Position numbers and translations under genes: made by a program. Source: a virus. From it: a stretch of DNA of 64,000 nt. Shown piece by piece: positions 1-64,000 of this stretch. The stretch is from positions 17,533 to 81,532 of IMG/VR virus record IMGVR_UViG_3300032897_000002; one strand, given 5' to 3'. The notes beneath the pieces were generated by a model. It saw nothing but the letters and a program-made list of their open reading frames with translations, had not been told where the DNA came from and did no database searches. Position 1 is the first letter of the stretch. Each line of letters begins with the position of its first letter.

Positions 1-541
1 TGAAAAGGGGAGCCACTTCGCCAGGAGTCCTTTCACGCTTTGGATACTTGGCGAGATAGGCGAGGGCCTTTTCAAGCCAGCCGTGAACCTCAATGGCCTC
101 CAACCTTCGATTGCATTTCCCGCAGAGCAATCCGCGCACACACTTCCCGCAGCAGTGATATTGCTTTTGGCAACATCCGTGGTCGTGGTCAATCGAGAGG
201 CTTGAAATTGGGCCATATTGGTTTCTTGCGTTCGTCTCGGCATCGCCGCAGATAGCGCAAGCACCACCTTGTTCTTCAAACTTACTGCGATACCACTGGA
301 CGGTGACGCCTTTGTGGCTGAGATTAGAAATTCTCTGATAAGCCCGGAGTTTCTCAGGCTCGTGCGTCTTGAGCTTTCGATATCGTCTCCGTGCGTAATC
401 GGCAATCTTTGCATTGTTGCGTCGAGACCAGCCTCGGTGATATTCATTCCAGCACGCCTTGCAGAATGTTCCGTGGTTGACATTAGGCGGAAAATCGTTA
501 TGAACTTTCCCGCATTTGCTACACGCCTTCGTCTTGTTCAT
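1..541 (-). CDS. Endonuclease VII-like (His-Me finger) homing endonuclease, 3' end runs off the window
   Basis: Not in the ORF track. Manual translation from ATG at 541 (SD GAGGT): MNKTKACSKCGK...QGGACAICG...LSIDHDHGCC...CGKCVRGLLCGKCNRRL, the EndoVII signature. Confidence 0.8.
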   Translation of the reverse strand, partial: MNKTKACSKCGKVHNDFPPNVNHGTFCKACWNEYHRGWSRRNNAKIADYARRRYRKLKTHEPEKLRAYQRISNLSHKGVTVQWYRSKFEEQGGACAICGDAETNARNQYGPISSLSIDHDHGCCQKQYHCCGKCVRGLLCGKCNRRLEAIEVHGWLEKALAYLAKYPKRERTPGEVAPLF

Positions 542-621
542 GGTCACCTCTATATGGAACATAACATAAAGGCGACCATGATACAAGAAGATTCTGCAAT
601 AGCTAAGTGCGTTAGAATCAC

Positions 622-1908
622 TCAGATAGACGGCTGCGCTGCCGAACTTACATACACGCCAGCGCGAACATTTGAGTTGGCCGTATTGAGACTCGCAACG
701 TACGCAAACATCGAACTGGTGAGGTAGGAACCTCCCGCGCTGATGTCAGGTACCGGCGCGACCGTCATGCCCCCGCCGAAGTCGTACAGTTCGAGCGGCA
801 GCATCTCACCGATGTACCAGGTACTCGGCGCAAACAGGTCCAGCCGTCCCGGCAGTGCGTTCATGCCCACCATCAGGTCGAATCCGCCCCAAGTGGCAGG
901 CCAGTGGCGCTGGGTCATGTCGGGAGTCGTATCGCCCTTGGTATCCTCGCGGCGTGCCGACAGCACGTTGAGGTAGAGCGAAGCGATCTGCATGGCCTGG
1001 TCAGGCCCGCAGTACCACATCGCACTTTGCAGTGCGGCGTTGTCCTTGCCCAATGCACGCAAGAGCAACGTCTGGGCGCGGAAGGGGGTCAATGTGCTGA
1101 TGGAGGCGCCGTTGAGATTGATGGTGGGCGTGCTGAGACGGCCCGGATAGCTGGCGCGGCTGAGCCCGCCGATGCTGCCGGCGTTTGAGTTGAGTTGCCA
1201 AGCCCGGAGTCCTAGGATGGAACTGCCCGCTGCACCGCTGGTACCGGCCACCATGAGGTAGTCGCCGGTGGTTGTGCCGCTTGGCAATGCGCCAGCGCTG
1301 TAGATGGTTTGGGCAACAGGGTCCACGTAGGAGATCGTGAAGCTGCCCCGGCTGGAGCCGCCGACGCTCGGGAACACCTGAATGACTTGCTGGTCGGCAA
1401 ACTGGAAGGCGTTGTTGAGGCCCACAATGGAGCTTGTTGACTGCCCCGACCCCGTGTTGTTGTTGATGGTGGCGGTGGTGGGGATAGTGTCGAGAGTTCC
1501 CGACCCATCGCCCTGCAACAGCGATTCGAGGCCCTGCGTGGCCTGCTGGAAAGTGTTCTTCAGTTCCTGCGCCTGCACGTTGAAGAGTCCGCGTTTGCGG
1601 CCCTCCGTCGCAATGCGGGCCAGGAAGGTGATTTCACAGACCGAGAAGTAAAACACCGGAGCCAGCGCGAAACCGGCCCACTGGCTGCCCGTCCCACGGC
1701 CCAGAGAATCGGCGTTGCCGGTCCCCTGCGCGATGGCGGCCCCTGCCTGAATCCTCAAGGGAACGCGGAAAGACGGACGGGTTACGCCACCCGCTGCGGT
1801 CGTGAAGGAGACCGGGATGGTTGTTGCCTTAGTCTTAAATACCGTGTAGAGTGTCTTGTCAAATTGGATAAGATCAGGAATATCCTTAGCAAAGGCATCA
1901 AGTTCAAT
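622..1908 (-). CDS. Major capsid protein, exon 2
   Basis: Open frame extends upstream of the tracked ORF to 1908 (IELDAFAKDIPDL...), directly after the intron terminal G. It lies downstream of portal- and scaffold-like genes. The spliced product is about 440 aa. Confidence 0.75.
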   Translation of the reverse strand: MELDAFAKDIPDLIQFDKTLYTVFKTKATTIPVSFTTAAGGVTRPSFRVPLRIQAGAAIAQGTGNADSLGRGTGSQWAGFALAPVFYFSVCEITFLARIATEGRKRGLFNVQAQELKNTFQQATQGLESLLQGDGSGTLDTIPTTATINNNTGSGQSTSSIVGLNNAFQFADQQVIQVFPSVGGSSRGSFTISYVDPVAQTIYSAGALPSGTTTGDYLMVAGTSGAAGSSILGLRAWQLNSNAGSIGGLSRASYPGRLSTPTINLNGASISTLTPFRAQTLLLRALGKDNAALQSAMWYCGPDQAMQIASLYLNVLSARREDTKGDTTPDMTQRHWPATWGGFDLMVGMNALPGRLDLFAPSTWYIGEMLPLELYDFGGGMTVAPVPDISAGGSYLTSSMFAYVASLNTANSNVRAGVYVSSAAQPSI

Positions 1909-2563
1909 CAGTGTTGTTACTCAGTTGATTACTATATCATCTTTCTTCAACTGAGGTGCGGTCATTTCTGCCGCACTCTGTTCGTCACCGAACAGCTCAG
2001 ACTGGATCTTCTGTGTTTCCACAGGCTCACGCACAGTCGTTACGGAACCCAAGCCACGCGAGTTAAGTTCCTTGACTCGCGCCATCAGAAGTTCGTCCTC
2101 GGCACGGTTCGGCCTCATATGCCGACCCCTCTGGGTATGTACCCGACCCTTCAAAAACATGCCGGCCAGACGTAGATGTTCTGCTTTGGCGACGGCCACG
2201 GGCTCGATCAATTGGATATATTTTTTCTGTGCAGCGATAACTCGAATCTGCACAGCCCATGAACCCCGAAATCCCTTTTCGATATTCGGCTTCGTATGAA
2301 CCACGCCGAAATAGATGTTCGCCCTTCGCAGAATATCTTGAACCTTCTCGGAGATCAGCGCATTCGTGCTTGTGACCGGCTGGATGACGAGCCTAATCAC
2401 GCCGTCACCGCTATTGCGGTAAAGCATGACGCTGCCCTCGCCATCTAGCATCCCAGCCAAATATCCGATTTCTTTGTCGCTGATTTCCATTGGTTTCCTC
2501 GGAATTATCTCCCCCCGGAGACCTTTCCCGATACAGTGAGCTTTTAGGAGACCTGTTTTACCG
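1909..2563 (-). ncRNA. Group I self-splicing intron in the major capsid gene
   Basis: Exon GGAGGCU pairs with intron GGUCUCC, giving P1 with a U.G pair at the 5' splice site. Core elements GUAACGACUG and GAAGAUCCAGUCU are present and the intron ends in G. Removal restores an in-frame MPSPVYESAVEA|IELDAF. Confidence 0.9.
1921..2490 (-). CDS. Intron-encoded LAGLIDADG homing endonuclease
   Basis: Motif YLAGMLDGEG. The ORF lies within the intron and its 3' part overlaps the ribozyme core. Confidence 0.9.
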   Translation of the reverse strand: MEISDKEIGYLAGMLDGEGSVMLYRNSGDGVIRLVIQPVTSTNALISEKVQDILRRANIYFGVVHTKPNIEKGFRGSWAVQIRVIAAQKKYIQLIEPVAVAKAEHLRLAGMFLKGRVHTQRGRHMRPNRAEDELLMARVKELNSRGLGSVTTVREPVETQKIQSELFGDEQSAAEMTAPQLKKDDIVIN

Positions 2564-2599
2564 AGCCTCCACTGCGGACTCGTATACGGGTGATGGCAT
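2564..2599 (-). CDS. Major capsid protein, exon 1 (MPSPVYESAVEA)
   Basis: SD GAGGTG then ATG at 2599. Twelve codons end in the U of the P1 U.G pair, and the unspliced frame stops two codons later. Confidence 0.85.
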
Positions 2600-2714
2600 A
2601 TGTGTCACCTCTTTTTGGGATTAGGTGACCTTGGTGGGTCACCGACAATCACGTTCATTGCCGGTGGATTAAAATCCCATGCGAGGGATTAGCCGATCTC
2701 GCCAGCTAGGACAA

Positions 2715-2743
2715 GTTCTAACTGAATTGGTTTTGGATGTCAA
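2715..2743 (-). promoter_or_regulatory. Sigma70-type promoter for the capsid gene
   Basis: TTGACA-17 nt-TAGAAC on the minus strand, about 110 nt upstream of the capsid ATG. Confidence 0.6.
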
Positions 2744-2940
2744 GAGGATTTTGAAATAGTCAGCTTATCGCGGAGGCTGGTGTAGGCCGGCTGGCCCTGC
2801 ATTAAGCGTGCATGATCTTCCAGAACCAGCCGGGTATAATCCGTTTCCTTGCGGCCGTCCTGGTGGGCCAAGGCTCGGAGTTGATTGATGAGCTTCCGCG
2901 TGAGCCTTAGCCTCCAGGGGATTGTTTTGGGAACTTTCAC
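2740..2940 (-). CDS. Small ribbon-helix-helix-like DNA-binding protein, last gene of the Ro-like operon
   Basis: Alternating hydrophobic strand (WRLRL) followed by helix-DGR-helix. It starts 2 nt after the upstream stop. Confidence 0.55.
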   Translation of the reverse strand: MKVPKTIPWRLRLTRKLINQLRALAHQDGRKETDYTRLVLEDHARLMQGQPAYTSLRDKLTISKSS

Positions 2941-2942
2941 CG

Positions 2943-3248
2943 TTATGCGACTCCCTTGAGCTTGTCTTCGATCTCCGCCTTCTGCTTGCGCAGAGCTTCG
3001 CGCCGCTCTTCAGGAGTGGCAAGCTGCGTCAACCGGGCGTTGATCTTCCGCAGTTCGGCTTCGAGCGCGTCGGCGTTGCGGACCGTGATCTCCCGGCGCA
3101 GGGCCTTCAACTGAATGTCAACAAATTCGGGCTCGGGGATGTTCAGCGCTTCGTATTCGGAACGAATCGAGCGTCCGAAGGCCGACAACTCCACAAGCTC
3201 GTCCAGCGTCAGCCGGTCTTTGTCAAACGACTGATATCTCTCCAGCAT
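2943..3248 (-). CDS. Helical/coiled-coil protein coupled to the vWA gene
   Basis: Strong SD (AGGAGG), overlaps the vWA gene end, and has a charged heptad pattern. Confidence 0.75.
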   Translation of the reverse strand: MLERYQSFDKDRLTLDELVELSAFGRSIRSEYEALNIPEPEFVDIQLKALRREITVRNADALEAELRKINARLTQLATPEERREALRKQKAEIEDKLKGVA

Positions 3249-4821
3249 AGACTGCCTCCTTTCTCTCAGATTTGAAAACTTCTTTCAGTGTCACAAGCGG
3301 CACCGCCATGATCTCGTCCAGAATTGAATAGCGATTAACCCGCATGGTCTGGACCAGATTCGGCAGTGCATAGTGGTCGATGCTGTCCCCCAGCACGAAT
3401 TCCTGCAAGTCCAGTTCCGCCAGCTTCATGCTGTCCTGCAAGTCCATGTCGCCCGAGAACCGGAACGACGTGGCATTGAGCATCCGAAGTCGCGGAATGA
3501 GATGGCTTCGATATTCCGGCCCGCAGCGGTAGAGGTACACCGGAGGCTGCTTCCCGACAAACTCCGCATAGCGTGCATAGACCGCCGTAAATGCCGGGTT
3601 CTGGTTCTCCTTCGCATCCGATACTACCGCGATGCCATCCACCTCCAGCTTCGCATCAAGCAGATATTGCAGTGCCACCCCAATTGAGGTGCCCCCATCA
3701 GCGCGAACCTTGCTGGTTTCCTTGAGCAGTTCATCGTAGGTCTTTCCGGTTGCGTTGATGAAGCGCGGAGAGGTGTCGAAGAACACCAAATAGACGTTCC
3801 CCTTCACCATTCTGGCCAACGTCGCCGCAACTTGGCGGGAGGCTTCGATGGTGCTGCTCATGCTCCCGCTTTTGTCGCCCAACACGGCCCAGTTGCCTTC
3901 GACCCCTCCGAGCGTCTTGATCTGCTTCTCCTGAAGGGCTTGCAACTTCGCCTTGAGGCCCTCATCCTCGACCGCATCGGCCGCCACGGTGGTTTTGAAG
4001 GTGGCCTTCTTGCTGGTTCCCGCCTTCGCGATTGCGGCTTCGTAGGCGCCACGCAACGCCGGATTCGTCTTGATGCCGAGTTTTTCCAGCATCTTCGTAT
4101 TCGTGACCAACTCAGTCGGTGTCATGCCGTTGATGAGCGCCAAAACAAGGTCCGTTTCCTTGGCCATCTTCCCGAGCGCTCCGACGGCCACCAGAAAAGG
4201 AATTTTGCGGCCGATGATCTCCCCGGCTGCCTCTATCGGGGTCATGTCCTTCAAGTGCGTGATGATGTCGAAGATACTGCCCTTCGGGACCGGCATCTTG
4301 TCGGGGTGCTTCTTCGACGTTCCGAACAAGATCGCATCTGCCAGCGGGCACGGCTTTACATGCGCGAGAGCGTAGAGTGCCTTGAGGGTCTGCCGGTGCT
4401 GAACCGCAGCCCGCTCCCAGCGGTGCCAGTTGGCTTCCCGGTTGTGCAGGTAATCACCGATGAGCCCTTGCAGACTGCGAATCGTCTTGCTGCGCCCCGG
4501 CCACGGATGAGTTTTGCGAAGCTCCAGGGCAAACCGGAAAGCCCGCTCCAGTTCACGCGGTCCTTGTAGCGCCACATGCGCGAGCGAGTTCTCGATGAAA
4601 TCGCTGTCGGTAAATTCGGGCGAGCAGAGCGAGATGACCGGCAGCGCCACCTTGGAGTCACGGATTTGGCCTTTCAGTTGATTCCACGCAATGAGGTGGC
4701 TCAAAAATTCAGGCTCCCGCCGGGCGGCCTCCTGGGTCACCGGAATGTACTCTTCCAACTTGCCGTGAGGAGACTTGCTCAGGTCACTCAAAATTTGATT
4801 CTTGGTGATGCCGGTTTCCAT
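3223..4821 (-). CDS. Divergent Ro60/TROVE-like protein with C-terminal vWA domain
   Basis: 532 aa, similar in size to Ro60. A helical N-terminal region (EPEFLSHLIAW...GQIRD) precedes a vWA domain with full MIDAS (DKSGS, GGTS, VVSD). Y-RNA-like genes lie immediately upstream. The vWA call is firm; the TROVE call is inferred. Confidence 0.7.
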   Translation of the reverse strand: METGITKNQILSDLSKSPHGKLEEYIPVTQEAARREPEFLSHLIAWNQLKGQIRDSKVALPVISLCSPEFTDSDFIENSLAHVALQGPRELERAFRFALELRKTHPWPGRSKTIRSLQGLIGDYLHNREANWHRWERAAVQHRQTLKALYALAHVKPCPLADAILFGTSKKHPDKMPVPKGSIFDIITHLKDMTPIEAAGEIIGRKIPFLVAVGALGKMAKETDLVLALINGMTPTELVTNTKMLEKLGIKTNPALRGAYEAAIAKAGTSKKATFKTTVAADAVEDEGLKAKLQALQEKQIKTLGGVEGNWAVLGDKSGSMSSTIEASRQVAATLARMVKGNVYLVFFDTSPRFINATGKTYDELLKETSKVRADGGTSIGVALQYLLDAKLEVDGIAVVSDAKENQNPAFTAVYARYAEFVGKQPPVYLYRCGPEYRSHLIPRLRMLNATSFRFSGDMDLQDSMKLAELDLQEFVLGDSIDHYALPNLVQTMRVNRYSILDEIMAVPLVTLKEVFKSERKEAVYAGEISVV

Positions 4822-4838
4822 GGATTACCTCTTTCTAA

Positions 4839-4956
4839 TTGCGGAAAGTTAGGCAGTGTCTACCCTCACCAATGGGTGGCACCAGGCAAGCCCGATGGCG
4901 GGATTCGAACCAGCATTGCACCTTGCAAGCGCATGTAAACTGCCAGGTATCCGCAA
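4839..4956 (-). ncRNA. Y-RNA-like (YrlA-like) RNA, permuted tRNA domain
   Basis: Terminal stem UUGCGGA/UCCGCAA, inner GGCAGU/ACUGCC, UUACAUG motif, T arm GCUGGUUCGAAUCCCGC, closed acceptor hairpin, then D arm ACCC-AUUGGUGA-GGGU. Confidence 0.75.
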
Positions 4957-4962
4957 ATCTTA

Positions 4963-5078
4963 TGGCCTCAAGTCGAAGGTGGTATCTTTGCTAAGGCTCA
5001 AAAGCCTCCCCCCCGCAAGGATGGTGGAGGGGGGCCGGTACGACCGGCATGGCATGTAACCCTCTTCAGTAGAGGCCA
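4963..5078 (-). ncRNA. Y-RNA-like RNA, degenerate permuted tRNA domain
   Basis: Terminal stem UGGCCUC/GAGGCCA with UAC..CGACUU loop and UUACAUG motif. Hairpins GCCGG-UCGUA-CCGGC, a C-rich/G-rich acceptor-like stem with ACCA in its loop, and AGGCU-UUUG-AGCCU. Confidence 0.7.
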
Positions 5079-5081
5079 ATC

Positions 5082-5612
5082 TCACAAACTTCTTAGTTCC
5101 AAATACCGCTTGGTTGCGTTGAAATCGTAGCCCCGGCGTGCGCACCATGTCTCGGGGTCTTCCGAGCCTTTGTCTTTATTGCACGGCTTGCAGGCTGTAA
5201 GATAATTACTCGCGTTATTTTTTCCGCCCAGTTCCAACGGAACAAAATGGTCGATGGTCATGAGAGATTTTCCCATCTTCGCGCCGCAGTATGCGCACTT
5301 GAAGCCGTCAGCCGCCCAGATTCGCTGTTGCACGGAACCGGAAATCTCATAGCGCACCTTGCGCTGGAAAATCTTCGCTGGGCCGATCAGAATCTCTGGA
5401 TTATCGCTCCGCTGGATGAAGTCAGACCATTCTTCCACCGTCAACTCATACTCGCTTGTTTTGCGGCATTCGAATCCCGGCAACATGAGGATGGCCTTTG
5501 CTCCTCCGCCTCCAACCACAAGGCCCTCAATCTTCAGGAGTGATCCGATATCGCCGTACTTCACGGGCCGATTGCGAAATTCCAAGAGATAAAATCTGTC
5601 GTCGCTCGCCAT
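5082..5612 (-). CDS. HNH endonuclease (McrA-like zinc-binding HNH) embedded in the ncRNA array
   Basis: CAYCG...TIDHFVPLELGG.NNASNYLTACKPCNKDKG, preceded by an N-terminal domain of about 85 aa of unknown type. Confidence 0.85.
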   Translation of the reverse strand: MASDDRFYLLEFRNRPVKYGDIGSLLKIEGLVVGGGGAKAILMLPGFECRKTSEYELTVEEWSDFIQRSDNPEILIGPAKIFQRKVRYEISGSVQQRIWAADGFKCAYCGAKMGKSLMTIDHFVPLELGGKNNASNYLTACKPCNKDKGSEDPETWCARRGYDFNATKRYLELRSL

Positions 5613-5624
5613 GGTCAATCCTAA

Positions 5625-5758
5625 TTGGGTGCAAGTCGCTGCGGGTTCATTAAGCGCTCTACCACTGAGCTAATCCCCCGTATGGCTGGGGGATGTTGGA
5701 TTCGAACCAACGACCTCTTCCTTAGAAGGAAGCATGTAACCGCCTCAGTAGCACCCAA
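5625..5758 (-). ncRNA. Y-RNA-like (YrlA-like) RNA, permuted tRNA domain
   Basis: Terminal stem UUGGGUGC/GCACCCAA, T arm GUUGGUUCGAAUCCAAC, acceptor AUCCCCC-agccauac-GGGGGAU closed by a loop, canonical D arm UAGCUCAGUGGUAGAGC. The order is T, acceptor, D. Confidence 0.85.
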
Positions 5759-5764
5759 ACTTTA

Positions 5765-5874
5765 TCCCGGTAAGTCGGCCAGCTTTTACTTCATGGTTGG
5801 AATTGAACCAACTCCCACTGAGCCAAGTCAGTTGCTCACCAAAGAGCTTCATGTACGCTGTCCCATAACCGGGA
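5765..5874 (-). ncRNA. Y-RNA-like RNA with tRNA arms in normal order
   Basis: Terminal stem UCCCGGU/ACCGGGA, UACAUG and CGACUU motifs, D-like GCUC-UUUGGU-GAGC, anticodon-like ACUGA-CUUGGC-UCAGU, T arm GUUGGUUCAAUUCCAAC. Confidence 0.75.
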
Positions 5875-5892
5875 ATCTCATATCGAAGGTAC

Positions 5893-5921
5893 AGCCTACG
5901 ATTGTTCCAAGCGGTTGTCAA
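5893..5921 (-). promoter_or_regulatory. Sigma70 promoter of the ncRNA/HNH/vWA operon
   Basis: TTGACA-17 nt-TAGGCT. The predicted start is about 12 nt before the first ncRNA. Confidence 0.75.
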
Positions 5922-5948
5922 CAACTTTTTTCAATTATTTTTTCAACT

Positions 5949-5973
5949 AAAAACCCCGGCTGCGGAGCCGGGG
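5949..5973 (-). terminator. Intrinsic terminator upstream of the Ro-like operon
   Basis: CCCCGGC-TCCGCA-GCCGGGG followed by TTTTT on the minus strand. Confidence 0.7.
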
Positions 5974-6132
5974 CGGAAGGGAAAAATGGACGGCTAAAGA
6001 GTAGCGCGGGAAGCTCGATTTTGCAAGATATTTCGCTTCTTGTTCGCCCTGCCGTGTTAGAATAGTTCGAGCGGCTGAAGTGCATCAACACTCACAGCCG
6101 CCCTTGACTCAACGACCTGGAAGGAGGCCGTC

Positions 6133-6666
6133 ATGCCCGAAGAAAATCTTACCACAACTCCAGAGATTTGGAAGCCCGTTGTTGGCTATGAGGGATATTA
6201 CGAAGTTTCAAACAAGGGAAGGGTGAAGCGCGTTGGGCACCGAAAACATACGCGAATAGGTAGAATTATAAAACCGTGGTTAAGCCGTGGATACTGCCAA
6301 GTACGATTATCAAGGGACGGAAATTTAATTGCGCGTCTTGCCCATCAACTTGTCATGGAGGCTTTTGTTGGCCCCCGCCCAGAGAAACATGAAGTAAATC
6401 ATATCAATGGCATTAAGACAGATAATATATGGCCTGAGAATCTTGAATATGTTACAAAAAGTCAAAATCAATTACACGCCTCAGACCTCGGTTTGATGCA
6501 CCGGGGAGAAGATCACCACAAGGCAAAACTTACAGAGGAGCAGGTTAAAGAAATTATTGTCGCCGAAGGATCGCATTCGCAAATCGCGATAAAGTATGGC
6601 ATCAGCCGAGCCATGATTTCATACATTAAACGAGGCAAATCATGGCGTCATATTCCGCGTCCATAG
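6133..6666 (+). CDS. NUMOD4-HNH homing endonuclease
   Basis: EIWKPVVGYEGYYEVSNKGRVK (NUMOD4), EVNHINGIKTDN..NLEYVT (HNH), C-terminal HTH. Confidence 0.92.
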   Translation: MPEENLTTTPEIWKPVVGYEGYYEVSNKGRVKRVGHRKHTRIGRIIKPWLSRGYCQVRLSRDGNLIARLAHQLVMEAFVGPRPEKHEVNHINGIKTDNIWPENLEYVTKSQNQLHASDLGLMHRGEDHHKAKLTEEQVKEIIVAEGSHSQIAIKYGISRAMISYIKRGKSWRHIPRP

Positions 6667-6731
6667 ATGGTCAAGAGACGGCCTCGGGGCGGAGCAAGCC
6701 ATTCATCGTTTGTCCGATTGCTACCCCAATC

Positions 6732-8132
6732 TTAGGCCCTCGGTGCTCCTGGTCCGATGCGGCCTGGACGCCACGAGACGAGCTTCCCGTTAGCTTTGAG
6801 ATATCCCCTTCCAGTTATGTACATTAATTGATTGGGATCTTTACTCATATCTAACTCTTCGATTCTGGGCTTCACCGCAATCGGAATGGGTTTGTTGGGA
6901 TTCAACCCCCCCCCAACTCGCGGAGCCTGCTGTTGAGGCTGTTGCGGCTGATAGATGGGCTCCTGCGGGGCCACACGGCGTACCGGAGGCTTCTCTGGGC
7001 CGTAGCGAAGCTCAACCACAGCTTTGATGGCGTCTTTCCGCACCTTGTCGATCTGCGGCTTGGCAAACCGCGTGATGGTGTCGATGGTGGCCTGACCGCT
7101 GTTGGTCTGGCGAAGAAGGTTTTTCAGGCTCGTATCGAAGAATGTCCCCGGCCCCAACCGGCGGGCGATCTCAACAATGCTGGCGTTTTCGAGGTCCTCG
7201 ATGGCCTTGGCCGTGAGGTTGCGCCCCTTCGACCATGTTTGCAGCACCGGCCGCACGGTACTGCGCATGTAGCTGTCCAGGTCGCGGCCAACGTGTTGTT
7301 CGAGCATCTGGCGCTTCTCGGTGCGGACCTGTTCCTGCTGCTTCTGGAGTTCATTCACGCGGGGGTCTTTGTAGCGGTTCTTGATCTCGTCATCCATGCC
7401 GCGAAGTTTCTTGATCCACTCCTCGACGGCCTGAATCTTCGCGCCCGCCCGCGCTACTCCATCTGCGGTGCCGGTCTTGAGTTCCTGAAGGGCTTCCGAC
7501 AACGCTCCCGTAGCGCCCTGGCCGTCCAGCGTGTCCAAGATCGGCCGCATGACGGCGAGGAAGTAGGCTTGCTGGTCCATTTTCTGGAGGATGCTGAGGG
7601 CTTCCGGTACGAGCTTCTTGAACCCCTCGGGGCTGGCTTGGCTCATCTCCTCGATCAGCCGCCCGTCGCCGTGGTCGAGCATGTCGTCAATGTCGGCCAC
7701 CCGGTCGCCCAACTTCTGCATCTCCATAAGGCCGTCAAAGCCTCCGAAGGCGTCGATGGTGGCCTGCGCCCCCCGCGCTTCTTCGACGGTCGGATAGACT
7801 TCCGTGAAGCCCTTCCAACGCCCGTAGGCGGCCTGGAGTTCGCGGAGGGCCGATGCGTGCTGAGGCGCCGTCGTGCGCAGTTCCCTGATGGCCTTATACA
7901 CATTCGCCGGTAACGGAGGCGTCTCCTCCTGCAAGGGCGATGGCGCTGGCTCGGCCGGTTGCGCACCCTCCCCTTCTACGGGGGGCATTTCCCCGCCTTC
8001 TCCCGGCTGTGGTTCCAGCGGGGCTTCCGTCCCCAGTCCCGTTTCGACCGGAAGTTGCTCTGTGCCGCCCTCCGGCGCTGCGCCCGTTCCTGAATCTACC
8101 AAGCCTTGCAAAGTGTCGATATCGGCTCCCAT
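6732..8132 (-). CDS. Probable capsid scaffolding protein
   Basis: Acidic Pro/Gly-rich N-terminus, helical core, located between portal-like and capsid genes. Confidence 0.55.
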   Translation of the reverse strand: MGADIDTLQGLVDSGTGAAPEGGTEQLPVETGLGTEAPLEPQPGEGGEMPPVEGEGAQPAEPAPSPLQEETPPLPANVYKAIRELRTTAPQHASALRELQAAYGRWKGFTEVYPTVEEARGAQATIDAFGGFDGLMEMQKLGDRVADIDDMLDHGDGRLIEEMSQASPEGFKKLVPEALSILQKMDQQAYFLAVMRPILDTLDGQGATGALSEALQELKTGTADGVARAGAKIQAVEEWIKKLRGMDDEIKNRYKDPRVNELQKQQEQVRTEKRQMLEQHVGRDLDSYMRSTVRPVLQTWSKGRNLTAKAIEDLENASIVEIARRLGPGTFFDTSLKNLLRQTNSGQATIDTITRFAKPQIDKVRKDAIKAVVELRYGPEKPPVRRVAPQEPIYQPQQPQQQAPRVGGGLNPNKPIPIAVKPRIEELDMSKDPNQLMYITGRGYLKANGKLVSWRPGRIGPGAPRA

Positions 8133-8158
8133 TTATTAAGCTCCTTTTTATTTTCGGT

Positions 8159-11100
8159 TCAAACTTGTGGTCCTGGTGCAACAATCGGCATCGGAACGGC
8201 GGGTCCGGTCGGATGCTTCGATTTCTCAAGCTCGGCCTGAAATTCGCGGGTCGTTGAAACGTCCGAACCCGTCACCGTGGTATCTCCCCGGCGCTGCAAC
8301 TCCTTCGCCACCGATTCGGCCGGCAGGTCGCTCAGCTTGCCACTGATGTTCATGGGCTTTACAACGGGCTCGGGCGGAGGCACCTTTGCTTTATGCTCAG
8401 AAAAGTGCAGATTAAGGTTGAGGAAAGCTGCCTGTTCCTCGGGACTCCCGTTGGCGAGTTTGCGTCCACGCGGGTCGTTGATCACATCGAGACACGCTTC
8501 CGCCTCCGACGCATGATCGTCTGTGTCGCGCACTGGGACCGTGGAAACAAGGTCTGGCAGCGCGTTGATGGCCGCTTCCATCTGCATAAGGGCCTGTGTC
8601 TCCTCGGGGGTTATCACGACGCCCTGCAACATCTTCGCGGCTGCCTGCGCCTTGGCCTGCTCGAAGGCCATCTGGGCCTGCTGCTTGGCGGGATTGGGAA
8701 CGGGGCCGCTGGCTAGCAGTACATCCAACTCGCCCATTTGTTTGTCGTAGGCGTCGGCCTCGGAGCACTTGAAGTGTCCGATGCGGAACGACTCCATCGC
8801 GGCCCGGATATTGGCGACCTTGCTGAGCAGTTTCATGACGAGCGGGTTGGTGACCTGCATCAGCACGCGGTTCCATGCGGCCTGACGCTGCGCGGGACTC
8901 TCGGAGTACCCGGCATCATCCTGCGGGAAGCACAGCACATTACCCTTGAGGTCGTCAATTTCGATATCGACCGCCTCGCCATTCTTGTCGGTTTGGTGGA
9001 TGGAGGCATTCCGGCAGCGGGCCGCGAGTTGCACGGCCTGGCGATGGTAATTGCAGGTGGCCATCTTCATGGCGTGCCACGGCGTTCCCTGGGTCGCGAG
9101 GGCCTGATCGCGCTGGATTTCGAGAGCGACACCGGATGGATTCGCAACGTCTGTATTGGCCGTGGACCCGAAGAGAGTCGGTAAGGCGTGCACAATCAAC
9201 TGCGGCAACTGCTCGATGAAGTACATGATTAACTGGATCATGAACGGCTGGCCGGTGGGGGTCGGAAACACAAACATGGAGTCGGCTATGGGCTTTCCCG
9301 CCGCTGCGCCTTGAAGCTGCCGCGAGTCCACTGGGATGAACGCCCCCGGATTCGAGCCGGTCTTGTTGAGCGCGTCCACGTCGAACAGCACCGTGTCCAC
9401 TGCGGTGTGCGGGACGCACTTGGTCATGTAGGCATCGGCCAAATCGAGCCAGTTGTTGAGGCGCCGCTGGATGGACGTGAGGCTGGACATGAGGGACTTG
9501 CGGTTCTGGCCTGTACCCGGAAGGGCCTGGATGAGCGTGAGGTGATCATCCATGCACTCATTGCGGGCCTCGATGAACGTGTCCCCGGCCATATAGCACT
9601 TCACGCCGTCGGGGAACGCATCGAACAGTTCACGCCGCACATCGAGGTCTTCCACTTCCATAAACATCGCGGGCCGCATCCAGATGCGATGCAGCGTGAC
9701 ATCCTTTACGAGCGAGTCCCCGGTGACGTAGCTCGCTTCGAGCGACAACGACACGTTGATGCGGGCAATGCGGTCCAGTTCGATTTCGGCCACGCCGGAA
9801 CCACCCGGCTTGATCTTGTCGGCTTTCTTGGGGAACATGGCCTTCAGCCGCGCCACATCGAACTCGCGGGAGACCTTCACGAAATCCATTTCGTCAAGCG
9901 ATTGCGCGACGATGGGGACCTTCGCCTCTAACTTGCCGCAGACCTCCACGACTTCCTGCCCACGCGGGATGCCACGCTTGATGCCGGCCGGTTGAGTGCC
10001 GGTGGATTTGGGGAAGATGGGCCGCATGTCGTAGTTGGCGTCCTCTTTCTGCTCCACCACCGCTACGCCACCCGGAGGCACGTTGGTAATGCCGTAGGGA
10101 ATCTCAGGGTTCAGAAATTGGCCCACAGAACTAATAACCGAATCATGACAGACGATGGCAAACGGTAGCCCCGGAGTTCGCAGCAGGTCCAGAATTGCAG
10201 AAGCAACGCGCTGATTGAACTCCTCGACATTCTCTCCGCCGGGAGCTTCCTCTTCGCCGGTAAAGATTTCGCGTATTTCCTCGGCATTTTTTTGCGCATC
10301 CTCTCCCGTAAGCGTTCCCAGGTCGAAGGCGGCTAGACGGTCATCAACATCGTAAGGCACCCCAAGGGCCTGCGAAACGTATTCGGCCGTCTCCACGCTC
10401 CGCTGTACGGGGCTGCACACAATGCGGCTGATGTTCTTGCCCTTCAGGAATGCCGCTACCTTCTCGGCCTCGCGCCGTCCGAGCTTGTTGAGCGGGTCCT
10501 GCGACTCGCCGCGCAGCTTGCCCTCAGCGTTCTTTTCGGTCTCGCCGTGGCGCACGATGTAGAGCAGGGGATTGTTGACGTGCTCTTCGGTTTCGGGCAC
10601 AACGGGCTCGGCAGGCTCGTTGAGGGGCTCCCGCCCAAAGCGCTGCGCGTCGATAACGTGGTCTGTTATCAACACGACCCGGCCATCGGTACAGAGGTAG
10701 TTGGCGATCTGCATGTGGGTGCCCAGCAGGTCGTTCTGGCTCTCGAACACGCGGGCATAATTGGACGCGGCTTCCTTCGCGGTGATGTCGGCATCGTCCT
10801 CGGGGTCACGCGCCTGGAACTGCACGCCGGGAATGTCACGCGATAGCGCTGCCGTGATGATCTGCTCGTAGCAGCCGTAGATGTTGGTCTCGTTGCCCCA
10901 GAACTTCTTGTTGCGGGTTGTGCCGCCGATGGTGCCGCTGAAACCGAGGGCTACCCAGCCGCCACCACGTCTCGGTAAAAGATATTGATAACCACGGGAA
11001 TAGAGTCTTTGGGACCAAGCGTCTTCAAACTTCCCATCTGCGCGCGGCCAAGTCGCGCCTTGCGGTTGCACCGCACAGGTCTACTAACGTGTTTTCTGCC

Positions 11101-11240
11101 TTCTCGCTGAGCTTACTTGGCTGATATGGTGACGACCAAGCAGGACTAATTTCGCCCGGTTCAAATTCTAGGCTAGGATCGCCTTGCGGCCTTTTCTTGG
11201 TTTCTTCATCAGTCGAATTGAAGGTAGGGTATGTTGCCAT
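8159..11240 (-). CDS. Probable portal protein with inserted histidine-phosphatase domain; apparent +1 frameshift near 11027
   Basis: ORF 11025-11240 (with SD) ends ARRWEV* and the overlapping frame continues EDAWSQRLY. Removing one T joins them into about 1026 aa. The portal call rests on size and position before scaffold and capsid. RHGET motif near 10550. Confidence 0.6.
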
Positions 11241-11273
11241 CAGATGGTATCCCTCCGATCTCCTGAAACTCGC

Positions 11274-11702
11274 TCATTGGATCACTATTGAATCCCTTTG
11301 ACGCGATTCAAGCAATTTTTCGTGCAACGCTTGGCGGTATGCCAATTTCTCCTTTGGGCAACTCTCTCGCCGTTGCGTATGGACAACCAAGGTTTCTATG
11401 AAATCCAACGCTAGGCCGATCTGTTCTCGTTTTCGAATTGAATGCGGATATATGTCGGCAAGAAATCTTTTTGCCGAAGTTCCGACAGCTTTTAACTGCC
11501 AGCAAGCCGCAGATTTTCTGGGTTGGCGAAGTCTAAATTCTGGGTAGAGTAGCTGAATTGCGGAGAGAAGCCCTTTGTCGTTTTGGGCTATTTCAACATT
11601 CAGTTGGCCGAACGGGGTCGAGGGCTTGATGGTATAGATGCTTACACAGCCTTCGCCATCAAAGAAGCCTGCGAGCCATTGAGGAGTTATTCTTTCAATC
11701 AT
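11274..11702 (-). CDS. Free-standing LAGLIDADG homing endonuclease
   Basis: Motif WLAGFFDGEG. No intron core was seen in the flanks. Confidence 0.88.
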   Translation of the reverse strand: MIERITPQWLAGFFDGEGCVSIYTIKPSTPFGQLNVEIAQNDKGLLSAIQLLYPEFRLRQPRKSAACWQLKAVGTSAKRFLADIYPHSIRKREQIGLALDFIETLVVHTQRRESCPKEKLAYRQALHEKLLESRQRDSIVIQ

Positions 11703-11816
11703 TTTGTTGGCTGGCCCCGCCCGGTTAGTGTCTGTGCGGGGCTCCTGCCTCTTTGGCAGTCAGATGTCCTGCCAAACCGGATACTACTTAAAAATCATTG
11801 CAAATGCAAATGCTCC

Positions 11817-11999
11817 TTACTTACCTGCCTTAACTTTCCTGCTGGTGAGACTTTCTTTCGGAAAGTCGCACCCTCCTATTCCGCCCGGTATTTCTTTGGC
11901 GAACCACCTGACGGTAATAGTTCCGAAAGGCTCTTGAATTCTTGTTATCGTCAGAGCCGGACTTCCGCTCTTCAGGTAAACAACGTCACCGACTTTCAT
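11817..11999 (-). CDS. YodC/DUF2158-like small protein
   Basis: MKVGDVVYLKSGSPALTI...VRWF...FPKESL pattern. Confidence 0.7.
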   Translation of the reverse strand: MKVGDVVYLKSGSPALTITRIQEPFGTITVRWFAKEIPGGIGGCDFPKESLTSRKVKAGK

Positions 12000-12006
12000 T
12001 CTCACC

Positions 12007-12195
12007 TCACTTTGAAACATTCCTTGCGAAATTTGCCTGCTTAACCGTGGCCGGGTATTCATGCTCCTTGTTCGCCATGACGTGGGCCGCGTACTCTTTC
12101 GTGCTCATGCCGTGGCGCTTGGCCTTGCGGCCGAACAAACCAACTGTGCCTTTTTCTTCCTGCCGTTTTACAGCATCTTGTATCCATTTCGCCAT
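12007..12195 (-). CDS. Small basic hypothetical phage protein
   Basis: SD GGAGG, then MAKWIQDAVK...KQANFARN. Confidence 0.6.
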   Translation of the reverse strand: MAKWIQDAVKRQEEKGTVGLFGRKAKRHGMSTKEYAAHVMANKEHEYPATVKQANFARNVSK

Positions 12196-12205
12196 GGCGG
12201 ACCTC

Positions 12206-13062
12206 CTAATTGATACTCCCCTCACTTGTGACCGCCGCTGATTGGGCGCACCCGTCACTCTCGGGCCTATCGCAGTCAGAATGAAACACATCTTTCTCTG
12301 AACGAAACCAAAGCGGGCCAGACCCGTTCCAGTTATACGTCACTGGCGCGTATCCCCAGGAGAACCTTTTCCGCACTTGCAGCACTTCGAGAAGGCCCAG
12401 CGCTTGAAATTGTCAATGAAATGAATCCGCAAACGCCAGTGCAGAATATGCCATTTCGGATGGCGATACCAGGGACGCCGCTCGCGCAAAATCTTGCTCA
12501 TGATGGCGCAGAAAAAACTCTCCGCGTCCTGCTGACGAAACCACTTGTCCTCTTCGACGGTATTCGGCTGCGGTGGGTGATACCAGTTGGAATGGTATCC
12601 GCTTTTGAAGGCGAGTCTGTGGCGGAAGTTGTCGATGGAATTATGAACCATCTCGGAGGCCCACTTGGTCGCCTCATCCAGCGTCACAGGTCGCTTTCGC
12701 AATCGCCATCTTCGCCAACCCAAGCGGTTCTCCAAGCACATTGAGACGATCAGAAAGGCGCCTCGTACCAGCGCTTCACATTGAACTGCGTCCGCATTCT
12801 CCTTCGCGTCCAGCGCTGCGAACCAAGGAGTTCTCGCTTCATCTTGCGCGAGGGTTTCTATGATTTCTCTTTGAATCTGGTTCAACGGGGGATGGAACCA
12901 GCCGCAGGAATCATCTGATCGTTGGCCGGGAATATGCCGCTCCGGGTCAATGTGCCAGATCGTGATGAATGGAACCCAATAGCGCCAGCGCTTCTCCTTG
13001 CCAAAACTGTGCCACTTCCAACGCCACGGAATCACAAAAGCCTGTGTTGATGGGTCGTGCAT
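12206..13062 (-). CDS. Trp-rich hypothetical protein, probable frameshift near 12368
   Basis: The tracked ORF ends CCKCGKGSPG. The -1 frame continues RFSWGYAPV...FHSDC to a stop at 12206, completing a CxxC...HxxC pattern. Confidence 0.5.
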
Positions 13063-13322
13063 CAAACCTCCGGTGAAACAGCTTTCCAAGATTTTTCAAA
13101 TACGGCGCGAGCCGCGAGCGACACGACGCCCTGCTCATTAACTACATAGTAATCGTTTTGGTTTGCACTAACAGGACATCGCGATAGCACGCTCTGCGGC
13201 ACCGTCACCTTGCGGTCGTCCTCCAGCAGCAGGGTGACGCCGTTCATTTCATCGTGCGAAACAACGGACTTGATACGGAACGCATGAACCCTTGGAAGCC
13301 TCTGTTCGAAAACCACGTTCAC
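13062..13322 (-). CDS. Hypothetical protein
   Basis: Coupled ORF in the minus-strand operon, with a DYYVVNEQG..S....FE pattern seen in small phage proteins. Confidence 0.55.
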   Translation of the reverse strand: MNVVFEQRLPRVHAFRIKSVVSHDEMNGVTLLLEDDRKVTVPQSVLSRCPVSANQNDYYVVNEQGVVSLAARAVFEKSWKAVSPEV

Positions 13323-14070
13323 CTCAGTTCTTCAGAATGCCGTGCGGGACTTCGATCACGGCCTTGTTCAATTCCTGTTCTTTTTTGGCGTTCTCAGCCA
13401 TCACTGCTTGCATCGTGCCGGCCACAATCGCCTGCGTAACGCATTGCAGCAGAAATTCTCCCGCTTTTGCGGAGAGAACCTTGGCTTTTATTGCCTCGCG
13501 GATATCCTTTTCGTTCTCGCCTATTTCGCGGCACGTCAGGACCATCATCTTGACGGGCTGCATCATCTGCGGCGGTGCCTCGGAGGGCGGGGCGGGGATT
13601 TCGGGGTCGCTCATTATTTCCTCACTTTGGTTTTTGGTATTCGCATGTGCCACACGAAAACTTGGTTGTGTAGTGGGATTCAGGCTCAAATCTATTGCAA
13701 CACCCGCGCTCCAGACTGATGCCGCCATTCACACGCACCTTGGAGCACTCGCCATCCTTATGGGCTCCGACGAGTTCCATATATCCGGCTTCGGAGGCAT
13801 TCAATCGGGTGTCAGCCATGTCTCTCCGCATCCTTCACTAGAAATTGGCGAACTTCCTTCGGCTCAAGATAGTTGGACGGCCTGAAGCCTTCAGCCTTTT
13901 CGTTTCGAACTACGATGAGCACGAATGCTCGGCTCACTCCGCCATTGGGTTCTATCAACGGGAAGGCCGATATGCCGTTGGGGTCTTCATACAGCTTGAA
14001 GCCGTGAACCAGCGCCGTGTAGCTTAGAGCCAGCATCAACTCCGACAATTCTTGAAATCGGTTTGGAGTG

Positions 14071-14310
14071 TCAGCCATTCTGCCTCGCAAAAGATTTTTT
14101 CTTGCTTCCGGCTATCCACTTCCCGCGCCCGGCCTTGTGGTCGGACAGTTCGTCCCGGTGCTCAACCTCTTCGGACCTTATATGGGAAAAAAGCCCAGCC
14201 GACCCGGAATCACCCCGCTTGCGGGCCTGCCTGATGCCACGGCTGTAATGGTCGATGGCCTCGCGTTCGTCGCTGATGAGAGATTCGAGACAACCTTTTT
14301 GGCCCATCAT
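14071..14310 (-). CDS. Small ferritin-like (two-helix) protein
   Basis: DEREAIDHY...HIRSEEVEH metal-ligand pattern. Confidence 0.6.
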   Translation of the reverse strand: MMGQKGCLESLISDEREAIDHYSRGIRQARKRGDSGSAGLFSHIRSEEVEHRDELSDHKAGRGKWIAGSKKKSFARQNG

Positions 14311-14560
14311 TCCACCTCCGGCTCGATTTCAAAACTGAAAGGCGTCAGGGGTTCCTTACCCGCCTCGCACCAGCGCACGAACTTTCTTGCGATTTCGGGG
14401 AGAAGATAGCGCGTTGAAGCAGGGCCGGCCACGATGCAATCCTCTCGCACCATCGGGTTCGGTCCAAGCACGCGGGAAGCCGCCAGTCCGATAGGGTCGA
14501 ACATCGAACAGCGCCGATTCTCCCGGCCCCGGCTTATGTCTTCGGCTGTGACGTGGATCG

Positions 14561-14791
14561 TCAATCGCTCATGCCTCCCCGGACGAAGCCCTTCTTGGGC
14601 CTTGGCTTTGCGTGGTACACGAAACTCCCTTTATGCTGCTTAGCGACGACTGAATTAGCCGCCTTGACCGCCCGCGCATCATCGCCAGTGGACTCAAGTT
14701 CGCTGTTGGCGACGGTCGCCCAGAGCTTCTTCAGCTTTGGAGTGTCGGCCTTATGTGTTTTTTCGGAGGCGTCACTTGCAATCCACGGCAT
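14561..14791 (-). CDS. Small hypothetical phage protein (ChaB-like pattern)
   Basis: MPW...WATVANS.LE...D.ARAVKAANS, with SD GGTGAG. Confidence 0.45.
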   Translation of the reverse strand: MPWIASDASEKTHKADTPKLKKLWATVANSELESTGDDARAVKAANSVVAKQHKGSFVYHAKPRPKKGFVRGGMSD

Positions 14792-15974
14792 GACTCACCT
14801 CACCTTCTTGCCTTTCGTGAGTTGGGATTCGCTGATGGCTTTTTGAAGCAAACCCGGCTCTCGCGGCGCCTCGTCCTTGGAGAGTTTGCCGATGAACTTC
14901 TTTGCCTCGGCTCCGCACATCTTGACCTTCAACTTGACTTCGATGGCGACACCTCCTTCTCAGTCTCCGGCGTCGGAACCGAAGGCTGCGGAGTTCCCCT
15001 GCCCTCTACCCACGGCTTGCGGCTATTGACGGCCTTGATGATGATGCCACCGCGCCGCGTGATGAGGCAGCCATCGGGGTAGCGCTCCGCAAGTTTCAGA
15101 GAGCCGTCCGGGTCGGGCCACACCCCAAGAGCCTGCGGCGGAATCCATGTCGTGGTGACGGTGACGAGCTTCTCTTTGCGCTTGCGGATGTAACGCATTT
15201 TATTCTTGTGCCACTTCCTCTTCGATCTCTGGTTCGATCCTGCGCTTGTCCTCTCTCGCCAGTCTTTCAGATTCCTTCGGGCCAGTCGGATGCGCTCGAC
15301 TTCGTGCGTGAGTTTGGATTGCTGGTGGCGGAGTATCAATGCCATGTACCTGTTCAAGCACTTGATGCGCCCGGAAATATTCAGGATGGACCTGAGTATA
15401 TTTGAATCCATCGGCGTGTTTTATAACAAGCTGATGCTGCCCGTTTCCCAAAAACCTATAATGATGTTCAACAACATTTCCATGAAGCCTCATACCTTCT
15501 TCATGTGGACTGCCGCCTGGGGCTTTTGCGAAGTCATCCTCTCCCCGCTCCGACAGGCTCTTGTCCTGCTCCTGCTCGTCCAACCATTGCTGATACTTTC
15601 TGCCTTGAATGGCGGTCGGAAATCTTTTCCCATCCTTCGCTACAAATCCCGTAAGGCACCCCCAGCAGAATATTTCCGAAAGAGGTAGCTTTCAAAATGC
15701 CACGACCGCCGCATCTCGCGCTTCTCGGAGGCCGGCAGGAAGCTCAGCAGCGTGCGCCAACTGCGATGGGTCTTGAAGAAGTGATGGTGATTACGGAAAC
15801 TCTTTGTCACTCCGGGTCAGCCTCCTGCTCGCTGGTCTGGTACTCCTCGAAGCGTCCCGGCGGATGGCGCTGCTGGTACGCATCGGCCTTTTCCTTGGTG
15901 GTGAATATGCCATCCACGACCCAATGCTCGCTTACCGTCCAACGGCTTAGGATATAGACCTTCATGGTGGAATC

Positions 15975-16856
15975 CTATTCTTGCTTGGTTTTTGAATCAA
16001 GCAATTTTTTGAGCGACTCGACGGCGCACAGGCTGCACAGTGAGAACACGGTGATTTCGCCCGCTGCACGCGGCTCCGCTTCGATCTTGAAACCACCCTC
16101 GGTCAGCCGCTTCGCGAACTCGTCAATTTCGGATGCGGAGGGCTTCAGCGAGATGGTCAGGCATGGCCTGCCATGCTCGCAGACGGATTCTCCCAGCCGC
16201 GCCTCGCAACTAAACGGCAGAACCAGACGTGCTTCCGCCGCCGCGATCTCTTCCTCGGTGGGGGGATTTTGCGTACTCCAGAAGAGTCCCTGGTGCGTGT
16301 AATTGGCACCGGGGGAGAGCACAAATCCCGCCAGTTGCAACTCTTCCTCCGTCATGTCAAGGTCAAGCGTAAGATTGTCGGGCCAGCAAAAGTCCATAGC
16401 CGCTCGCTTGGCGTCGTAGATGACCAACTCTTTCCCGCTGTCCGTTATCGGACTGAATTCCAGCCGCATGATGGGATCGGGGAGGCAGGTTATAAGGTGA
16501 AAACGCTCGGACGGTAGGCAGGCCGGAATCTTTGTTTCCGGCAGGAGTCCGCTCTTCTCACGAATGAATGCGTGTCGGCCCACGGTGAAGATATAAACAT
16601 GATTCTGCGACTGGGGAACCTCTGGAGGAGGACTGAGTGAAGGCCAGCATCTACGATTGGCGTCTGCTTGGAAGCTTTGCTCTTGCTTTTTGATCGCCTC
16701 GCTTTTAGGCGCGACGATGCGGGCGTCGATGGAAGCCTGACGCTCTTTTATGATCTCAGGACTGGGCTTTTTTATTCTAGGGGCGGGGACTATTTTCTTG
16801 CCAAAAAACTTACTAAGCCACTGCCTAATCTTTTCGAGCATCTTCGGTCCTTTCAC
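15975..16856 (-). CDS. Hypothetical protein
   Basis: 293-aa ORF coupled to its neighbours; no recognised motif. Confidence 0.55.
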   Translation of the reverse strand: MKGPKMLEKIRQWLSKFFGKKIVPAPRIKKPSPEIIKERQASIDARIVAPKSEAIKKQEQSFQADANRRCWPSLSPPPEVPQSQNHVYIFTVGRHAFIREKSGLLPETKIPACLPSERFHLITCLPDPIMRLEFSPITDSGKELVIYDAKRAAMDFCWPDNLTLDLDMTEEELQLAGFVLSPGANYTHQGLFWSTQNPPTEEEIAAAEARLVLPFSCEARLGESVCEHGRPCLTISLKPSASEIDEFAKRLTEGGFKIEAEPRAAGEITVFSLCSLCAVESLKKLLDSKTKQE

Positions 16857-17070
16857 GGTTGTGGGGCAAGCGGAATTTCGTCCATCTTCGGCCCTTGTCG
16901 CACTATCTCTGCTATTTTTGCCAGCATGGCTCCAAGGGCCATCGACTCGACGCTCCCTGGCATCACGTTGACCACCGTTATGCAGCCATATTGATTCAGT
17001 CTGTCCAAAATCATTTGTAGGCCATTCAGTGACATTCGGCAGCCATTAAAATCTACTCTTGTGGGCTCGT

Positions 17071-17499
17071 TCACCGCTTCACCTCCATGCCCGGAGGAGC
17101 AGGAATTCCAGCGCGTTCCCAGTCGATCTGCTTGACGATCTCGGGCGGTAACTCCGTGATGTCCCCCCAAAGCATTTTATTGGCAGCCGCCAGTGCGCCA
17201 CGGACACGCTTATTGTCGTCCACCAGGGTCTTGCCCGCTTCCCTGAGCGTGTCCACCTCCGTCTGCAACCGCGCCTTATCGGCCTGGAGGCCCTCAATCT
17301 GCTTCGTGAGCATTTCGGCCGTCTGCTGTGCCGCCACGATCATGTTGGACTGCGAAGCATTCAGGGCCTTCAGCGATAATACTTCGGGCCGTAGGCGTTC
17401 AACCTCATCGTGATCTTGCTGGTGGTCTTTGAGGAGTTTCAGGTACTCATCGCGGTCCAGCTTGACGTGCGGGCGGAATAGGCGTTCAAGGAAGGTCAT
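17071..17499 (-). CDS. Coiled-coil hypothetical protein
   Basis: SD GAGGTG and a heptad pattern. Confidence 0.55.
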   Translation of the reverse strand: MTFLERLFRPHVKLDRDEYLKLLKDHQQDHDEVERLRPEVLSLKALNASQSNMIVAAQQTAEMLTKQIEGLQADKARLQTEVDTLREAGKTLVDDNKRVRGALAAANKMLWGDITELPPEIVKQIDWERAGIPAPPGMEVKR

Positions 17500-18286
17500 A
17501 GCGTTTCACCTCGGAATATCAATCTCAGTCCCGGTCCCCCAGACGTTATCCATCTGCGTGATGACGGACTCCGGGCAGTCCGTCGTGACGATGCGTCCCA
17601 CTACTCCGGTTTCGCGGTCATGCACGATGAAGCCGACGATCTCCAGATGGAGACGGGCGAGGCGGTTGGAGAGTTCTTCCACGGTGATCTTCGGCATCAG
17701 TCTTCCATTCTTGCGATTGCTTCTCGGTAAGCGATTTCAAACCGCACCGCGTCGGCCGTAGCTGAGTCCTCTTCTTTGCGGGAGTATCCTGGTGATTCAT
17801 ACATTTCGAGCGCATCATAAAGGAAAACGGTGTGTGCTTCCTTTATGGCCTTGTAATCAGGCATTTTTGGTATCACGCCGTCCATCACTTAGCCTCCGGG
17901 GGCCGCTGTAGTGCGGCATTAACGCGCAGCGCACAGGAATGGCAGAGGTCTACCGGCACGGGGCTTACCGCTACTGATGGAGTAATCCCAATTGAAAAGC
18001 TAATTTGGAGCCTTGCCCCAACTTCTCTTGGGTCTCCGATTACTCGGTCACAGCGATCACAATGAGTCTTCGTCATCAAGCATCTCCATAAGAGTAGTCG
18101 TCCGCATTGTACCGCTTTCGGGCGTCCGGGTCACTGAGATAGCGGACGGCGCGGCCACCCGGATAGACCTTGTAGAGCCCGCGCCCGCTGATACGCGCCC
18201 AGAGGGCCTCGTTGATTCTTGCGGAGGCGGCTAGGGCTTCTTCGAGTGAGTCAAACCAGATTGGGTGCTTTGGATATTGCATTGTG

Positions 18287-18904
18287 TCACCGAACCGGCG
18301 TGATGCTGATTGCTCCACTATAAGGACGCACTAGATTATCGGTACTGGCTGGTGTAATCCATGCACCGCCGCACGGATTCGCAGGCGCAGGCTCGGGCTT
18401 GGCAGGCACGATGAACTTGAAGTCGTGGGTGAAGTCGAAGCGGGGCGGGTTATTCATGTTCTCGATGCCTTCTTCGTTCCAACCTTTTCGGATGCGGCGT
18501 TCCTTGCCGATCTGTTCATCGGCCTCTTTCTTTTTAATTCGATATTTGGCAAGGTCTTGTTCGGAAAAACAAAATCCGTCAGTTGGGGCTCTTCCGTCAG
18601 CGCACTGAACTGCCTTTTCCCCTGTCATCCCATTAAAAGTAGTAGCACTACTGGGGTTGCTGATTAACGACCATTCGGTAGCAGGGGTGTAATGCTGCTG
18701 GCTCGCCTCCGGGTCCTTGGGCTCAACGGTCAGGTACTTCTCGCTGATTTGCTTCTGGACGGCCGCCCAATCCTTCTGGGCCGCAATCATGCGCTCGTAA
18801 ACCTGCTTGGCATGGCTTGCGTCCTCGGGTGATAGCTGGACCACGTATGCCTCCTGGCCGTAGGCGCAGAAGCAGAAGGCGAAGAGAAATATCAGGTGTT
18901 TCAT
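18287..18904 (-). CDS. Secreted hypothetical protein
   Basis: Signal peptide MKHLIFLFAFCFCAYG, SD AGGAG. Confidence 0.6.
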   Translation of the reverse strand: MKHLIFLFAFCFCAYGQEAYVVQLSPEDASHAKQVYERMIAAQKDWAAVQKQISEKYLTVEPKDPEASQQHYTPATEWSLISNPSSATTFNGMTGEKAVQCADGRAPTDGFCFSEQDLAKYRIKKKEADEQIGKERRIRKGWNEEGIENMNNPPRFDFTHDFKFIVPAKPEPAPANPCGGAWITPASTDNLVRPYSGAISITPVR

Positions 18905-18930
18905 GACGGGCTCCTTTCAAGATATTCGAT

Positions 18931-19769
18931 CTATTCCCAGCACGTTATTACATGACGGGCTTGCTTGTGGAGTACAGGGTATTTTTCTCTTTCGTCCGGG
19001 CTCACAAATTCTCTCTCCTCGATGTCGTCTTCCTTGGCGCTCCACGTTGAGAGTTTGACATGAGGGCCAGAGAAGCATTTTCTCCCGAACAATCTCGCCG
19101 TTTTAGAACTACCGACATCGCAAGCTCCGCAGGTTCTCGAAAATCCCCACTGACGGTAACAAATCTTGATGCCGCATGACATACAGATAAACGGTGCCGT
19201 AAATCTCCAGCCTCGATATTCAAACCCTGTATCTTCGGGAAGTCGGGAATGGACAAATCCCGGCCCGCAGTAGAAGCAACTTGGATGTTCCGCTGTCGGT
19301 TTATGATATCCTTTGCAGTCCGCGCAATAAGATTCCATGTCTCGTGCCAGGAATTCCCGCCATGATTTTGCTAGTGGAGATTTCCTGTCTGCCACAAGTT
19401 CTTTATGAAGTTGATCTGGGCTTATATTGTTTTGCACGCAGAATTCTTGCCTTATTTTTTCAAACTGATCTTGGCCTCGCCTTTCATGGGCACCGTTCCG
19501 TTCGCGCATGGCCTCGAACTGTTCTTTTCGAATCCTGGCCTCATCCTGCCAAAGCCTGTACTCGGCTGCGTCAGATAGCTGTTCAATGCTGATTTTCCTT
19601 CCGTTGTTTGGGCAGCCAAAGGACATGCACCGATAACCAGAGATTTTTATCAGGCCAATTTCTTTAATCATGTTTCTGCCACAGGAAGGACAGGAAACTT
19701 CAGGGGCCGTACCACAATCTTTAATTCCTGCTTCGAGAAGCCGCGAGAATTCAGAGAAATCCGATGCCA
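18931..19769 (-). CDS. Cys-rich multi-zinc-finger hypothetical protein
   Basis: Several CxxC pairs. The start position is approximate. Confidence 0.5.
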
Positions 19770-20409
19770 TAGTCATCCCCTTTCGATACCCCCGCCATTC
19801 AGCAGGGAGTACCGGTACCCGCCAAAGGTGGCATTTGACAAGGACTGGCCACAAGATGTGTAATAGTGGTGAGGACAGAGATGAACGGTATTAACCATCG
19901 TCCAGCTAAAGAGCCTTTATCAAATATTGCTTTCCAAGCAGAAGTCAAAAAGTGGCTTCGCGGTAACGAGATTGTTTATAATTTTCTTCAGAAGGGAATT
20001 CCTCCACCTAAGCGTGGAATTCCTCTGAGAGTCCAAAAAGCGCTGCGACACAGGCGGCACTTCTTTAGATTGCTTGATTCCATAAAGGAATGAAACCCAC
20101 CTTTCAAAATACTCTCTCGCAGGCCCCCTGCACGAAAGATGGACGCCCCTCGACGTGGCTTCGGCCACTGCGGAATTGTCGATGTGGATTGGTTGATGTC
20201 GGCATGAACCCAAAGCACCTTGGGAGGAGAGGCAAAGGGTGCTCTTCGCCTCTCCTGAATCCCTGGACTCGCGTCCCCTGTTCGATGCAGGAGACACCCC
20301 AAGATAAAATCTGCGCGATGGAATTGTCAAGCTCATTCTTTCGTCGGTAGTGTCTCAGTTTGAATTTTCTTGTCCTTGACTGAGGCAGCGAGCCTGCGAT
20401 AATGGGAGC

Positions 20410-20631
20410 ATGTCACAGAGACCCCGCGACCAGAACCAGCTTGCCAAGCTGATTGTGGATATTGCCACCGGACAGGCAGAGGATGCGGATAGTGAGGCCA
20501 AGCGACACCCAGAGAGCGTCAGAGGTAGGGCCGGAGGAATTGCAGGCGGAGTGGCAAGAGCGAAAACAATTTCAGCCAAGAAACGCTCCGCAATTGCGAT
20601 GAAAGCAGCTAAATCTCGCTGGAAATCTTAG
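20410..20631 (+). CDS. Small basic protein associated with the IS1-family transposase
   Basis: RPRDQNQLAKLIVDIATG...GG.ARA...KRSAIA.KAA.SRW, with promoter TTGACT-17-GATAAT immediately upstream. Confidence 0.7.
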   Translation: MSQRPRDQNQLAKLIVDIATGQAEDADSEAKRHPESVRGRAGGIAGGVARAKTISAKKRSAIAMKAAKSRWKS

Positions 20632-20634
20632 CGT

Positions 20635-21378
20635 TCATTGAACAATATCACGGATACGATCTGTGAACCGTTTTAGGGCTGCCTCCCTTTGCTGCTCACT
20701 CGCATTTGAATTCATCACATCGAAAAAGAACTGTTTCAGGAAAAACTCTGCCATGAGCACATCTTGCTCCATGGTTGGGGTCATGGTGGAGCACTCGCGC
20801 AGGCTGCCGCCCGGTAACAGTTCAATCAGGTTAGTATCTCCTCCGCAGCCATCCACAAAGGCTTTTGCCTTAGCCACAAAATATGTCGCAATAACTGCCG
20901 CAGTCTTTATGGTTAGATGGAAAGGGCCGGATAAGAAAAGTGATTCTAGGTACCGGACTATTGAGCTATCCCCTACACCGACGTAATCATACAGAGGAAC
21001 CTCATTAACCGTTATTTTCGATGTTTTGATTAACTGCAAATCGCTGCCGATGGACAAACCGAATAGAGTAAAGAGTCCGTAAGGGTTGGGCATGATGACG
21101 TTCTTCATTCTTGCCAAAGTGGTTTCGATTAGCTTCCTGGTGTTGTGCCCGGTGGGAATATAGTCTGCCTTGCCCATAGAATCGACCAGCCTGTCCTTGA
21201 ACATCATCATTAAGTCAGGATCACCAGCAAAGGTGAAGCAAGCCCAGCCACCCGCACTCGGAAGTTCAATTTCACAAATCTTATTTTGGTGGAATTTGTG
21301 AGAGCCTTGGAAGGTTATTTGAGTGTCCGAACACAGAACGATCCCGTCTACGCACTTAAATCCGACCCCTATAGTCAC
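20635..21378 (-). CDS. Proteasome beta-subunit-like Ntn threonine protease
   Basis: GTG start after SD AGGAGG gives M-TIGVGFKCVDGIVLCSDTQIT...KI...FAGD...GVGDS...GCGG, with Thr1, Asp17 and Lys at the Ntn positions. Confidence 0.7.
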   Translation of the reverse strand: MTIGVGFKCVDGIVLCSDTQITFQGSHKFHQNKICEIELPSAGGWACFTFAGDPDLMMMFKDRLVDSMGKADYIPTGHNTRKLIETTLARMKNVIMPNPYGLFTLFGLSIGSDLQLIKTSKITVNEVPLYDYVGVGDSSIVRYLESLFLSGPFHLTIKTAAVIATYFVAKAKAFVDGCGGDTNLIELLPGGSLRECSTMTPTMEQDVLMAEFFLKQFFFDVMNSNASEQQREAALKRFTDRIRDIVQ

Positions 21379-21658
21379 AAGTTTCCTCCTTGCGAATTGC
21401 AGCGGATTGGGCCGGAAATGAGTCAGCGGGTTCTTCGGCAATTCAACTTTGACTATAGACACAGCTACCCTCACTGGTATAGATTAGAAACCAGCTAGGG
21501 CAGCGCTCCGGTTGATTGCCTTCAACCCCTTGCGCGACCACTCCGAGGATTTCCAGTCAAGTGAATCGTAACAGCTTTCGGGTCACACCGAAAGCTTTTA
21601 CATTTCAAACTGAACTTTGTGCTTGACAAGCAATTATTCGTCAAGCATAATATTCAGT

Positions 21659-22525
21659 ATGAACCGACTACCCATTGAAGACCGCGCACGAATAATTGGA
21701 ATGTTAATTGAGGGAATGAGCCTCCGCGCCACCAGTCGGCTGGCCGATGTTTCGATTAATACTGTCACAAAACTTCTAGTAGAAGTTGGCATCGCATCTG
21801 CCGAATATCAGGACCGGACCCTGCGCAAACTCAAGTGCAAAAGGATTCAATGCGACGAGATTTGGGCGTTTGTCTACGCCAAAGAGAAGAACGTCCCCAG
21901 TAAATTGAAAGGCAAGTTTGGCTTCGGAGATGTCTGGACCTGGACAGCGATTGACGCTGACACCAAACTGGTTCCCTCCTTCATGGTAGGCAACCGCGAC
22001 GCGCAGACCGCGAACATCTTCATTGACGATCTCAAAAGCCGACTAGCGAACCGCGTGCAACTCACCACCGATGGCCTCAAGGTTTACTTGGAAGCGGTTG
22101 AGGGCGCATTCGGAGCTGACATCGACTACGCCCAACTGGTAAAGATTTATGGTGCCACGCAGGAGGAAGTACGGTACTCGCCTGCCGAATGCTTGGGCTG
22201 CGAAACCAAACGAGTCCAGGGCCATCCTGATCCCAAACACATTTCGACAAGTTATGTTGAACGCCAGAATCTCACGATGCGAATGGGGATGCGCCGCTTC
22301 ACTCGCCTGACTAACGCCTTCTCAAAGAAAGTCGAGAACCACGCCTACCAGGTGGCCCTTCACTTCATGTACTACAATTTCGCCAGAATCCACCAGACCT
22401 TGCGATGCACTCCGGCAATGGAAGCTGGAGTATCCGACCATGTTTGGAGTATCAAGGAAATCGCGGCGCTCCTGCCAGAGCCGACATTCGGACCGCGCGG
22501 ACCGTATAGGAAGAGGGATAAATGA
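21659..22525 (+). CDS. IS1-family DDE transposase (single ORF)
   Basis: HTH, then QCDEIW, TTDG, STSYVERQNLTMRM..RRFTRLTNAFSKK, YNF.R.H.TL..TPAM. Confidence 0.92.
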   Translation: MNRLPIEDRARIIGMLIEGMSLRATSRLADVSINTVTKLLVEVGIASAEYQDRTLRKLKCKRIQCDEIWAFVYAKEKNVPSKLKGKFGFGDVWTWTAIDADTKLVPSFMVGNRDAQTANIFIDDLKSRLANRVQLTTDGLKVYLEAVEGAFGADIDYAQLVKIYGATQEEVRYSPAECLGCETKRVQGHPDPKHISTSYVERQNLTMRMGMRRFTRLTNAFSKKVENHAYQVALHFMYYNFARIHQTLRCTPAMEAGVSDHVWSIKEIAALLPEPTFGPRGPYRKRDK

Positions 22526-22809
22526 CAGACAAACTGACACTCAAAGAGATGGTTCTTCAGCTTCTCCAAGCTCTCGAATATGACCAATGCCGAACCGCAG
22601 CCATGGCGAAGATTCTGACTGATTGCCCCGACAGAATAACTAGGGCAACATGGCCAGCGAAGGTCAAGAAACTCATAAACGACCCCGCATTGAGGGAGGC
22701 CGTTCATTCCTCATTTGAGCCAATCTACGCCCACATACGCGAAGCACCTGACGGGATGGGCCTTGCCGAATTGCTTGCGAAATTGCCAACAAAAGGGAGA
22801 ATAAATTAG
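22522..22809 (+). CDS. Hypothetical passenger protein
   Basis: ATGA overlap with the transposase stop. Confidence 0.55.
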   Translation: MTDKLTLKEMVLQLLQALEYDQCRTAAMAKILTDCPDRITRATWPAKVKKLINDPALREAVHSSFEPIYAHIREAPDGMGLAELLAKLPTKGRIN

Positions 22810-22880
22810 TTGGTTTCTTAATCTTTGGCATTGGACGCAACTCCGTGATACTCTGAGTTTGCCCGACCCAAAGTCCGAAA

Positions 22881-22912
22881 GGCCCCGACTGCGAATCGGG
22901 GCTTTTTCTTTT
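22881..22912 (+). terminator. Intrinsic terminator
   Basis: GGCCCCGA-CTGCGAA-TCGGGGCT followed by a T-tract. Confidence 0.75.
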
Positions 22913-24195
22913 TATACCACGCCTGTCAAATTACAAGCGTATAATCCCGGCCCATGAGTCCTTCTGATCTCCCCTGGTGGGCATGGCTGTTCGGCGGATT
23001 AGCAGGCTTTATTGCGGGGCTCGCGATAAAAGCGGAGTGCGACGGTCTCTTATTGAAACTCCTTGGGATGCTGCTTGCCGTTGCTAGTTTCCTGTCTATA
23101 ATCATCGGTATTGTGCGGCTTATCAAGTGGGCTTGGGTTGGGTGAATAACCCGCTCAAATGGAGATACAACGCTATGTTAGAATTTGCCTTTCTTTTCGC
23201 CGTTCTCTTGCTCGCGGTAATTGTAAGGTGCATCTCCTTGATGCGGCGCCAGTGCTTGGCGTGCAGGCGCGAGAAGAGAAGCGGCGAGCGGGCGGCCGGC
23301 GTCTCGATGTCGGGGGCGCGACCAAAGATTCACCAGGTCTTGGGGATGTCGCGGGTGTCAGGCATATTTTCTCCTCAATCTTTCTCAGTCGCAAAATGAA
23401 CCAATTGAACCAGAAAAAGACACGCTATGGCGGTGGAGAATCCTGGGTCCCAACCCTTCCATACCCCCACGGAAACGCCCACCAAAAGAGCAGCGCATAT
23501 TGCGAGGAATTGGGATTTTATTCGGTTCGTCATGCTCGCTTGGACTCCTTCTCCTTCCAAAGTTCCTTCATGGTCGCCAGTTCGCGTTGCAGCTTCGAGC
23601 ACTCCAAGAACTTGGAGATGAACAGCCGATGTAAACGCTCCCAGGCTTCTGTGGCGCGGTCACGCTGCCAGGCGACCTCGGCTAGTTCGGCGCGGAGGCG
23701 CGTGATCTCGGGAGTGATGAGGAGCTTGCGGAGCCAGGTCATCAGTAAATCCTCCGGTGTCCGGGGAACTCAGACTCCTCCACTTCAAAGTGTGGCGGGG
23801 CCTCCAGTGGTAAGCCGCGCCCGTAGTGCTTCATGAAAATATCGTGCTCGGTTCCCTTGCGGTAACTCATCCTCAGACCGCACCACTTGCACCACTTTTG
23901 ATAATCGCCATCAGGAGCAATCGGGCCGATCTCCGGGGCGTAGTGCCAGTCAAAGCGATGGGCAAGGCGCATAAAGGGGCGGTAGAGGCCAAACCATTTC
24001 ATCAGTAAATCCTCCGCATCAGGTCACGCACGAAACGCCACTGGGACGCGAGAACTTGGGTGAGCGTCCGGGGTTGCTCCCAGGTAGAATCGACCCAAGC
24101 GAGAATGGTCATTGCAAAGTAGAGGACGACTAATACAGTGGCAAGCGCAATGGAAAATCCGGCAAATTCCGCGAAAAATGACAGGTTTTGCATCG

Positions 24196-25023
24196 TCACT
24201 CCTTCCGCTCCTTGAGCATCTGCATCTCAACGAGGCAGTCCAGTTCACCGCGCAGGGCTCCGTCTTGGTCGGGGCCGGAGTAGCTGAGACATTCTTGGCG
24301 CATCTTCTCGGTGCGGTCGAACAGGGACGGCTGTGCTTCCACCAGCGCGATCCGCTCGCGGGCGATGCGGCAGTATTCCTCGCTGATTTCAAAGCCCAGG
24401 AAGTGGCGGGAAGAATGTTTAGCAGCTTGCAGCGTGGTGCCTGACCCCACAAAGCAGTCGAGAACAACACCATCACCGGGAACGCAGACATCGACCAACT
24501 CCTGCATCAACTCCGTGGGCTTCTGCACTGGATGCTCCCTTTCCGAAGATTCGGTTGCTGAATAGCGCAAGATGTCCGAATGTAAATCGCCGTTTCCCTT
24601 GGAAAAGGCCCCGGAGTTAGACGCCCAAAGAATCAGTTCAAACTGGTGGCGGAAGATGCGCCCAAGACCAACGCGCATTTTGTCCCAAACGAGTGCAACC
24701 GAGAAGTCCCACCATCCATAGGCAACTGGATAGAACACTGGATAGGATTCATCGTTACAGAAACAAAGGAGGTTGCCCTTTGTTTTAAGAACCCGCTTCC
24801 ACTCTTGGCACCAATCGAAGAAGCACTGACCAAGAATGCTCAAATCTCCCCAGCATCGGCCCCAAGAAATACGAGACTGATAATGAGATGCCGGGGCAAA
24901 AAACGGCGGGTCAGTTATCACCGCATCTATGCACCGATCCGGCAGCGCCTTCATGAGTTCCAGGCAATCCCCGCAGACCACCGAGCAGCAGTCATACGGC
25001 CCGAGTTTGCGCCCACAACTCAT
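24196..25023 (-). CDS. DNA methyltransferase (N6-adenine/N4-cytosine, beta class)
   Basis: GDCLELMKAL..IDAVITDPPF...HPVQKP...VLDCFVGSGTT...GFEI. Confidence 0.92.
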   Translation of the reverse strand: MSCGRKLGPYDCCSVVCGDCLELMKALPDRCIDAVITDPPFFAPASHYQSRISWGRCWGDLSILGQCFFDWCQEWKRVLKTKGNLLCFCNDESYPVFYPVAYGWWDFSVALVWDKMRVGLGRIFRHQFELILWASNSGAFSKGNGDLHSDILRYSATESSEREHPVQKPTELMQELVDVCVPGDGVVLDCFVGSGTTLQAAKHSSRHFLGFEISEEYCRIARERIALVEAQPSLFDRTEKMRQECLSYSGPDQDGALRGELDCLVEMQMLKERKE

Positions 25024-25949
25024 CGCTTCACCTGCGGACCGCGCCACAACTCCCGCTGCGAGTCCCATCGGTAGCCGAGACGCTCGATACGCTTCTGGGC
25101 TTGGACCGCACGCTTGAGCAGGTCTGGCATCGCCAGGGGACCGGCCCCGTTGTGCGGCTGCGCCTTGATGTACCGCTCGATCTCGCGCCGGAGGTGCATG
25201 AGGGTGGGTTGGCGGGGCATTAAATGTCCTTCCCATCCAGCAGCTTTATCTTGCGCAGTTTCCCGAGGTAATGCTCCTGACCCACCGTGCAGAATCCCAG
25301 TTGAGCCAGAACTGTGCGCAGGCTCTTTGCGGCTATGGTGACCCGACCCCGGATGAACTCAGCGCTTCCACTCTTTTGATCTCGGCTGAGAACATCTAGG
25401 GCATCTCTAGTGGCAGCTTCGACTATAAGCAGTTCACGTTCAATCTCGCCGCGCAGGAAGAACAGGGCTCTTTCGGACTTCTTGATTCTGGGCATTACTC
25501 CATCCCCTCTCGTGCGTGCTCAACGTGAATCGTGCGGACAGCCGGGCACTTGCAGCAGCGCTGAAAGACGTGGTGGGCCGGCATGGGCTCATCGGGCGGC
25601 GGCTCGTGGTAGTGCCAGCAGTGCGAGCAGGGGTCACGGTGCGTGTCTTTCATGGATCACCTCACTTCCCCATCCTGACGTAGAGCCGCGCCACAAAGAA
25701 GGCGGGCCACATTGGAATACCCAGCAGAGCCGCAAGCAATCGGACTGCAAGGCGCCCCTTGCGGTTGTCTCGTTCAGCCACGATGATGACGCCTGTCCAG
25801 AGGTAGAGGAAGAGCAGGAAGTATCTCACTTCGGCCCCCTTCCGAGCTTGCGCAACTGGCGCTCGACGTACCAGACGAATAGGGCGGCTTCGAGGCAGAT
25901 GACCGCAGCGGAGATTAGAAAGGCTTCGATCACGGTTAGGTCCATCGCT

Positions 25950-26498
25950 TCAAATCCCCCTTGCCGGGTTGCGGTGGCCCATCGCCTTGCACTGAAAGCA
26001 GCCGTACAGACGGCAGGTCAGCGGGTCGTGTTTGGCTGGCTTCGGCTCGTCGTAGGCTTCAATGATGTCTGCCGGGTCGGGCTCCCAGGCGGCATTGTGC
26101 GGCACTCCAGCGGGGCGCGTAGGGTCGGGTGGCTCGTCATCCTCTCGCAGCATCGGGGCTCCGATGTCCTGCGGGTCAATGACAGCCGGCTTGCGCTTCT
26201 TGAGACGCTCAAGGAATGGCTCTCTCGTGGGTTTTGGTTGCCCGCCTTCGGGGCGTGTTTGTGCGGATGCGTCCCCCGCTACAGCATTCGCGTCCCGCAT
26301 TGTTGGCAGACTCCCATCACGAAGTTGTGATTCAAGCATGGCGCGATCATGGCTATCACCCCCCTTTATCGGACTGTTCCAATCGGTGCGCTTGCAGCGT
26401 GGGCAGACCTTCGGCAGCGTCCCGTAACGCGGTTTCCATGTGTATTTGCAGCGTTCGCAGACCAGAGAGTCTACCGTCTCGCGGGTTATCACTGCCAT
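25950..26498 (-). CDS. Zinc-ribbon protein, probable regulator
   Basis: CERCKYTW.PR...PKVCPRCKRTDW, directly downstream of TTGACA-17-TATACG. Confidence 0.6.
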   Translation of the reverse strand: MAVITRETVDSLVCERCKYTWKPRYGTLPKVCPRCKRTDWNSPIKGGDSHDRAMLESQLRDGSLPTMRDANAVAGDASAQTRPEGGQPKPTREPFLERLKKRKPAVIDPQDIGAPMLREDDEPPDPTRPAGVPHNAAWEPDPADIIEAYDEPKPAKHDPLTCRLYGCFQCKAMGHRNPARGI

Positions 26499-26537
26499 AC
26501 CTATACGTATAAAGGCGGGCTGAGTCGATGTCAAGCC

Positions 26538-28136
26538 CTATCTGTTCCCCTCTCGAAACCACTCCGGGGCGTAATCGACCTCGACCACGTACTTCTTTTC
26601 CTTGGCCATGTGCTGCATCAGATACAGGTCTCGCTGGACTGGATCACCGATCAGGGCCGCGTGGGCTTGGGTCTGAATGTCCTCCGGCATCTCGGCAAAA
26701 CGCACCGGGCCGGCAAAGGTCAGCGCGAGGGCGTCTCCTTCGTCGGGGGATTTCAGGCCGCGTTTCTTCATGCTCTCTTTGGACTCCAGAATCAACTTGC
26801 CGTTGGCCTTGGAAGCTCCGTAGCCAACCTGGGTCAAGTCCTGCTCCAGGTCGGGGCTGTGCGGGATAGCGCCTTGTGGCAGCCAGGCCCGCATACGCCA
26901 CCACATAGCCGCCCGCATGTTCTCGCAGTGTGCCTCTGCGGATGAGCCGCTGAACTGCACTCCCACAATCCGCACGCCATGGCCTTTATCGGGCCAACTC
27001 TCCACCACCGCCCGCAGGCGGTCCCCGATAGGTCCGCCGATGGAGCCGCCCGTTTCATCAATAAAAACCATGTCTGGCCAGCGCTCGCGGATCACGTCAG
27101 CTAGGAGCGACACCATAATGCCGGTGTCCCGCGTCTTCTCGCCCGGTACCATCAGCCAGGGAATCGACCGCGCATCCTGCCCGCGCCGGAAGGCAATCAC
27201 GTTGCGGTCGTCGCCGCCCCGCGCCAGGTCCACGCCCATCAACAGCGGGTCAAGGGATTCATCAACGTGCCGCGTCATGGCGCCATAAACCCGGTCTGAG
27301 TCGATAAAGGACGCATCGCCGGCCCGTGGGAACTCACCGCGCACCCGGACGCGCACAAAGTCGCTATCCTCGCCCCAGTCCTCAACCCATTGTTGGAATT
27401 GCTCTTTATTGGTACCGTCAACTGTACGGCTGTCAATCTGATAGGTCTTCCAGCGGTGCGAATGGCGGCCGAAACACTCACGGAAGCGGCCGGTTGATCT
27501 TGAAGGGTTCCCGAAGGCCAGCCAGATTATCTCTGTGCCGGTGTCGGTCTGCGCACCTTCGGCAGCAGCCCAGATACTATCCGCTATCGCGCTTGCCTCA
27601 TCGAATACTAGCACGATCCGGCTGCCCTGGTTGTGCATTCCCTGAAAGGCTTCTGAATTGTGCTCCGTCCACGGCACCAAGTCTGCCCGCCAGTCGGCCG
27701 GCGACTCTTTAACGGCTAAAGTGGTGCCGGTCAACGCCATCCAGTGGCTATTGATGGCGCGATTGAGCCAGATGTTAAGCTCTGGCCGGGTCTTTGTGCG
27801 TAGCTGTACCTCAGTGTTGGCGGTGACCGTAGCGCGGGCGCGGGGGCACGTTGACAGGCCCCACAGCAGCACCATAGAGACTAGGGCAGACTTCCCGATG
27901 CCATGACCAGAGCTTACGGCAATGCGGCAGGGCTCGCCGCGCCGGTTCTGGAGATGCCAGGCGATATACTGGAGGATTTCACGCTGCCAAGGGCGTGGAC
28001 CGGGAGCACTTAGCAATTCACCTTGACCCCAGCCAAACGCTAGATGGACATATCGAAGCGGGTCGTAAGTGCAATAGCCGACTGCCTTTATAAGCTCAAG
28101 ATCGGCTTCAGTTGCCTGCGGTGAGGGCGCGGACAT
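26538..28136 (-). CDS. terL: Terminase large subunit
   Basis: Walker A SGHGIGKS, Walker B VFDEAS, FGNPS, nuclease GVDLARGGDD and SPDEGDALALTF. Confidence 0.95.
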   Translation of the reverse strand: MSAPSPQATEADLELIKAVGYCTYDPLRYVHLAFGWGQGELLSAPGPRPWQREILQYIAWHLQNRRGEPCRIAVSSGHGIGKSALVSMVLLWGLSTCPRARATVTANTEVQLRTKTRPELNIWLNRAINSHWMALTGTTLAVKESPADWRADLVPWTEHNSEAFQGMHNQGSRIVLVFDEASAIADSIWAAAEGAQTDTGTEIIWLAFGNPSRSTGRFRECFGRHSHRWKTYQIDSRTVDGTNKEQFQQWVEDWGEDSDFVRVRVRGEFPRAGDASFIDSDRVYGAMTRHVDESLDPLLMGVDLARGGDDRNVIAFRRGQDARSIPWLMVPGEKTRDTGIMVSLLADVIRERWPDMVFIDETGGSIGGPIGDRLRAVVESWPDKGHGVRIVGVQFSGSSAEAHCENMRAAMWWRMRAWLPQGAIPHSPDLEQDLTQVGYGASKANGKLILESKESMKKRGLKSPDEGDALALTFAGPVRFAEMPEDIQTQAHAALIGDPVQRDLYLMQHMAKEKKYVVEVDYAPEWFREGNR

Positions 28137-28815
28137 TGTTCTCTTCGGGGGTTTCCTGCTTAGGCATGGTTGATAATCGCTGCCGAATGACCGCTAATTG
28201 CTCAGCGATAAGAATAGGCCCACCATTAGGCCCGGAGACCTCAACCTTGGTCGGGAACAGCGCCAAATGCTTCCCGAGCATCTCAAGCGCTCGCAACCTG
28301 TCTGTCAGCTTGAACTTGCGCAACTGACCGAAGCAATGCTTACCGCTGCCGTCCGCCGCGTCTTCGTACAGGTTCACAAACTCAAAACCGGCCACTGCAT
28401 GGGCGCTCAGGTCATCCAGGTCTTTAATGTCCTTCGCGGTGCCTTTTTCGTCAAAGAAATCTCGAACGTCGTAAGTCGCTGATTTGGCAAGAGCTTGCAG
28501 AACGTCGTCGGCCTTCATTTCGATCTTCTTAGCCTGAATCGCCAAAAGTTCATCAATTCTTGCCCGTATTTTAGGGGTTTTTAGCAGTTTGGCAGCCGAT
28601 ACCGCCGCAGACCTTGGACTGTACCCGGCCCGAACCGCTGCGAGCATCTTCTTGCGGTCAACGATGTACTCACGGCAGAAGCGCTCTTGATTATCAGGGA
28701 GTTTCCCGCCCTTCGTCTGGGATGGCCTGCCCTTGGGTACAGTGGCCCCAGGCTGCACTTTCTCGGGTTGGTGCCCCGCTAATTGTGCGTTGCTGCTTTT
28801 CTGATCTTCGAGCAT
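28108..28815 (-). CDS. terS: Terminase small subunit
   Basis: QERFCREYIVD...AAVRAGYS...LLKTPKIRARI...ALEMLGKHL, overlapping terL. Confidence 0.92.
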   Translation of the reverse strand: MLEDQKSSNAQLAGHQPEKVQPGATVPKGRPSQTKGGKLPDNQERFCREYIVDRKKMLAAVRAGYSPRSAAVSAAKLLKTPKIRARIDELLAIQAKKIEMKADDVLQALAKSATYDVRDFFDEKGTAKDIKDLDDLSAHAVAGFEFVNLYEDAADGSGKHCFGQLRKFKLTDRLRALEMLGKHLALFPTKVEVSGPNGGPILIAEQLAVIRQRLSTMPKQETPEENNVRALTAGN

Positions 28816-29065
28816 ATAATCTAAGCCGACCTCTCAGTATGAGAGGCTCGCTCCCGGCTTGGAACAGAAAGACTCATCTGCGGAAATATATAACCCTTAT
28901 CCCGTTTGCGCTTGAAAGATCGCAGCGACGCAGAAAGTTGCTTTATCCTGTCTTTCTCCTGCCGAATCTGTTCCTCGGTGTCCGCTATCAGAACATCCCA
29001 AGAAATGTCTCCTGACCTTTCATTTTTTTCTTGACAAACGTCTCTAGACATTATAAGCTCCTTGC

Positions 29066-29503
29066 ATGACAAAGCCTGAATATAAGGAAATCGTTGATCG
29101 GCTTAGAATTAGGCTTACCGAAATCGACACCGAAAGAGCAGAACTTGACGTGCGCCGCTCCGATTTCGACCGGGAGGCCGCAAGCATTAAAGACACCCTT
29201 GCCGACCTGCTGCCGTTGTGCGGGGAAGTTGCCAATCTCGGTGATCTGAGCGGACTTGGATTCACGAACGCGATTCGCGGGGTCATGACTCTCAGGGCCG
29301 GAGAATGGATGTCCGCATCCGCAATAAAAGAAGCACTGGTTCAAGGTGGATTTGAACTCTCGACCTACACAAACCCGATGGCGAGCATCTACAAAATTCT
29401 CTCCCGTCTCAAGGAAGCCAAAGAGATTGAAGTTAAAGATGAAGGAATGAAAACGCTGTACCGAGGTAAACCTAACCTTCCGGTCGTTTCCAAGGTTAGA
29501 TGA
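29066..29503 (+). CDS. Coiled-coil plus winged-HTH-like protein upstream of the transposase
   Basis: Promoter TTGACA-17-TAAGCT; NPMASIYKILSRL helix followed by beta strands. Confidence 0.55.
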   Translation: MTKPEYKEIVDRLRIRLTEIDTERAELDVRRSDFDREAASIKDTLADLLPLCGEVANLGDLSGLGFTNAIRGVMTLRAGEWMSASAIKEALVQGGFELSTYTNPMASIYKILSRLKEAKEIEVKDEGMKTLYRGKPNLPVVSKVR

Positions 29504-29626
29504 AAGTAAGAAGCCCTGCCAGTAGTTACGAGCTGCTGACAGGGCCAAATCCAGCACGCGGGGTAAGCCGTATGCCGAATCTCTCAATCGCATTATCGGC
29601 TTGCTACCGCAGAAAGGCAAGCCGAA

Positions 29627-30565
29627 ATGACCTGTCACAACTGCAATTCCCGCTGCAAAGAATTTGGACGCCACCGCAACGGCCTTCAGCGCTTCCGCTG
29701 TAAGCAATGCCGCAAAACCTTTACCGAAGATCACGCCACGCCGCTGGGTGGCATGTATACGCGCCTGGAGGATGCGGCCAGGGTCATAGAACTTTTGACT
29801 GAGGGTTGCTCCGTCAGTAGCACCGAGCGCCTGAGTGGCATTCACCACACCACAATTTTGTCTTTGCTGGCACTGATGGGAGATAAGTGTGAACGGCTCT
29901 TGGAGAACCGGATTACCCGTCTCCCGGTATCCGATGTGCAAGTTGACGAGATATGGGGTTTTGTCGGCTGCAAAGAGCGCCGGAACGTGAACGGCGATCC
30001 GCTGCGCGGGGATGCCTATTGCTTTATCGGCGTTGAGCGTAACACCAAGCTCGTTCTGGCTTGGCACCTCGGAAGGCGAAGCGCCCGCGATACCCTGGCC
30101 TTTACCGAAAAGCTGGAGGGCGCCACGGCGGGACACTTCCAGATTACCACCGATGGCTTTAAGCCCTACTTTGACGCTATCCACACTTGCCTTGGCACCC
30201 GCGTTGACTACGGGCAGCTTATCAAGACCTTCGCCGGCACCACCGACGAAGAACACCGTTATTCGCCACCACAGGTGGTGGACATAACGATTAAACCGAT
30301 GTGGGGCCAGCCTGACCTTGGCCGTATTTGTACCTCGCATGTCGAGCGCAACAACTTGTCTATTCGCATGGGGATGCGGCGAATGACCCGGCTCACCAAT
30401 GCCTTCAGCAAGAAATGGGCAAACCGCAAGGCCGCTTATGCTGTGTGGTTCGCGTTCTATAACTTCTGCCGTGTTCATTGCACCCTTCGCGTTACGCCCG
30501 CCATGGCCGCTGGCATCACTGACCATATCTGGCCGGTCAGGGAACTTGTGGAGGCCGCCGCATGA
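29627..30565 (+). CDS. IS1-family transposase with zinc ribbon, HTH and DDE domains
   Basis: CHNC...GLQRFRCKQC, QVDEIW, TTDG, TSHVERNNL..RM..RR.TRLTNAFSKK. Confidence 0.92.
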   Translation: MTCHNCNSRCKEFGRHRNGLQRFRCKQCRKTFTEDHATPLGGMYTRLEDAARVIELLTEGCSVSSTERLSGIHHTTILSLLALMGDKCERLLENRITRLPVSDVQVDEIWGFVGCKERRNVNGDPLRGDAYCFIGVERNTKLVLAWHLGRRSARDTLAFTEKLEGATAGHFQITTDGFKPYFDAIHTCLGTRVDYGQLIKTFAGTTDEEHRYSPPQVVDITIKPMWGQPDLGRICTSHVERNNLSIRMGMRRMTRLTNAFSKKWANRKAAYAVWFAFYNFCRVHCTLRVTPAMAAGITDHIWPVRELVEAAA

Positions 30566-30654
30566 TGACCTTCGGATGTTGGCCGATCTGGCTCAGACCC
30601 CCACCATTTAAGCCAGCCCTCCCGGCTGGCTTTTGGTATTATTAGCACGTCTTT

Positions 30655-31542
30655 ATGCGCCCAGTACTGAAGTGTATTACCGTGGTCGTCGTCTTGGCAT
30701 CGGTAGGGTTTGTCTGCGCTCAGGGCACGCCAGAAAAGGGGATCGTTAAAGACAACAGTGGTCTCCATACCGAGATATCCACAGACTCCGAGAAGGATAA
30801 AGACCGCACCCAGAATGTAACGGTGGTCGTAAACCCAGAACATCCCCAAAACCTGAAATCCAATGCAAAAGAGACCGACGAAGATATAGACACACAAAGG
30901 AATCTTGTCCGCTTCACAAAGTTGCTTGTTGTCGTCGGCGTTATTCAATCCGTTATTTTGGCTATTACCGGCCTTATTCTCGGCCTCCAGATTTTCGCTA
31001 TGATATCCAGCGAACGCGCTTGGCTCTCGGTCAAAAGGGTCGGCAATCCGCCAGAGGATTGGCTTAATCGCGTTAAGTCGAGTTATGTGGTTGGCGTCAT
31101 ACTGGAATTTAGTGTATTCGGGAAAACTCCAGCTAGAATAACCGAGGCGCGTTTTGCGCTCCGGCTTATTCCAACGAAGAATAACTCTCGACGCCGCGAG
31201 CCCGACCTTCCCGAAAATCCAAACTACGCAGGCATAACCGGACTCGAAATTACGGGTAAGAATACGATTGTTATTGCTCCCGGCGGCGATTTCAGAATCC
31301 AAGAGTTTCTTTCCCCACCCCCCAAGCCGGAGGATTTGGAAGAAACGAGGGACGGCAAGAAAGTATTGTGTGTCTATGGGTTTATCAAGTACAAGGATGC
31401 ATTCGGGAGAGGCAGAGAAACAAGGGCGTGCTTCGTTTATGACTTTTCGTTCGGGGGCATACTCAGAAGCCCCGATGGGATAGTGCTTAATCCGGCTGGC
31501 TTCCGCCCAGGGGGTTCGGCAGCCTACAATCAAGCAACCTAA
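30655..31542 (+). CDS. Membrane/secreted hypothetical protein, probable IS passenger
   Basis: Signal peptide, an internal TM segment, and the SERAWL motif after the TM. Confidence 0.55.
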   Translation: MRPVLKCITVVVVLASVGFVCAQGTPEKGIVKDNSGLHTEISTDSEKDKDRTQNVTVVVNPEHPQNLKSNAKETDEDIDTQRNLVRFTKLLVVVGVIQSVILAITGLILGLQIFAMISSERAWLSVKRVGNPPEDWLNRVKSSYVVGVILEFSVFGKTPARITEARFALRLIPTKNNSRRREPDLPENPNYAGITGLEITGKNTIVIAPGGDFRIQEFLSPPPKPEDLEETRDGKKVLCVYGFIKYKDAFGRGRETRACFVYDFSFGGILRSPDGIVLNPAGFRPGGSAAYNQAT

Positions 31543-33490
31543 CAGCAAGCTCAACGAAATACGTCTCGGGCAGATTCCACCCAAACATCAACTCAATCGC
31601 CCTTTTAGCTAGGATGGGGCAGTGTATTTGGATGGCTTCAACCACAGTTCAAAGTTAAATGAACGCCAGAATTGTGCGGGGGTCCGGAAGTTGGCTCCCA
31701 TCCCCAAATTACCTAGCAACGCACTCTTAGCCGAGCACCCTCGGGTTGGCTGATGTCATCCATGCCCCGAATCTAAAGCAGCCAGAATCCGTTGTCAAGC
31801 CCAAAGTGACAAACCACGTCCATGCCATCGACACGATTTGTCATCTTTTAACATTTCGATGGGTTTTAGAGCAATTCCAGTGCCAATGCAAACCAGCAAA
31901 CCCCACACCCTCATTAGCTTACAAACCCATCGAATTTAACTCCTTTCTCGTCTTATGGAACCCAGCTTGCACTAGACTATGGCATGACCCAGCGAGACAA
32001 ACTCGAAAGGCTTGATAAGCGGATAGCAACCCTACTCAAGCGTACTCAAGCTAAAGGACTTGCACCGCTGAAACAGTGCTACACTCTGCACGATGAGATT
32101 GCAGACCTGCGAGCCCGGAGAGTTGCGCTGGTGTCCGGTATGACAAAAAAGGTCAGCCGAATCTAATTCTCTTGGAGGGATGAGTCAATGAGAGACACAG
32201 ACAGAGCCGCAAAGGACGCGGCTAAACTTGAATCGCGCAGCTATCAGGAAATCGCCCACTTTGCGAACGAGTTAAGCCACTACATCACCGACCTGGAATT
32301 TGCCGCCGAATATGAAGCCCGCGCCCAGGTGGCAACAGACGGCAATGTGAGCGGACTTGAGGCAATCGTCCACTGCCTCATGAACCGCCTTGAATACGCC
32401 GGGTTGGTTCCACATTCCGCCACGCCCGAACTCCTGGCAGCGTGCAAAGAGGCACACAAGTATTTTGTGAACATGCCTGGCAACCTCGAAAACGGATTGA
32501 GAGAAATGCTTGGCTCCGCCATTGCCAAGGCCGAAGCCCGCTAGTCCGCCGGTCACGGGTCGGCGGTCCGACTCGTGAGCGATGGGCTAGAAAAGAGCCG
32601 CAAGGCGGCAGGAGGAACCCAAAATGACGGTCATTGTCCACGCTGAAAATACGACGCTGGCAGGTCAACGGTGCTGGAAAGACATCGAAGACCTTACGCT
32701 GCTTGATGACGTAGCCATTTACGAGGGAACGCCCGAAGAACTGCGTCAGGTTGCCAACCACTTGCGCAAAACTGATGGAGCACTAGGACGGGCCAATGCG
32801 TACCGCGACCGCGTTGCTGCCACCATCGAAAGCGCGTTGTCTTACGAAAGCTAATCCCAAGGGGTGGGCAACCCCGCAGAGAGGAACGAACCATGACCAC
32901 CCTACAGCAATTAGAAGCGCTCGAAGCAGCGGCCAACATCATACTGGATTGCCGTATCAAGTGCGCCTCCTCCGCTGGACCGCTGGCTTTTCTGCGCGAT
33001 GCTTCAAAGTATCTCGAAGCCGAGTCACGCCGGCTCTTCGCCACCCTTGACCCGGAGGCGCCCGCCAATGCCTGACGACTACACCATAACGCTCTCGCTC
33101 TGGGAGGATTTGAGAACGGGAGACTTCGGCTTCTCGGTCTGGGATGAGCGCCAGCCGCAGGAGTGCGAGGCGTACCAAACGGGTACTAAATCTGTGAAGA
33201 TGGAGGACTGAGAAATGTTTGACCCAAATCCAGAGACACGCAACCCCTTGAAGTTCTCAGATGTTGCCTTCGCGTGCTCGCTTCACTGGTGCATAACCGA
33301 AAAAGCCGCACTGGCGTACTTACAGCGCAACTTTGCGACACCGCGAGAAGCGTTGCACCACCTCAAGGATAATCTCAGTTCCGCACCCAACGCTTTTTGG
33401 GAACAACTGTAGCCCTTTCCGACCTCGGCGGGAGCCGTGCGGGGGCTCCCAGCGAGGCCAGAATAGAACGGCTTCTAAAGGGATGAGAAA

Positions 33491-34432
33491 ATGAGATTCA
33501 AGCCAACGAGATGGGTACCGAAAGACTCCGAGACCTTCAACCACCCGGACGGCTTAGGGGTTTGCTACCTCTACCCGCTGCGCGATGGGGCGGGGTTGGT
33601 CGGCTACGGTGGCAAGCGCAATAACCATGACTTTCACTTCTCGTACAAGAGCCGCGAGAAGGCCTTGGAGAAGATCAAGGAATACTTCGACAGCCTGTCC
33701 GCCTCCGCGAAGTACAAGGCCGACCGCCGCGAGGAGCTACGCAACCGGCAGCCCGACCCGAGCAACCCCAGCCTAGCCGAGACGGCACAACTGGTTCGTG
33801 AGTGCCTCGCGCAAGCCTTCCCGCGTACTAAGTTTTCGGTGCGGTCCGAGTCCTATTCAATGGGGTGCAGCATTGATGTCTGCTGGACGGACGGCCCGAC
33901 CGCCAGCCAGGTTAACCCGATCTTGAACGCCTTCGAGCGTTGCGGCTTCGATGGAATGCAGGACCTCAAAACGTACAACGGCCCGTCCATCTACAAGGGC
34001 CGGGTGATGCACTTCGGGGCCGACTACGTACAAGGACAGCGAACCGAGTCCGCCGAACTGCTGCGCGAGGCCGCCTTGACGGTGGCTTTCGAGTGCGACC
34101 TGCCCTTGCTGGTCCTTGGCCCTAACGGTTGCTTCGAGGACGGACAGCACCGCGTTGACTGGGTGACGTACAAGAAAGATGACGGCTCGGTCGGCTTGTC
34201 GCATTGCAGCTGGCGCGGGGAGAACTACGCGCAGTTGATCTACCAAGTGGCGCGGGGCACCTCGAAGGAAGAAACACAGCCCGGCGTTGAACTGCCGCAC
34301 CTTCAGGCGAAGGAAGAGAAACCGGCCAGCGATAACGCACGGCTGGCGGGCGCAATCTGGGGCGAGGACTCCAAGCAGGCGCGGGAGTTTGAAGCCATCG
34401 CCTCGCAGGAGCCCAGCCGCATGGTGAATTGA
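33491..34432 (+). CDS. LPD29 (large polyvalent protein domain 29)-containing protein
   Basis: ETAQLVR..L..AFP.TKFSVRS..YSMG.SIDV.WTDGPT...FDGMQD, in the plus-strand early cluster. Confidence 0.75.
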   Translation: MRFKPTRWVPKDSETFNHPDGLGVCYLYPLRDGAGLVGYGGKRNNHDFHFSYKSREKALEKIKEYFDSLSASAKYKADRREELRNRQPDPSNPSLAETAQLVRECLAQAFPRTKFSVRSESYSMGCSIDVCWTDGPTASQVNPILNAFERCGFDGMQDLKTYNGPSIYKGRVMHFGADYVQGQRTESAELLREAALTVAFECDLPLLVLGPNGCFEDGQHRVDWVTYKKDDGSVGLSHCSWRGENYAQLIYQVARGTSKEETQPGVELPHLQAKEEKPASDNARLAGAIWGEDSKQAREFEAIASQEPSRMVN

Positions 34433-35598
34433 GGGTTTGCCGACCCCGTGACTCATCCCGCGAGGTTGGCCGGTGGGGGCATCGGGGACCAAGGCTCGAT
34501 GTTCCCCCGAGCAACTTTGAGGGAGGCGAATAACATGAACACACCAGGACAGGAAGGAATCGAGGCAGCTAAGGCAGACGACGCGGTGCGCAAGATGCGA
34601 GACGCCTGCTTCCACGACATGCTTGAATTGGTCAAGCGGTGCGCCAATGACGACGCAGCCAAGATCAACGGGAGAACCGCGCTTCTCGTTCTGCGCGATT
34701 GCATTCTGGAATCCGGCCCGCAGGGGTTTGGCTTGAACCTAGACGCCGAGCCAGACCCTCGCGAAGCGCTGATTAAGGAACTCACCGACGCACTTAAAGG
34801 GATTGCAAGCCTTTGGCCCGAACAGACCGCTGCGCCCATCAACCCGGAATGGGTTGGACCCAATGACGGCAAAATGCGGGCGATTCTGCTTGAGGCGGCG
34901 ATTATAAGCGCCCGCGCTGCTCTCACCAAGGCCGCCGAATTCAAAGAGAAAGCGGGGACCGGAAAATGAGCACCTACTACCTAACCGAAGAAGGCGAGAT
35001 TAACCTGGCCATCATCAACCGCGAGCAACGGCGCATCGAAACCCAGCGGGCTTGGTTGCGCGGCTACGGCTGGGGATTCGCGGCTGGCATCGCGTTGACG
35101 TGCCTGCTGTTCTTTTTGTGGTTGAACTAAGGAGCCGCCATGCCTGAAAAAGTTCAGCGCATCATCGACGCCTTCCGAGCTACGCATCCCACCGCGACCG
35201 ACATTCGTGTATCATGCGTGACGAGGAAGGCGGTCTTTCTAAAGTTTCACACCCCAGTCTTAGGACCCGCTGGGGTGTATGTTGGAAGGTTCGAGAAGAA
35301 GCAAAAAGGAGGTGAGGCTATCATGGCGCACCCCGACGAAAGCCGGGCAGCTAGGCGCTAGTCCCGCGCCCAGGCTCCCACAAAGGGACCGGGGGTCTGG
35401 GCGAGTGATTGGAGGACGTATGAAATCAAACAGGCCCGTTAAGCTGCGAGACAAGGACACCATCAAGCACCGCGATGGGGAACGGATAAGCGTCTGGGTA
35501 AAAGAGTGGCCTTGCGGCTGCGTCTATTCCTGTTCGAGCCAGGACTTCCTTGCTTTGTGCGAGCAGCACGAAGCCGTTTTGAAATCAGGGAGGCAGCC

Positions 35599-36393
35599 GT
35601 GAAACGGATCAAGGCGAGCTACCATGTCGAAGAATCCAACGAATACTTTTGCAAGAAATGCGCCAAGCGCTACAAGGCTACGGAAATCCAGATCGACGTT
35701 GACAAAGGGCGCATGTTGGCGTGGTGGTGCCCGAAAAATCACCCGGTAAAACTCATCGGCAAAACAGCCTTGCCCTGTCCGATGTGCGGAGCGACATACA
35801 AAAACTATGCGGGCGAAGCAAAGCCGTTTCGTGAGGAAGGAAGACCCTGCGACTCTTGTATGTCGGAATATGAACGCATGAAAAAAGCCGTCGCGGCACT
35901 GGAGAAGGAAACGGCTGGCATGGAAATACGTGCAGTTCCAGCCTGGGTATCAATGCCGACGCCTGCGTTTTCTGAAATTGAATTGGGGCACCTCTTCCTT
36001 AAACTTGTCCTACTTGTTGGAGTGCCCTCTGCGTCCTCGAAAGAATATAACACGCCAAAGATTCCCACTCCTTATCACGCCGATGGCGCTGGGCCAGTCT
36101 ACGAGGTAAGAAAATATAGCCCTGAGCAAATCGACGCCATTCAAAAACTGTATGACGGGATTGTAGAGGTCATCCGGCTCACAAAAGAGGAAGGGCGTAG
36201 CGAAGGAGAGCAATTTATTACCCGTCTGGCCGCCGGGGAAATCAGCGTGGAATCTATGAACAAACACGCACTCAATAACTACCACGCCGATAAGGTGCAA
36301 GAGGTATTTGAACTGGCAACTTCAGGAAGGCAGCTAAAAAAGGATGAAGAGTGGAAGCTGAAACGAGAAATTAGTTCAGCGCTTCAGCGCTAG
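35599..36393 (+). CDS. Zinc-finger hypothetical protein
   Basis: GTG start after SD GGAGG; several CxxC pairs. Confidence 0.55.
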   Translation: MKRIKASYHVEESNEYFCKKCAKRYKATEIQIDVDKGRMLAWWCPKNHPVKLIGKTALPCPMCGATYKNYAGEAKPFREEGRPCDSCMSEYERMKKAVAALEKETAGMEIRAVPAWVSMPTPAFSEIELGHLFLKLVLLVGVPSASSKEYNTPKIPTPYHADGAGPVYEVRKYSPEQIDAIQKLYDGIVEVIRLTKEEGRSEGEQFITRLAAGEISVESMNKHALNNYHADKVQEVFELATSGRQLKKDEEWKLKREISSALQR

Positions 36394-36597
36394 GGAGGCA
36401 ACCATGCTCTATGATTCCTTGGACGACTACGAGGCCGAGAACCCCACCCCCGCCGAGTTTCACCGCATGGAGGAACTCAGCATCAACGATTATTTGGAGA
36501 TTTTCGCCATCATCCACGATTCACGCGACAACATGGGACTGGCGGGCTTCCGGCCGATCACGTTGCAGCCTTCCGCGACTGACCAACGGAGGAAATC

Positions 36598-37020
36598 ATG
36601 CGACCCGCAATCTTAATCCTTTTGCTGTCCTGTGCGCTGCACGGCCAAGTCCGGCCCGCCGCGTTCAGCACGACCCCGCCCGCGCATGTCACCACTGACA
36701 AAGCCTTCTGGCGCCTTGTGGCGGCCGATATTGCGCTGAATAGTGTGGACGTGGCGACGAGCCTGTACGACTTCCACGCAATCCACGCCGGAGAATCTAA
36801 CCCGCTATTCGGGCATCACCCCTCGACGGCGCGGTTCTCAGTGCAGTACGCCGCGATGTCGGTTGGCTATATCTGGCTTGCGCACCGGCTCGACAAGCGG
36901 CGCCCGCGAGCGGCCCGCATGATGCTGCTTATTGATATCGGCATTGAAGTTGACTGTGTCCAGAACAACATCCGCCTGATGCAATACGTTCCCACCCCCC
37001 CGCGTTTACCTCGCGGGTAA
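36598..37020 (+). CDS. Membrane protein (DUF5658-like E.NP motif)
   Basis: Signal peptide, then D..TS...ESNPL and hydrophobic helices. Confidence 0.5.
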   Translation: MRPAILILLLSCALHGQVRPAAFSTTPPAHVTTDKAFWRLVAADIALNSVDVATSLYDFHAIHAGESNPLFGHHPSTARFSVQYAAMSVGYIWLAHRLDKRRPRAARMMLLIDIGIEVDCVQNNIRLMQYVPTPPRLPRG

Positions 37021-37031
37021 GCCCACCAACA

Positions 37032-37061
37032 CAAAAGGGGCAGGTTTTCCCCGCCTGCCCC
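37032..37061 (-). terminator. Intrinsic terminator at the convergence of plus and minus operons
   Basis: GGGGCAGG/CCTGCCCC stem followed by TTTT on the minus strand. Confidence 0.65.
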
Positions 37062-37311
37062 TCCCACCTTGGCTATTGAGTTTCGATTGGAGTTTCCTCG
37101 ACCTCGCGGTAGACCAGCCGGCCGCTGGGAAGTTCGTCAATCAACTGGAACATGAACACGGCGCCCTCGGGGGTATCGAGCCGATAGGCGTCTCCAACCG
37201 GCTTACCCCGTTCCATCGGAGCGACTAAAACGGCCCCGTTTTGAAATCTCAGCAGCGCGTCCATGATCGTCAACTTCCACGGGTTAAATGTGCATGATTA
37301 GAAATGGGTTG

Positions 37312-38619
37312 TCAAGGGATTTGTGTTGTCTCAATGGCCGCAAAACGCATGGTCGAGATGTTGAATAGGCAATCAATGTGCCCGATGCTGCCGTTACGAT
37401 TTTTTAGGATGTATATCTTGGCCTGGGTCTGGTCCCCTTCGAGATCACGCACAAATGGACGGTCGATGAAAAGAATCGTGCTGGCATCATTGGCCTTTGC
37501 ACTGCCACCGAACAGCCGGTGACGACTTGGCTTGTCGGCCCGTTCGCCTTGTTGCAACTTGCGGACCTGAGAGAGTAGAAATACCGGGATGTGGTTGCCC
37601 ATCGCGACTGACTTACACGCCCTCGCGACGGTGTTCTGTTTCTCAAATTCCGTCTTTCCGGGTGCGTCCACCAATTCGTCATAATCGACCATCATAAATC
37701 CTAGGTTCTTCCGGCGACGGATTTCCATAGCGGCTGACGTTACCCTGGACACGCTCAGGTTGCCAGACAGCACCGAGCACTTATCGCATTCTCCCGCAGC
37801 GAAATCCAGCACCAGATTGAAGTCTGTCTTTTCCATTTCCCACGGGTTTCTGAATTTTCGTAGCGGAATCCCGGTTCGACTCGCGGCTTCGCGTGCCGAT
37901 AGCTGCTCTCCGTCCATCTCTCCCGAGCAATATAGGCCGTGGATACCGCGCTTACACGCGGCCCGCCGAATCTGCCTGGCAAATACGGTTTTCCCTACGC
38001 CCGTTTCGGCTCCGATGATGACAAGTTCTCCCGACCTGAATCCTCCCAACTCCGCATCCAGCTTTTCGATTCCGGTCACCACCACGGCGCGGCTCTGGGA
38101 CTCCAAGGATGCCGCCATTTCGATGGCGTTATCCCGCTCCGCAGCCGTCGAATGGTCCGATAGAAGATCGCTTTCCAACTCGCGCAGAAATTTTATCGTT
38201 CCCTCTGCGATGTCAGCCGGGTCATCGGTGGCAAGTGAAGCTCTGGCGATTATCGCCATTCCCGCCTTTATCATGCCCCTCAGCATCGCATAGCGCTTCA
38301 GGATGCAGCAGTCTCCGTGGTAGTCGGCCGAACAGTTCCCAAAATCCGTGAGGCTTTCCATAAAGACCGGACCGCCGCACTTTTCCATGAGTCCGCTTGC
38401 CGTGATCCTCTCGCAGAGCTTCGGCATGTCGATAACGGTTCCCTCTTCGACCATGCTTCGAATTGCCTCAAAAATCAACTTGTGCTTGTCGGAGTAAAAA
38501 TGCTCGGGCTTTACCAGCGAGCAAATTTCCTGCACCGCTTCCTGGTTCGTTCCGACCGCGCACAGAGAGAGAATGGCTAATTCAATTTCTTTCGACCACG
38601 GCATGTTCTGGGGAATCAC
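37312..38619 (-). CDS. dnaB: DnaB-like replicative helicase
   Basis: DnaB N-terminal domain, GAETGVGKT, SGEM, MVDY, LLSQ, KNRNG. Confidence 0.92.
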   Translation of the reverse strand: MIPQNMPWSKEIELAILSLCAVGTNQEAVQEICSLVKPEHFYSDKHKLIFEAIRSMVEEGTVIDMPKLCERITASGLMEKCGGPVFMESLTDFGNCSADYHGDCCILKRYAMLRGMIKAGMAIIARASLATDDPADIAEGTIKFLRELESDLLSDHSTAAERDNAIEMAASLESQSRAVVVTGIEKLDAELGGFRSGELVIIGAETGVGKTVFARQIRRAACKRGIHGLYCSGEMDGEQLSAREAASRTGIPLRKFRNPWEMEKTDFNLVLDFAAGECDKCSVLSGNLSVSRVTSAAMEIRRRKNLGFMMVDYDELVDAPGKTEFEKQNTVARACKSVAMGNHIPVFLLSQVRKLQQGERADKPSRHRLFGGSAKANDASTILFIDRPFVRDLEGDQTQAKIYILKNRNGSIGHIDCLFNISTMRFAAIETTQIP

Positions 38620-38629
38620 GATTACTCTC

Positions 38630-39178
38630 CTAGCTAATTTTACGGAATATCCCAGTTGCTTTAGAGGAATTCAAATCCGATTTACGATCCCCTCCCGAGC
38701 CTAAGCCTAAGCCTAAGCCTAAGCCTAAGCCTAGGCAACCATTGGTTTCCTTTTGGTTAGCCAATGGGTAGCCGTTAGAGATGTGGTGGCTGTCCATAAA
38801 TTTCCTTAACTCATCGACTGGTGGGGCAGGCCCAAGTTTTTCATGCCTTTCTTTGTCGCTAATCCTGCTTGCTGGCGGAAGCCTGCCTGGTTTGTTGATA
38901 TTCGTCCAAAATCCATAATGATGCTCATCCACTGTGTACCGAAACAGAAGACCAGAAGATTCGAAACAATTAAGCATTTCAACAATAAATTCAACCGTTA
39001 CTTCCGGCAAAAGTAGGCTGTACCTTGTGGACCAGATGATCTCGGGATCACACTCGAAGACCCCGTTAGCCAAGGCAAGCGTCAGTAGGTAGGGGTAATG
39101 AAGTCTGTATATTGGGGGGACTTTGCGGAGGGTTTTACTTGTGGCAATTGCCTCGCCATCAACGATTCTTTTGGGCAT
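38630..39178 (-). CDS. Probable phage replication initiator/organiser
   Basis: Adjacent to dnaB; wHTH-like N-terminus and a GLGLGLG linker typical of such proteins. Confidence 0.6.
   Translation of the reverse strand: MPKRIVDGEAIATSKTLRKVPPIYRLHYPYLLTLALANGVFECDPEIIWSTRYSLLLPEVTVEFIVEMLNCFESSGLLFRYTVDEHHYGFWTNINKPGRLPPASRISDKERHEKLGPAPPVDELRKFMDSHHISNGYPLANQKETNGCLGLGLGLGLGLGSGGDRKSDLNSSKATGIFRKIS
38699..38732. repeat. (GCCTAA)n tandem repeat encoding a Gly-Leu repeat
   Basis: Five to six tandem hexamers in frame within the replication gene. Confidence 0.9.
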
Positions 39179-42100
39179 CCGCTCCTCCTACAGAGCGTGG
39201 GGCGGGGTAGGAGGCCCGCCCCGTGATCTCTCAGTACGGGAAGCTAACCCGAACCGGCCAACGGTGGACGCAGGCACGACCATTTTAGGAAGCCGAAGTT
39301 GGAATTGTCAACCGGATTTTCAAACCTCCCCCTGCACGCACGAGCACAATACCGGGCCTCCTTCCGCGTCCCATCCGATGACTGCGAGGCAGCCAAGCCC
39401 GACCATGTGGTAGGCCAGAAACTCATGGGGGCAGTAGGGGCAATCTCGGGGAAGAACAGCAGCCGGCGGGGTTGGCGGAGCCTGGGGCACGGGTCGGCGG
39501 AAATCGAGGGGTAGTTGGCGCATCAGAGCCAGGATACCAGCCGCACTACCGCCATAGCGATTTTGTAGATGCCGTACCACAGCAGCACACAGAGAGTGAT
39601 GGCGACCACGAAAACGATCACGCAGGATAGGTCCTCAGTGCGGGGTTTCATGGGGCTCCTTCAGCGCGGCAATGTGATCTCGCATTGCAGTAGAGTTCCA
39701 CGGGTTCATACCCGATTCTTCCGCCTCTTTCATAAACCACTCCGCTTCCTTCAGCCGTATCTCACGATCATGGTCCTCCAAGCCAGCTATGGCGACTTCA
39801 TAACCTACCCTGAAACTCTTGGTCTCGACCGCCAATGGACCATGGATTCGTTGAATAATTGAGAGTGCCATTTCTTGTGCCAATTCCTGATCCTTCGTCA
39901 TTTTCCCCTCTTCAACTCGGCAAGCGTTTTCTCCAGACATCGCGGGTCCGACGAGAGCATGATGCGCTCCAGTAGGGCGATCTGCAAGGCGCGATCATGC
40001 TCCTCCAGGGCGTCGGTGGGCGGGAGGGATCGGATAGCCTGAATTGCATCCCCGAACGTGACGTAGCAATCATCAACCGGAAGTCCTTCGCTACCCCTTT
40101 CAAGTTCCTTTATCGCTCCGCAGCATCTCTCCCTCTCCGTTGCGAGCATGGCGGGGAGGTCCGATAGGGCGGCTTCAACCGCTTTCCGCGCATAGTCTCG
40201 TGCTACATGGCCGACTGTAAACTGCGCGTTATCGGCGGCGCAATTCTCAGCGTCCCACTTATCAAACCACTGCGTTTGCTCGGGTGTCATTTAATCCTCC
40301 GAATTCTTATAATCATCCACGCGGCCCATACCCAGCACGCCAGCATGGCCACGGAAGCTAGGATTATAGGGGTCATGGCTTCCTCCTCTCGCACTCTGGT
40401 CAAATCAACTTAGCTGCGCTGGCCGGACTCCGCGTGGCATTTGCCGCGCCTTAGAATCCGCTCGTTGGAAGGCGGCTCATAGAGCCGTTCCGTGAAGCGT
40501 TCACGCCGCAGCGCAGCTAGCTTGACTTGCCCTCCTAATCCGGCCACTCAATTCTCCAGGTCTTGCCGCACACTTTGCATCTGTAATCATCGCAGCATCC
40601 ATCGCGACACCCACCGATACATTCCACGGTATCTGGATAGGAAACAACTCCCTGCTGGCTGATTGTCACCTTACCGCATTCATGTTCGTCGCTCACTTGC
40701 CCTCCTTGGCAGCTTTCCATGCTGCGAGTGCGGCTTCAAGGTCTGTCCATGCTCCCGTGTTAACGTTGCTTGCGATTACTCCCTCTACCGCATCCCCCAA
40801 CCTCTCCGCCGCCTCCAGGCGTGCGATAAGCGTGGAGCCGGGGTTCGCCAACCGCTTCCGAGCCTTGACGCAGTATTCAAGCCCGCACGTCTCGAATGGA
40901 CCCGCTGGATGGTTTTCGTAGTGCCACGCCCGGTCGGGTTTTTCGGCTTCTACCCGGAGCTCCGCTGCTGATGCCTGCTCCCGCTGTCGGGCCTCCTCCG
41001 CGTTCTCGGAACGCTGTCGCAGAATTTTCTTTTCATCGATGACCACAGCACAAGTAGTGCGGAGATGATCTCGCTCGCTTTCTACTTCCTGCCGGGCCTC
41101 GCGCTCGTGGGTGAGTTGGATTCTCAGTTCGTCCTCGCGTCGGCACCCGGCACAGTAGAACAGTAGTGACTTCGCGGTAGGCCGTGGCTCTTGTGACCAC
41201 TCCGCCTTGAGATGCCCGCACTCCATGCGCTCAAGTTGGGAGCGAAGATCAACTGTAGTTGCTTCCAAGAATACTTTAGGCTCGATCATTTTGCCCCTTT
41301 CGGCTTGCGGCCCTCTGGCAGTACCACGGCCTGTCCTGGGGATGGCCATGCAGCATCTTTATACTCAATCGCCAGTTCACTTGCTGAAACCGCCATATTG
41401 CTGGGATTTTCGAAGATCGCTATTCGATACCAAGTTTTTTCCCAAGCTGTTTCGTTGGCGTTCCTGAATCGAACCCACACGCACCATCGCTTACGCTTCA
41501 TTTCCCATCCTCTATCGGCCTGCCCCGCCAATCCACGGGAGGAATGCCACGCCGCTTCGCCGCCCAGCACAATAGGCCGTTATCTCCCTTATCTTTCCAC
41601 GTCTGGTAGACTTCCTCGAATAGTTCGTCTGGAATTAACTCCGTGTCGCTACCGGGATAGAATACGTCGTTGACCAGAACGTAAGGTTGGCCATTAAACC
41701 CGTAGTAGACCGGCGCATCTTCGGACAGCATCTCGCGCATCTTCAGCAGGCGGTCAATCAGAGCCGCCGCGTATAGATACGGGTGATCCTCGGGATTGTC
41801 GTCGGATCGCATCGCTCGCAGGAGACCGACAATTTGAGCATCCATCTCGGGGTTTAATCTCATCGCATCTCCCTCAACTGGTGAACCAGCCGATTCGCCA
41901 GCCTCCGAATGTCCCACCCGGCATACTGCGGGAATCGCTGCTCCCACTCCGCGCAACTCATCGGCCCGAACCAGTCACGGATGGCTTTCGCCGTCACTTC
42001 GCAGCGGCGCACGGCATCGGCCGGCGGGGTCTTGGCCAGCATTTGGCGTGATCTAATGACGGTCATTGTTCGCTCCGGTGGATATCGTACCACCTGTTTT

Positions 42101-42464
42101 CGCACTCCAGGGAGTGAAACAGGTAGATGCTTTCAGAGTCGGATTGCGAGGGCCGGTACAGTTGCCCGCAGCCAACGCAATTCGTTTCGCCGTCCTGATG
42201 GCGGTTGACCCAGACCACCAGTACGATCAGAAGAATTAGGACTGCCAACGTGATGCCGATTACGGATAGCATGGGGGCCTCCTAGTGCTTTCGCTTCCAA
42301 ATGTACGCCGCCAGCAGCAGCGGCCACAGCATAATGGCGCCGATGCGCTCGATTCCCTCATCCGGTTCTGACGGCCAGTCCGGGGCGCGGTCAAGGAAAT
42401 GCAGGACGATGATCCCCACCACAAGATAGTAGATGACCCCGAGACAGATGAGCACCATAACGCC

Positions 42465-43307
42465 TCAGATTCGGTCGCGGAGGTTCTGCAACCAATCCAA
42501 CATCGGCTTGAGGATTTTGAAATCGCCAATGGCGCCGTCGCTAATCACGTCATCAAGCTCCTGCTTGACCTGCTTGGTGGTAAGTCGGGCCGGTTTGTCG
42601 GAGGCCACGCGAATATCCGCTGGCTTGAGTTCGCCCCTCTCCGCTTTCTTAAGGGCCTCCGATTGATGCTCCTTGTCCAGCTTGGCAAGGTGCTGGGCTT
42701 GGCTCTCCGTCACCGTCCCATCTGCCAGCGCCTTTTCCACCGCCGGTCCCACCGTCAAAAGCGCCTGCCACTTCTTGATCTGACGAATGGCCTTCTTCAG
42801 TTCAGGGTGCTTCTCGTTGCCGTTGACGCGATTCGCGAGGTTCGGAAAGAGCCCGGAGTTCAGCGCAATCCATGCCTCATCCTTGCCGAAACGGATGAAT
42901 TGTTTGCAGGAATAGGCTAGGTCAAGTGGCCCCATGTCGGCCCGGTTGAAGTTCTCGGAGAGTGCCATCGCCAGCGCTTCGATGTCGTCCGCCTGGATGT
43001 AAATCACCCGGATTGCCATGGGCACAGGGGTCAGTTTGTTCTTGTTGATGTAACAGATGGCTTCCCACCTGCGCCGTCCGCAGATGATCGTGAAAAATCC
43101 CTTGGCATTTTTCCGGCACGTAATCGGCACCACTTGCCCTTTGATCGTCTTGCCATCGGGCTTGCTGAGCATGTCGGCCACAAGGTCATCAACCGGCTTG
43201 TGCTCATGCCGCACGTCCAGCAGCGGGTCCACGTACACATCAAGGGGGTTCATAACGTATTCGGACCGCCGCGTCATGTCAAACGAATGCTTGATTTCAA
43301 CCGCCAT
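42465..43307 (-). CDS. ParB/Srx-like protein
   Basis: GQVVPI...IICGRRRWEA...ALSENFNRADM.PLD.A. Confidence 0.85.
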   Translation of the reverse strand: MAVEIKHSFDMTRRSEYVMNPLDVYVDPLLDVRHEHKPVDDLVADMLSKPDGKTIKGQVVPITCRKNAKGFFTIICGRRRWEAICYINKNKLTPVPMAIRVIYIQADDIEALAMALSENFNRADMGPLDLAYSCKQFIRFGKDEAWIALNSGLFPNLANRVNGNEKHPELKKAIRQIKKWQALLTVGPAVEKALADGTVTESQAQHLAKLDKEHQSEALKKAERGELKPADIRVASDKPARLTTKQVKQELDDVISDGAIGDFKILKPMLDWLQNLRDRI

Positions 43308-43670
43308 TTTCTTTCTCCTTTCACCTCGCCCTGAATTTGAACTCGACTTCGAGATAGCGCAGGATAGCCATGAACCGCGCCTTGCCGTCCCGCAGGTCTG
43401 CGCCCCGCACTTCCCCAACCTTCAGAAATCCGTTTGGCCCGTCGCCATCTCGGGAGAGCAGCGCCCGCGATAACGCAATGCCGCGCCCTACTTGGCGGCT
43501 GAAGTGGTCCAGCGGCGAGCACCGCCCAATGCCGATGCGGAGATGCAGCTTGACAATCTCGACGCCCTGGTAGCACGCATGAGTCACCACCACCGCGAAA
43601 GTCCGGCGGTCGCGTATCGGCTGATTCAGCAGGTCTTTGTGGGCTTCGTGAAAGATGTAGACTTGGGGGG

Positions 43671-44945
43671 TCATCGGTTCACCTCGGGGAATTCTCGAAT
43701 TCTTAAATCCTCTGGCCATTCTTCGGGGTTCCCACCCTTATGGTCCTTGATGCGGAGAGGTATCTGCCCGCCGTTAATGTGCGTCCATGGGTGCGCCCCG
43801 AGTTGCTTCATAAAATATTTCACGCCAGCCGCCTTACACTGATCTCGCAGGCTTCGATACCACGCGAGATTCGAGGGCCGCGCATTCGGACCACTCTCGC
43901 CACCGGCGATAACCAAATTTAGATGAGGAACTTTTAGTTCGCCGCTGCCATCGCTAAAATCGTACCGGGAAAGTGCCGACCAAGTATGCTCGTTCTCAGG
44001 ATATGGCACATCGAAACTGATCGGGCCAATGAGCGGTTCCAAGCTGGCGAAGAGCACATTGTAAGGCCCCACAATCCAGCGCATGGATTCAAATCGCGTC
44101 ATCCGTTCATTGAAAGTCTTTTGATTTTCCGCGCTGAATCCGAACTGCACATTGGGAGGCAAGGCGTGCTTCGGGCGGCCACAAAGCCGCATCCAATCGG
44201 TGCTCTCTTCCGTCAGTCCCTTTTCGTCAAATTCATACTCTCTCTCGACACCTATTGCCTTCAGGCTCTCCCAGTCGTCAATGCTCTCAGCAATGGGGCA
44301 GCAGTAGTTGTGGCATTCGCCTTCCTCGTTATTTTTGGGATGAGAACATCGCCAATCGCCATGAGCGTAGCCGCATTGGTTGCGATAGAAAATATCATCC
44401 AAGTGAGCCTCGTAGCCCGGTCCCATCGGCACCCGCTCTTTTTCCGTCCATCCGAATGAACGTCTGGAAGCCCGTTTCTCGACGTATTTGCACATGCGCT
44501 CAACGCGCTTCGTGAGAATCTGAAAGGTGTGCTGGCAGCATTCCCACATGATGTCGAAAACTTTGTCGATCATCTCATCCGGCACAAACTCCCCGAACAG
44601 GTCCGTCTGTGAGCACACAAACACTTTGCGCGGCTTCTTCCAATGGCGGGGCTGAAGGAGAATCTTTTCGTCAAGGAAGATTTCAACGAGGTCGCGGGCT
44701 TGGCGATTGAACGGGAGGCCGGTTCCGTTGAAGGGAAGGCACCGACCGTTATTGGTTTCACTGTAGCAGTGTACGCATCCCGGCGAGACACGCTCGCAAT
44801 GCGGCCCCACTCTTCCGGGTTGGATGATGGGCAGGAGAGAGGTGTACCCTTTTTGCTTTGCGATCTCCCGCGCATCCTTGCGGACCTTGGCACGGAGGGG
44901 TGTCCATGAGGCATCCGTCCATTGGATTGAACTTTTTGCGCCCAT
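43671..44945 (-). CDS. Phage Gp37/Gp68 (DUF5131) family protein with an internal Cys-rich insertion
   Basis: SSIQWTD.SW.P, CERVSPGCVHCY, FVCSQTDLF, FQILTKR, SLEPLIG, GGESGP.ARP, FMKQLG. Confidence 0.9.
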   Translation of the reverse strand: MGAKSSIQWTDASWTPLRAKVRKDAREIAKQKGYTSLLPIIQPGRVGPHCERVSPGCVHCYSETNNGRCLPFNGTGLPFNRQARDLVEIFLDEKILLQPRHWKKPRKVFVCSQTDLFGEFVPDEMIDKVFDIMWECCQHTFQILTKRVERMCKYVEKRASRRSFGWTEKERVPMGPGYEAHLDDIFYRNQCGYAHGDWRCSHPKNNEEGECHNYCCPIAESIDDWESLKAIGVEREYEFDEKGLTEESTDWMRLCGRPKHALPPNVQFGFSAENQKTFNERMTRFESMRWIVGPYNVLFASLEPLIGPISFDVPYPENEHTWSALSRYDFSDGSGELKVPHLNLVIAGGESGPNARPSNLAWYRSLRDQCKAAGVKYFMKQLGAHPWTHINGGQIPLRIKDHKGGNPEEWPEDLRIREFPEVNR

Positions 44946-44993
44946 TAAGACCTCCGAGACGCATCCTAAGTGAGTTCGATAGGTTTTGTCAAG

Positions 44994-45224
44994 TTATTTC
45001 TTTCGCGGCCGTCCACCCAGCTTCCCATTGCGCCGGGACGCGGCTTGCTTGGCATCCGTGACGCAGGCCCCGATGCACGCGAAGCAGACGTGGTGGAGTT
45101 TGACCGTGGCAGCGTGTTGCGCATGGGACTTGGGATAAGGCGCTGGCACCCGGCACACCGGGCAGCGCTCGGTCTTGGCGACGTGATGCACCCGGCACGT
45201 TGGGGTGCGGTGGCGGTTCGACAT
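44994..45224 (-). CDS. Small Cys/His-rich protein with NGKLGGRP DNA-binding tail
   Basis: C-terminal ASRRNGKLGGRPRKK; leaderless start 7 nt after a -10 box. Confidence 0.65.
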   Translation of the reverse strand: MSNRHRTPTCRVHHVAKTERCPVCRVPAPYPKSHAQHAATVKLHHVCFACIGACVTDAKQAASRRNGKLGGRPRKK

Positions 45225-45262
45225 GCCCTGACGGTAGCAGCCGTTCGATGGGATGTCAACCG

Positions 45263-45436
45263 TTACGGATATTCCGCCTTGTTCGCCTGAAGGCCATACT
45301 TGGTCCGGTAGTGAACCACCGTAGAGGTCTCCGTCCCCAGTCGCGTGGCGATGACTTTATCGGTCAAGCCCTGCTTCCAGAGACGGAGAAATGCCTCACG
45401 GTCGAATCGGCTGCCTTTCAGGCGCGGGCGGTACAT
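45263..45436 (-). CDS. Small HTH protein
   Basis: Manual translation: ...LWKQGLTDKVIATRLGTETSTVVHYRTKYGL. Confidence 0.6.
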   Translation of the reverse strand: MYRPRLKGSRFDREAFLRLWKQGLTDKVIATRLGTETSTVVHYRTKYGLQANKAEYP

Positions 45437-46928
45437 CAGACTTCCTGCGGAACCACGGTATCGCCTGGCTTGCGTGTCTTGCGCGGCCGTGGCACTTCGG
45501 GTCCCCCTGGCTGGCGAGCTTTCAACTCGACGGCAGCTTGGGCCGCGATGTGCTTTAACTCGGCGTCCGGCGCGGTGCGCAGGTACGTGAGAATCTCTAA
45601 AAATGGGTCTTTCTTGGCTCTTGACATTGGTGGGTCTCCTTTCGATTTTACAACACTAGCTTTCCCCCGCCGCGAGCCAGTTCGATCTCGTAGCGGGACG
45701 ATGGAACACGACCGGCAGGTGGTATCGGGCGGGCAGGCTTCTGCTTCTTCGCAATGGGCTCCCGATGATCTCCCGGCAGATAGATGTCGGGTGGCAATTC
45801 GTTGGTCAGCTTGACGTGCGCCCCGAGAGCGAGCAATTCCTTGTCCTGAATCTGGCGGCGGTACATATCGACCAGCAGCCATAGGTAGCGGGCTTGTCTC
45901 TCTGTGAGCTTGTAGTCGGGGTCCTTGTCAACGCGCCAAGCGATATCGCGGCGAAAACGCTTCCCGGCTGAGGCCATTCGCATGGTGGCAGAGTAGAGAG
46001 CGGATAAGGCGCGTTGTTCAAGGGCGGTCATTTCTTTCGGAGAATTGAGATGAATTCGTCCTTTATGTCTTTGTTAGCAATCGCCCGCAAAGTCTCTTCG
46101 TGTTCGGCGTGTGTCATGGGTTCGCCAGACATAGCCTTGCAGAATCCGACGATGAGGTTCCCAATGTTCGGCTTATCGGTGTATTGCGGAGTACGAGTCC
46201 CTTGGCAGAAAGCAGCACAGGCACGAATGAATCCCGGCCCGCTGCATGGTGCCCGCCGTGCGAATTCATCCCATTCCTTCAAGTCAAGCGTCGTTAGATG
46301 CTCAACGAATAGGCGCATCCGCAGGAAATGAATGCCTCCGAAGGCACCACGTCCATCTTGGTAATAGTACCCGCAGTCGGAAACCATGCCAGCAGAATGG
46401 ATGATCTCTTCATGGAGCGCTAGAGACGGGCCAATGGGGTATCCTTCCCAAGCCTTATAGATGCAGATGCCATCGGGAATCGGTAGGCGCTCCCACTCGC
46501 CGTATTCCTTCCCTTGGTAAACCTTGCGGCCCGTTCCCTTAACACGCAACAGGACGGAATCGCGCAGGCTGGCGTAAAGGCCGTACTCGGTTCTAATCCT
46601 GTATCCTGTCAGCGCGAGGTGCTTCAGGAGTGGCTTGAACGCCTCTTGCCGCTTGATGTAGATGCCGATTTGAGGAATAAGGAAAGTCCCCGCGGGAAGA
46701 TTCGGAATGGTTTCGTCTTCAAGCCTAATCGTGCTCATCTCTTCACCTCGTAGAACCCCTGGTGTCCCTTCATACTGACGACGTACTCGCCCTTCTTTGA
46801 GGTTCGGTGCAGCAACCCTTTCTCGACCATGCGCTCAGCCATCTCGCCTTCCATGCCGACAAACTTGTAGTGCGGCTGCTGCTTGATGGTGCAGATCACG
46901 GACCATTCGTTGATGGTGAGTTCTTTAC

Positions 46929-47399
46929 TCATTCGGGCAGCTTCAGGTTCCAGAGTCCGAGCGAGCCAGTGACTTGGAATGGGGGTTCAAATATCCTCGT
47001 CACTGGACCAAGAAATAACCCGTATCGACCTTCCGTGTAATCTCCGAAGGCCCGCTCCATGTCGGTCAACGGCTTTGCCCCATTTAACACGGCAATCGTA
47101 TCTGGGTTGAGAATCCTTTCGGTCGGCACGCAATCTTCCAGTGATCGAATGCAGAGTAGTACGCCACGGGGCAAGTCCTTCGCACGGAGACCGCGCAACG
47201 TGGATTTGAACGGCTCCTCATCGCAAAGTTCCTGCGCCCATTTCGGGAAGCCTTTGGCCGCATGAATGCCCAGAGGCCCCCGATATGAAGTAGCCCAACT
47301 TCGCGTTTCGATGTCCTTCGCGGGTTGGATAGGTGTGCTGATGGCGCACAGCGTTGCCCATGGCTGCGTCAGACTGAGAACCTTGATGGGTTGGCTCAT
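46929..47399 (-). CDS. ASCH domain protein
   Basis: LSLTQPWATL...KDIETRSW.T.YRGPLGIHAAK...G.LGLW. Confidence 0.88.
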   Translation of the reverse strand: MSQPIKVLSLTQPWATLCAISTPIQPAKDIETRSWATSYRGPLGIHAAKGFPKWAQELCDEEPFKSTLRGLRAKDLPRGVLLCIRSLEDCVPTERILNPDTIAVLNGAKPLTDMERAFGDYTEGRYGLFLGPVTRIFEPPFQVTGSLGLWNLKLPE

Positions 47400-48767
47400 A
47401 TCGCCTCTGGCGTCTTTTTCGGCACAACCGCAGGCTCCGGTTCGGGCGGCCAAGGAATGACGGGGACGACAATCTTGTCCCGACCAGCCTTGGTAATCTG
47501 CGCTGCCAAGGCGGGGCAATCAGTGGCCTTGGCTTCCTGCAAAACTGTCCCTTTGTCGTCGCGGATCGTAATGTGCCCCTCTCGGATGCAGGCCCACCTG
47601 CCGTCCGACGTTTCAAGGCACGTTCCCCACGACTCCGGTGCGAGGTCGCCAAGCAAGCAATCGGTTCCGTTGGGTGTCGGCGTGCATCCAGGGGGTGGCG
47701 CTTTTTGAGTGATCTCCTCACACTGCATCGGGCGGTACTTGAGACAAAGCAAGCCTACCGCGCAAATCACCAAGGCACCCCCAATGGTGATGACGAAAAA
47801 AAGCACGTACCTCATGAGTTGTCTCCCTTCCTGACAATCACGCCATCGGGCGTCGGGATGAGGCGCTGGTCTTCCGCCGCCGCTCGGTCAATGTCGTGCC
47901 GTGCCGTCTGTGCGTCTATGGCGTCCGCCACGAACTTCACCAACTCCCGGCAGGTGTGGCCCAGAATGCTGTAGAAGGCCCCGGCGAGTAGGCTTGTCAG
48001 TACGGCTAGAACTATAAGCCAAACCTTGTCGGGGACGGGCAGCGTGAGAATCAGAATGGCAACTGCCGTGAGGCATCCCAAGGCCCAGATTGCGAAGTCA
48101 CGATCATCTCGAATCACATAGCCTCCTTTTCCGCAACCCAATCCGCCGTCCCCGGAGGAAACGGCGGGTGGTACAGACCCTCTAAATGTGTCCCCTCTTA
48201 ACATCGAACGCGGAGACAGCGGACTGGGCTGCGGCTACTGCTACTGCTATTTCATTCCAGCGTCAGTGGTTTGGGTTTGCCTTCGACCGCTACCTTTAGG
48301 TCCTTGTTCTCGGCCTCCAGCGCGTAAATCCTCGACATCAGTTCCCGCGTCGGGAAGTCAGACCGGAACACGTCATCGTAGCGGTGCCACTGCCGCGAGA
48401 AGTCCAATTCCATCGTGCGGAGGGAGTGAATCTGCTTCTCCAGAAGCTCCACGAGGCCCCGCAGCCGGGCATCCTTCTCCTTGTGCGTGTAGCCGTTGCC
48501 CACGGTTTCTAGGTATAGCACGATGGCCCGGAGGTCCACGATCACATCGTCGCGGAATGCCTTGGCCCCTGATAGGGCCTGTACGGCAACGGAATTGTAT
48601 TCCTGAAGGACGTGCTGTAGGCGCTCGGAAATATCGCCTCCGTATCGAATGGATTGCTTTTCCTCATGTTCGCGGAGGATACTACTCAGCTTTTCCATCA
48701 GTGGCGTCACCGGGTCGATGGGTGGCGTCGGGATTTTCTTTTTCATGCCTTTCCTCCATGGTCTTGA

Positions 48768-50342
48768 TTATTCCAGCGTCAGTTGCTTGGCCTCACCCTT
48801 GTAGTTGTCGGCCACAATCTCGCCATCCTCCAGCACGAATCCCACCTTCCCGGTTTCGTCCACTTCTTCCATGAGAATGGTGTACCCATGCTCGGAAGCC
48901 ATATCGCGGATGACTGCCTTGGTTTTCTTGTCCAGCAAGCTGCCGTCGCGGACGAGAATTGCCTTCAGCCCTGGGTTCTGGGCGATGCAGATGGCGATGG
49001 CAACGCGCCACTTTTCGGCGGTCCCAGCCTGGGCAAGTGGGTGACCGTTGAAAAGTACCTCACCCTTCCCGAATCCGAGGCCAGCTACGGGCATTTTGGC
49101 ATTGGCGATTGCCTTGCGCTTCTGTTCCTCGCGCCTTTCCATGGCCTTAGTCAGATTGTCCGACTCCGCCTTCTTGGTAGCCAGTTCAGCCGCCAGCTTG
49201 TCCCGAGACTGCTTCTGGCGCACCAGATCGTTGATTGTGGTGGCCTCCTGTACGCGCTGGCGGAACGCTGTGAGGTCAACGGGCTCTGGGAGGGGCGGAG
49301 CATCGGAAAGTCGCTTTTCGCACGCCACAGCGTCATTTTCGCGCAATTCGGCCATCTGGAGGCTCTCGATGGCGTCCTGGGGGGTGGGCACGGCGCCATT
49401 TTGGACCGTGGCGCTAAACTCTTCGGCGGAGGAGTCATGTCCAGCAGCCTCTTTGTCCGCTTCCGCGATCTTGCCTTGCAGGGTTGAAATCTGCCTCTTG
49501 AGGAACTCGATTTGCTCCTCATATCCAGCTTTCTTGTCCCGGCAGGCCCGCGCCAAGTCCCGCTGGTCCTTCGCCAGTTCGACGTACCGCTCTATCTCCC
49601 GCGCCTTCGCCTTCTCGGCGTCCTGGCGCAACCGCTTTGCCGCTTCGCGGAGCCCTTTGGCTCTGACTTTCTCCCCATCCCGCCGGCTTTGGCGCACAGT
49701 GATCTCGTTGTTGGCACGGGCCGCCGCCTCCATCTCCTGAGAAATGGCACTGATATCGAGTTCGCCTGCGGGGAGGTCATCGGGAAACACGGTTGCCGGG
49801 ATGCGGGCCTTGAGGGACTCGACTTGCTGATTGATGCCGTGGCGTATTTTGTAATCAGTCTCGTTTTGAACGTCCAGCGCATCCACGTCCACTTCCAAGG
49901 GTGCCAGCCGCTTCAGCATATCGAACTGCTCTGCCTTGTTGGCCTGAATAAAGTCCATCGGCCGGAAGGCAAGAATGCTGAGGAACTGGTCGATTACGGT
50001 TTGGGGACCGCCCGGAAGCTTCTTCTTGTTGGCATCAGTGACGGTAAGCCCGATGGTGCCCTTGTTATTGAAGGTGCGCGTCACTTCGAGGCAGACCTTA
50101 CCGCCAAGTTGCTCGCTGAAGGCGCCGTAGAGCAACCCCTTTTCGGCCCCCTCGCGCAGCGGCTCGGTTTCGGACTTGGGAAGCTCGGAGAACTTCAGGA
50201 GGGCAATGAGGGACTCGCAGGCCGATGACTTTCCGGCTCCGTTCCGACCGCTGATCTCGACAAGGTTGCCTTTCGGCTCGATGGAAATGGCGCGAATTTT
50301 TTTGTAGTTTTGCGAAACCAACTTGATAAGGTTGTAAGGCAT
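48768..50342 (-). CDS. SMC/Rad50-like AAA ATPase
   Basis: N-terminal GRNGAGKSS, a long coiled coil, and C-terminal ILVRDGSLLD. Confidence 0.85.
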   Translation of the reverse strand: MPYNLIKLVSQNYKKIRAISIEPKGNLVEISGRNGAGKSSACESLIALLKFSELPKSETEPLREGAEKGLLYGAFSEQLGGKVCLEVTRTFNNKGTIGLTVTDANKKKLPGGPQTVIDQFLSILAFRPMDFIQANKAEQFDMLKRLAPLEVDVDALDVQNETDYKIRHGINQQVESLKARIPATVFPDDLPAGELDISAISQEMEAAARANNEITVRQSRRDGEKVRAKGLREAAKRLRQDAEKAKAREIERYVELAKDQRDLARACRDKKAGYEEQIEFLKRQISTLQGKIAEADKEAAGHDSSAEEFSATVQNGAVPTPQDAIESLQMAELRENDAVACEKRLSDAPPLPEPVDLTAFRQRVQEATTINDLVRQKQSRDKLAAELATKKAESDNLTKAMERREEQKRKAIANAKMPVAGLGFGKGEVLFNGHPLAQAGTAEKWRVAIAICIAQNPGLKAILVRDGSLLDKKTKAVIRDMASEHGYTILMEEVDETGKVGFVLEDGEIVADNYKGEAKQLTLE

Positions 50343-50350
50343 GAACCCCC

Positions 50351-51325
50351 CTAAAGTTTTGAAATCTTAACCGTCCATGTGTCGGTTGCCTTCACCGTGT
50401 ATTCCTTCCGGTGCCCTGGCGTTCCGGTGATGAGAAACTGCCCGCAGAGCCCGGTTTCGATGTTGCGGAGTTGCGCCTTCACGATCTTGTCAATGGAATC
50501 GAATTCGCTGTGCGCTTCCTTCAATTCCTCCCGGCGCACTAGGGCGGCCTCAAGCTCGGGGTCGGCTAGTACCTTCGCCGCTTCGTGCTTCACATCGGGT
50601 TGACAGAGCCCACCAAACCAATCGCAATGCTTGCATACATCGGGATCGTCAATGAAGGGAGGAAGGGTCTTGGCCTCTTTGTGGTCAAGGGCTTTTTCGG
50701 CCAGGGAAAGGAATTCTTCGACTCTTTCCTTGTTCGGCTCCAACTCGACCGGAATGATGCGAGGGATGCCGGGGCGGTCAATTCCGAGGAAACCAATGGG
50801 CTCCTTCGCTCCCCAGAGGTAGGAGAGAATCTGATAGCCACCCTTGGTTGTCCAGGGCGACCGGAAAAGGTCGTCGAACGTCTCAATCTTGGCCGTAAGT
50901 AGGTGCGACCATGCCTTAAATTCGAAGGGAGCCGACAGCTTGCGTGAGAACTCCAAGCGGGCGTCAACCTTCCCGACGATGGCGACACGGCCCTTCTTAT
51001 CCAGCATTTCGAAGCGCTGCTGCTGGCCCACGACGCTAAACGATGGCACGCACCGCTGTCCTACCCGCGAAAGATAAATCAGCTTGTCACGTTCCACTTC
51101 CTTGCCGCGCTGGAACCGAGCCAGCACGTCGGCCGGAAAGGGAGGCCGTTCGGCTCCGTTGGTCATGTTATAGCACAAGGCGCGGGCGCACGGGCTGTAG
51201 CCGCTGGCATACACATACTCGGCATTGGTGCGCGTGCCCTGGTCGGACAGAAGCTCCTGTTTCCAGGCTTCTTCTATCGAACCCGAAAGGTCTACTGCAT
51301 TCGGAAGGGTTTCAGTTTCGCTCAA
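50351..51325 (-). CDS. Cas4-like PD-(D/E)xK exonuclease
   Basis: CAR near the N-terminus, GKVD...EFK, YQ...Y, and C-terminal CKHCDW...C. Confidence 0.78.
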   Translation of the reverse strand: MSETETLPNAVDLSGSIEEAWKQELLSDQGTRTNAEYVYASGYSPCARALCYNMTNGAERPPFPADVLARFQRGKEVERDKLIYLSRVGQRCVPSFSVVGQQQRFEMLDKKGRVAIVGKVDARLEFSRKLSAPFEFKAWSHLLTAKIETFDDLFRSPWTTKGGYQILSYLWGAKEPIGFLGIDRPGIPRIIPVELEPNKERVEEFLSLAEKALDHKEAKTLPPFIDDPDVCKHCDWFGGLCQPDVKHEAAKVLADPELEAALVRREELKEAHSEFDSIDKIVKAQLRNIETGLCGQFLITGTPGHRKEYTVKATDTWTVKISKL

Positions 51326-51335
51326 GGGAGTCTCC

Positions 51336-51902
51336 TTATGGTTTCAGTCTCAGGACTTGGCCTGTCTTGCCACTCACCACAAATCCGTAGCGGTCCACGA
51401 AATCGGTCAAGTCGCGCTCTAGGGCAACATCATCAGCGCAGTAGTTGACGAGTTTGGCCCATTGTCCGGCCTGATACCACTTGGGCGCATCGCCGCCGTA
51501 GCCAATCTTGCCGACTCCGAACGTGCCTTCAGCCACGACGTTCAGGCTCCAACCTGCATGGAGCTTGGAAAATTCCTCATCATTGAGATTGAGGGACCGC
51601 CAGATGCGCTGAAGGATGTCGTTGGTCTTGGGCTTCAATTCCAGAACGCGGGAACGGCCCGGAATCGCCCAGATCACAGGGAAGTCAAAACGGTAAATAT
51701 TGAACCCGCTGATGCGGTCGGCTTTGAGAAGGCGCTCTTGGAGGGAGGGCACATCATCGGGGCCGTAGACGCGCATCCGTTCGCCCTTGTATTCCCAGAC
51801 ACATGCACAGGCCACGCCAAGTTTATCCGTGGCATCCCAGCCGCCGGGGGTTTCCTCGATGGTTTTCTGGATTTCAACATCTACTACAACGTGGTCGATC
51901 AT
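51336..51902 (-). CDS. DEDD/RNase H-like 3'-5' exonuclease
   Basis: VVVDVE, GFNI..FD, YCADDV. Confidence 0.85.
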   Translation of the reverse strand: MIDHVVVDVEIQKTIEETPGGWDATDKLGVACACVWEYKGERMRVYGPDDVPSLQERLLKADRISGFNIYRFDFPVIWAIPGRSRVLELKPKTNDILQRIWRSLNLNDEEFSKLHAGWSLNVVAEGTFGVGKIGYGGDAPKWYQAGQWAKLVNYCADDVALERDLTDFVDRYGFVVSGKTGQVLRLKP

Positions 51903-52250
51903 TGTCATCTCCTGGTGGGCTCGGTTGCGTGACCGGAATTCCACCGGCTCGGCTCATAGCAGTTACGATTCGCTTTGGGGTCCATCTCACCCAACCGGAC
52001 AGCGTAGAGGTTGGCCACGGACTCGCACCGTGGAGCTTGTTAAGCGACCGAGCCGTCAATCCTGACCGCGCTCTTTTTTCTGGGTCGCTACTCCCAATTA
52101 CCCCCAGTTGCCACCTCTGGAGGTCGCCGTTCCGCCCCTTCCATCTCTGCTCCTGTGTCAGTGTCCACAGCGCACGCAACCATTGCCCATAAAACTGATG
52201 CCGCCAGCCTCTAACGCCTAGAGGAAATCCCGATCCGTGGCGGCACAACT

Positions 52251-53441
52251 CTACAACCCTAACTCGCCCTGCCCCTCGTTGTCGGGAGGCGTCGTAGGGG
52301 GCAAGATCGTTGCATACTTCTTTTCAAGTTCGTCGCAGGCTTTGGAAATCAGCCTCAAGGTCTTAGCTGCTTTCCAGGTCTTGATCTGCTCGTAAGTGTA
52401 CGCCGTGCCTTCGATGGTGAAAAATTGTTTACAGACCGCATCCGGGGTCAGGCTCTTGTCGGCCTGCTGAAGCTGTATGAGGATACCGCCCAGGCGAATG
52501 ATCTCGGGTGGGAACGTGGCGGCGGCAACTTCGGATGCCTTGGTGAAGCCGGACTTCTCTTCCGTGGTGCCGTTGGTGGCTGGCTTCCGTGCCGCGAGTT
52601 GTTCAAGCCAGTCGGACTCATTGAGAGTTTCTTTGCAGTCCTTGCTTCGAAAGTTCGGGCATCCGTAGAATGAGCCCTTGTTGCCCTTCCGAAGAACCAT
52701 GTCGATGTGGCACTTTGGGCATTTCGGCGGCTGCACTTTGTCGGGAGCCATCTCGCCTTGGAAACTCCGCTCGCCCTTCTTACCAAATCCACGGCCTTCA
52801 CGGAATCGAGCACGAACCTTGGTCGGGTCGGTTTTCTGGTAGATTTCCATGATCTCTTCAAGCGGAACGCTTTCCAAGCCGGCCAGTTCCCGCGTTATTG
52901 AGCCGTCCAGATTCGATCTCGCGGCCTTTCTCACGGCAAGGTCAAGGGCAGTTCCCGTCAAAGGGGGATTTTGCTTCGTGATAAAATCATCTGTCGATGA
53001 TCTGGCACCTTCAATGCTCTCGACTTGACCAAGACTCCGGGCGCAAAATCCGCTGCCCGAAATGATGTAGGTAAATGAGCCATCGGTCTGGGTCATCTTC
53101 TCCGGTTTTGAAACATTGTAGATGCTGATGCCGTACAGCGGACGGACACGAGCGCACCCGCAATCCTGAAGGTAACAAGTAATGCGCCCTTCGGGGTCAC
53201 GAAAAAGCAGCCAATCCTCGGGTGCTGTAAGGGACAGGGCCGCCCTTCGCAAGTTGTTCCACAAATCAATGGCGGCCTGCAAGGTCTGCACGCCCACGCC
53301 CAATTGCTTGGAAAGCTCGGCAAGGGATAACATATTTTTCCCCTGCCATGTCGGAGCGGACGTAGTAGTCGGTGCCTTCACAGACTCTTCGGTGTTTTGA
53401 GTGCCGCCGTTCTCTTCAATGCCTTCGTAATCGCCGTTCAT
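52251..53441 (-). CDS. Probable recombination/annealing protein with topoisomerase-type C4 zinc ribbon
   Basis: CPKCHIDMVLRKGNKGSFYGCPNF..KDC. Its role is inferred from position next to the exonucleases. Confidence 0.55.
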   Translation of the reverse strand: MNGDYEGIEENGGTQNTEESVKAPTTTSAPTWQGKNMLSLAELSKQLGVGVQTLQAAIDLWNNLRRAALSLTAPEDWLLFRDPEGRITCYLQDCGCARVRPLYGISIYNVSKPEKMTQTDGSFTYIISGSGFCARSLGQVESIEGARSSTDDFITKQNPPLTGTALDLAVRKAARSNLDGSITRELAGLESVPLEEIMEIYQKTDPTKVRARFREGRGFGKKGERSFQGEMAPDKVQPPKCPKCHIDMVLRKGNKGSFYGCPNFRSKDCKETLNESDWLEQLAARKPATNGTTEEKSGFTKASEVAAATFPPEIIRLGGILIQLQQADKSLTPDAVCKQFFTIEGTAYTYEQIKTWKAAKTLRLISKACDELEKKYATILPPTTPPDNEGQGELGL

Positions 53442-53563
53442 GATTTTTCCTTTCTCTTGCTGTCTGGGCTCCAGTCGTACCGCTTACAGCGCGGACAGCT
53501 TTTAGGGGTTTTCACCCTCGAAACCCAAGCGTAACCGCATTGCTGGCATACATGGCTTTTCAT
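53438..53563 (-). CDS. 41-aa zinc-ribbon protein
   Basis: Below the ORF-track cutoff: MKSHVCQQCGYAWVSRVKTPKSCPRCKRYDW. SD GAGGA, and ATGA coupling to the next gene. Confidence 0.8.
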   Translation of the reverse strand: MKSHVCQQCGYAWVSRVKTPKSCPRCKRYDWSPDSKRKEKS

Positions 53564-54111
53564 AACGTCCTCATCGTAATATTATTAAAATCGCTTGTCA
53601 AGAACTTTTTTCAGGGGAAATCGCCCACACGACCATGCTGCGCCCGCCCCGGTTCTTCCGCCTCTTCCCGGTGTCCACCAGCTTTCCGGCCTGGGCAAGT
53701 TCCGACCGTCTCTTTCGCAGGGTGCTGAATCCGGGGTGGGAGTCGCCAAGGGCATCCTCCAAGTCTTCATCCGTGCTCGGGCCGTGCGCGAAAAAGAATT
53801 CCAGCACGTCCTGTTGAAGCGCCGTCAGCTTCTCGCCTCTCATCGCAAGTCCCGCCTCACGCGAAGTCTCCGGCCCCTTCTTCCGGTAAGCCCCGTGAGC
53901 TTCGGGAGTGGAATCGAAGAGTGTAGGCTGGTCGGTCATGATTTCTTCTTTTTCTTCAGTTCCGCGTCGAGAGCCGCTTTGATCCGGTTCGCCACGGCTG
54001 ACTCACACCATCCGAGTTGAGCAGCATCATCCATCGACAAGTGCGAGTAGTGCTTGCTGGGGCCGGTAAAGAGGTCCTTGGCGATCTTCTGTGCAACCTT
54101 TTTTGTGTCCA

Positions 54112-54327
54112 TCAGTCCACCCTTTCGACACCAACCGCTCTCAATCCCTTCGGCCCGTCCTTGACCTCAAATTCCACATGTTGCCCCTCCGCGAGCTTCT
54201 TCTTGCCCGTTCCCGCGATGGCGCTGAAGTGGACAAATACTGATTGCCGCGTGCCGTCCACCGAGATGAAGCCATACCCTTTCTCATCGAACCAGCGGCT
54301 TACCGTACCTGTGACTCGTTCCGACAT
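54112..54327 (-). CDS. Cold-shock domain protein
   Basis: [15 protein letters not shown] (RNP1), VFVHFSAI (RNP2), GPKG..A. Confidence 0.95.
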
Positions 54328-54339
54328 GGAACCTCCTGA

Positions 54340-54972
54340 TTAGATGCGACGAAATGAAATGGCCCAAACCCAAAAATTCCCTGACCACGGGAACTTCTTG
54401 CCGTTGATGTCGTCCCAAAGATCAGCGAATGTCATGCGATAGGAATAGGCCACGGTATCTGGGTTGGCGGGATCGTAGAGCAGCTTGCGCTCAACGCCCT
54501 CCGCCTTCGCATCCTCTTCGCTGATGTCCTGAAGCCGTTGGACTCTGACTTCTGTAATCTCCAGCGTCAGGCGGCTGGCCCAGCGGGGCATGTGGATGGA
54601 GGGACGCCATCTTCCACGGTCGTTAAATTCAAAATTAAATCCTCCTCCGGCGCGATAGGCAACATTGTGAACATGGCGGGAAAGGCTTCCATGATAACTA
54701 TCGTAAGCCGTGCTCACCGCCCAAGTTTCGCGAACGTAAAGATGGTCGCCTGGAACCCCGAAGGGGCATTTCACGAGTTCCGACATTCCGTCTGCCATAA
54801 AAAATCTGACTCCATCCTTCTGCGGAGTCGCCTCGACCAATCCTCGCTTGAGGAAATCTGGATGCGGCTGCCGATTCATCACTCTTCGCGTCTGTGTTTT
54901 CCGGCCTTCCATGATGGCGCGGACTCCCCAACCCTGAAAGATGATGGGGCGTGCTTTATGTTCTTTCTCCAT
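54340..54972 (-). CDS. ASCH-like phage protein
   Basis: RPIIF...RAIMEGRKTQTRR, LYVRETW, WRPSIHMPRWASRLTLEI. Confidence 0.85.
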   Translation of the reverse strand: MEKEHKARPIIFQGWGVRAIMEGRKTQTRRVMNRQPHPDFLKRGLVEATPQKDGVRFFMADGMSELVKCPFGVPGDHLYVRETWAVSTAYDSYHGSLSRHVHNVAYRAGGGFNFEFNDRGRWRPSIHMPRWASRLTLEITEVRVQRLQDISEEDAKAEGVERKLLYDPANPDTVAYSYRMTFADLWDDINGKKFPWSGNFWVWAISFRRI

Positions 54973-55016
54973 GATTGGGGAGTATCAGCCAGTTCGATAG
55001 GTTTGTCAAGGGGAAA

Positions 55017-55394
55017 TTACATATTCTTCCGAAGCCATTCTTCGAGTTCGGCAGCAGACCTTATTAAGAGGTAGGTGTGGCCCTCGTCCTCGACCATCTG
55101 CTGAAATTGCTTTTGCTCGGCGGATTGCTCGCCCGTAGGCGATTTCAACTCAAGCCAAACTATTTCGGGTTCTTGCCATGTTGCGTTGCTACGATCTGCT
55201 GAATAGGTTCTCTGCGGAAAGCAAAGGATGTCAGCCGTGCCGCTCGGATTCCCCATGACGCGGTGCCGTGACTTGCCGTGAACAACAATCTGATCCCCTG
55301 CGTTCATCCTGAAGCACAGCACTCCCCGCGCTTTGAGGAGTTCCACTACGGCCCGCTTTACGTCGGCTTCGCTGCGCTTAAATCTTTCCGCCAT
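55017..55394 (-). CDS. VRR-NUC nuclease (resolvase-like)
   Basis: SEAD, GTADI, WLELKS..G.QS.EQ. Confidence 0.85.
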   Translation of the reverse strand: MAERFKRSEADVKRAVVELLKARGVLCFRMNAGDQIVVHGKSRHRVMGNPSGTADILCFPQRTYSADRSNATWQEPEIVWLELKSPTGEQSAEQKQFQQMVEDEGHTYLLIRSAAELEEWLRKNM

Positions 55395-55837
55395 ACCAAT
55401 CTCCTATTCGCGTGCTCGCGTCGGTGACATTCTTTGCAGGCTGCCAGGCTGTTTTCAACGCTGATTTCGCCTCTCTTGAATCCGGTCATGCCCCGTGGCT
55501 GGCGCTCGTGCATTTCGCCCGACTCCCAAGTGATGGCGGCATTACAGCGTTTTCTGTCCTTGGGCACTTCGCAATGCCCGGCGGCTCGGTCAAAGACCTG
55601 TCGGCGGATACTCTCGACCGCGCCAGCACGGGGAGCCCAGGCCCATGGCAGACCGCTTTGAACGGCTGCCTTCTCCGACAGGAAGATTCTCTTGATGATG
55701 CAGGTTTCGCCAAGGTGGACATGCCTGTCAATTTCGACCGGCACAAACTCCTTGTGCCGTCGCATCGGCTTGCGGCTGCGCTTGAAACTCGTCCGCTTCA
55801 TTGGCTTGCGTGACCGGCGCATCGGGGAGCGCTTCAT
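55358..55837 (-). CDS. HNH-like nuclease
   Basis: R..VFDRA.G.CE...MHE...ENSLAACKECH. Confidence 0.65.
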   Translation of the reverse strand: MKRSPMRRSRKPMKRTSFKRSRKPMRRHKEFVPVEIDRHVHLGETCIIKRIFLSEKAAVQSGLPWAWAPRAGAVESIRRQVFDRAAGHCEVPKDRKRCNAAITWESGEMHERQPRGMTGFKRGEISVENSLAACKECHRREHANRRLVWRKDLSAAKPT

Positions 55838-56962
55838 TTCGGTGGGTCTTCCATTCCCACGACCGTCAGCACCGTGTCTTTGTGGACGTAGGTACAGGTT
55901 TCGTCAGGATGGCAGAACTGGAGAAAGTCCGTGTCGGTGTCATCGGTTCCGTGCCAGCACGTTATTTCGAGCGTCAGCTTGTCTCCGAATCCGGGCCTGA
56001 AGGTGATCTGTATCATCGACGGCTTCAGGTCCGTCTCCGGTTCGAGGTTATTTTTGATGTCCTGAATTACATCTTTAACTTCTTGGACGGCCGCCGCCAC
56101 TGCCGATTCTTCCTTTTACTCCAAGGCCAATTCATTGTAAGCCTCCTTGTGGGGATAGATTCATGCAGGCATCTTTGCACTATTCGATGGGTTAGTCAAG
56201 CCCAATAAAGGGGGAAGGCATGGCTCTGTTCAGGGCTGTTGGTTTGATTGGCGGGAATGCGTGCGGATTATGAGGTAACGTGCGGACCTTCCCCCCTAAT
56301 TGTCGTCTGGCAACATCAAAGGTGTCCCATTAGGAATGGGAGGATAGGCCGCTCGGTGTGCGAACGGTCTACCATTGATCTCGTTCGGGTGCTCGCGCAT
56401 GGCCTTGTCCCAGGCGGCGTCGAGGTCCATATACTTCAGCAGCGGCTCGACGTAGCGACGCTTGAAGCTCTCGACGCGCTCAATCTGTTGGGTTGGGTCC
56501 GGTTCCACCATCTTTTACCACCTCAACAATCGGAAACGGTTTGAAATCGGAACAACCACAGGTAGACCATGAGATGGCCTCATCCCTGCTTATTTCCGTG
56601 CCCACTGTCAGGATTTGGCCTTTGGCGAACGTCCTTCTTCCCGGCTTGCTGCCGAGATGAACGTCGATGGTATCGATGCCGTATAGAACTTTGACCTTCA
56701 TGGCTTTCCCTTCGCAGGATGCCCGAGCACCGCCTTGTGTGGTCATGGCTTCGGGCTTCCCTTCCATCAGGTCTACCAGCAAAAAACTTGCCGCAATAAT
56801 TCCTGCGACAACGATGAAGAAAAATGTTGCAGCTTCATAACTCATTTCTTGTTCACCAGTCGCTTGACCCAGTAGTACGGGGCCGTAGCCAGCGCCACGA
56901 CCCCGATTAAGAGTTTTCCGAAGATGCCCGAGCTTGAGGGTTGCTGGTCAGACATTAGAGCC

Positions 56963-57595
56963 TCACACCCGGAACGGACCGAGGTGCGCGTGCGTTTCGT
57001 GTTCGCAGTGATCATTGATCTTCTTGATCGTGTCCGCGTCCAATCCCGAATTGGCAATGGCTGCTTCAAAGGTGGTCTTGGTCTTGACCGCTTGGAGCTT
57101 CATGCCAACATCAAGGGCCTTAGCTGGTTCCGCATTGTGGGCAGTAAATTGAGCCTTGGCTGCGGCGGCTTGTGGCAGCACGTTCTTAGCGAGATACGAC
57201 AGCACGTCGCCTGACGCTGCGAGTACGGCCGCGATGACCGCCTTCACAACCGGGTTGCCGATATTCGCCGCTGTCTCGACATCGGGCAACGCGGCCTGGA
57301 TGTCCGCGATAACGCCTTGCACCGCTGTCAGCGTTCCATTCGTGGCGTTGGTCGTGTAGTCCTGCACGGCAGTCTTGAGATCATTCCAGAGGCTCTGAAC
57401 CTTTGACACCGCTCCCGTAATCGCTGACACCTGCGCTGGCGACAAGACGCTACCAAGCGCGGCCAGGGCGATTCCCACCGCACCGAGCGCCACGTTCCCT
57501 ATCGTCCAGAGCGACATAAAGCCGGCGCACGCGGTCATGGAGAGAGCAAAGCAGCAAATCGAAAGTAACAGCAAAATCTGAGGCTTAAATTTCAT
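56963..57595 (-). CDS. Predicted lipoprotein
   Basis: Signal peptide ending MTA-C; own promoter TTGACA-17-TAGGCT near 57700. Confidence 0.6.
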   Translation of the reverse strand: MKFKPQILLLLSICCFALSMTACAGFMSLWTIGNVALGAVGIALAALGSVLSPAQVSAITGAVSKVQSLWNDLKTAVQDYTTNATNGTLTAVQGVIADIQAALPDVETAANIGNPVVKAVIAAVLAASGDVLSYLAKNVLPQAAAAKAQFTAHNAEPAKALDVGMKLQAVKTKTTFEAAIANSGLDADTIKKINDHCEHETHAHLGPFRV

Positions 57596-57702
57596 CGAGG
57601 TCTCCTTTAATTGAGGGGCGCTCAGGGAAGCGCCCCGCTCATCTTGTCGAGGAAAGTACACTTCAAGCATTTGGCAAAGCCTAACGCCCCAAGATGCGGG
57701 TG

Positions 57703-58044
57703 TCAAGGAGTTTTTGCCGGAGGCGCGGCGGGCGCGTAGGCTGTTTTAAAAATCAACTTCTGCGACCAGTAATAACCAATCCAATGGTAAAGGAAGCTGA
57801 CCACGTTGGCCACGGTCACACCGGCCCAGGTGATCGTGAGAGAGCCCTGCTGCACACTCCCCGTATGGCTCGCCCCGAACACGACGCCGGCCGCCGCGAA
57901 TGCCGCGATGACAGCCGATACGGCTTTGTTGATTTTCCCGGTCTCCGCTGTAATGAATGGCAGATATTTCGAACTCTTGGCCGCTTGGATAATCCACACC
58001 GCAACGGCATTCAGTACCAGTAAATTCATTCCCTCATTTCCCAT
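57703..58044 (-). CDS. Holin-like membrane protein
   Basis: 113 aa with three hydrophobic segments, downstream of structural-type genes. Confidence 0.5.
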   Translation of the reverse strand: MGNEGMNLLVLNAVAVWIIQAAKSSKYLPFITAETGKINKAVSAVIAAFAAAGVVFGASHTGSVQQGSLTITWAGVTVANVVSFLYHWIGYYWSQKLIFKTAYAPAAPPAKTP

Positions 58045-58055
58045 GGGCTCTCCTT

Positions 58056-58550
58056 TCAGTCACTTTCGATTTGAGCGTGAGCCTTGGAGTAGATCGCGCT
58101 CTGATTTTGAAGAATTACGTCACACTTTCTGTCGATGGTTTCGAGCAGCTTGTTCTGTATGAGCATGTAGGGCTCCAGCGCTTCCTTGTGCCCCTGGATG
58201 ATGGCGGACTTCATTTCCGCAATCAGCACCCGAAACTCCGCCGTGGCCGGACACATCGGCGCGGGAACCTGCATAATCGTCTGCTTGCCGTTGCCGTTCT
58301 TCGGAGGGCCAATCCAGCCCATTAGTTTGAGTACCACTGCTCCCATGGTCATAACCGCCACCGCCAACAAAGTTATCACCCCAAGCGAATCCGTTGGGGT
58401 GGTCATGCCACCCTGCTGCGCCCGCCCCTGCAATGGCCATAGCAGCCACGCCGCCACGACCGTTAGCGAGGGTAGCCGGGGTTCGATGTCGAGTCTCCAA
58501 ATTACCCATCCCACATCCACAACCGCATCCACTGCCGCCAGTATGAGCAT
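58056..58550 (-). CDS. Membrane protein, possibly lysis-related
   Basis: TM segments, a KNGNG linker and a helical C-terminus. Confidence 0.45.
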   Translation of the reverse strand: MLILAAVDAVVDVGWVIWRLDIEPRLPSLTVVAAWLLWPLQGRAQQGGMTTPTDSLGVITLLAVAVMTMGAVVLKLMGWIGPPKNGNGKQTIMQVPAPMCPATAEFRVLIAEMKSAIIQGHKEALEPYMLIQNKLLETIDRKCDVILQNQSAIYSKAHAQIESD

Positions 58551-58564
58551 AGGGCTCCTGCCCG

Positions 58565-61500
58565 TCACTTCCGATTTTCCGCTGTGGTCATCGTCGGCGC
58601 ACCCGGCCCGCCGATTTGGTAAATGTGAACTTCTTGGTCCTGCCAATTCGAGGACGTGTCCGTGAACGTGTGGCCCGACATGGTGATGGTCCGGCTTTCC
58701 CCGACCACGTTGACCGTGCTCCCTGACGGAATCACGTTCGTCAGCGTGAACGTGGGAGCGTAGGCCGTCCCTCCCGTGCCGTTGGAGTTTATCGACCCGC
58801 ATAGATTCGTCGCGAAGATGTAATACGAACCTCCGATGGCTTTCGTCACGAATCGCACCGGCCCGAACGGGAACAAGGTCGAGTCGGTATAGTTGCCAGC
58901 ACGGGCGGTAATCCCGCACGCGGCTGCGGGGGTCTGGCTGGTGGTGACGTTCGAGACTATCGTGCCCACCCCTGGCGGGTAGTAGCCTGCCATGCCGGTA
59001 GGCGCGGAGCTATCGAGAGTGGGGCTTTCGAGCACGTACTGCCACGAATTGATTTCCTGGCCCAACTGCACGGCGTCGAGATAGGCTTGGGTGTTGGCGT
59101 ACTGGTAATAGAAAATATCCATCGCGTCGCCATTGCCCCAATTCCACATCATGCTCCCGCACCCCAAATTGCCTGTCTCCTCGCAGCCGATGAGTTGCTT
59201 CCAAGCCGCCCGTCGCAATTCGGCATACGGGAAGCCGCGCTCCAGCGAGACCTTCTGGAATTGTTGGATGACACCGAGGTAGCTCTTGGCCCCGTAAGTG
59301 TCCCGGCCCAACACCCACGCCCCCACGTCGCTATTCTGCGGCGCCATCACACCGCCCGAAGTCCCGCTGGTCAAGCCCGTGGAATTGTTGGTGCCGTTGT
59401 AGATGGTCGCATTGCGGCTCTGGTCGCCCGCCCATACCAAGTCTGCTAACGAAGCCGACCCGCAGCAGTAGGGGTCATTACCGACGAGATCAAGCACGTT
59501 CCTCCAGATTCGGTAGGCGGTGTTGTCCACCAACACTCCCCACGAGAACATATCGTAGGAGCCGTTTTGCTGCATACCCGCTGGGCTCATCATCTGCCGC
59601 CAGACGTTTGCGGTGGACTGGGGGTGAGGCTCATCGGCGACGTAGTAGCCCTGTGCACCGGCTTTCTGGCTGCCGTCCATGACGGCCGTGTAGAGTTGCC
59701 AGAAGGAAGGGTCGGTTACCGTAGGCGAGCCGCTCTCCCAACTCGGCCGGCTGAGCAGCGTGGTATCGATGGGAGCAATCTGCTGCACCGACATCGCGGC
59801 CCCAGTCGGCACCACGTAAGTCGAGCCACCCAGCACTGGCGAGCCCACGGGAGTCTGAAGGAAGTAATTCCACGGGTTATTGGGACTGGCCGACGATGCC
59901 TGCGAGATGTAGAAGCCTGTCTGTCCAGTTCCGAGTGCGGGAAGCGTAAGCGTGGAGCCCGCCACCGCCGCGAAGCCCGGTGACGGCAGGCTCACGAGCC
60001 CTGGCGACACCGCTTGGATGATGACGTTCACCGTGGCCGTTCCGGTGCAACTTGAGGTGCAAGTGACAGCGGCAGGGGTGTTTGCGACGGTGTTCGAGGT
60101 GGGCAGAATCGGGCCATAGGCGAAGTTGAGTGACCCCTGGTTGCCGCCGCTGGTGCCGTCGCCAATCAACGTAACGCTCGTCTGGCCGCATGAGACAAAC
60201 GGAGTATTCTCGGCCCCAGAGTAGCTGTAGAAGGCATCGCCGGAAGGTGCCGTGGAATTGCTGGTGCTTGCAGCGACGTGAATTCCCCAGCCGATTTGCC
60301 GACCCTGGCAACTTGGCAAGGCCACTGTCACGTAGTTATTCGTCGCATTCGCAAACGCGCTTGACGACACCACCGCCGCGCTCGTCATGCCGCGCTGGAG
60401 CGTGTTTCCGGCCTGCCCGAGAGACGACCAGTATTTAGGTACGATTTCGACCCACGCATAATGGGTGCCGTCGTCCTTGATGTCGCCCGATCCACCTTGA
60501 CCTATCGTGACGGAGCTTGGTGAGGTCGGAATCGTGTTGGCCGAATCCTGGCCCGCTTCGTCCCACCCTGTACCGTACAGGGTGTTGGAGATTTGGAAGT
60601 GGCTGAAGCCATAGACCTGCGCGACGGTGAGCCACGGGCTTAGCTGATCGCTTCCCGGCGTCACGTTGACGGCGGGGAATAGGTTGAATGGCGACATGAG
60701 CGAATTGAAGTTGTTGATCTGGTAGTCGAGGACCGCTTGGCTTCCATTCGTCGTAATCAACATGCCGCTGTGCGTGGCGTTGCTGGTACTGAGGGGCGGT
60801 GTCGAGCCCATGCCTGCAATCAGATTTTCGTAACTCGTTGTCGCACCGAATCCCGAGTAGAGCCCCGGACTTGTTCCGGTCCTATTTTTCGCGGTCCAAC
60901 TGTCGTAGGCCCCCCAGTCGATTTGGCGCTGGGATCGGTGGACAATGGCTCCATCCGAATCAGAGTAGTTGGTGAGCGTGGCCCGAAACGCAGGAGACAC
61001 ATAGTAGAACCGGTAGTCCGGTATCGTGTACGTCACTGAGTTCACAGTTGCAGCCGTGCAGACGTAATAGGCCGTGGCAGGGGGATTCTCTGCGGCGTTC
61101 CCCAGGCCCGCAATCCATGTGGCCGCATCGAAGTTCCAATGCACCACTCCCAGGTTCCATGCCCCAAAGGTTTGAGGCAGCGTGACCGTCTGGGTGGGTG
61201 GCGTAATCGAGATCGTCTGGCGATGCCCCGTGGCGTTGGCGCAACCCGCCGCTGTATCGACGTAGAGTGCTACCGAGTAGGTACTGAAGTTGGTATCGCC
61301 CGCATTGAAAGCGGAGTAGGGCATGGCCAATTCAATGTTCCCTGCGATTTTTCCAGCAGCCGGTGAAGGACCGTAATAGGTCTGTGAGGGAACCTTGTCG
61401 CTCCACAAGTAGCCGTGGAAATTGGGATAGGTAATGTCATTTTGAAGCGGGAAATCTGCCTCGACCACAGAGGGCTCTGCAATCCAAATCGTTCCCGCTG

Positions 61501-63739
61501 TTGTGCCGGGGCTTGGGAATCGGATGTCTAACTGGAGGGTATCGCCCACGTAAAGCCGCGAGTTGAGCCAGATTTCACGATATTCCTGAATCCATCCTGA
61601 GTTTGCGGGGATAGCAATGGTGAGGCCGTTGCTTGAGGATATGTCCATCGGCGCGACCCGGCCCACGGCGGAATTCGAGAACACGCTGCCCAGTGTAATG
61701 TTCACCACTGGATCATCCATCTGGGCAGCATAGGAACTATCCGTTTTCACCCAGAATGACAACTGGAGAGTCTTTCCACCCGAGTAGGTAAGCTGCTGCG
61801 AGATGATGCCATTCACCCCCGCGCTTCCGCAAGAGGTCACCTTGAGGGACCGCCCTACCGCCGTGAGGTGATAGACGGTGTTATCGACCACGGCCCCAGA
61901 ACAGTTCGAGAGGCTCCAGGGCGCACCGGGCGCGTTGCCGGGAGTGTCGCCAGCGAAGTCGGTGTCACTCCAAAGATTCGTAGTGGTCGGCGTGCTGGGC
62001 CAGGGTGGAATGGCCGTGATGCCGCCGATGGGAAGTGGGAGCGTGGCAGGACCGTACTGGTAGGCCCCCATGTCCCACGCGCTGGACACGGGCCTAAATA
62101 CATTAGCCAAGTCATAATCCAACTGGGATACCCCAAGGCCAGTCAAGTTTGCCGCTGCCGAACGTGCTGGAGAGCTTGAACTGAGGCCGTAGGTGACCGT
62201 CAGCAAGGGATTCGACGTGATACTGTGGGCATCGGGACTAGCACCGTTGAAAAATGTCTTCGTCTTCCAATTCGTGTAAGTGACGTATCCCGTGCGGAAA
62301 TAAAACTGGTTGCTGCCAAGTCCGTAATAGGTATTGTAATCGGAGAGGGTCATGTCGGTTGCGGAACCGTTCATGTTCACCCCGATTTGGCAATTCGAGA
62401 TGTTATTTTCCCAAGTCTCACCACCGCCGCTGTTGATGATGAACGGGTAGCTTTGGCTGGACGATGAGCAGACTACGGTGTTGTTGTAGAAGGCGTTGTG
62501 CGAGCCATCGTAGACACTTCCACCCCCACTATGCGCGTCCGAGCCTGCCTGGACATAGGTAAATTGCGTGGGGGACGTGACGGTGATCTGAAACGTGCCT
62601 TGAAAGGAAGTATCGGAAGTTCCGTAGATGAAATCCCACTCACCGCTCGTCCGGTTATGGGCACTGGTAGTCGTAACTGTGACCACTCCTCCGCTTCGGC
62701 ACAGTCCCGCCGATCCGCACACGGCATTGTCGGCCGCAATCGTGGCCTTTGAGACGGCCTTGGTATACAAGTTTCCAGCCGCATAATTGTTCGTGCCCGT
62801 GGACACGCAAAGATTGTTGAACACCAGGGCTCCCGAAATCTGTTCCAACTCAAGGCACGCTGTCGCGTTGATGCCGGGATCGCCCACCATCGTATTGTTG
62901 AAAATCATGGCGCCCGTCGTAGAGGACCCGGTTTGCACCATGTAATAGTGTATGGGAGCGTCGTGGATTCCGCTCCCATCCCAGTATGTGTTGGGGGAAA
63001 GGACGTTGTTATAGACCCAGATATTGGTGGCGATGGCATTCGCCCCGCCGTCACCCACGTTGATGGCGACGGAAGAGCAGCAGGACGAATTGCTGTAGAT
63101 GCTTTCGTTCTGGGTATTGTAGCCTCCGTTGTAGGTGACGACGATGCACCACCACATGATCCCCGTGCAGGCGTTGCCGTGAATCAGGCCGTTGGTATCG
63201 TTCCAGGTCGTAATCCCGAACCCGAAGGCGTTGGCGTCCGCTGAGCCCTGAAAGCGATACCAGAGTTGCCCGATGTTCCAATTCCGGATCTCGACGTTCG
63301 TCCCGTACTCGCTGACAATCCCATCCGTCTGCTGCTGGTAGGTGAGTCCTACGCCGTTCTGTGTGGAGCTAATCGTTCCGCCGTTGCCGTCCAGGATGAT
63401 GTAGCTCTTCCCGTTCACGTTGATGGCCCCGGTGGTGGGCCAGGCATAGTTCACAAAAGAACACGGTGAGCCAGCGTCGCAGACAATCGTGATGGGATTC
63501 CCCGCGCTTCCACTTGCCTGCACGGTCAGAGCAGTTGACGTGTTGTCGGTGTAGGTAAAGGCCCCGCACAGATGGATGGTGTCGCCCGCCGTGTAGTGTC
63601 CAGCCGTGTTAAACCACGCGGCAGAATTGGCGCTGGCACAGGAGCTTCCCGCGCCTCCTCCCGCTTGGGTCACGTAGTAGGTCGCAGCGTACCCTTGCGA
63701 AACAAAAAACAAAATGGCAATGAACCAGAGGTTTTTCAT
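58565..63739 (-). CDS. Large secreted multidomain protein: right-handed beta-helix, carbohydrate-binding-like module, possible glycoside-hydrolase-like domain
   Basis: Signal peptide MKNLWFIAILFFVSQGYA, ATYYV start, YNN/FNN beta-helix repeats, WDMGAYQY, GYYVADEP. Confidence 0.65.
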   Translation of the reverse strand: MKNLWFIAILFFVSQGYAATYYVTQAGGGAGSSCASANSAAWFNTAGHYTAGDTIHLCGAFTYTDNTSTALTVQASGSAGNPITIVCDAGSPCSFVNYAWPTTGAINVNGKSYIILDGNGGTISSTQNGVGLTYQQQTDGIVSEYGTNVEIRNWNIGQLWYRFQGSADANAFGFGITTWNDTNGLIHGNACTGIMWWCIVVTYNGGYNTQNESIYSNSSCCSSVAINVGDGGANAIATNIWVYNNVLSPNTYWDGSGIHDAPIHYYMVQTGSSTTGAMIFNNTMVGDPGINATACLELEQISGALVFNNLCVSTGTNNYAAGNLYTKAVSKATIAADNAVCGSAGLCRSGGVVTVTTTSAHNRTSGEWDFIYGTSDTSFQGTFQITVTSPTQFTYVQAGSDAHSGGGSVYDGSHNAFYNNTVVCSSSSQSYPFIINSGGGETWENNISNCQIGVNMNGSATDMTLSDYNTYYGLGSNQFYFRTGYVTYTNWKTKTFFNGASPDAHSITSNPLLTVTYGLSSSSPARSAAANLTGLGVSQLDYDLANVFRPVSSAWDMGAYQYGPATLPLPIGGITAIPPWPSTPTTTNLWSDTDFAGDTPGNAPGAPWSLSNCSGAVVDNTVYHLTAVGRSLKVTSCGSAGVNGIISQQLTYSGGKTLQLSFWVKTDSSYAAQMDDPVVNITLGSVFSNSAVGRVAPMDISSSNGLTIAIPANSGWIQEYREIWLNSRLYVGDTLQLDIRFPSPGTTAGTIWIAEPSVVEADFPLQNDITYPNFHGYLWSDKVPSQTYYGPSPAAGKIAGNIELAMPYSAFNAGDTNFSTYSVALYVDTAAGCANATGHRQTISITPPTQTVTLPQTFGAWNLGVVHWNFDAATWIAGLGNAAENPPATAYYVCTAATVNSVTYTIPDYRFYYVSPAFRATLTNYSDSDGAIVHRSQRQIDWGAYDSWTAKNRTGTSPGLYSGFGATTSYENLIAGMGSTPPLSTSNATHSGMLITTNGSQAVLDYQINNFNSLMSPFNLFPAVNVTPGSDQLSPWLTVAQVYGFSHFQISNTLYGTGWDEAGQDSANTIPTSPSSVTIGQGGSGDIKDDGTHYAWVEIVPKYWSSLGQAGNTLQRGMTSAAVVSSSAFANATNNYVTVALPSCQGRQIGWGIHVAASTSNSTAPSGDAFYSYSGAENTPFVSCGQTSVTLIGDGTSGGNQGSLNFAYGPILPTSNTVANTPAAVTCTSSCTGTATVNVIIQAVSPGLVSLPSPGFAAVAGSTLTLPALGTGQTGFYISQASSASPNNPWNYFLQTPVGSPVLGGSTYVVPTGAAMSVQQIAPIDTTLLSRPSWESGSPTVTDPSFWQLYTAVMDGSQKAGAQGYYVADEPHPQSTANVWRQMMSPAGMQQNGSYDMFSWGVLVDNTAYRIWRNVLDLVGNDPYCCGSASLADLVWAGDQSRNATIYNGTNNSTGLTSGTSGGVMAPQNSDVGAWVLGRDTYGAKSYLGVIQQFQKVSLERGFPYAELRRAAWKQLIGCEETGNLGCGSMMWNWGNGDAMDIFYYQYANTQAYLDAVQLGQEINSWQYVLESPTLDSSAPTGMAGYYPPGVGTIVSNVTTSQTPAAACGITARAGNYTDSTLFPFGPVRFVTKAIGGSYYIFATNLCGSINSNGTGGTAYAPTFTLTNVIPSGSTVNVVGESRTITMSGHTFTDTSSNWQDQEVHIYQIGGPGAPTMTTAENRK

Positions 63740-63744
63740 GGTAG

Positions 63745-64000
63745 TTAGAAGTTAGTATACTGAATTCCGCACGTTGGTTCAGTCATTGTCCCTGCCGTAG
63801 CGCTCACGGCTATTTGCACGGCGAGGGTCGAACCTGCCGTAACGCTTAGATTGTGGCCAGCGTTGGTATCGCTGCAATAGTTGTTTCCGCCAGTCGTCAT
63901 GGTGCAAGTCAAGCTGGAGGACGTGGCTGTGGTTACCCCAAGCGCCGCCGAGACCAAGGTAACGGTGAACGTCTGTGCAGAACCGGCTGGAGCCGCAGCG
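63745..64000 (-). CDS. C-terminal part of a beta-rich protein, 5' end outside the window
   Basis: Thr/Ser/Gly-rich open frame running to the window edge. Confidence 0.5.
   Translation of the reverse strand, partial: AAAPAGSAQTFTVTLVSAALGVTTATSSSLTCTMTTGGNNYCSDTNAGHNLSVTAGSTLAVQIAVSATAGTMTEPTCGIQYTNF

What the first reader, a model, noticed from the sequence alone, without database searches (positions are those of the whole stretch)
4839..5874. Shared covarying stem motif defines a candidate new ncRNA family
Seen in all four units (5' to 3', minus strand): a 7-8 bp outer stem of different sequence each time (UCCCGGU, UUGGGUGC, UGGCCUC, UUGCGGA, all perfectly paired); an internal loop with UAY opposite (CG)ACUU; a second short stem; an invariant UACAUG; then a variable domain. 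Conserved unpaired bases with freely covarying stems indicate selection on RNA structure. The loop sequence does not match the metazoan Ro-binding helix (GGUCCGA/UUGAC). Inferred: it is the binding site of the divergent vWA protein.
Basis: seen in the sequence. Interest (0 to 1): 0.82.

Follow-up and report, generated by a model that had tools for sequence, protein, structure and literature searches.

The report
Phage Y-RNA handle beside hidden Ro60
Four small RNA genes in this uncultured phage share one conserved two-stem "handle" that recurs upstream of a very divergent Ro60-like ring protein in dozens of related phages, so they are most likely an undescribed branch of the known Ro60-binding Y RNAs.

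Summary
On the minus strand, four units (5874-5765, 5757-5626, 5078-4963, 4956-4839) each have a perfectly paired 7-8 bp outer stem of different sequence. Each also has an internal loop (UAY opposite ACUU), a second stem, UACAUG and a variable core.

A covariance model built only from nine units of other phages found three of the four units and nothing else in the 64 kb. A second-round model found all four. It also gave 255 matches in 66 of 75 related phage loci, all upstream of the homologous gene and on its strand. Stems covary strongly: 92% of cells paired against 55% in shuffles.

The downstream 532-aa "vWA protein" has a full-length Ro60 fold (Z 15-18), although Pfam TROVE and sequence profiles miss it. 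The units are therefore Y-RNA-like, closest to YrlA. They lack YrlA's GNCGAAN0-1G motif (0 of 217 units). None of the 18 sources scanned (this window and 17 loci) reaches Rfam's YrlA threshold.

Binding of the handle by the Ro60-like protein is inferred, not shown. I class this as a new variant of a known kind. Earlier notes of this scan describe the same family in at least five other genomes.

The parts
5953..5974 (-). Terminator-like hairpin with a T run, closing the upstream transcription unit just before the RNA array
   Evidence: 9-pair stem, 7 G-C pairs, tail TTTTAG. Function is inferred.
5893..5921 (-). Possible promoter: TTGACA, 17-nt spacer, TAGGCT, ending about 18 nt before unit 1
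   Evidence: Read in the sequence. It did NOT pass the promoter scan's threshold (0 sites), so it is a weak inference.
5765..5874 (-). Unit 1 (U1). Handle: outer stem 5874-5868/5771-5765, loop UAU / GACUU, second stem 5864-5857/5783-5777, UACAUG 5855-5850. It encloses a non-permuted tRNA-like cloverleaf (5856-5788) with a 6-nt anticodon-like loop.
   Evidence: R1 25.1 bits; R2 46.9 bits. Rfam tRNA 34 bits against cut-off 29 in evalue mode. ARAGORN 'tRNA-???' with a 2-nt anticodon.
5626..5757 (-). Unit 2 (U2). Handle: outer stem 5757-5751/5632-5626, plus U5758-A5625; loop UAC / CGACUU; UACAUG 5738-5733. It encloses a circularly permuted, YrlA-type tRNA-like core: V hairpin, T arm, closed acceptor stem whose loop reads AGCCAUAC, then D arm.
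   Evidence: R1 33.1 bits; R2 53.5 bits. Rfam YrlA 35 bits over model positions 23-89, below cut-off 69.
5082..5618 (-). HNH-nuclease ORF (178 aa from TTG; an ATG lies at 5612) between units 2 and 3. It is a recurrent member of the cassette.
   Evidence: Pfam HNH_5 and HNH; PHROG HNH families. Homologues with 57-71% identity in the 12 rows printed lie inside or just after the RNA arrays in 30 of 75 related loci.
4963..5078 (-). Unit 3 (U3). Handle: outer stem 5078-5072/4969-4963, loop UAC / CGACUU, UACAUG 5058-5053. It encloses three hairpins in the permuted order but with degenerate T and D loops. The loop of the long G/C stem contains ACCA.
   Evidence: R1 34.5 bits, E 8e-8; R2 49.8 bits. 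No Rfam YrlA or tRNA match.
4839..4956 (-). Unit 4 (U4). Handle variant: outer stem 4956-4950/4845-4839, loop UACCU / UAACUU, UACAUG 4937-4932. It encloses a degenerate permuted tRNA-like core with a GGUUCGAAUCC T loop.
   Evidence: Missed by R1 and found by R2 at 43.9 bits. Weak full-length Rfam YrlA alignment, 18.8 bits, E 0.66.
3223..4821 (-). 532-aa Ro60-like protein (helical-repeat ring plus vWA domain with the DxSxS...T...D metal site conserved). It starts 17 nt after unit 4, behind an AGAGG ribosome-binding site.
   Evidence: Pfam gives only a weak VWA_2 match. AlphaFold2 model mean pLDDT 79.7. Foldseek top hits are Ro60/Rsr/phage phiLo Ro60, E about 1e-8 over 488-540 alignment columns. 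VIA-align Z 15.1-18.3 over 418-439 residues. Invariant D316, S318, S320, T378, D402. More than 1,100 homologues.
2943..3248 (-). 101-aa ORF overlapping the end of the Ro60-like gene; a conserved neighbour of unknown role
   Evidence: tblastn finds a homologue in 61 of 75 related loci; in all 12 rows printed it lies just downstream of the Ro60-like gene.

Best explanation
The shared motif is the constant 'handle' of a family of modular Y-RNA-like small RNAs encoded by uncultured phages.

The 5' and 3' ends of each RNA pair into a 7-8 bp stem of free sequence. An asymmetric internal loop follows (5' YAC, 3' ACUU). Then comes a roughly 9-bp second stem that begins with a conserved U.G and G-C and ends with a conserved G-C and C-G. 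A junction reading UACAYG opposite an A-rich strand closes the handle.

On this handle sits an exchangeable cargo: a whole tRNA-shaped cloverleaf (U1), a circularly permuted tRNA mimic as in YrlA (U2, U4, and a degenerate form in U3), or, in relatives, a short hairpin.

Inferred steps:
- The array and the downstream genes are transcribed together and cut into single RNAs.
- The handle docks each RNA on the divergent Ro60-like ring protein encoded immediately downstream, as Y RNA stems dock on Ro60/Rsr.
- The tRNA-like cargo brings in or distracts a tRNA-recognising enzyme.
For: Shown:
1. The motif is present in all four units.
2. A model built from nine units of other phages recovers three of the window's units and nothing else in 64 kb.
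3. R2 gives 255 matches at E <= 1e-3 in 66 of 75 IMG/VR loci fetched by the protein. All are on the gene's strand and all are upstream. They make 213 distinct units in 58 distinct arrays of 1-8 units, most often 4.
4. Reverse test: 97 IMG/VR stretches hold a 14-base motif pattern and 80 were listed. Twelve of the 80 have R2 hits. Eleven of those encode the protein just downstream, and the twelfth lies on a contig known to encode it. None of the other 68 encodes it.
5. Covariation: 92.0% of cells paired against 55.4% in shuffles and 26-44% with partners slid. Fifteen of 16 pairs show double changes, and the outer stem is 97% paired with all four Watson-Crick types (similar).
6. Unpaired bases are nearly fixed in 141 distinct units: A 140 and C 134 of YAC; U141 A139 C141 A141 Y141 G140; A139 C125 U130 U99.
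7. The protein has the whole Ro60 architecture: Foldseek E about 1e-8; Z 15.1-18.3 over 418-439 residues, above the vWA-only rows (Z <= 14.2 over about 160 residues).
8. The Rfam YrlA model aligns U4 end to end in the same register and U2's core at 35 bits.
9. Precedent: Y RNAs lie within 4 kb of Ro60 on the same strand, including in 22 phages (PMC4201824, Results read). Phage phiLo Ro60 binds two upstream Y-like RNAs (PMC12135203, passages read).
Against: - No binding, expression or processing data exist. No RNA run was listed for this DNA.
- The loci were fetched through the Ro60-like protein. Linkage therefore cannot separate it from the 101-aa neighbour (61 of 75 loci) or the HNH protein (30 of 75 loci) as the handle's partner.
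- The protein shows no sequence-level link to Ro60: Pfam TROVE is absent, PDB sequence and profile searches are empty for Ro60, and hhalign against Bxz1 Ro gives probability 1.4%. Homology rests on a predicted fold with pTM 0.62.
- The YrlA/Rsr recognition motif GNCGAAN0-1G is absent from 0 of 217 units. In known bacterial Y RNAs only the 5' strand is conserved (10.1101/312249, passage read), whereas here both strands carry conserved bases.
- Nine of 75 loci have no R2 hit at E <= 1e-3. Two have under 300 nt upstream. Three (L021-L023) showed the same motif positions; of these only L021 was re-searched, giving one weak hit, and L066 gave two weak hits. L029, L064 and L071 gave none.
- The pair counts were made on model-fitted alignments, which lean towards the structure.
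Confidence: 0.74

Rival explanations
1. The handle is a processing clamp rather than a protein-docking site. The leader and trailer of each tRNA-like transcript pair so that host RNases (RNase P, RNase III/E, 3' exonucleases) cut the polycistronic transcript at defined points. This would release tRNAs or tRNA-like RNAs that act on their own.
For: - In relatives, complete tRNAs scoring 45-68 bits with RF00005 lie inside R2 units, with UACA as the immediate 5' leader and, in some, an encoded CCA.
- ARAGORN calls a tRNA in 33 of 217 distinct units.
- True tRNA gene arrays flank many of these loci.
- M. smegmatis YrlA is cut by RNase P and receives CCA (PMC4201824, section heading and figure legend seen; 10.1101/312249, passage).
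Against: - The many ordinary tRNA genes in the same loci have no handle: R2 hits lie only in the block next to the Ro60-like gene.
- 49 of 217 units carry only a short hairpin, and many cores are permuted or degenerate, so no tRNA could be released.
- Four of the 33 ARAGORN calls have loops of the wrong size, and several have unusual A34 anticodons. That suggests relaxed decoding constraint.
- A mere processing stem would not need nearly invariant unpaired bases on both strands.
- This rival is not exclusive of Ro60 docking.
Confidence: 0.12
2. The handle is recognised by another protein of the cassette, either the conserved 101-aa helical protein or the HNH nuclease. The Ro60-like ring would then act on other RNAs.
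For: The 101-aa ORF accompanies the Ro60-like gene in 61 of 75 loci. An HNH homologue sits inside or after the arrays in 30 of 75 loci. Linkage alone cannot tell the partners apart.
Against: - The HNH gene is missing from 45 of 75 loci, whereas 66 of 75 have handles.
- In every studied Ro60 system the paired 5'/3' stem of the neighbouring RNA is the Ro60 site (10.1101/312249, passage read; PMC12135203, passages read).
Confidence: 0.1
3. The units are DNA-level repeats (recombination or homing-endonuclease targets), or a chance resemblance, with no RNA function.
For: HNH, LAGLIDADG and endonuclease VII genes are frequent in this window.
Against: - The stems differ in sequence yet stay complementary, including through G-U pairs, which only make sense in RNA and on one strand.
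- All 255 hits are on the gene's strand and none on the other.
- In the strict pattern search, 93 of 341 plus-strand UACAUG sites carry a perfect stem plus ACUU, against 2 of 110 on the minus strand.
Confidence: 0.02

Closest known systems
YrlA-type bacterial and phage Y RNAs with Rsr/Ro60 (Rfam RF02553; Chen et al. 2014, PMC4201824; Wang et al. 2018, 10.1101/312249)
   Same: - Encoded just upstream of, and on the strand of, a Ro60-type gene.
- The 5' and 3' ends pair into a stem interrupted by an asymmetric loop, followed by a second stem and a YUAY-like UUAC.
- The cargo is a circularly permuted tRNA mimic (V, T, closed acceptor, D) in U2 and U4.
- The Rfam consensus also carries A-U-G-conserved 'AcUuG' on the 3' strand next to the outer stem.
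   Different: - No GNCGAAN0-1G or CGAA motif (0 of 217 units). The outer stem is free in sequence, and conserved bases lie on both strands (YAC, UACAYG, GACUU).
- Rfam scores are far below the cut-off (35 and 18.8 against 69).
- My handle model finds nothing in the mycobacteriophage Bxz1 Ro locus. There the gene product matches Pfam TROVE and vWA_Ro60, and the upstream RNAs, as I read the sequence, carry GCCGARRG-type motifs.
- Arrays hold up to 8 units.
- The partner protein is undetectable as Ro60 by sequence.
- Caveat: Bxz1's own YrlA also scores only 32.5 bits with RF02553. The Rfam cut-off is therefore a poor membership test for phage members.
Deinococcus radiodurans Yrn1 (Y RNA bound by Rsr)
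   Same: As described in PMC4201824, Yrn1 has the tRNA-like arms in the non-permuted orientation and an 'anticodon loop' of 6 instead of 7 nt. U1 has the same order (D, anticodon-like, T) on the Y stem and also a 6-nt loop.
   Different: The paper says Yrn1 lacks a full D arm and V arm and carries the conserved Rsr-binding helix. U1 has a scoreable cloverleaf (34 bits) and the phage-type handle. I did not examine any Yrn1 sequence here.
Thermus phage phiLo Ro60 with Yrl1/Yrl2 (PMC12135203; PDB 9KOP, 9L5Y)
   Same: A phage-encoded Ro60 with Y-like RNAs just upstream that it binds in gel shifts. It is a structural match of the protein here: Z 15.1-16.9.
   Different: The phiLo RNAs were picked by their CGAA motif, number two, and were tied to host PNPase (passages read). 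Here there are four units with no CGAA and tRNA-like cargo.
Metazoan Y RNAs
   Same: Modular design: a terminal stem for Ro60 and a variable effector module.
   Different: The contacted motif quoted in PMC4201824 (GGUCCGA) is absent, and no Rfam Y-RNA model other than YrlA matched the region up to E 10.

Membership tests
YrlA / bacterial Y RNA (RF02553; Chen et al. 2014) | Encoded within about 4 kb of a Ro60 orthologue, on the same strand | tested here: met
   The four units lie 17-1,053 nt upstream of the Ro60-fold ORF on the same strand. The same holds for all 255 hits in 66 of 75 loci. The 'orthologue' is recognised by predicted structure only.
YrlA / bacterial Y RNA (RF02553; Chen et al. 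2014) | 5' and 3' ends pair into a long, interrupted stem | tested here: met
YrlA / bacterial Y RNA (RF02553; Chen et al. 2014) | GNCGAAN0-1G motif near the 5' end (the proposed Rsr site) | tested here: not met
   0 of 217 distinct units, including the window's four. CGAA occurs within the first 20 nt in only 4 of 217.
YrlA / bacterial Y RNA (RF02553; Chen et al. 2014) | Permuted tRNA-like domain (T arm, closed acceptor stem, D arm), with YUAY before the V region | tested here: inconclusive
   Met by U2 (35 bits over model positions 23-89; UUAC present) and weakly by U4. U1 has the non-permuted order, and U3 has degenerate loops.
YrlA / bacterial Y RNA (RF02553; Chen et al. 2014) | Rfam gathering score (69 bits) | tested here: not met
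   There are 0 hits at gathering score in the window and 0 YrlA hits among 101 Rfam hits in 17 related loci. The best scores are 35 and 18.8 bits. The Bxz1 phage YrlA also fails at 32.5 bits, so this test is insensitive for phage members.
YrlA / bacterial Y RNA (RF02553; Chen et al. 2014) | Bound by Ro60/Rsr in vivo or in vitro | not testable with these tools
   Needs a gel shift or co-purification.
tRNA (RF00005), for U1's core | Cloverleaf above the Rfam cut-off, with a 7-nt anticodon loop and a paired acceptor stem | tested here: inconclusive
   34 bits against cut-off 29 in evalue mode, but with two non-standard acceptor pairs. It was not reported in the whole-window gathering run. ARAGORN gives 'tRNA-???' with a 2-nt anticodon, which means a 6-nt loop. 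It is a mimic rather than a decoder.
Ro60 / TROVE proteins, for the 532-aa ORF | Pfam TROVE (PF05731) and vWA_Ro60 (PF25045) sequence signatures | tested here: not met
   Only VWA_2 at 26.8 bits against cut-off 27. Bxz1 gp220 matches both families at E 1e-50 or better. hhalign probability is 1.4%.
Ro60 / TROVE proteins, for the 532-aa ORF | Ring of helical repeats closed by a C-terminal vWA domain with a MIDAS site | tested here: met
   The predicted model aligns over 418-439 residues to human, Xenopus, Deinococcus and phage Ro60 with Z 15.1-18.3 and Foldseek E about 1e-8. D316, S318, S320, T378 and D402 are invariant in 28 homologues. This rests on a prediction with mean pLDDT 79.7 and pTM 0.62.

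The most novel reading that the evidence does not exclude
A large clade of uncultured phages carries a cryptic Ro60-type ring that has evolved its own RNA code: the handle YAC / UACAYG / GACUU, read on both strands. The ring would use it to load up to eight different cargos, including complete tRNAs with encoded CCA ends, permuted tRNA mimics and acceptor-like minihelices. Such a particle would be a multi-cargo platform that presents or sacrifices tRNA shapes. One possible role is as decoys or repair substrates against host tRNA-cleaving defences. That would be a role and a cargo range not described for any Ro60 system.
Probability: 0.25. Interest if true: 0.8.

Novelty: new variant of a known kind. 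Interest (0 to 1): 0.62.

Why it matters
Ro60 and its Y RNAs are studied from bacteria to humans, yet what the tRNA-like module of bacterial Y RNAs does is still unknown.

This family would add more than a thousand Ro60-like proteins that sequence searches do not recognise as Ro60. It would also add a second, sharply defined RNA recognition motif and a natural series of cargos on one constant handle: whole tRNA, permuted tRNA, and minihelix.

That gives a direct way to test which part of a Y RNA binds the ring and what the tRNA shape recruits. It also links Ro60 particles to phage-host conflicts over tRNA.

For annotation, the handle model finds these RNAs where Rfam reports nothing or only 'tRNA'.

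Tried and rejected
- **Rfam at gathering score on the whole window:** 0 hits. In evalue mode the only relevant matches were sub-threshold YrlA and tRNA. The other weak rows (TCV_Pr, anti-hemB, PsrR1, sR32) are hairpin or terminator look-alikes, and I dismissed them.
- **Nucleotide search of GenBank phages with 3000-7000:** only a 60-nt match to a Klebsiella phage, which is irrelevant.
- **Protein search of GenBank phages:** one uncultured 595-kb phage at 30% identity. R2 finds no handle there, and Rfam shows tRNA and tRNA-like hits upstream. I did not follow this further.
- **The search for related loci with the single protein:** 0 loci. The alignment A1 was needed.
- **PDB sequence and profile searches:** no Ro60.
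- **Alignments not used for models:** the MAFFT alignment of the four units (A2) misplaced U3's UACAUG. A3 and A4 had register shifts. RNAalifold on A3 recovered only the outer stem. R1 was built from A5 with a structure I wrote by hand, in which 4 of the 9 seeds were one column out of register in the inner half of stem 2.
- **Promoter scan:** 0 sites.
- **YrlA family search in 14 control genomes:** none over the cut-off, so no canonical YrlA was obtained that way.
- **Sequencing runs:** no RNA holder listed.
- **Paper not held:** the review PMC10870794. Supplementary tables of PMC4201824, which list the phage YrlA loci, were not opened and could show whether any member of this clade was already listed.
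- **Literature searches for a prior description:** (terms YrlA, Y RNA, Rsr, tRNA-like, Ro60, phage, TROVE, Y RNA-like, bacteriophage, tRNA mimic) gave none. The 2026 preprint on three tRNA-mimic families concerns other RNAs.
- **K-turn or loop-E reading of the internal loop:** considered and dropped, because the loop has no tandem G.A pairs (reading of the sequence only).
- **First submission:** one search was returned for a missing confidence field. This call repeats it with the field added.
Full report
**What is there**

Read on the minus strand, the stretch 5974-3223 has the following order:
- a terminator-like hairpin (5974-5953);
- a possible but weak promoter (TTGACA, 17 nt, TAGGCT; it did not pass the scan);
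- two RNA units, U1 (5874-5765) and U2 (5757-5626), only about 7 nt apart;
- an HNH-nuclease ORF (5618-5082);
- two further units, U3 (5078-4963) and U4 (4956-4839), about 5 nt apart;
- 17 nt later, behind an AGAGG ribosome-binding site, a 532-aa ORF (4821-3223).

The tight packing suggests one transcript that is cut into pieces. That is an inference.

**Checking the observation**

- The four outer stems are perfectly paired and all differ in sequence.
- The 5' loop is UAU (U1) or UAC (U2-U4).
- ACUU precedes the closing strand in all four units. It is preceded by CG in U2 and U3, by G in U1 and by UA in U4.
- A second stem follows, with one A.G mismatch in U1 and U2 and a small internal loop in U3.
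- UACAUG is present in all four units.

Single-sequence folds keep the outer stem in all four. The z-scores are modest, from -1.25 to -3.68, so folding energy alone would not be convincing.

**Is it more than chance?**

I fetched 75 IMG/VR loci that encode homologues of the 532-aa protein.
- UACAUG is strongly enriched upstream of the gene on its strand, in runs spaced 70-170 nt apart.
- In a strict pattern search, 93 of 341 plus-strand UACAUG sites have a perfect 7-bp stem closed by ACUU. On the other strand the count is 2 of 110.

I then built covariance model R1 from nine minimal units of other phages only, with a hand-written two-stem structure.
- In this window R1 finds U3, U2 and U1 (E 8e-8, 2e-7, 6e-5), and nothing else up to E 10 on either strand.
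- On all 75 loci plus the window it gives 118 hits, all on the gene's strand.

A second model, R2, was built from those 118 hits.
- R2 finds all four window units and nothing else, in the window and in the whole 81.5-kb virus record.
- In the 75 loci it gives 255 hits at E <= 1e-3, all on the plus strand and all upstream of the gene.
- The hits lie in 66 of 75 loci. They make 213 distinct units in 58 distinct arrays of 1-8 units, with a mode of 4 and a median unit length of 123 nt.

Nine loci have no hit at that threshold. Two have under 300 nt of upstream sequence. L021-L023 showed the same motif positions; only L021 and L066 of this group were re-searched with weak hits resulting (16.7-18.2 bits), and L029, L064 and L071 gave none.

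For the reverse test I scanned IMG/VR for a 14-base motif pattern. It matched 97 stretches, of which 80 were listed.
- Twelve of the 80 have R2 hits.
- Eleven of those encode the protein immediately downstream, and the twelfth lies on a contig already known to encode it.
- None of the other 68 encodes the protein.

**Covariation**

On 141 distinct high-scoring units:
- 92.0% of pair cells are standard pairs, against 55.4% after shuffling (0 of 500 shuffles reach it) and 26-44% when partners are slid by 1-3 columns;
- 15 of 16 pairs show changes on both sides;
- the outer stem is 97% paired with all four Watson-Crick types at every position.

The first-round alignment gave similar results. These alignments are fitted to the model and so lean towards the structure, but the margin is large.

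The unpaired bases are nearly fixed:
- Y-A(140/141)-C(134);
- a U.G (117) then a G-C (113) pair opening stem 2;
- G-C (137) and C-G/G-C (134) closing it;
- U141 A139 C141 A141 U113/C28 G140;
- A139 C125 U130 U99 before the closing strand.

**What the protein is**

- Pfam sees only a borderline vWA domain. PDB sequence and profile searches find no Ro60.
- An AlphaFold2 model made from 28 homologues has mean pLDDT 79.7 and pTM 0.62.
- Its best Foldseek matches are Ro60 structures: human, Xenopus, Deinococcus Rsr and Thermus phage phiLo, at E about 1e-8 over 488-540 alignment columns.
- VIA-align gives Z 15.1-18.3 over 418-439 residues for these. vWA-only proteins reach Z 14.2 or less over about 160 residues.
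- The MIDAS residues are invariant in the family.
- By contrast, the Ro-like protein of mycobacteriophage Bxz1 matches Pfam TROVE and vWA_Ro60 at E 1e-50 or better and shows no profile similarity to this family.

The protein therefore has the Ro60 architecture but is beyond sequence recognition. The family has more than 1,100 members in public data, almost all unnamed. GenBank phages hold one member, an uncultured phage.

**What the RNAs are**

The design is that of Y RNAs, and of YrlA in particular: paired ends carrying a conserved site, plus a variable module.
- U2's core aligns to the YrlA model (T arm, closed acceptor stem, D arm; 35 bits).
- U4 aligns end to end in the same register at 18.8 bits.
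- U1's core is a non-permuted cloverleaf (RF00005, 34 bits; ARAGORN reports a 2-nt 'anticodon', which means a 6-nt loop).
- U3 keeps three hairpins with degenerate loops.

Chen et al. (PMC4201824; Results read, passages) describe both orientations: YrlA is permuted, and Deinococcus Yrn1 is non-permuted with a 6-nt loop. They also describe a conserved YUAY before the V region, which fits the UUAC of UACAUG here.

The differences are clear.
- The proposed Rsr site GNCGAAN0-1G is absent from all 217 distinct units.
- Conserved bases lie on both strands. In bacterial Y RNAs only the 5' strand is reported as conserved (10.1101/312249, passage read).
- No unit reaches Rfam's YrlA cut-off in the window or in 17 related loci, where all 101 Rfam hits are tRNA.
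- R2 finds nothing in the Bxz1 Ro locus, whose two upstream RNAs, as I read them, carry GCCGARRG-type motifs.

One caveat applies: Bxz1's own YrlA scores only 32.5 bits with RF02553. Failing the Rfam cut-off is therefore weak evidence against membership.

**The cargo in relatives**

- About 18 of the 101 tRNA hits lie inside R2 units. They are complete cloverleaves scoring up to 68 bits (Gly, Phe, Met, Ile, Thr, Lys and others), with UACA as the leader and sometimes an encoded CCA.
- Across 217 distinct units, a rough sorting gives 33 with an ARAGORN tRNA, 26 clearly permuted, 49 short hairpin-only units, and the remainder degenerate.
- Four of the 33 have loops of the wrong size and several have unusual anticodons. 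This favours mimicry over decoding, but it is not proof.
- UACAUG occupies different structural places in the different classes: before the acceptor stem in one, before the V arm in another. That argues that it belongs to the handle, not to the tRNA-like part.

**Mechanism**

- Shown: a conserved, covarying two-stem handle with fixed loop bases; strict linkage in strand and position to a Ro60-fold gene; and exchangeable tRNA-like cargo.
- Inferred by analogy with Ro60-Y RNA complexes, including phage phiLo Ro60, which binds two upstream Y-like RNAs (PMC12135203, passages read): the handle docks the RNA on the ring, and the cargo engages a tRNA-recognising factor.
- Rivals: a processing clamp for tRNA-like transcripts, or recognition by the conserved 101-aa neighbour (61 of 75 loci) or the HNH protein (30 of 75 loci). 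Both remain open, because the loci were collected through the Ro60-like gene and no expression data exist.

**Novelty and verdict**

I found no description of this handle, or of Y-type RNAs carrying whole tRNAs.
- The literature searches gave none.
- The jumbo-phage survey only notes ROT/TROVE proteins with a tRNA-like partner (PMC7824862, passage read).
- The 2026 preprint on tRNA mimics treats other RNAs.
- The supplementary tables of PMC4201824 were not seen.

It is a new variant of a known kind: Y-RNA biology with a different recognition motif, a hidden Ro60 and large multi-cargo arrays. Earlier notes of this scan describe the same family in at least five other genomes and reach the same reading. 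I reached mine before reading them. From them I took only the lead to test the small downstream protein.

Noticed in passing
window 5082-5618 (-): The HNH-nuclease ORF between units 2 and 3 is not a sporadic insertion. Homologues (57-71% identity in the 12 rows printed) lie inside the RNA array or between the array and the Ro60-like gene in 30 of 75 related loci. It may be a working part of the cassette.
   Followed up: partly
window 2943-3248 (-): A 101-aa ORF with a charged, helical-looking sequence overlaps the end of the Ro60-like gene. It is conserved in 61 of 75 related loci, just downstream of that gene in all 12 rows printed. Its function is unknown.
   Followed up: partly
L009 2958-3083, L017 1618-1744, L074 2329-2456, L059 2440-2569 and others: In related phages, complete tRNAs (Gly-UCC, Phe-GAA, Met-CAU and others, up to 68 bits) sit inside the handle. 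Some have an encoded CCA directly after the acceptor stem. Whether they are released and used in translation is open.
   Followed up: partly
L024 2787-2862, L001 3400-3477, L046 309-385: Several minimal units consist of the handle plus one hairpin followed by GCCA. They look like acceptor-stem minihelices with a discriminator base and a CCA end.
   Followed up: no
L028, L024, L017, L045 and other related loci: Many related loci are flanked on both sides by long arrays of ordinary tRNA genes, up to 19 in 8.5 kb. This window has none apart from U1's core.
   Followed up: no
window 1921-2490 (-), 6133-6666 (+), 2-586 (-): There are further mobile-nuclease-type genes close by: a LAGLIDADG/HNH-like ORF, an HNH_3 plus NUMOD4 ORF, and an endonuclease VII ORF.
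   Followed up: no
window 8159-11071 (-): A 970-aa ORF has a histidine-phosphatase domain at residues 170-316 (Pfam His_Phos_1, E 1e-32). An earlier follow-up in this scan reads it as a portal protein with an inserted phosphatase.
   Followed up: no
L083 2255-2750 (Mycobacteriophage Bxz1, upstream of gp220): The published type of phage YrlA scores only 32.5 bits with Rfam RF02553 (cut-off 69), and only over the tRNA-like core. The Rfam model therefore under-detects phage Y RNAs in general.
   Followed up: partly
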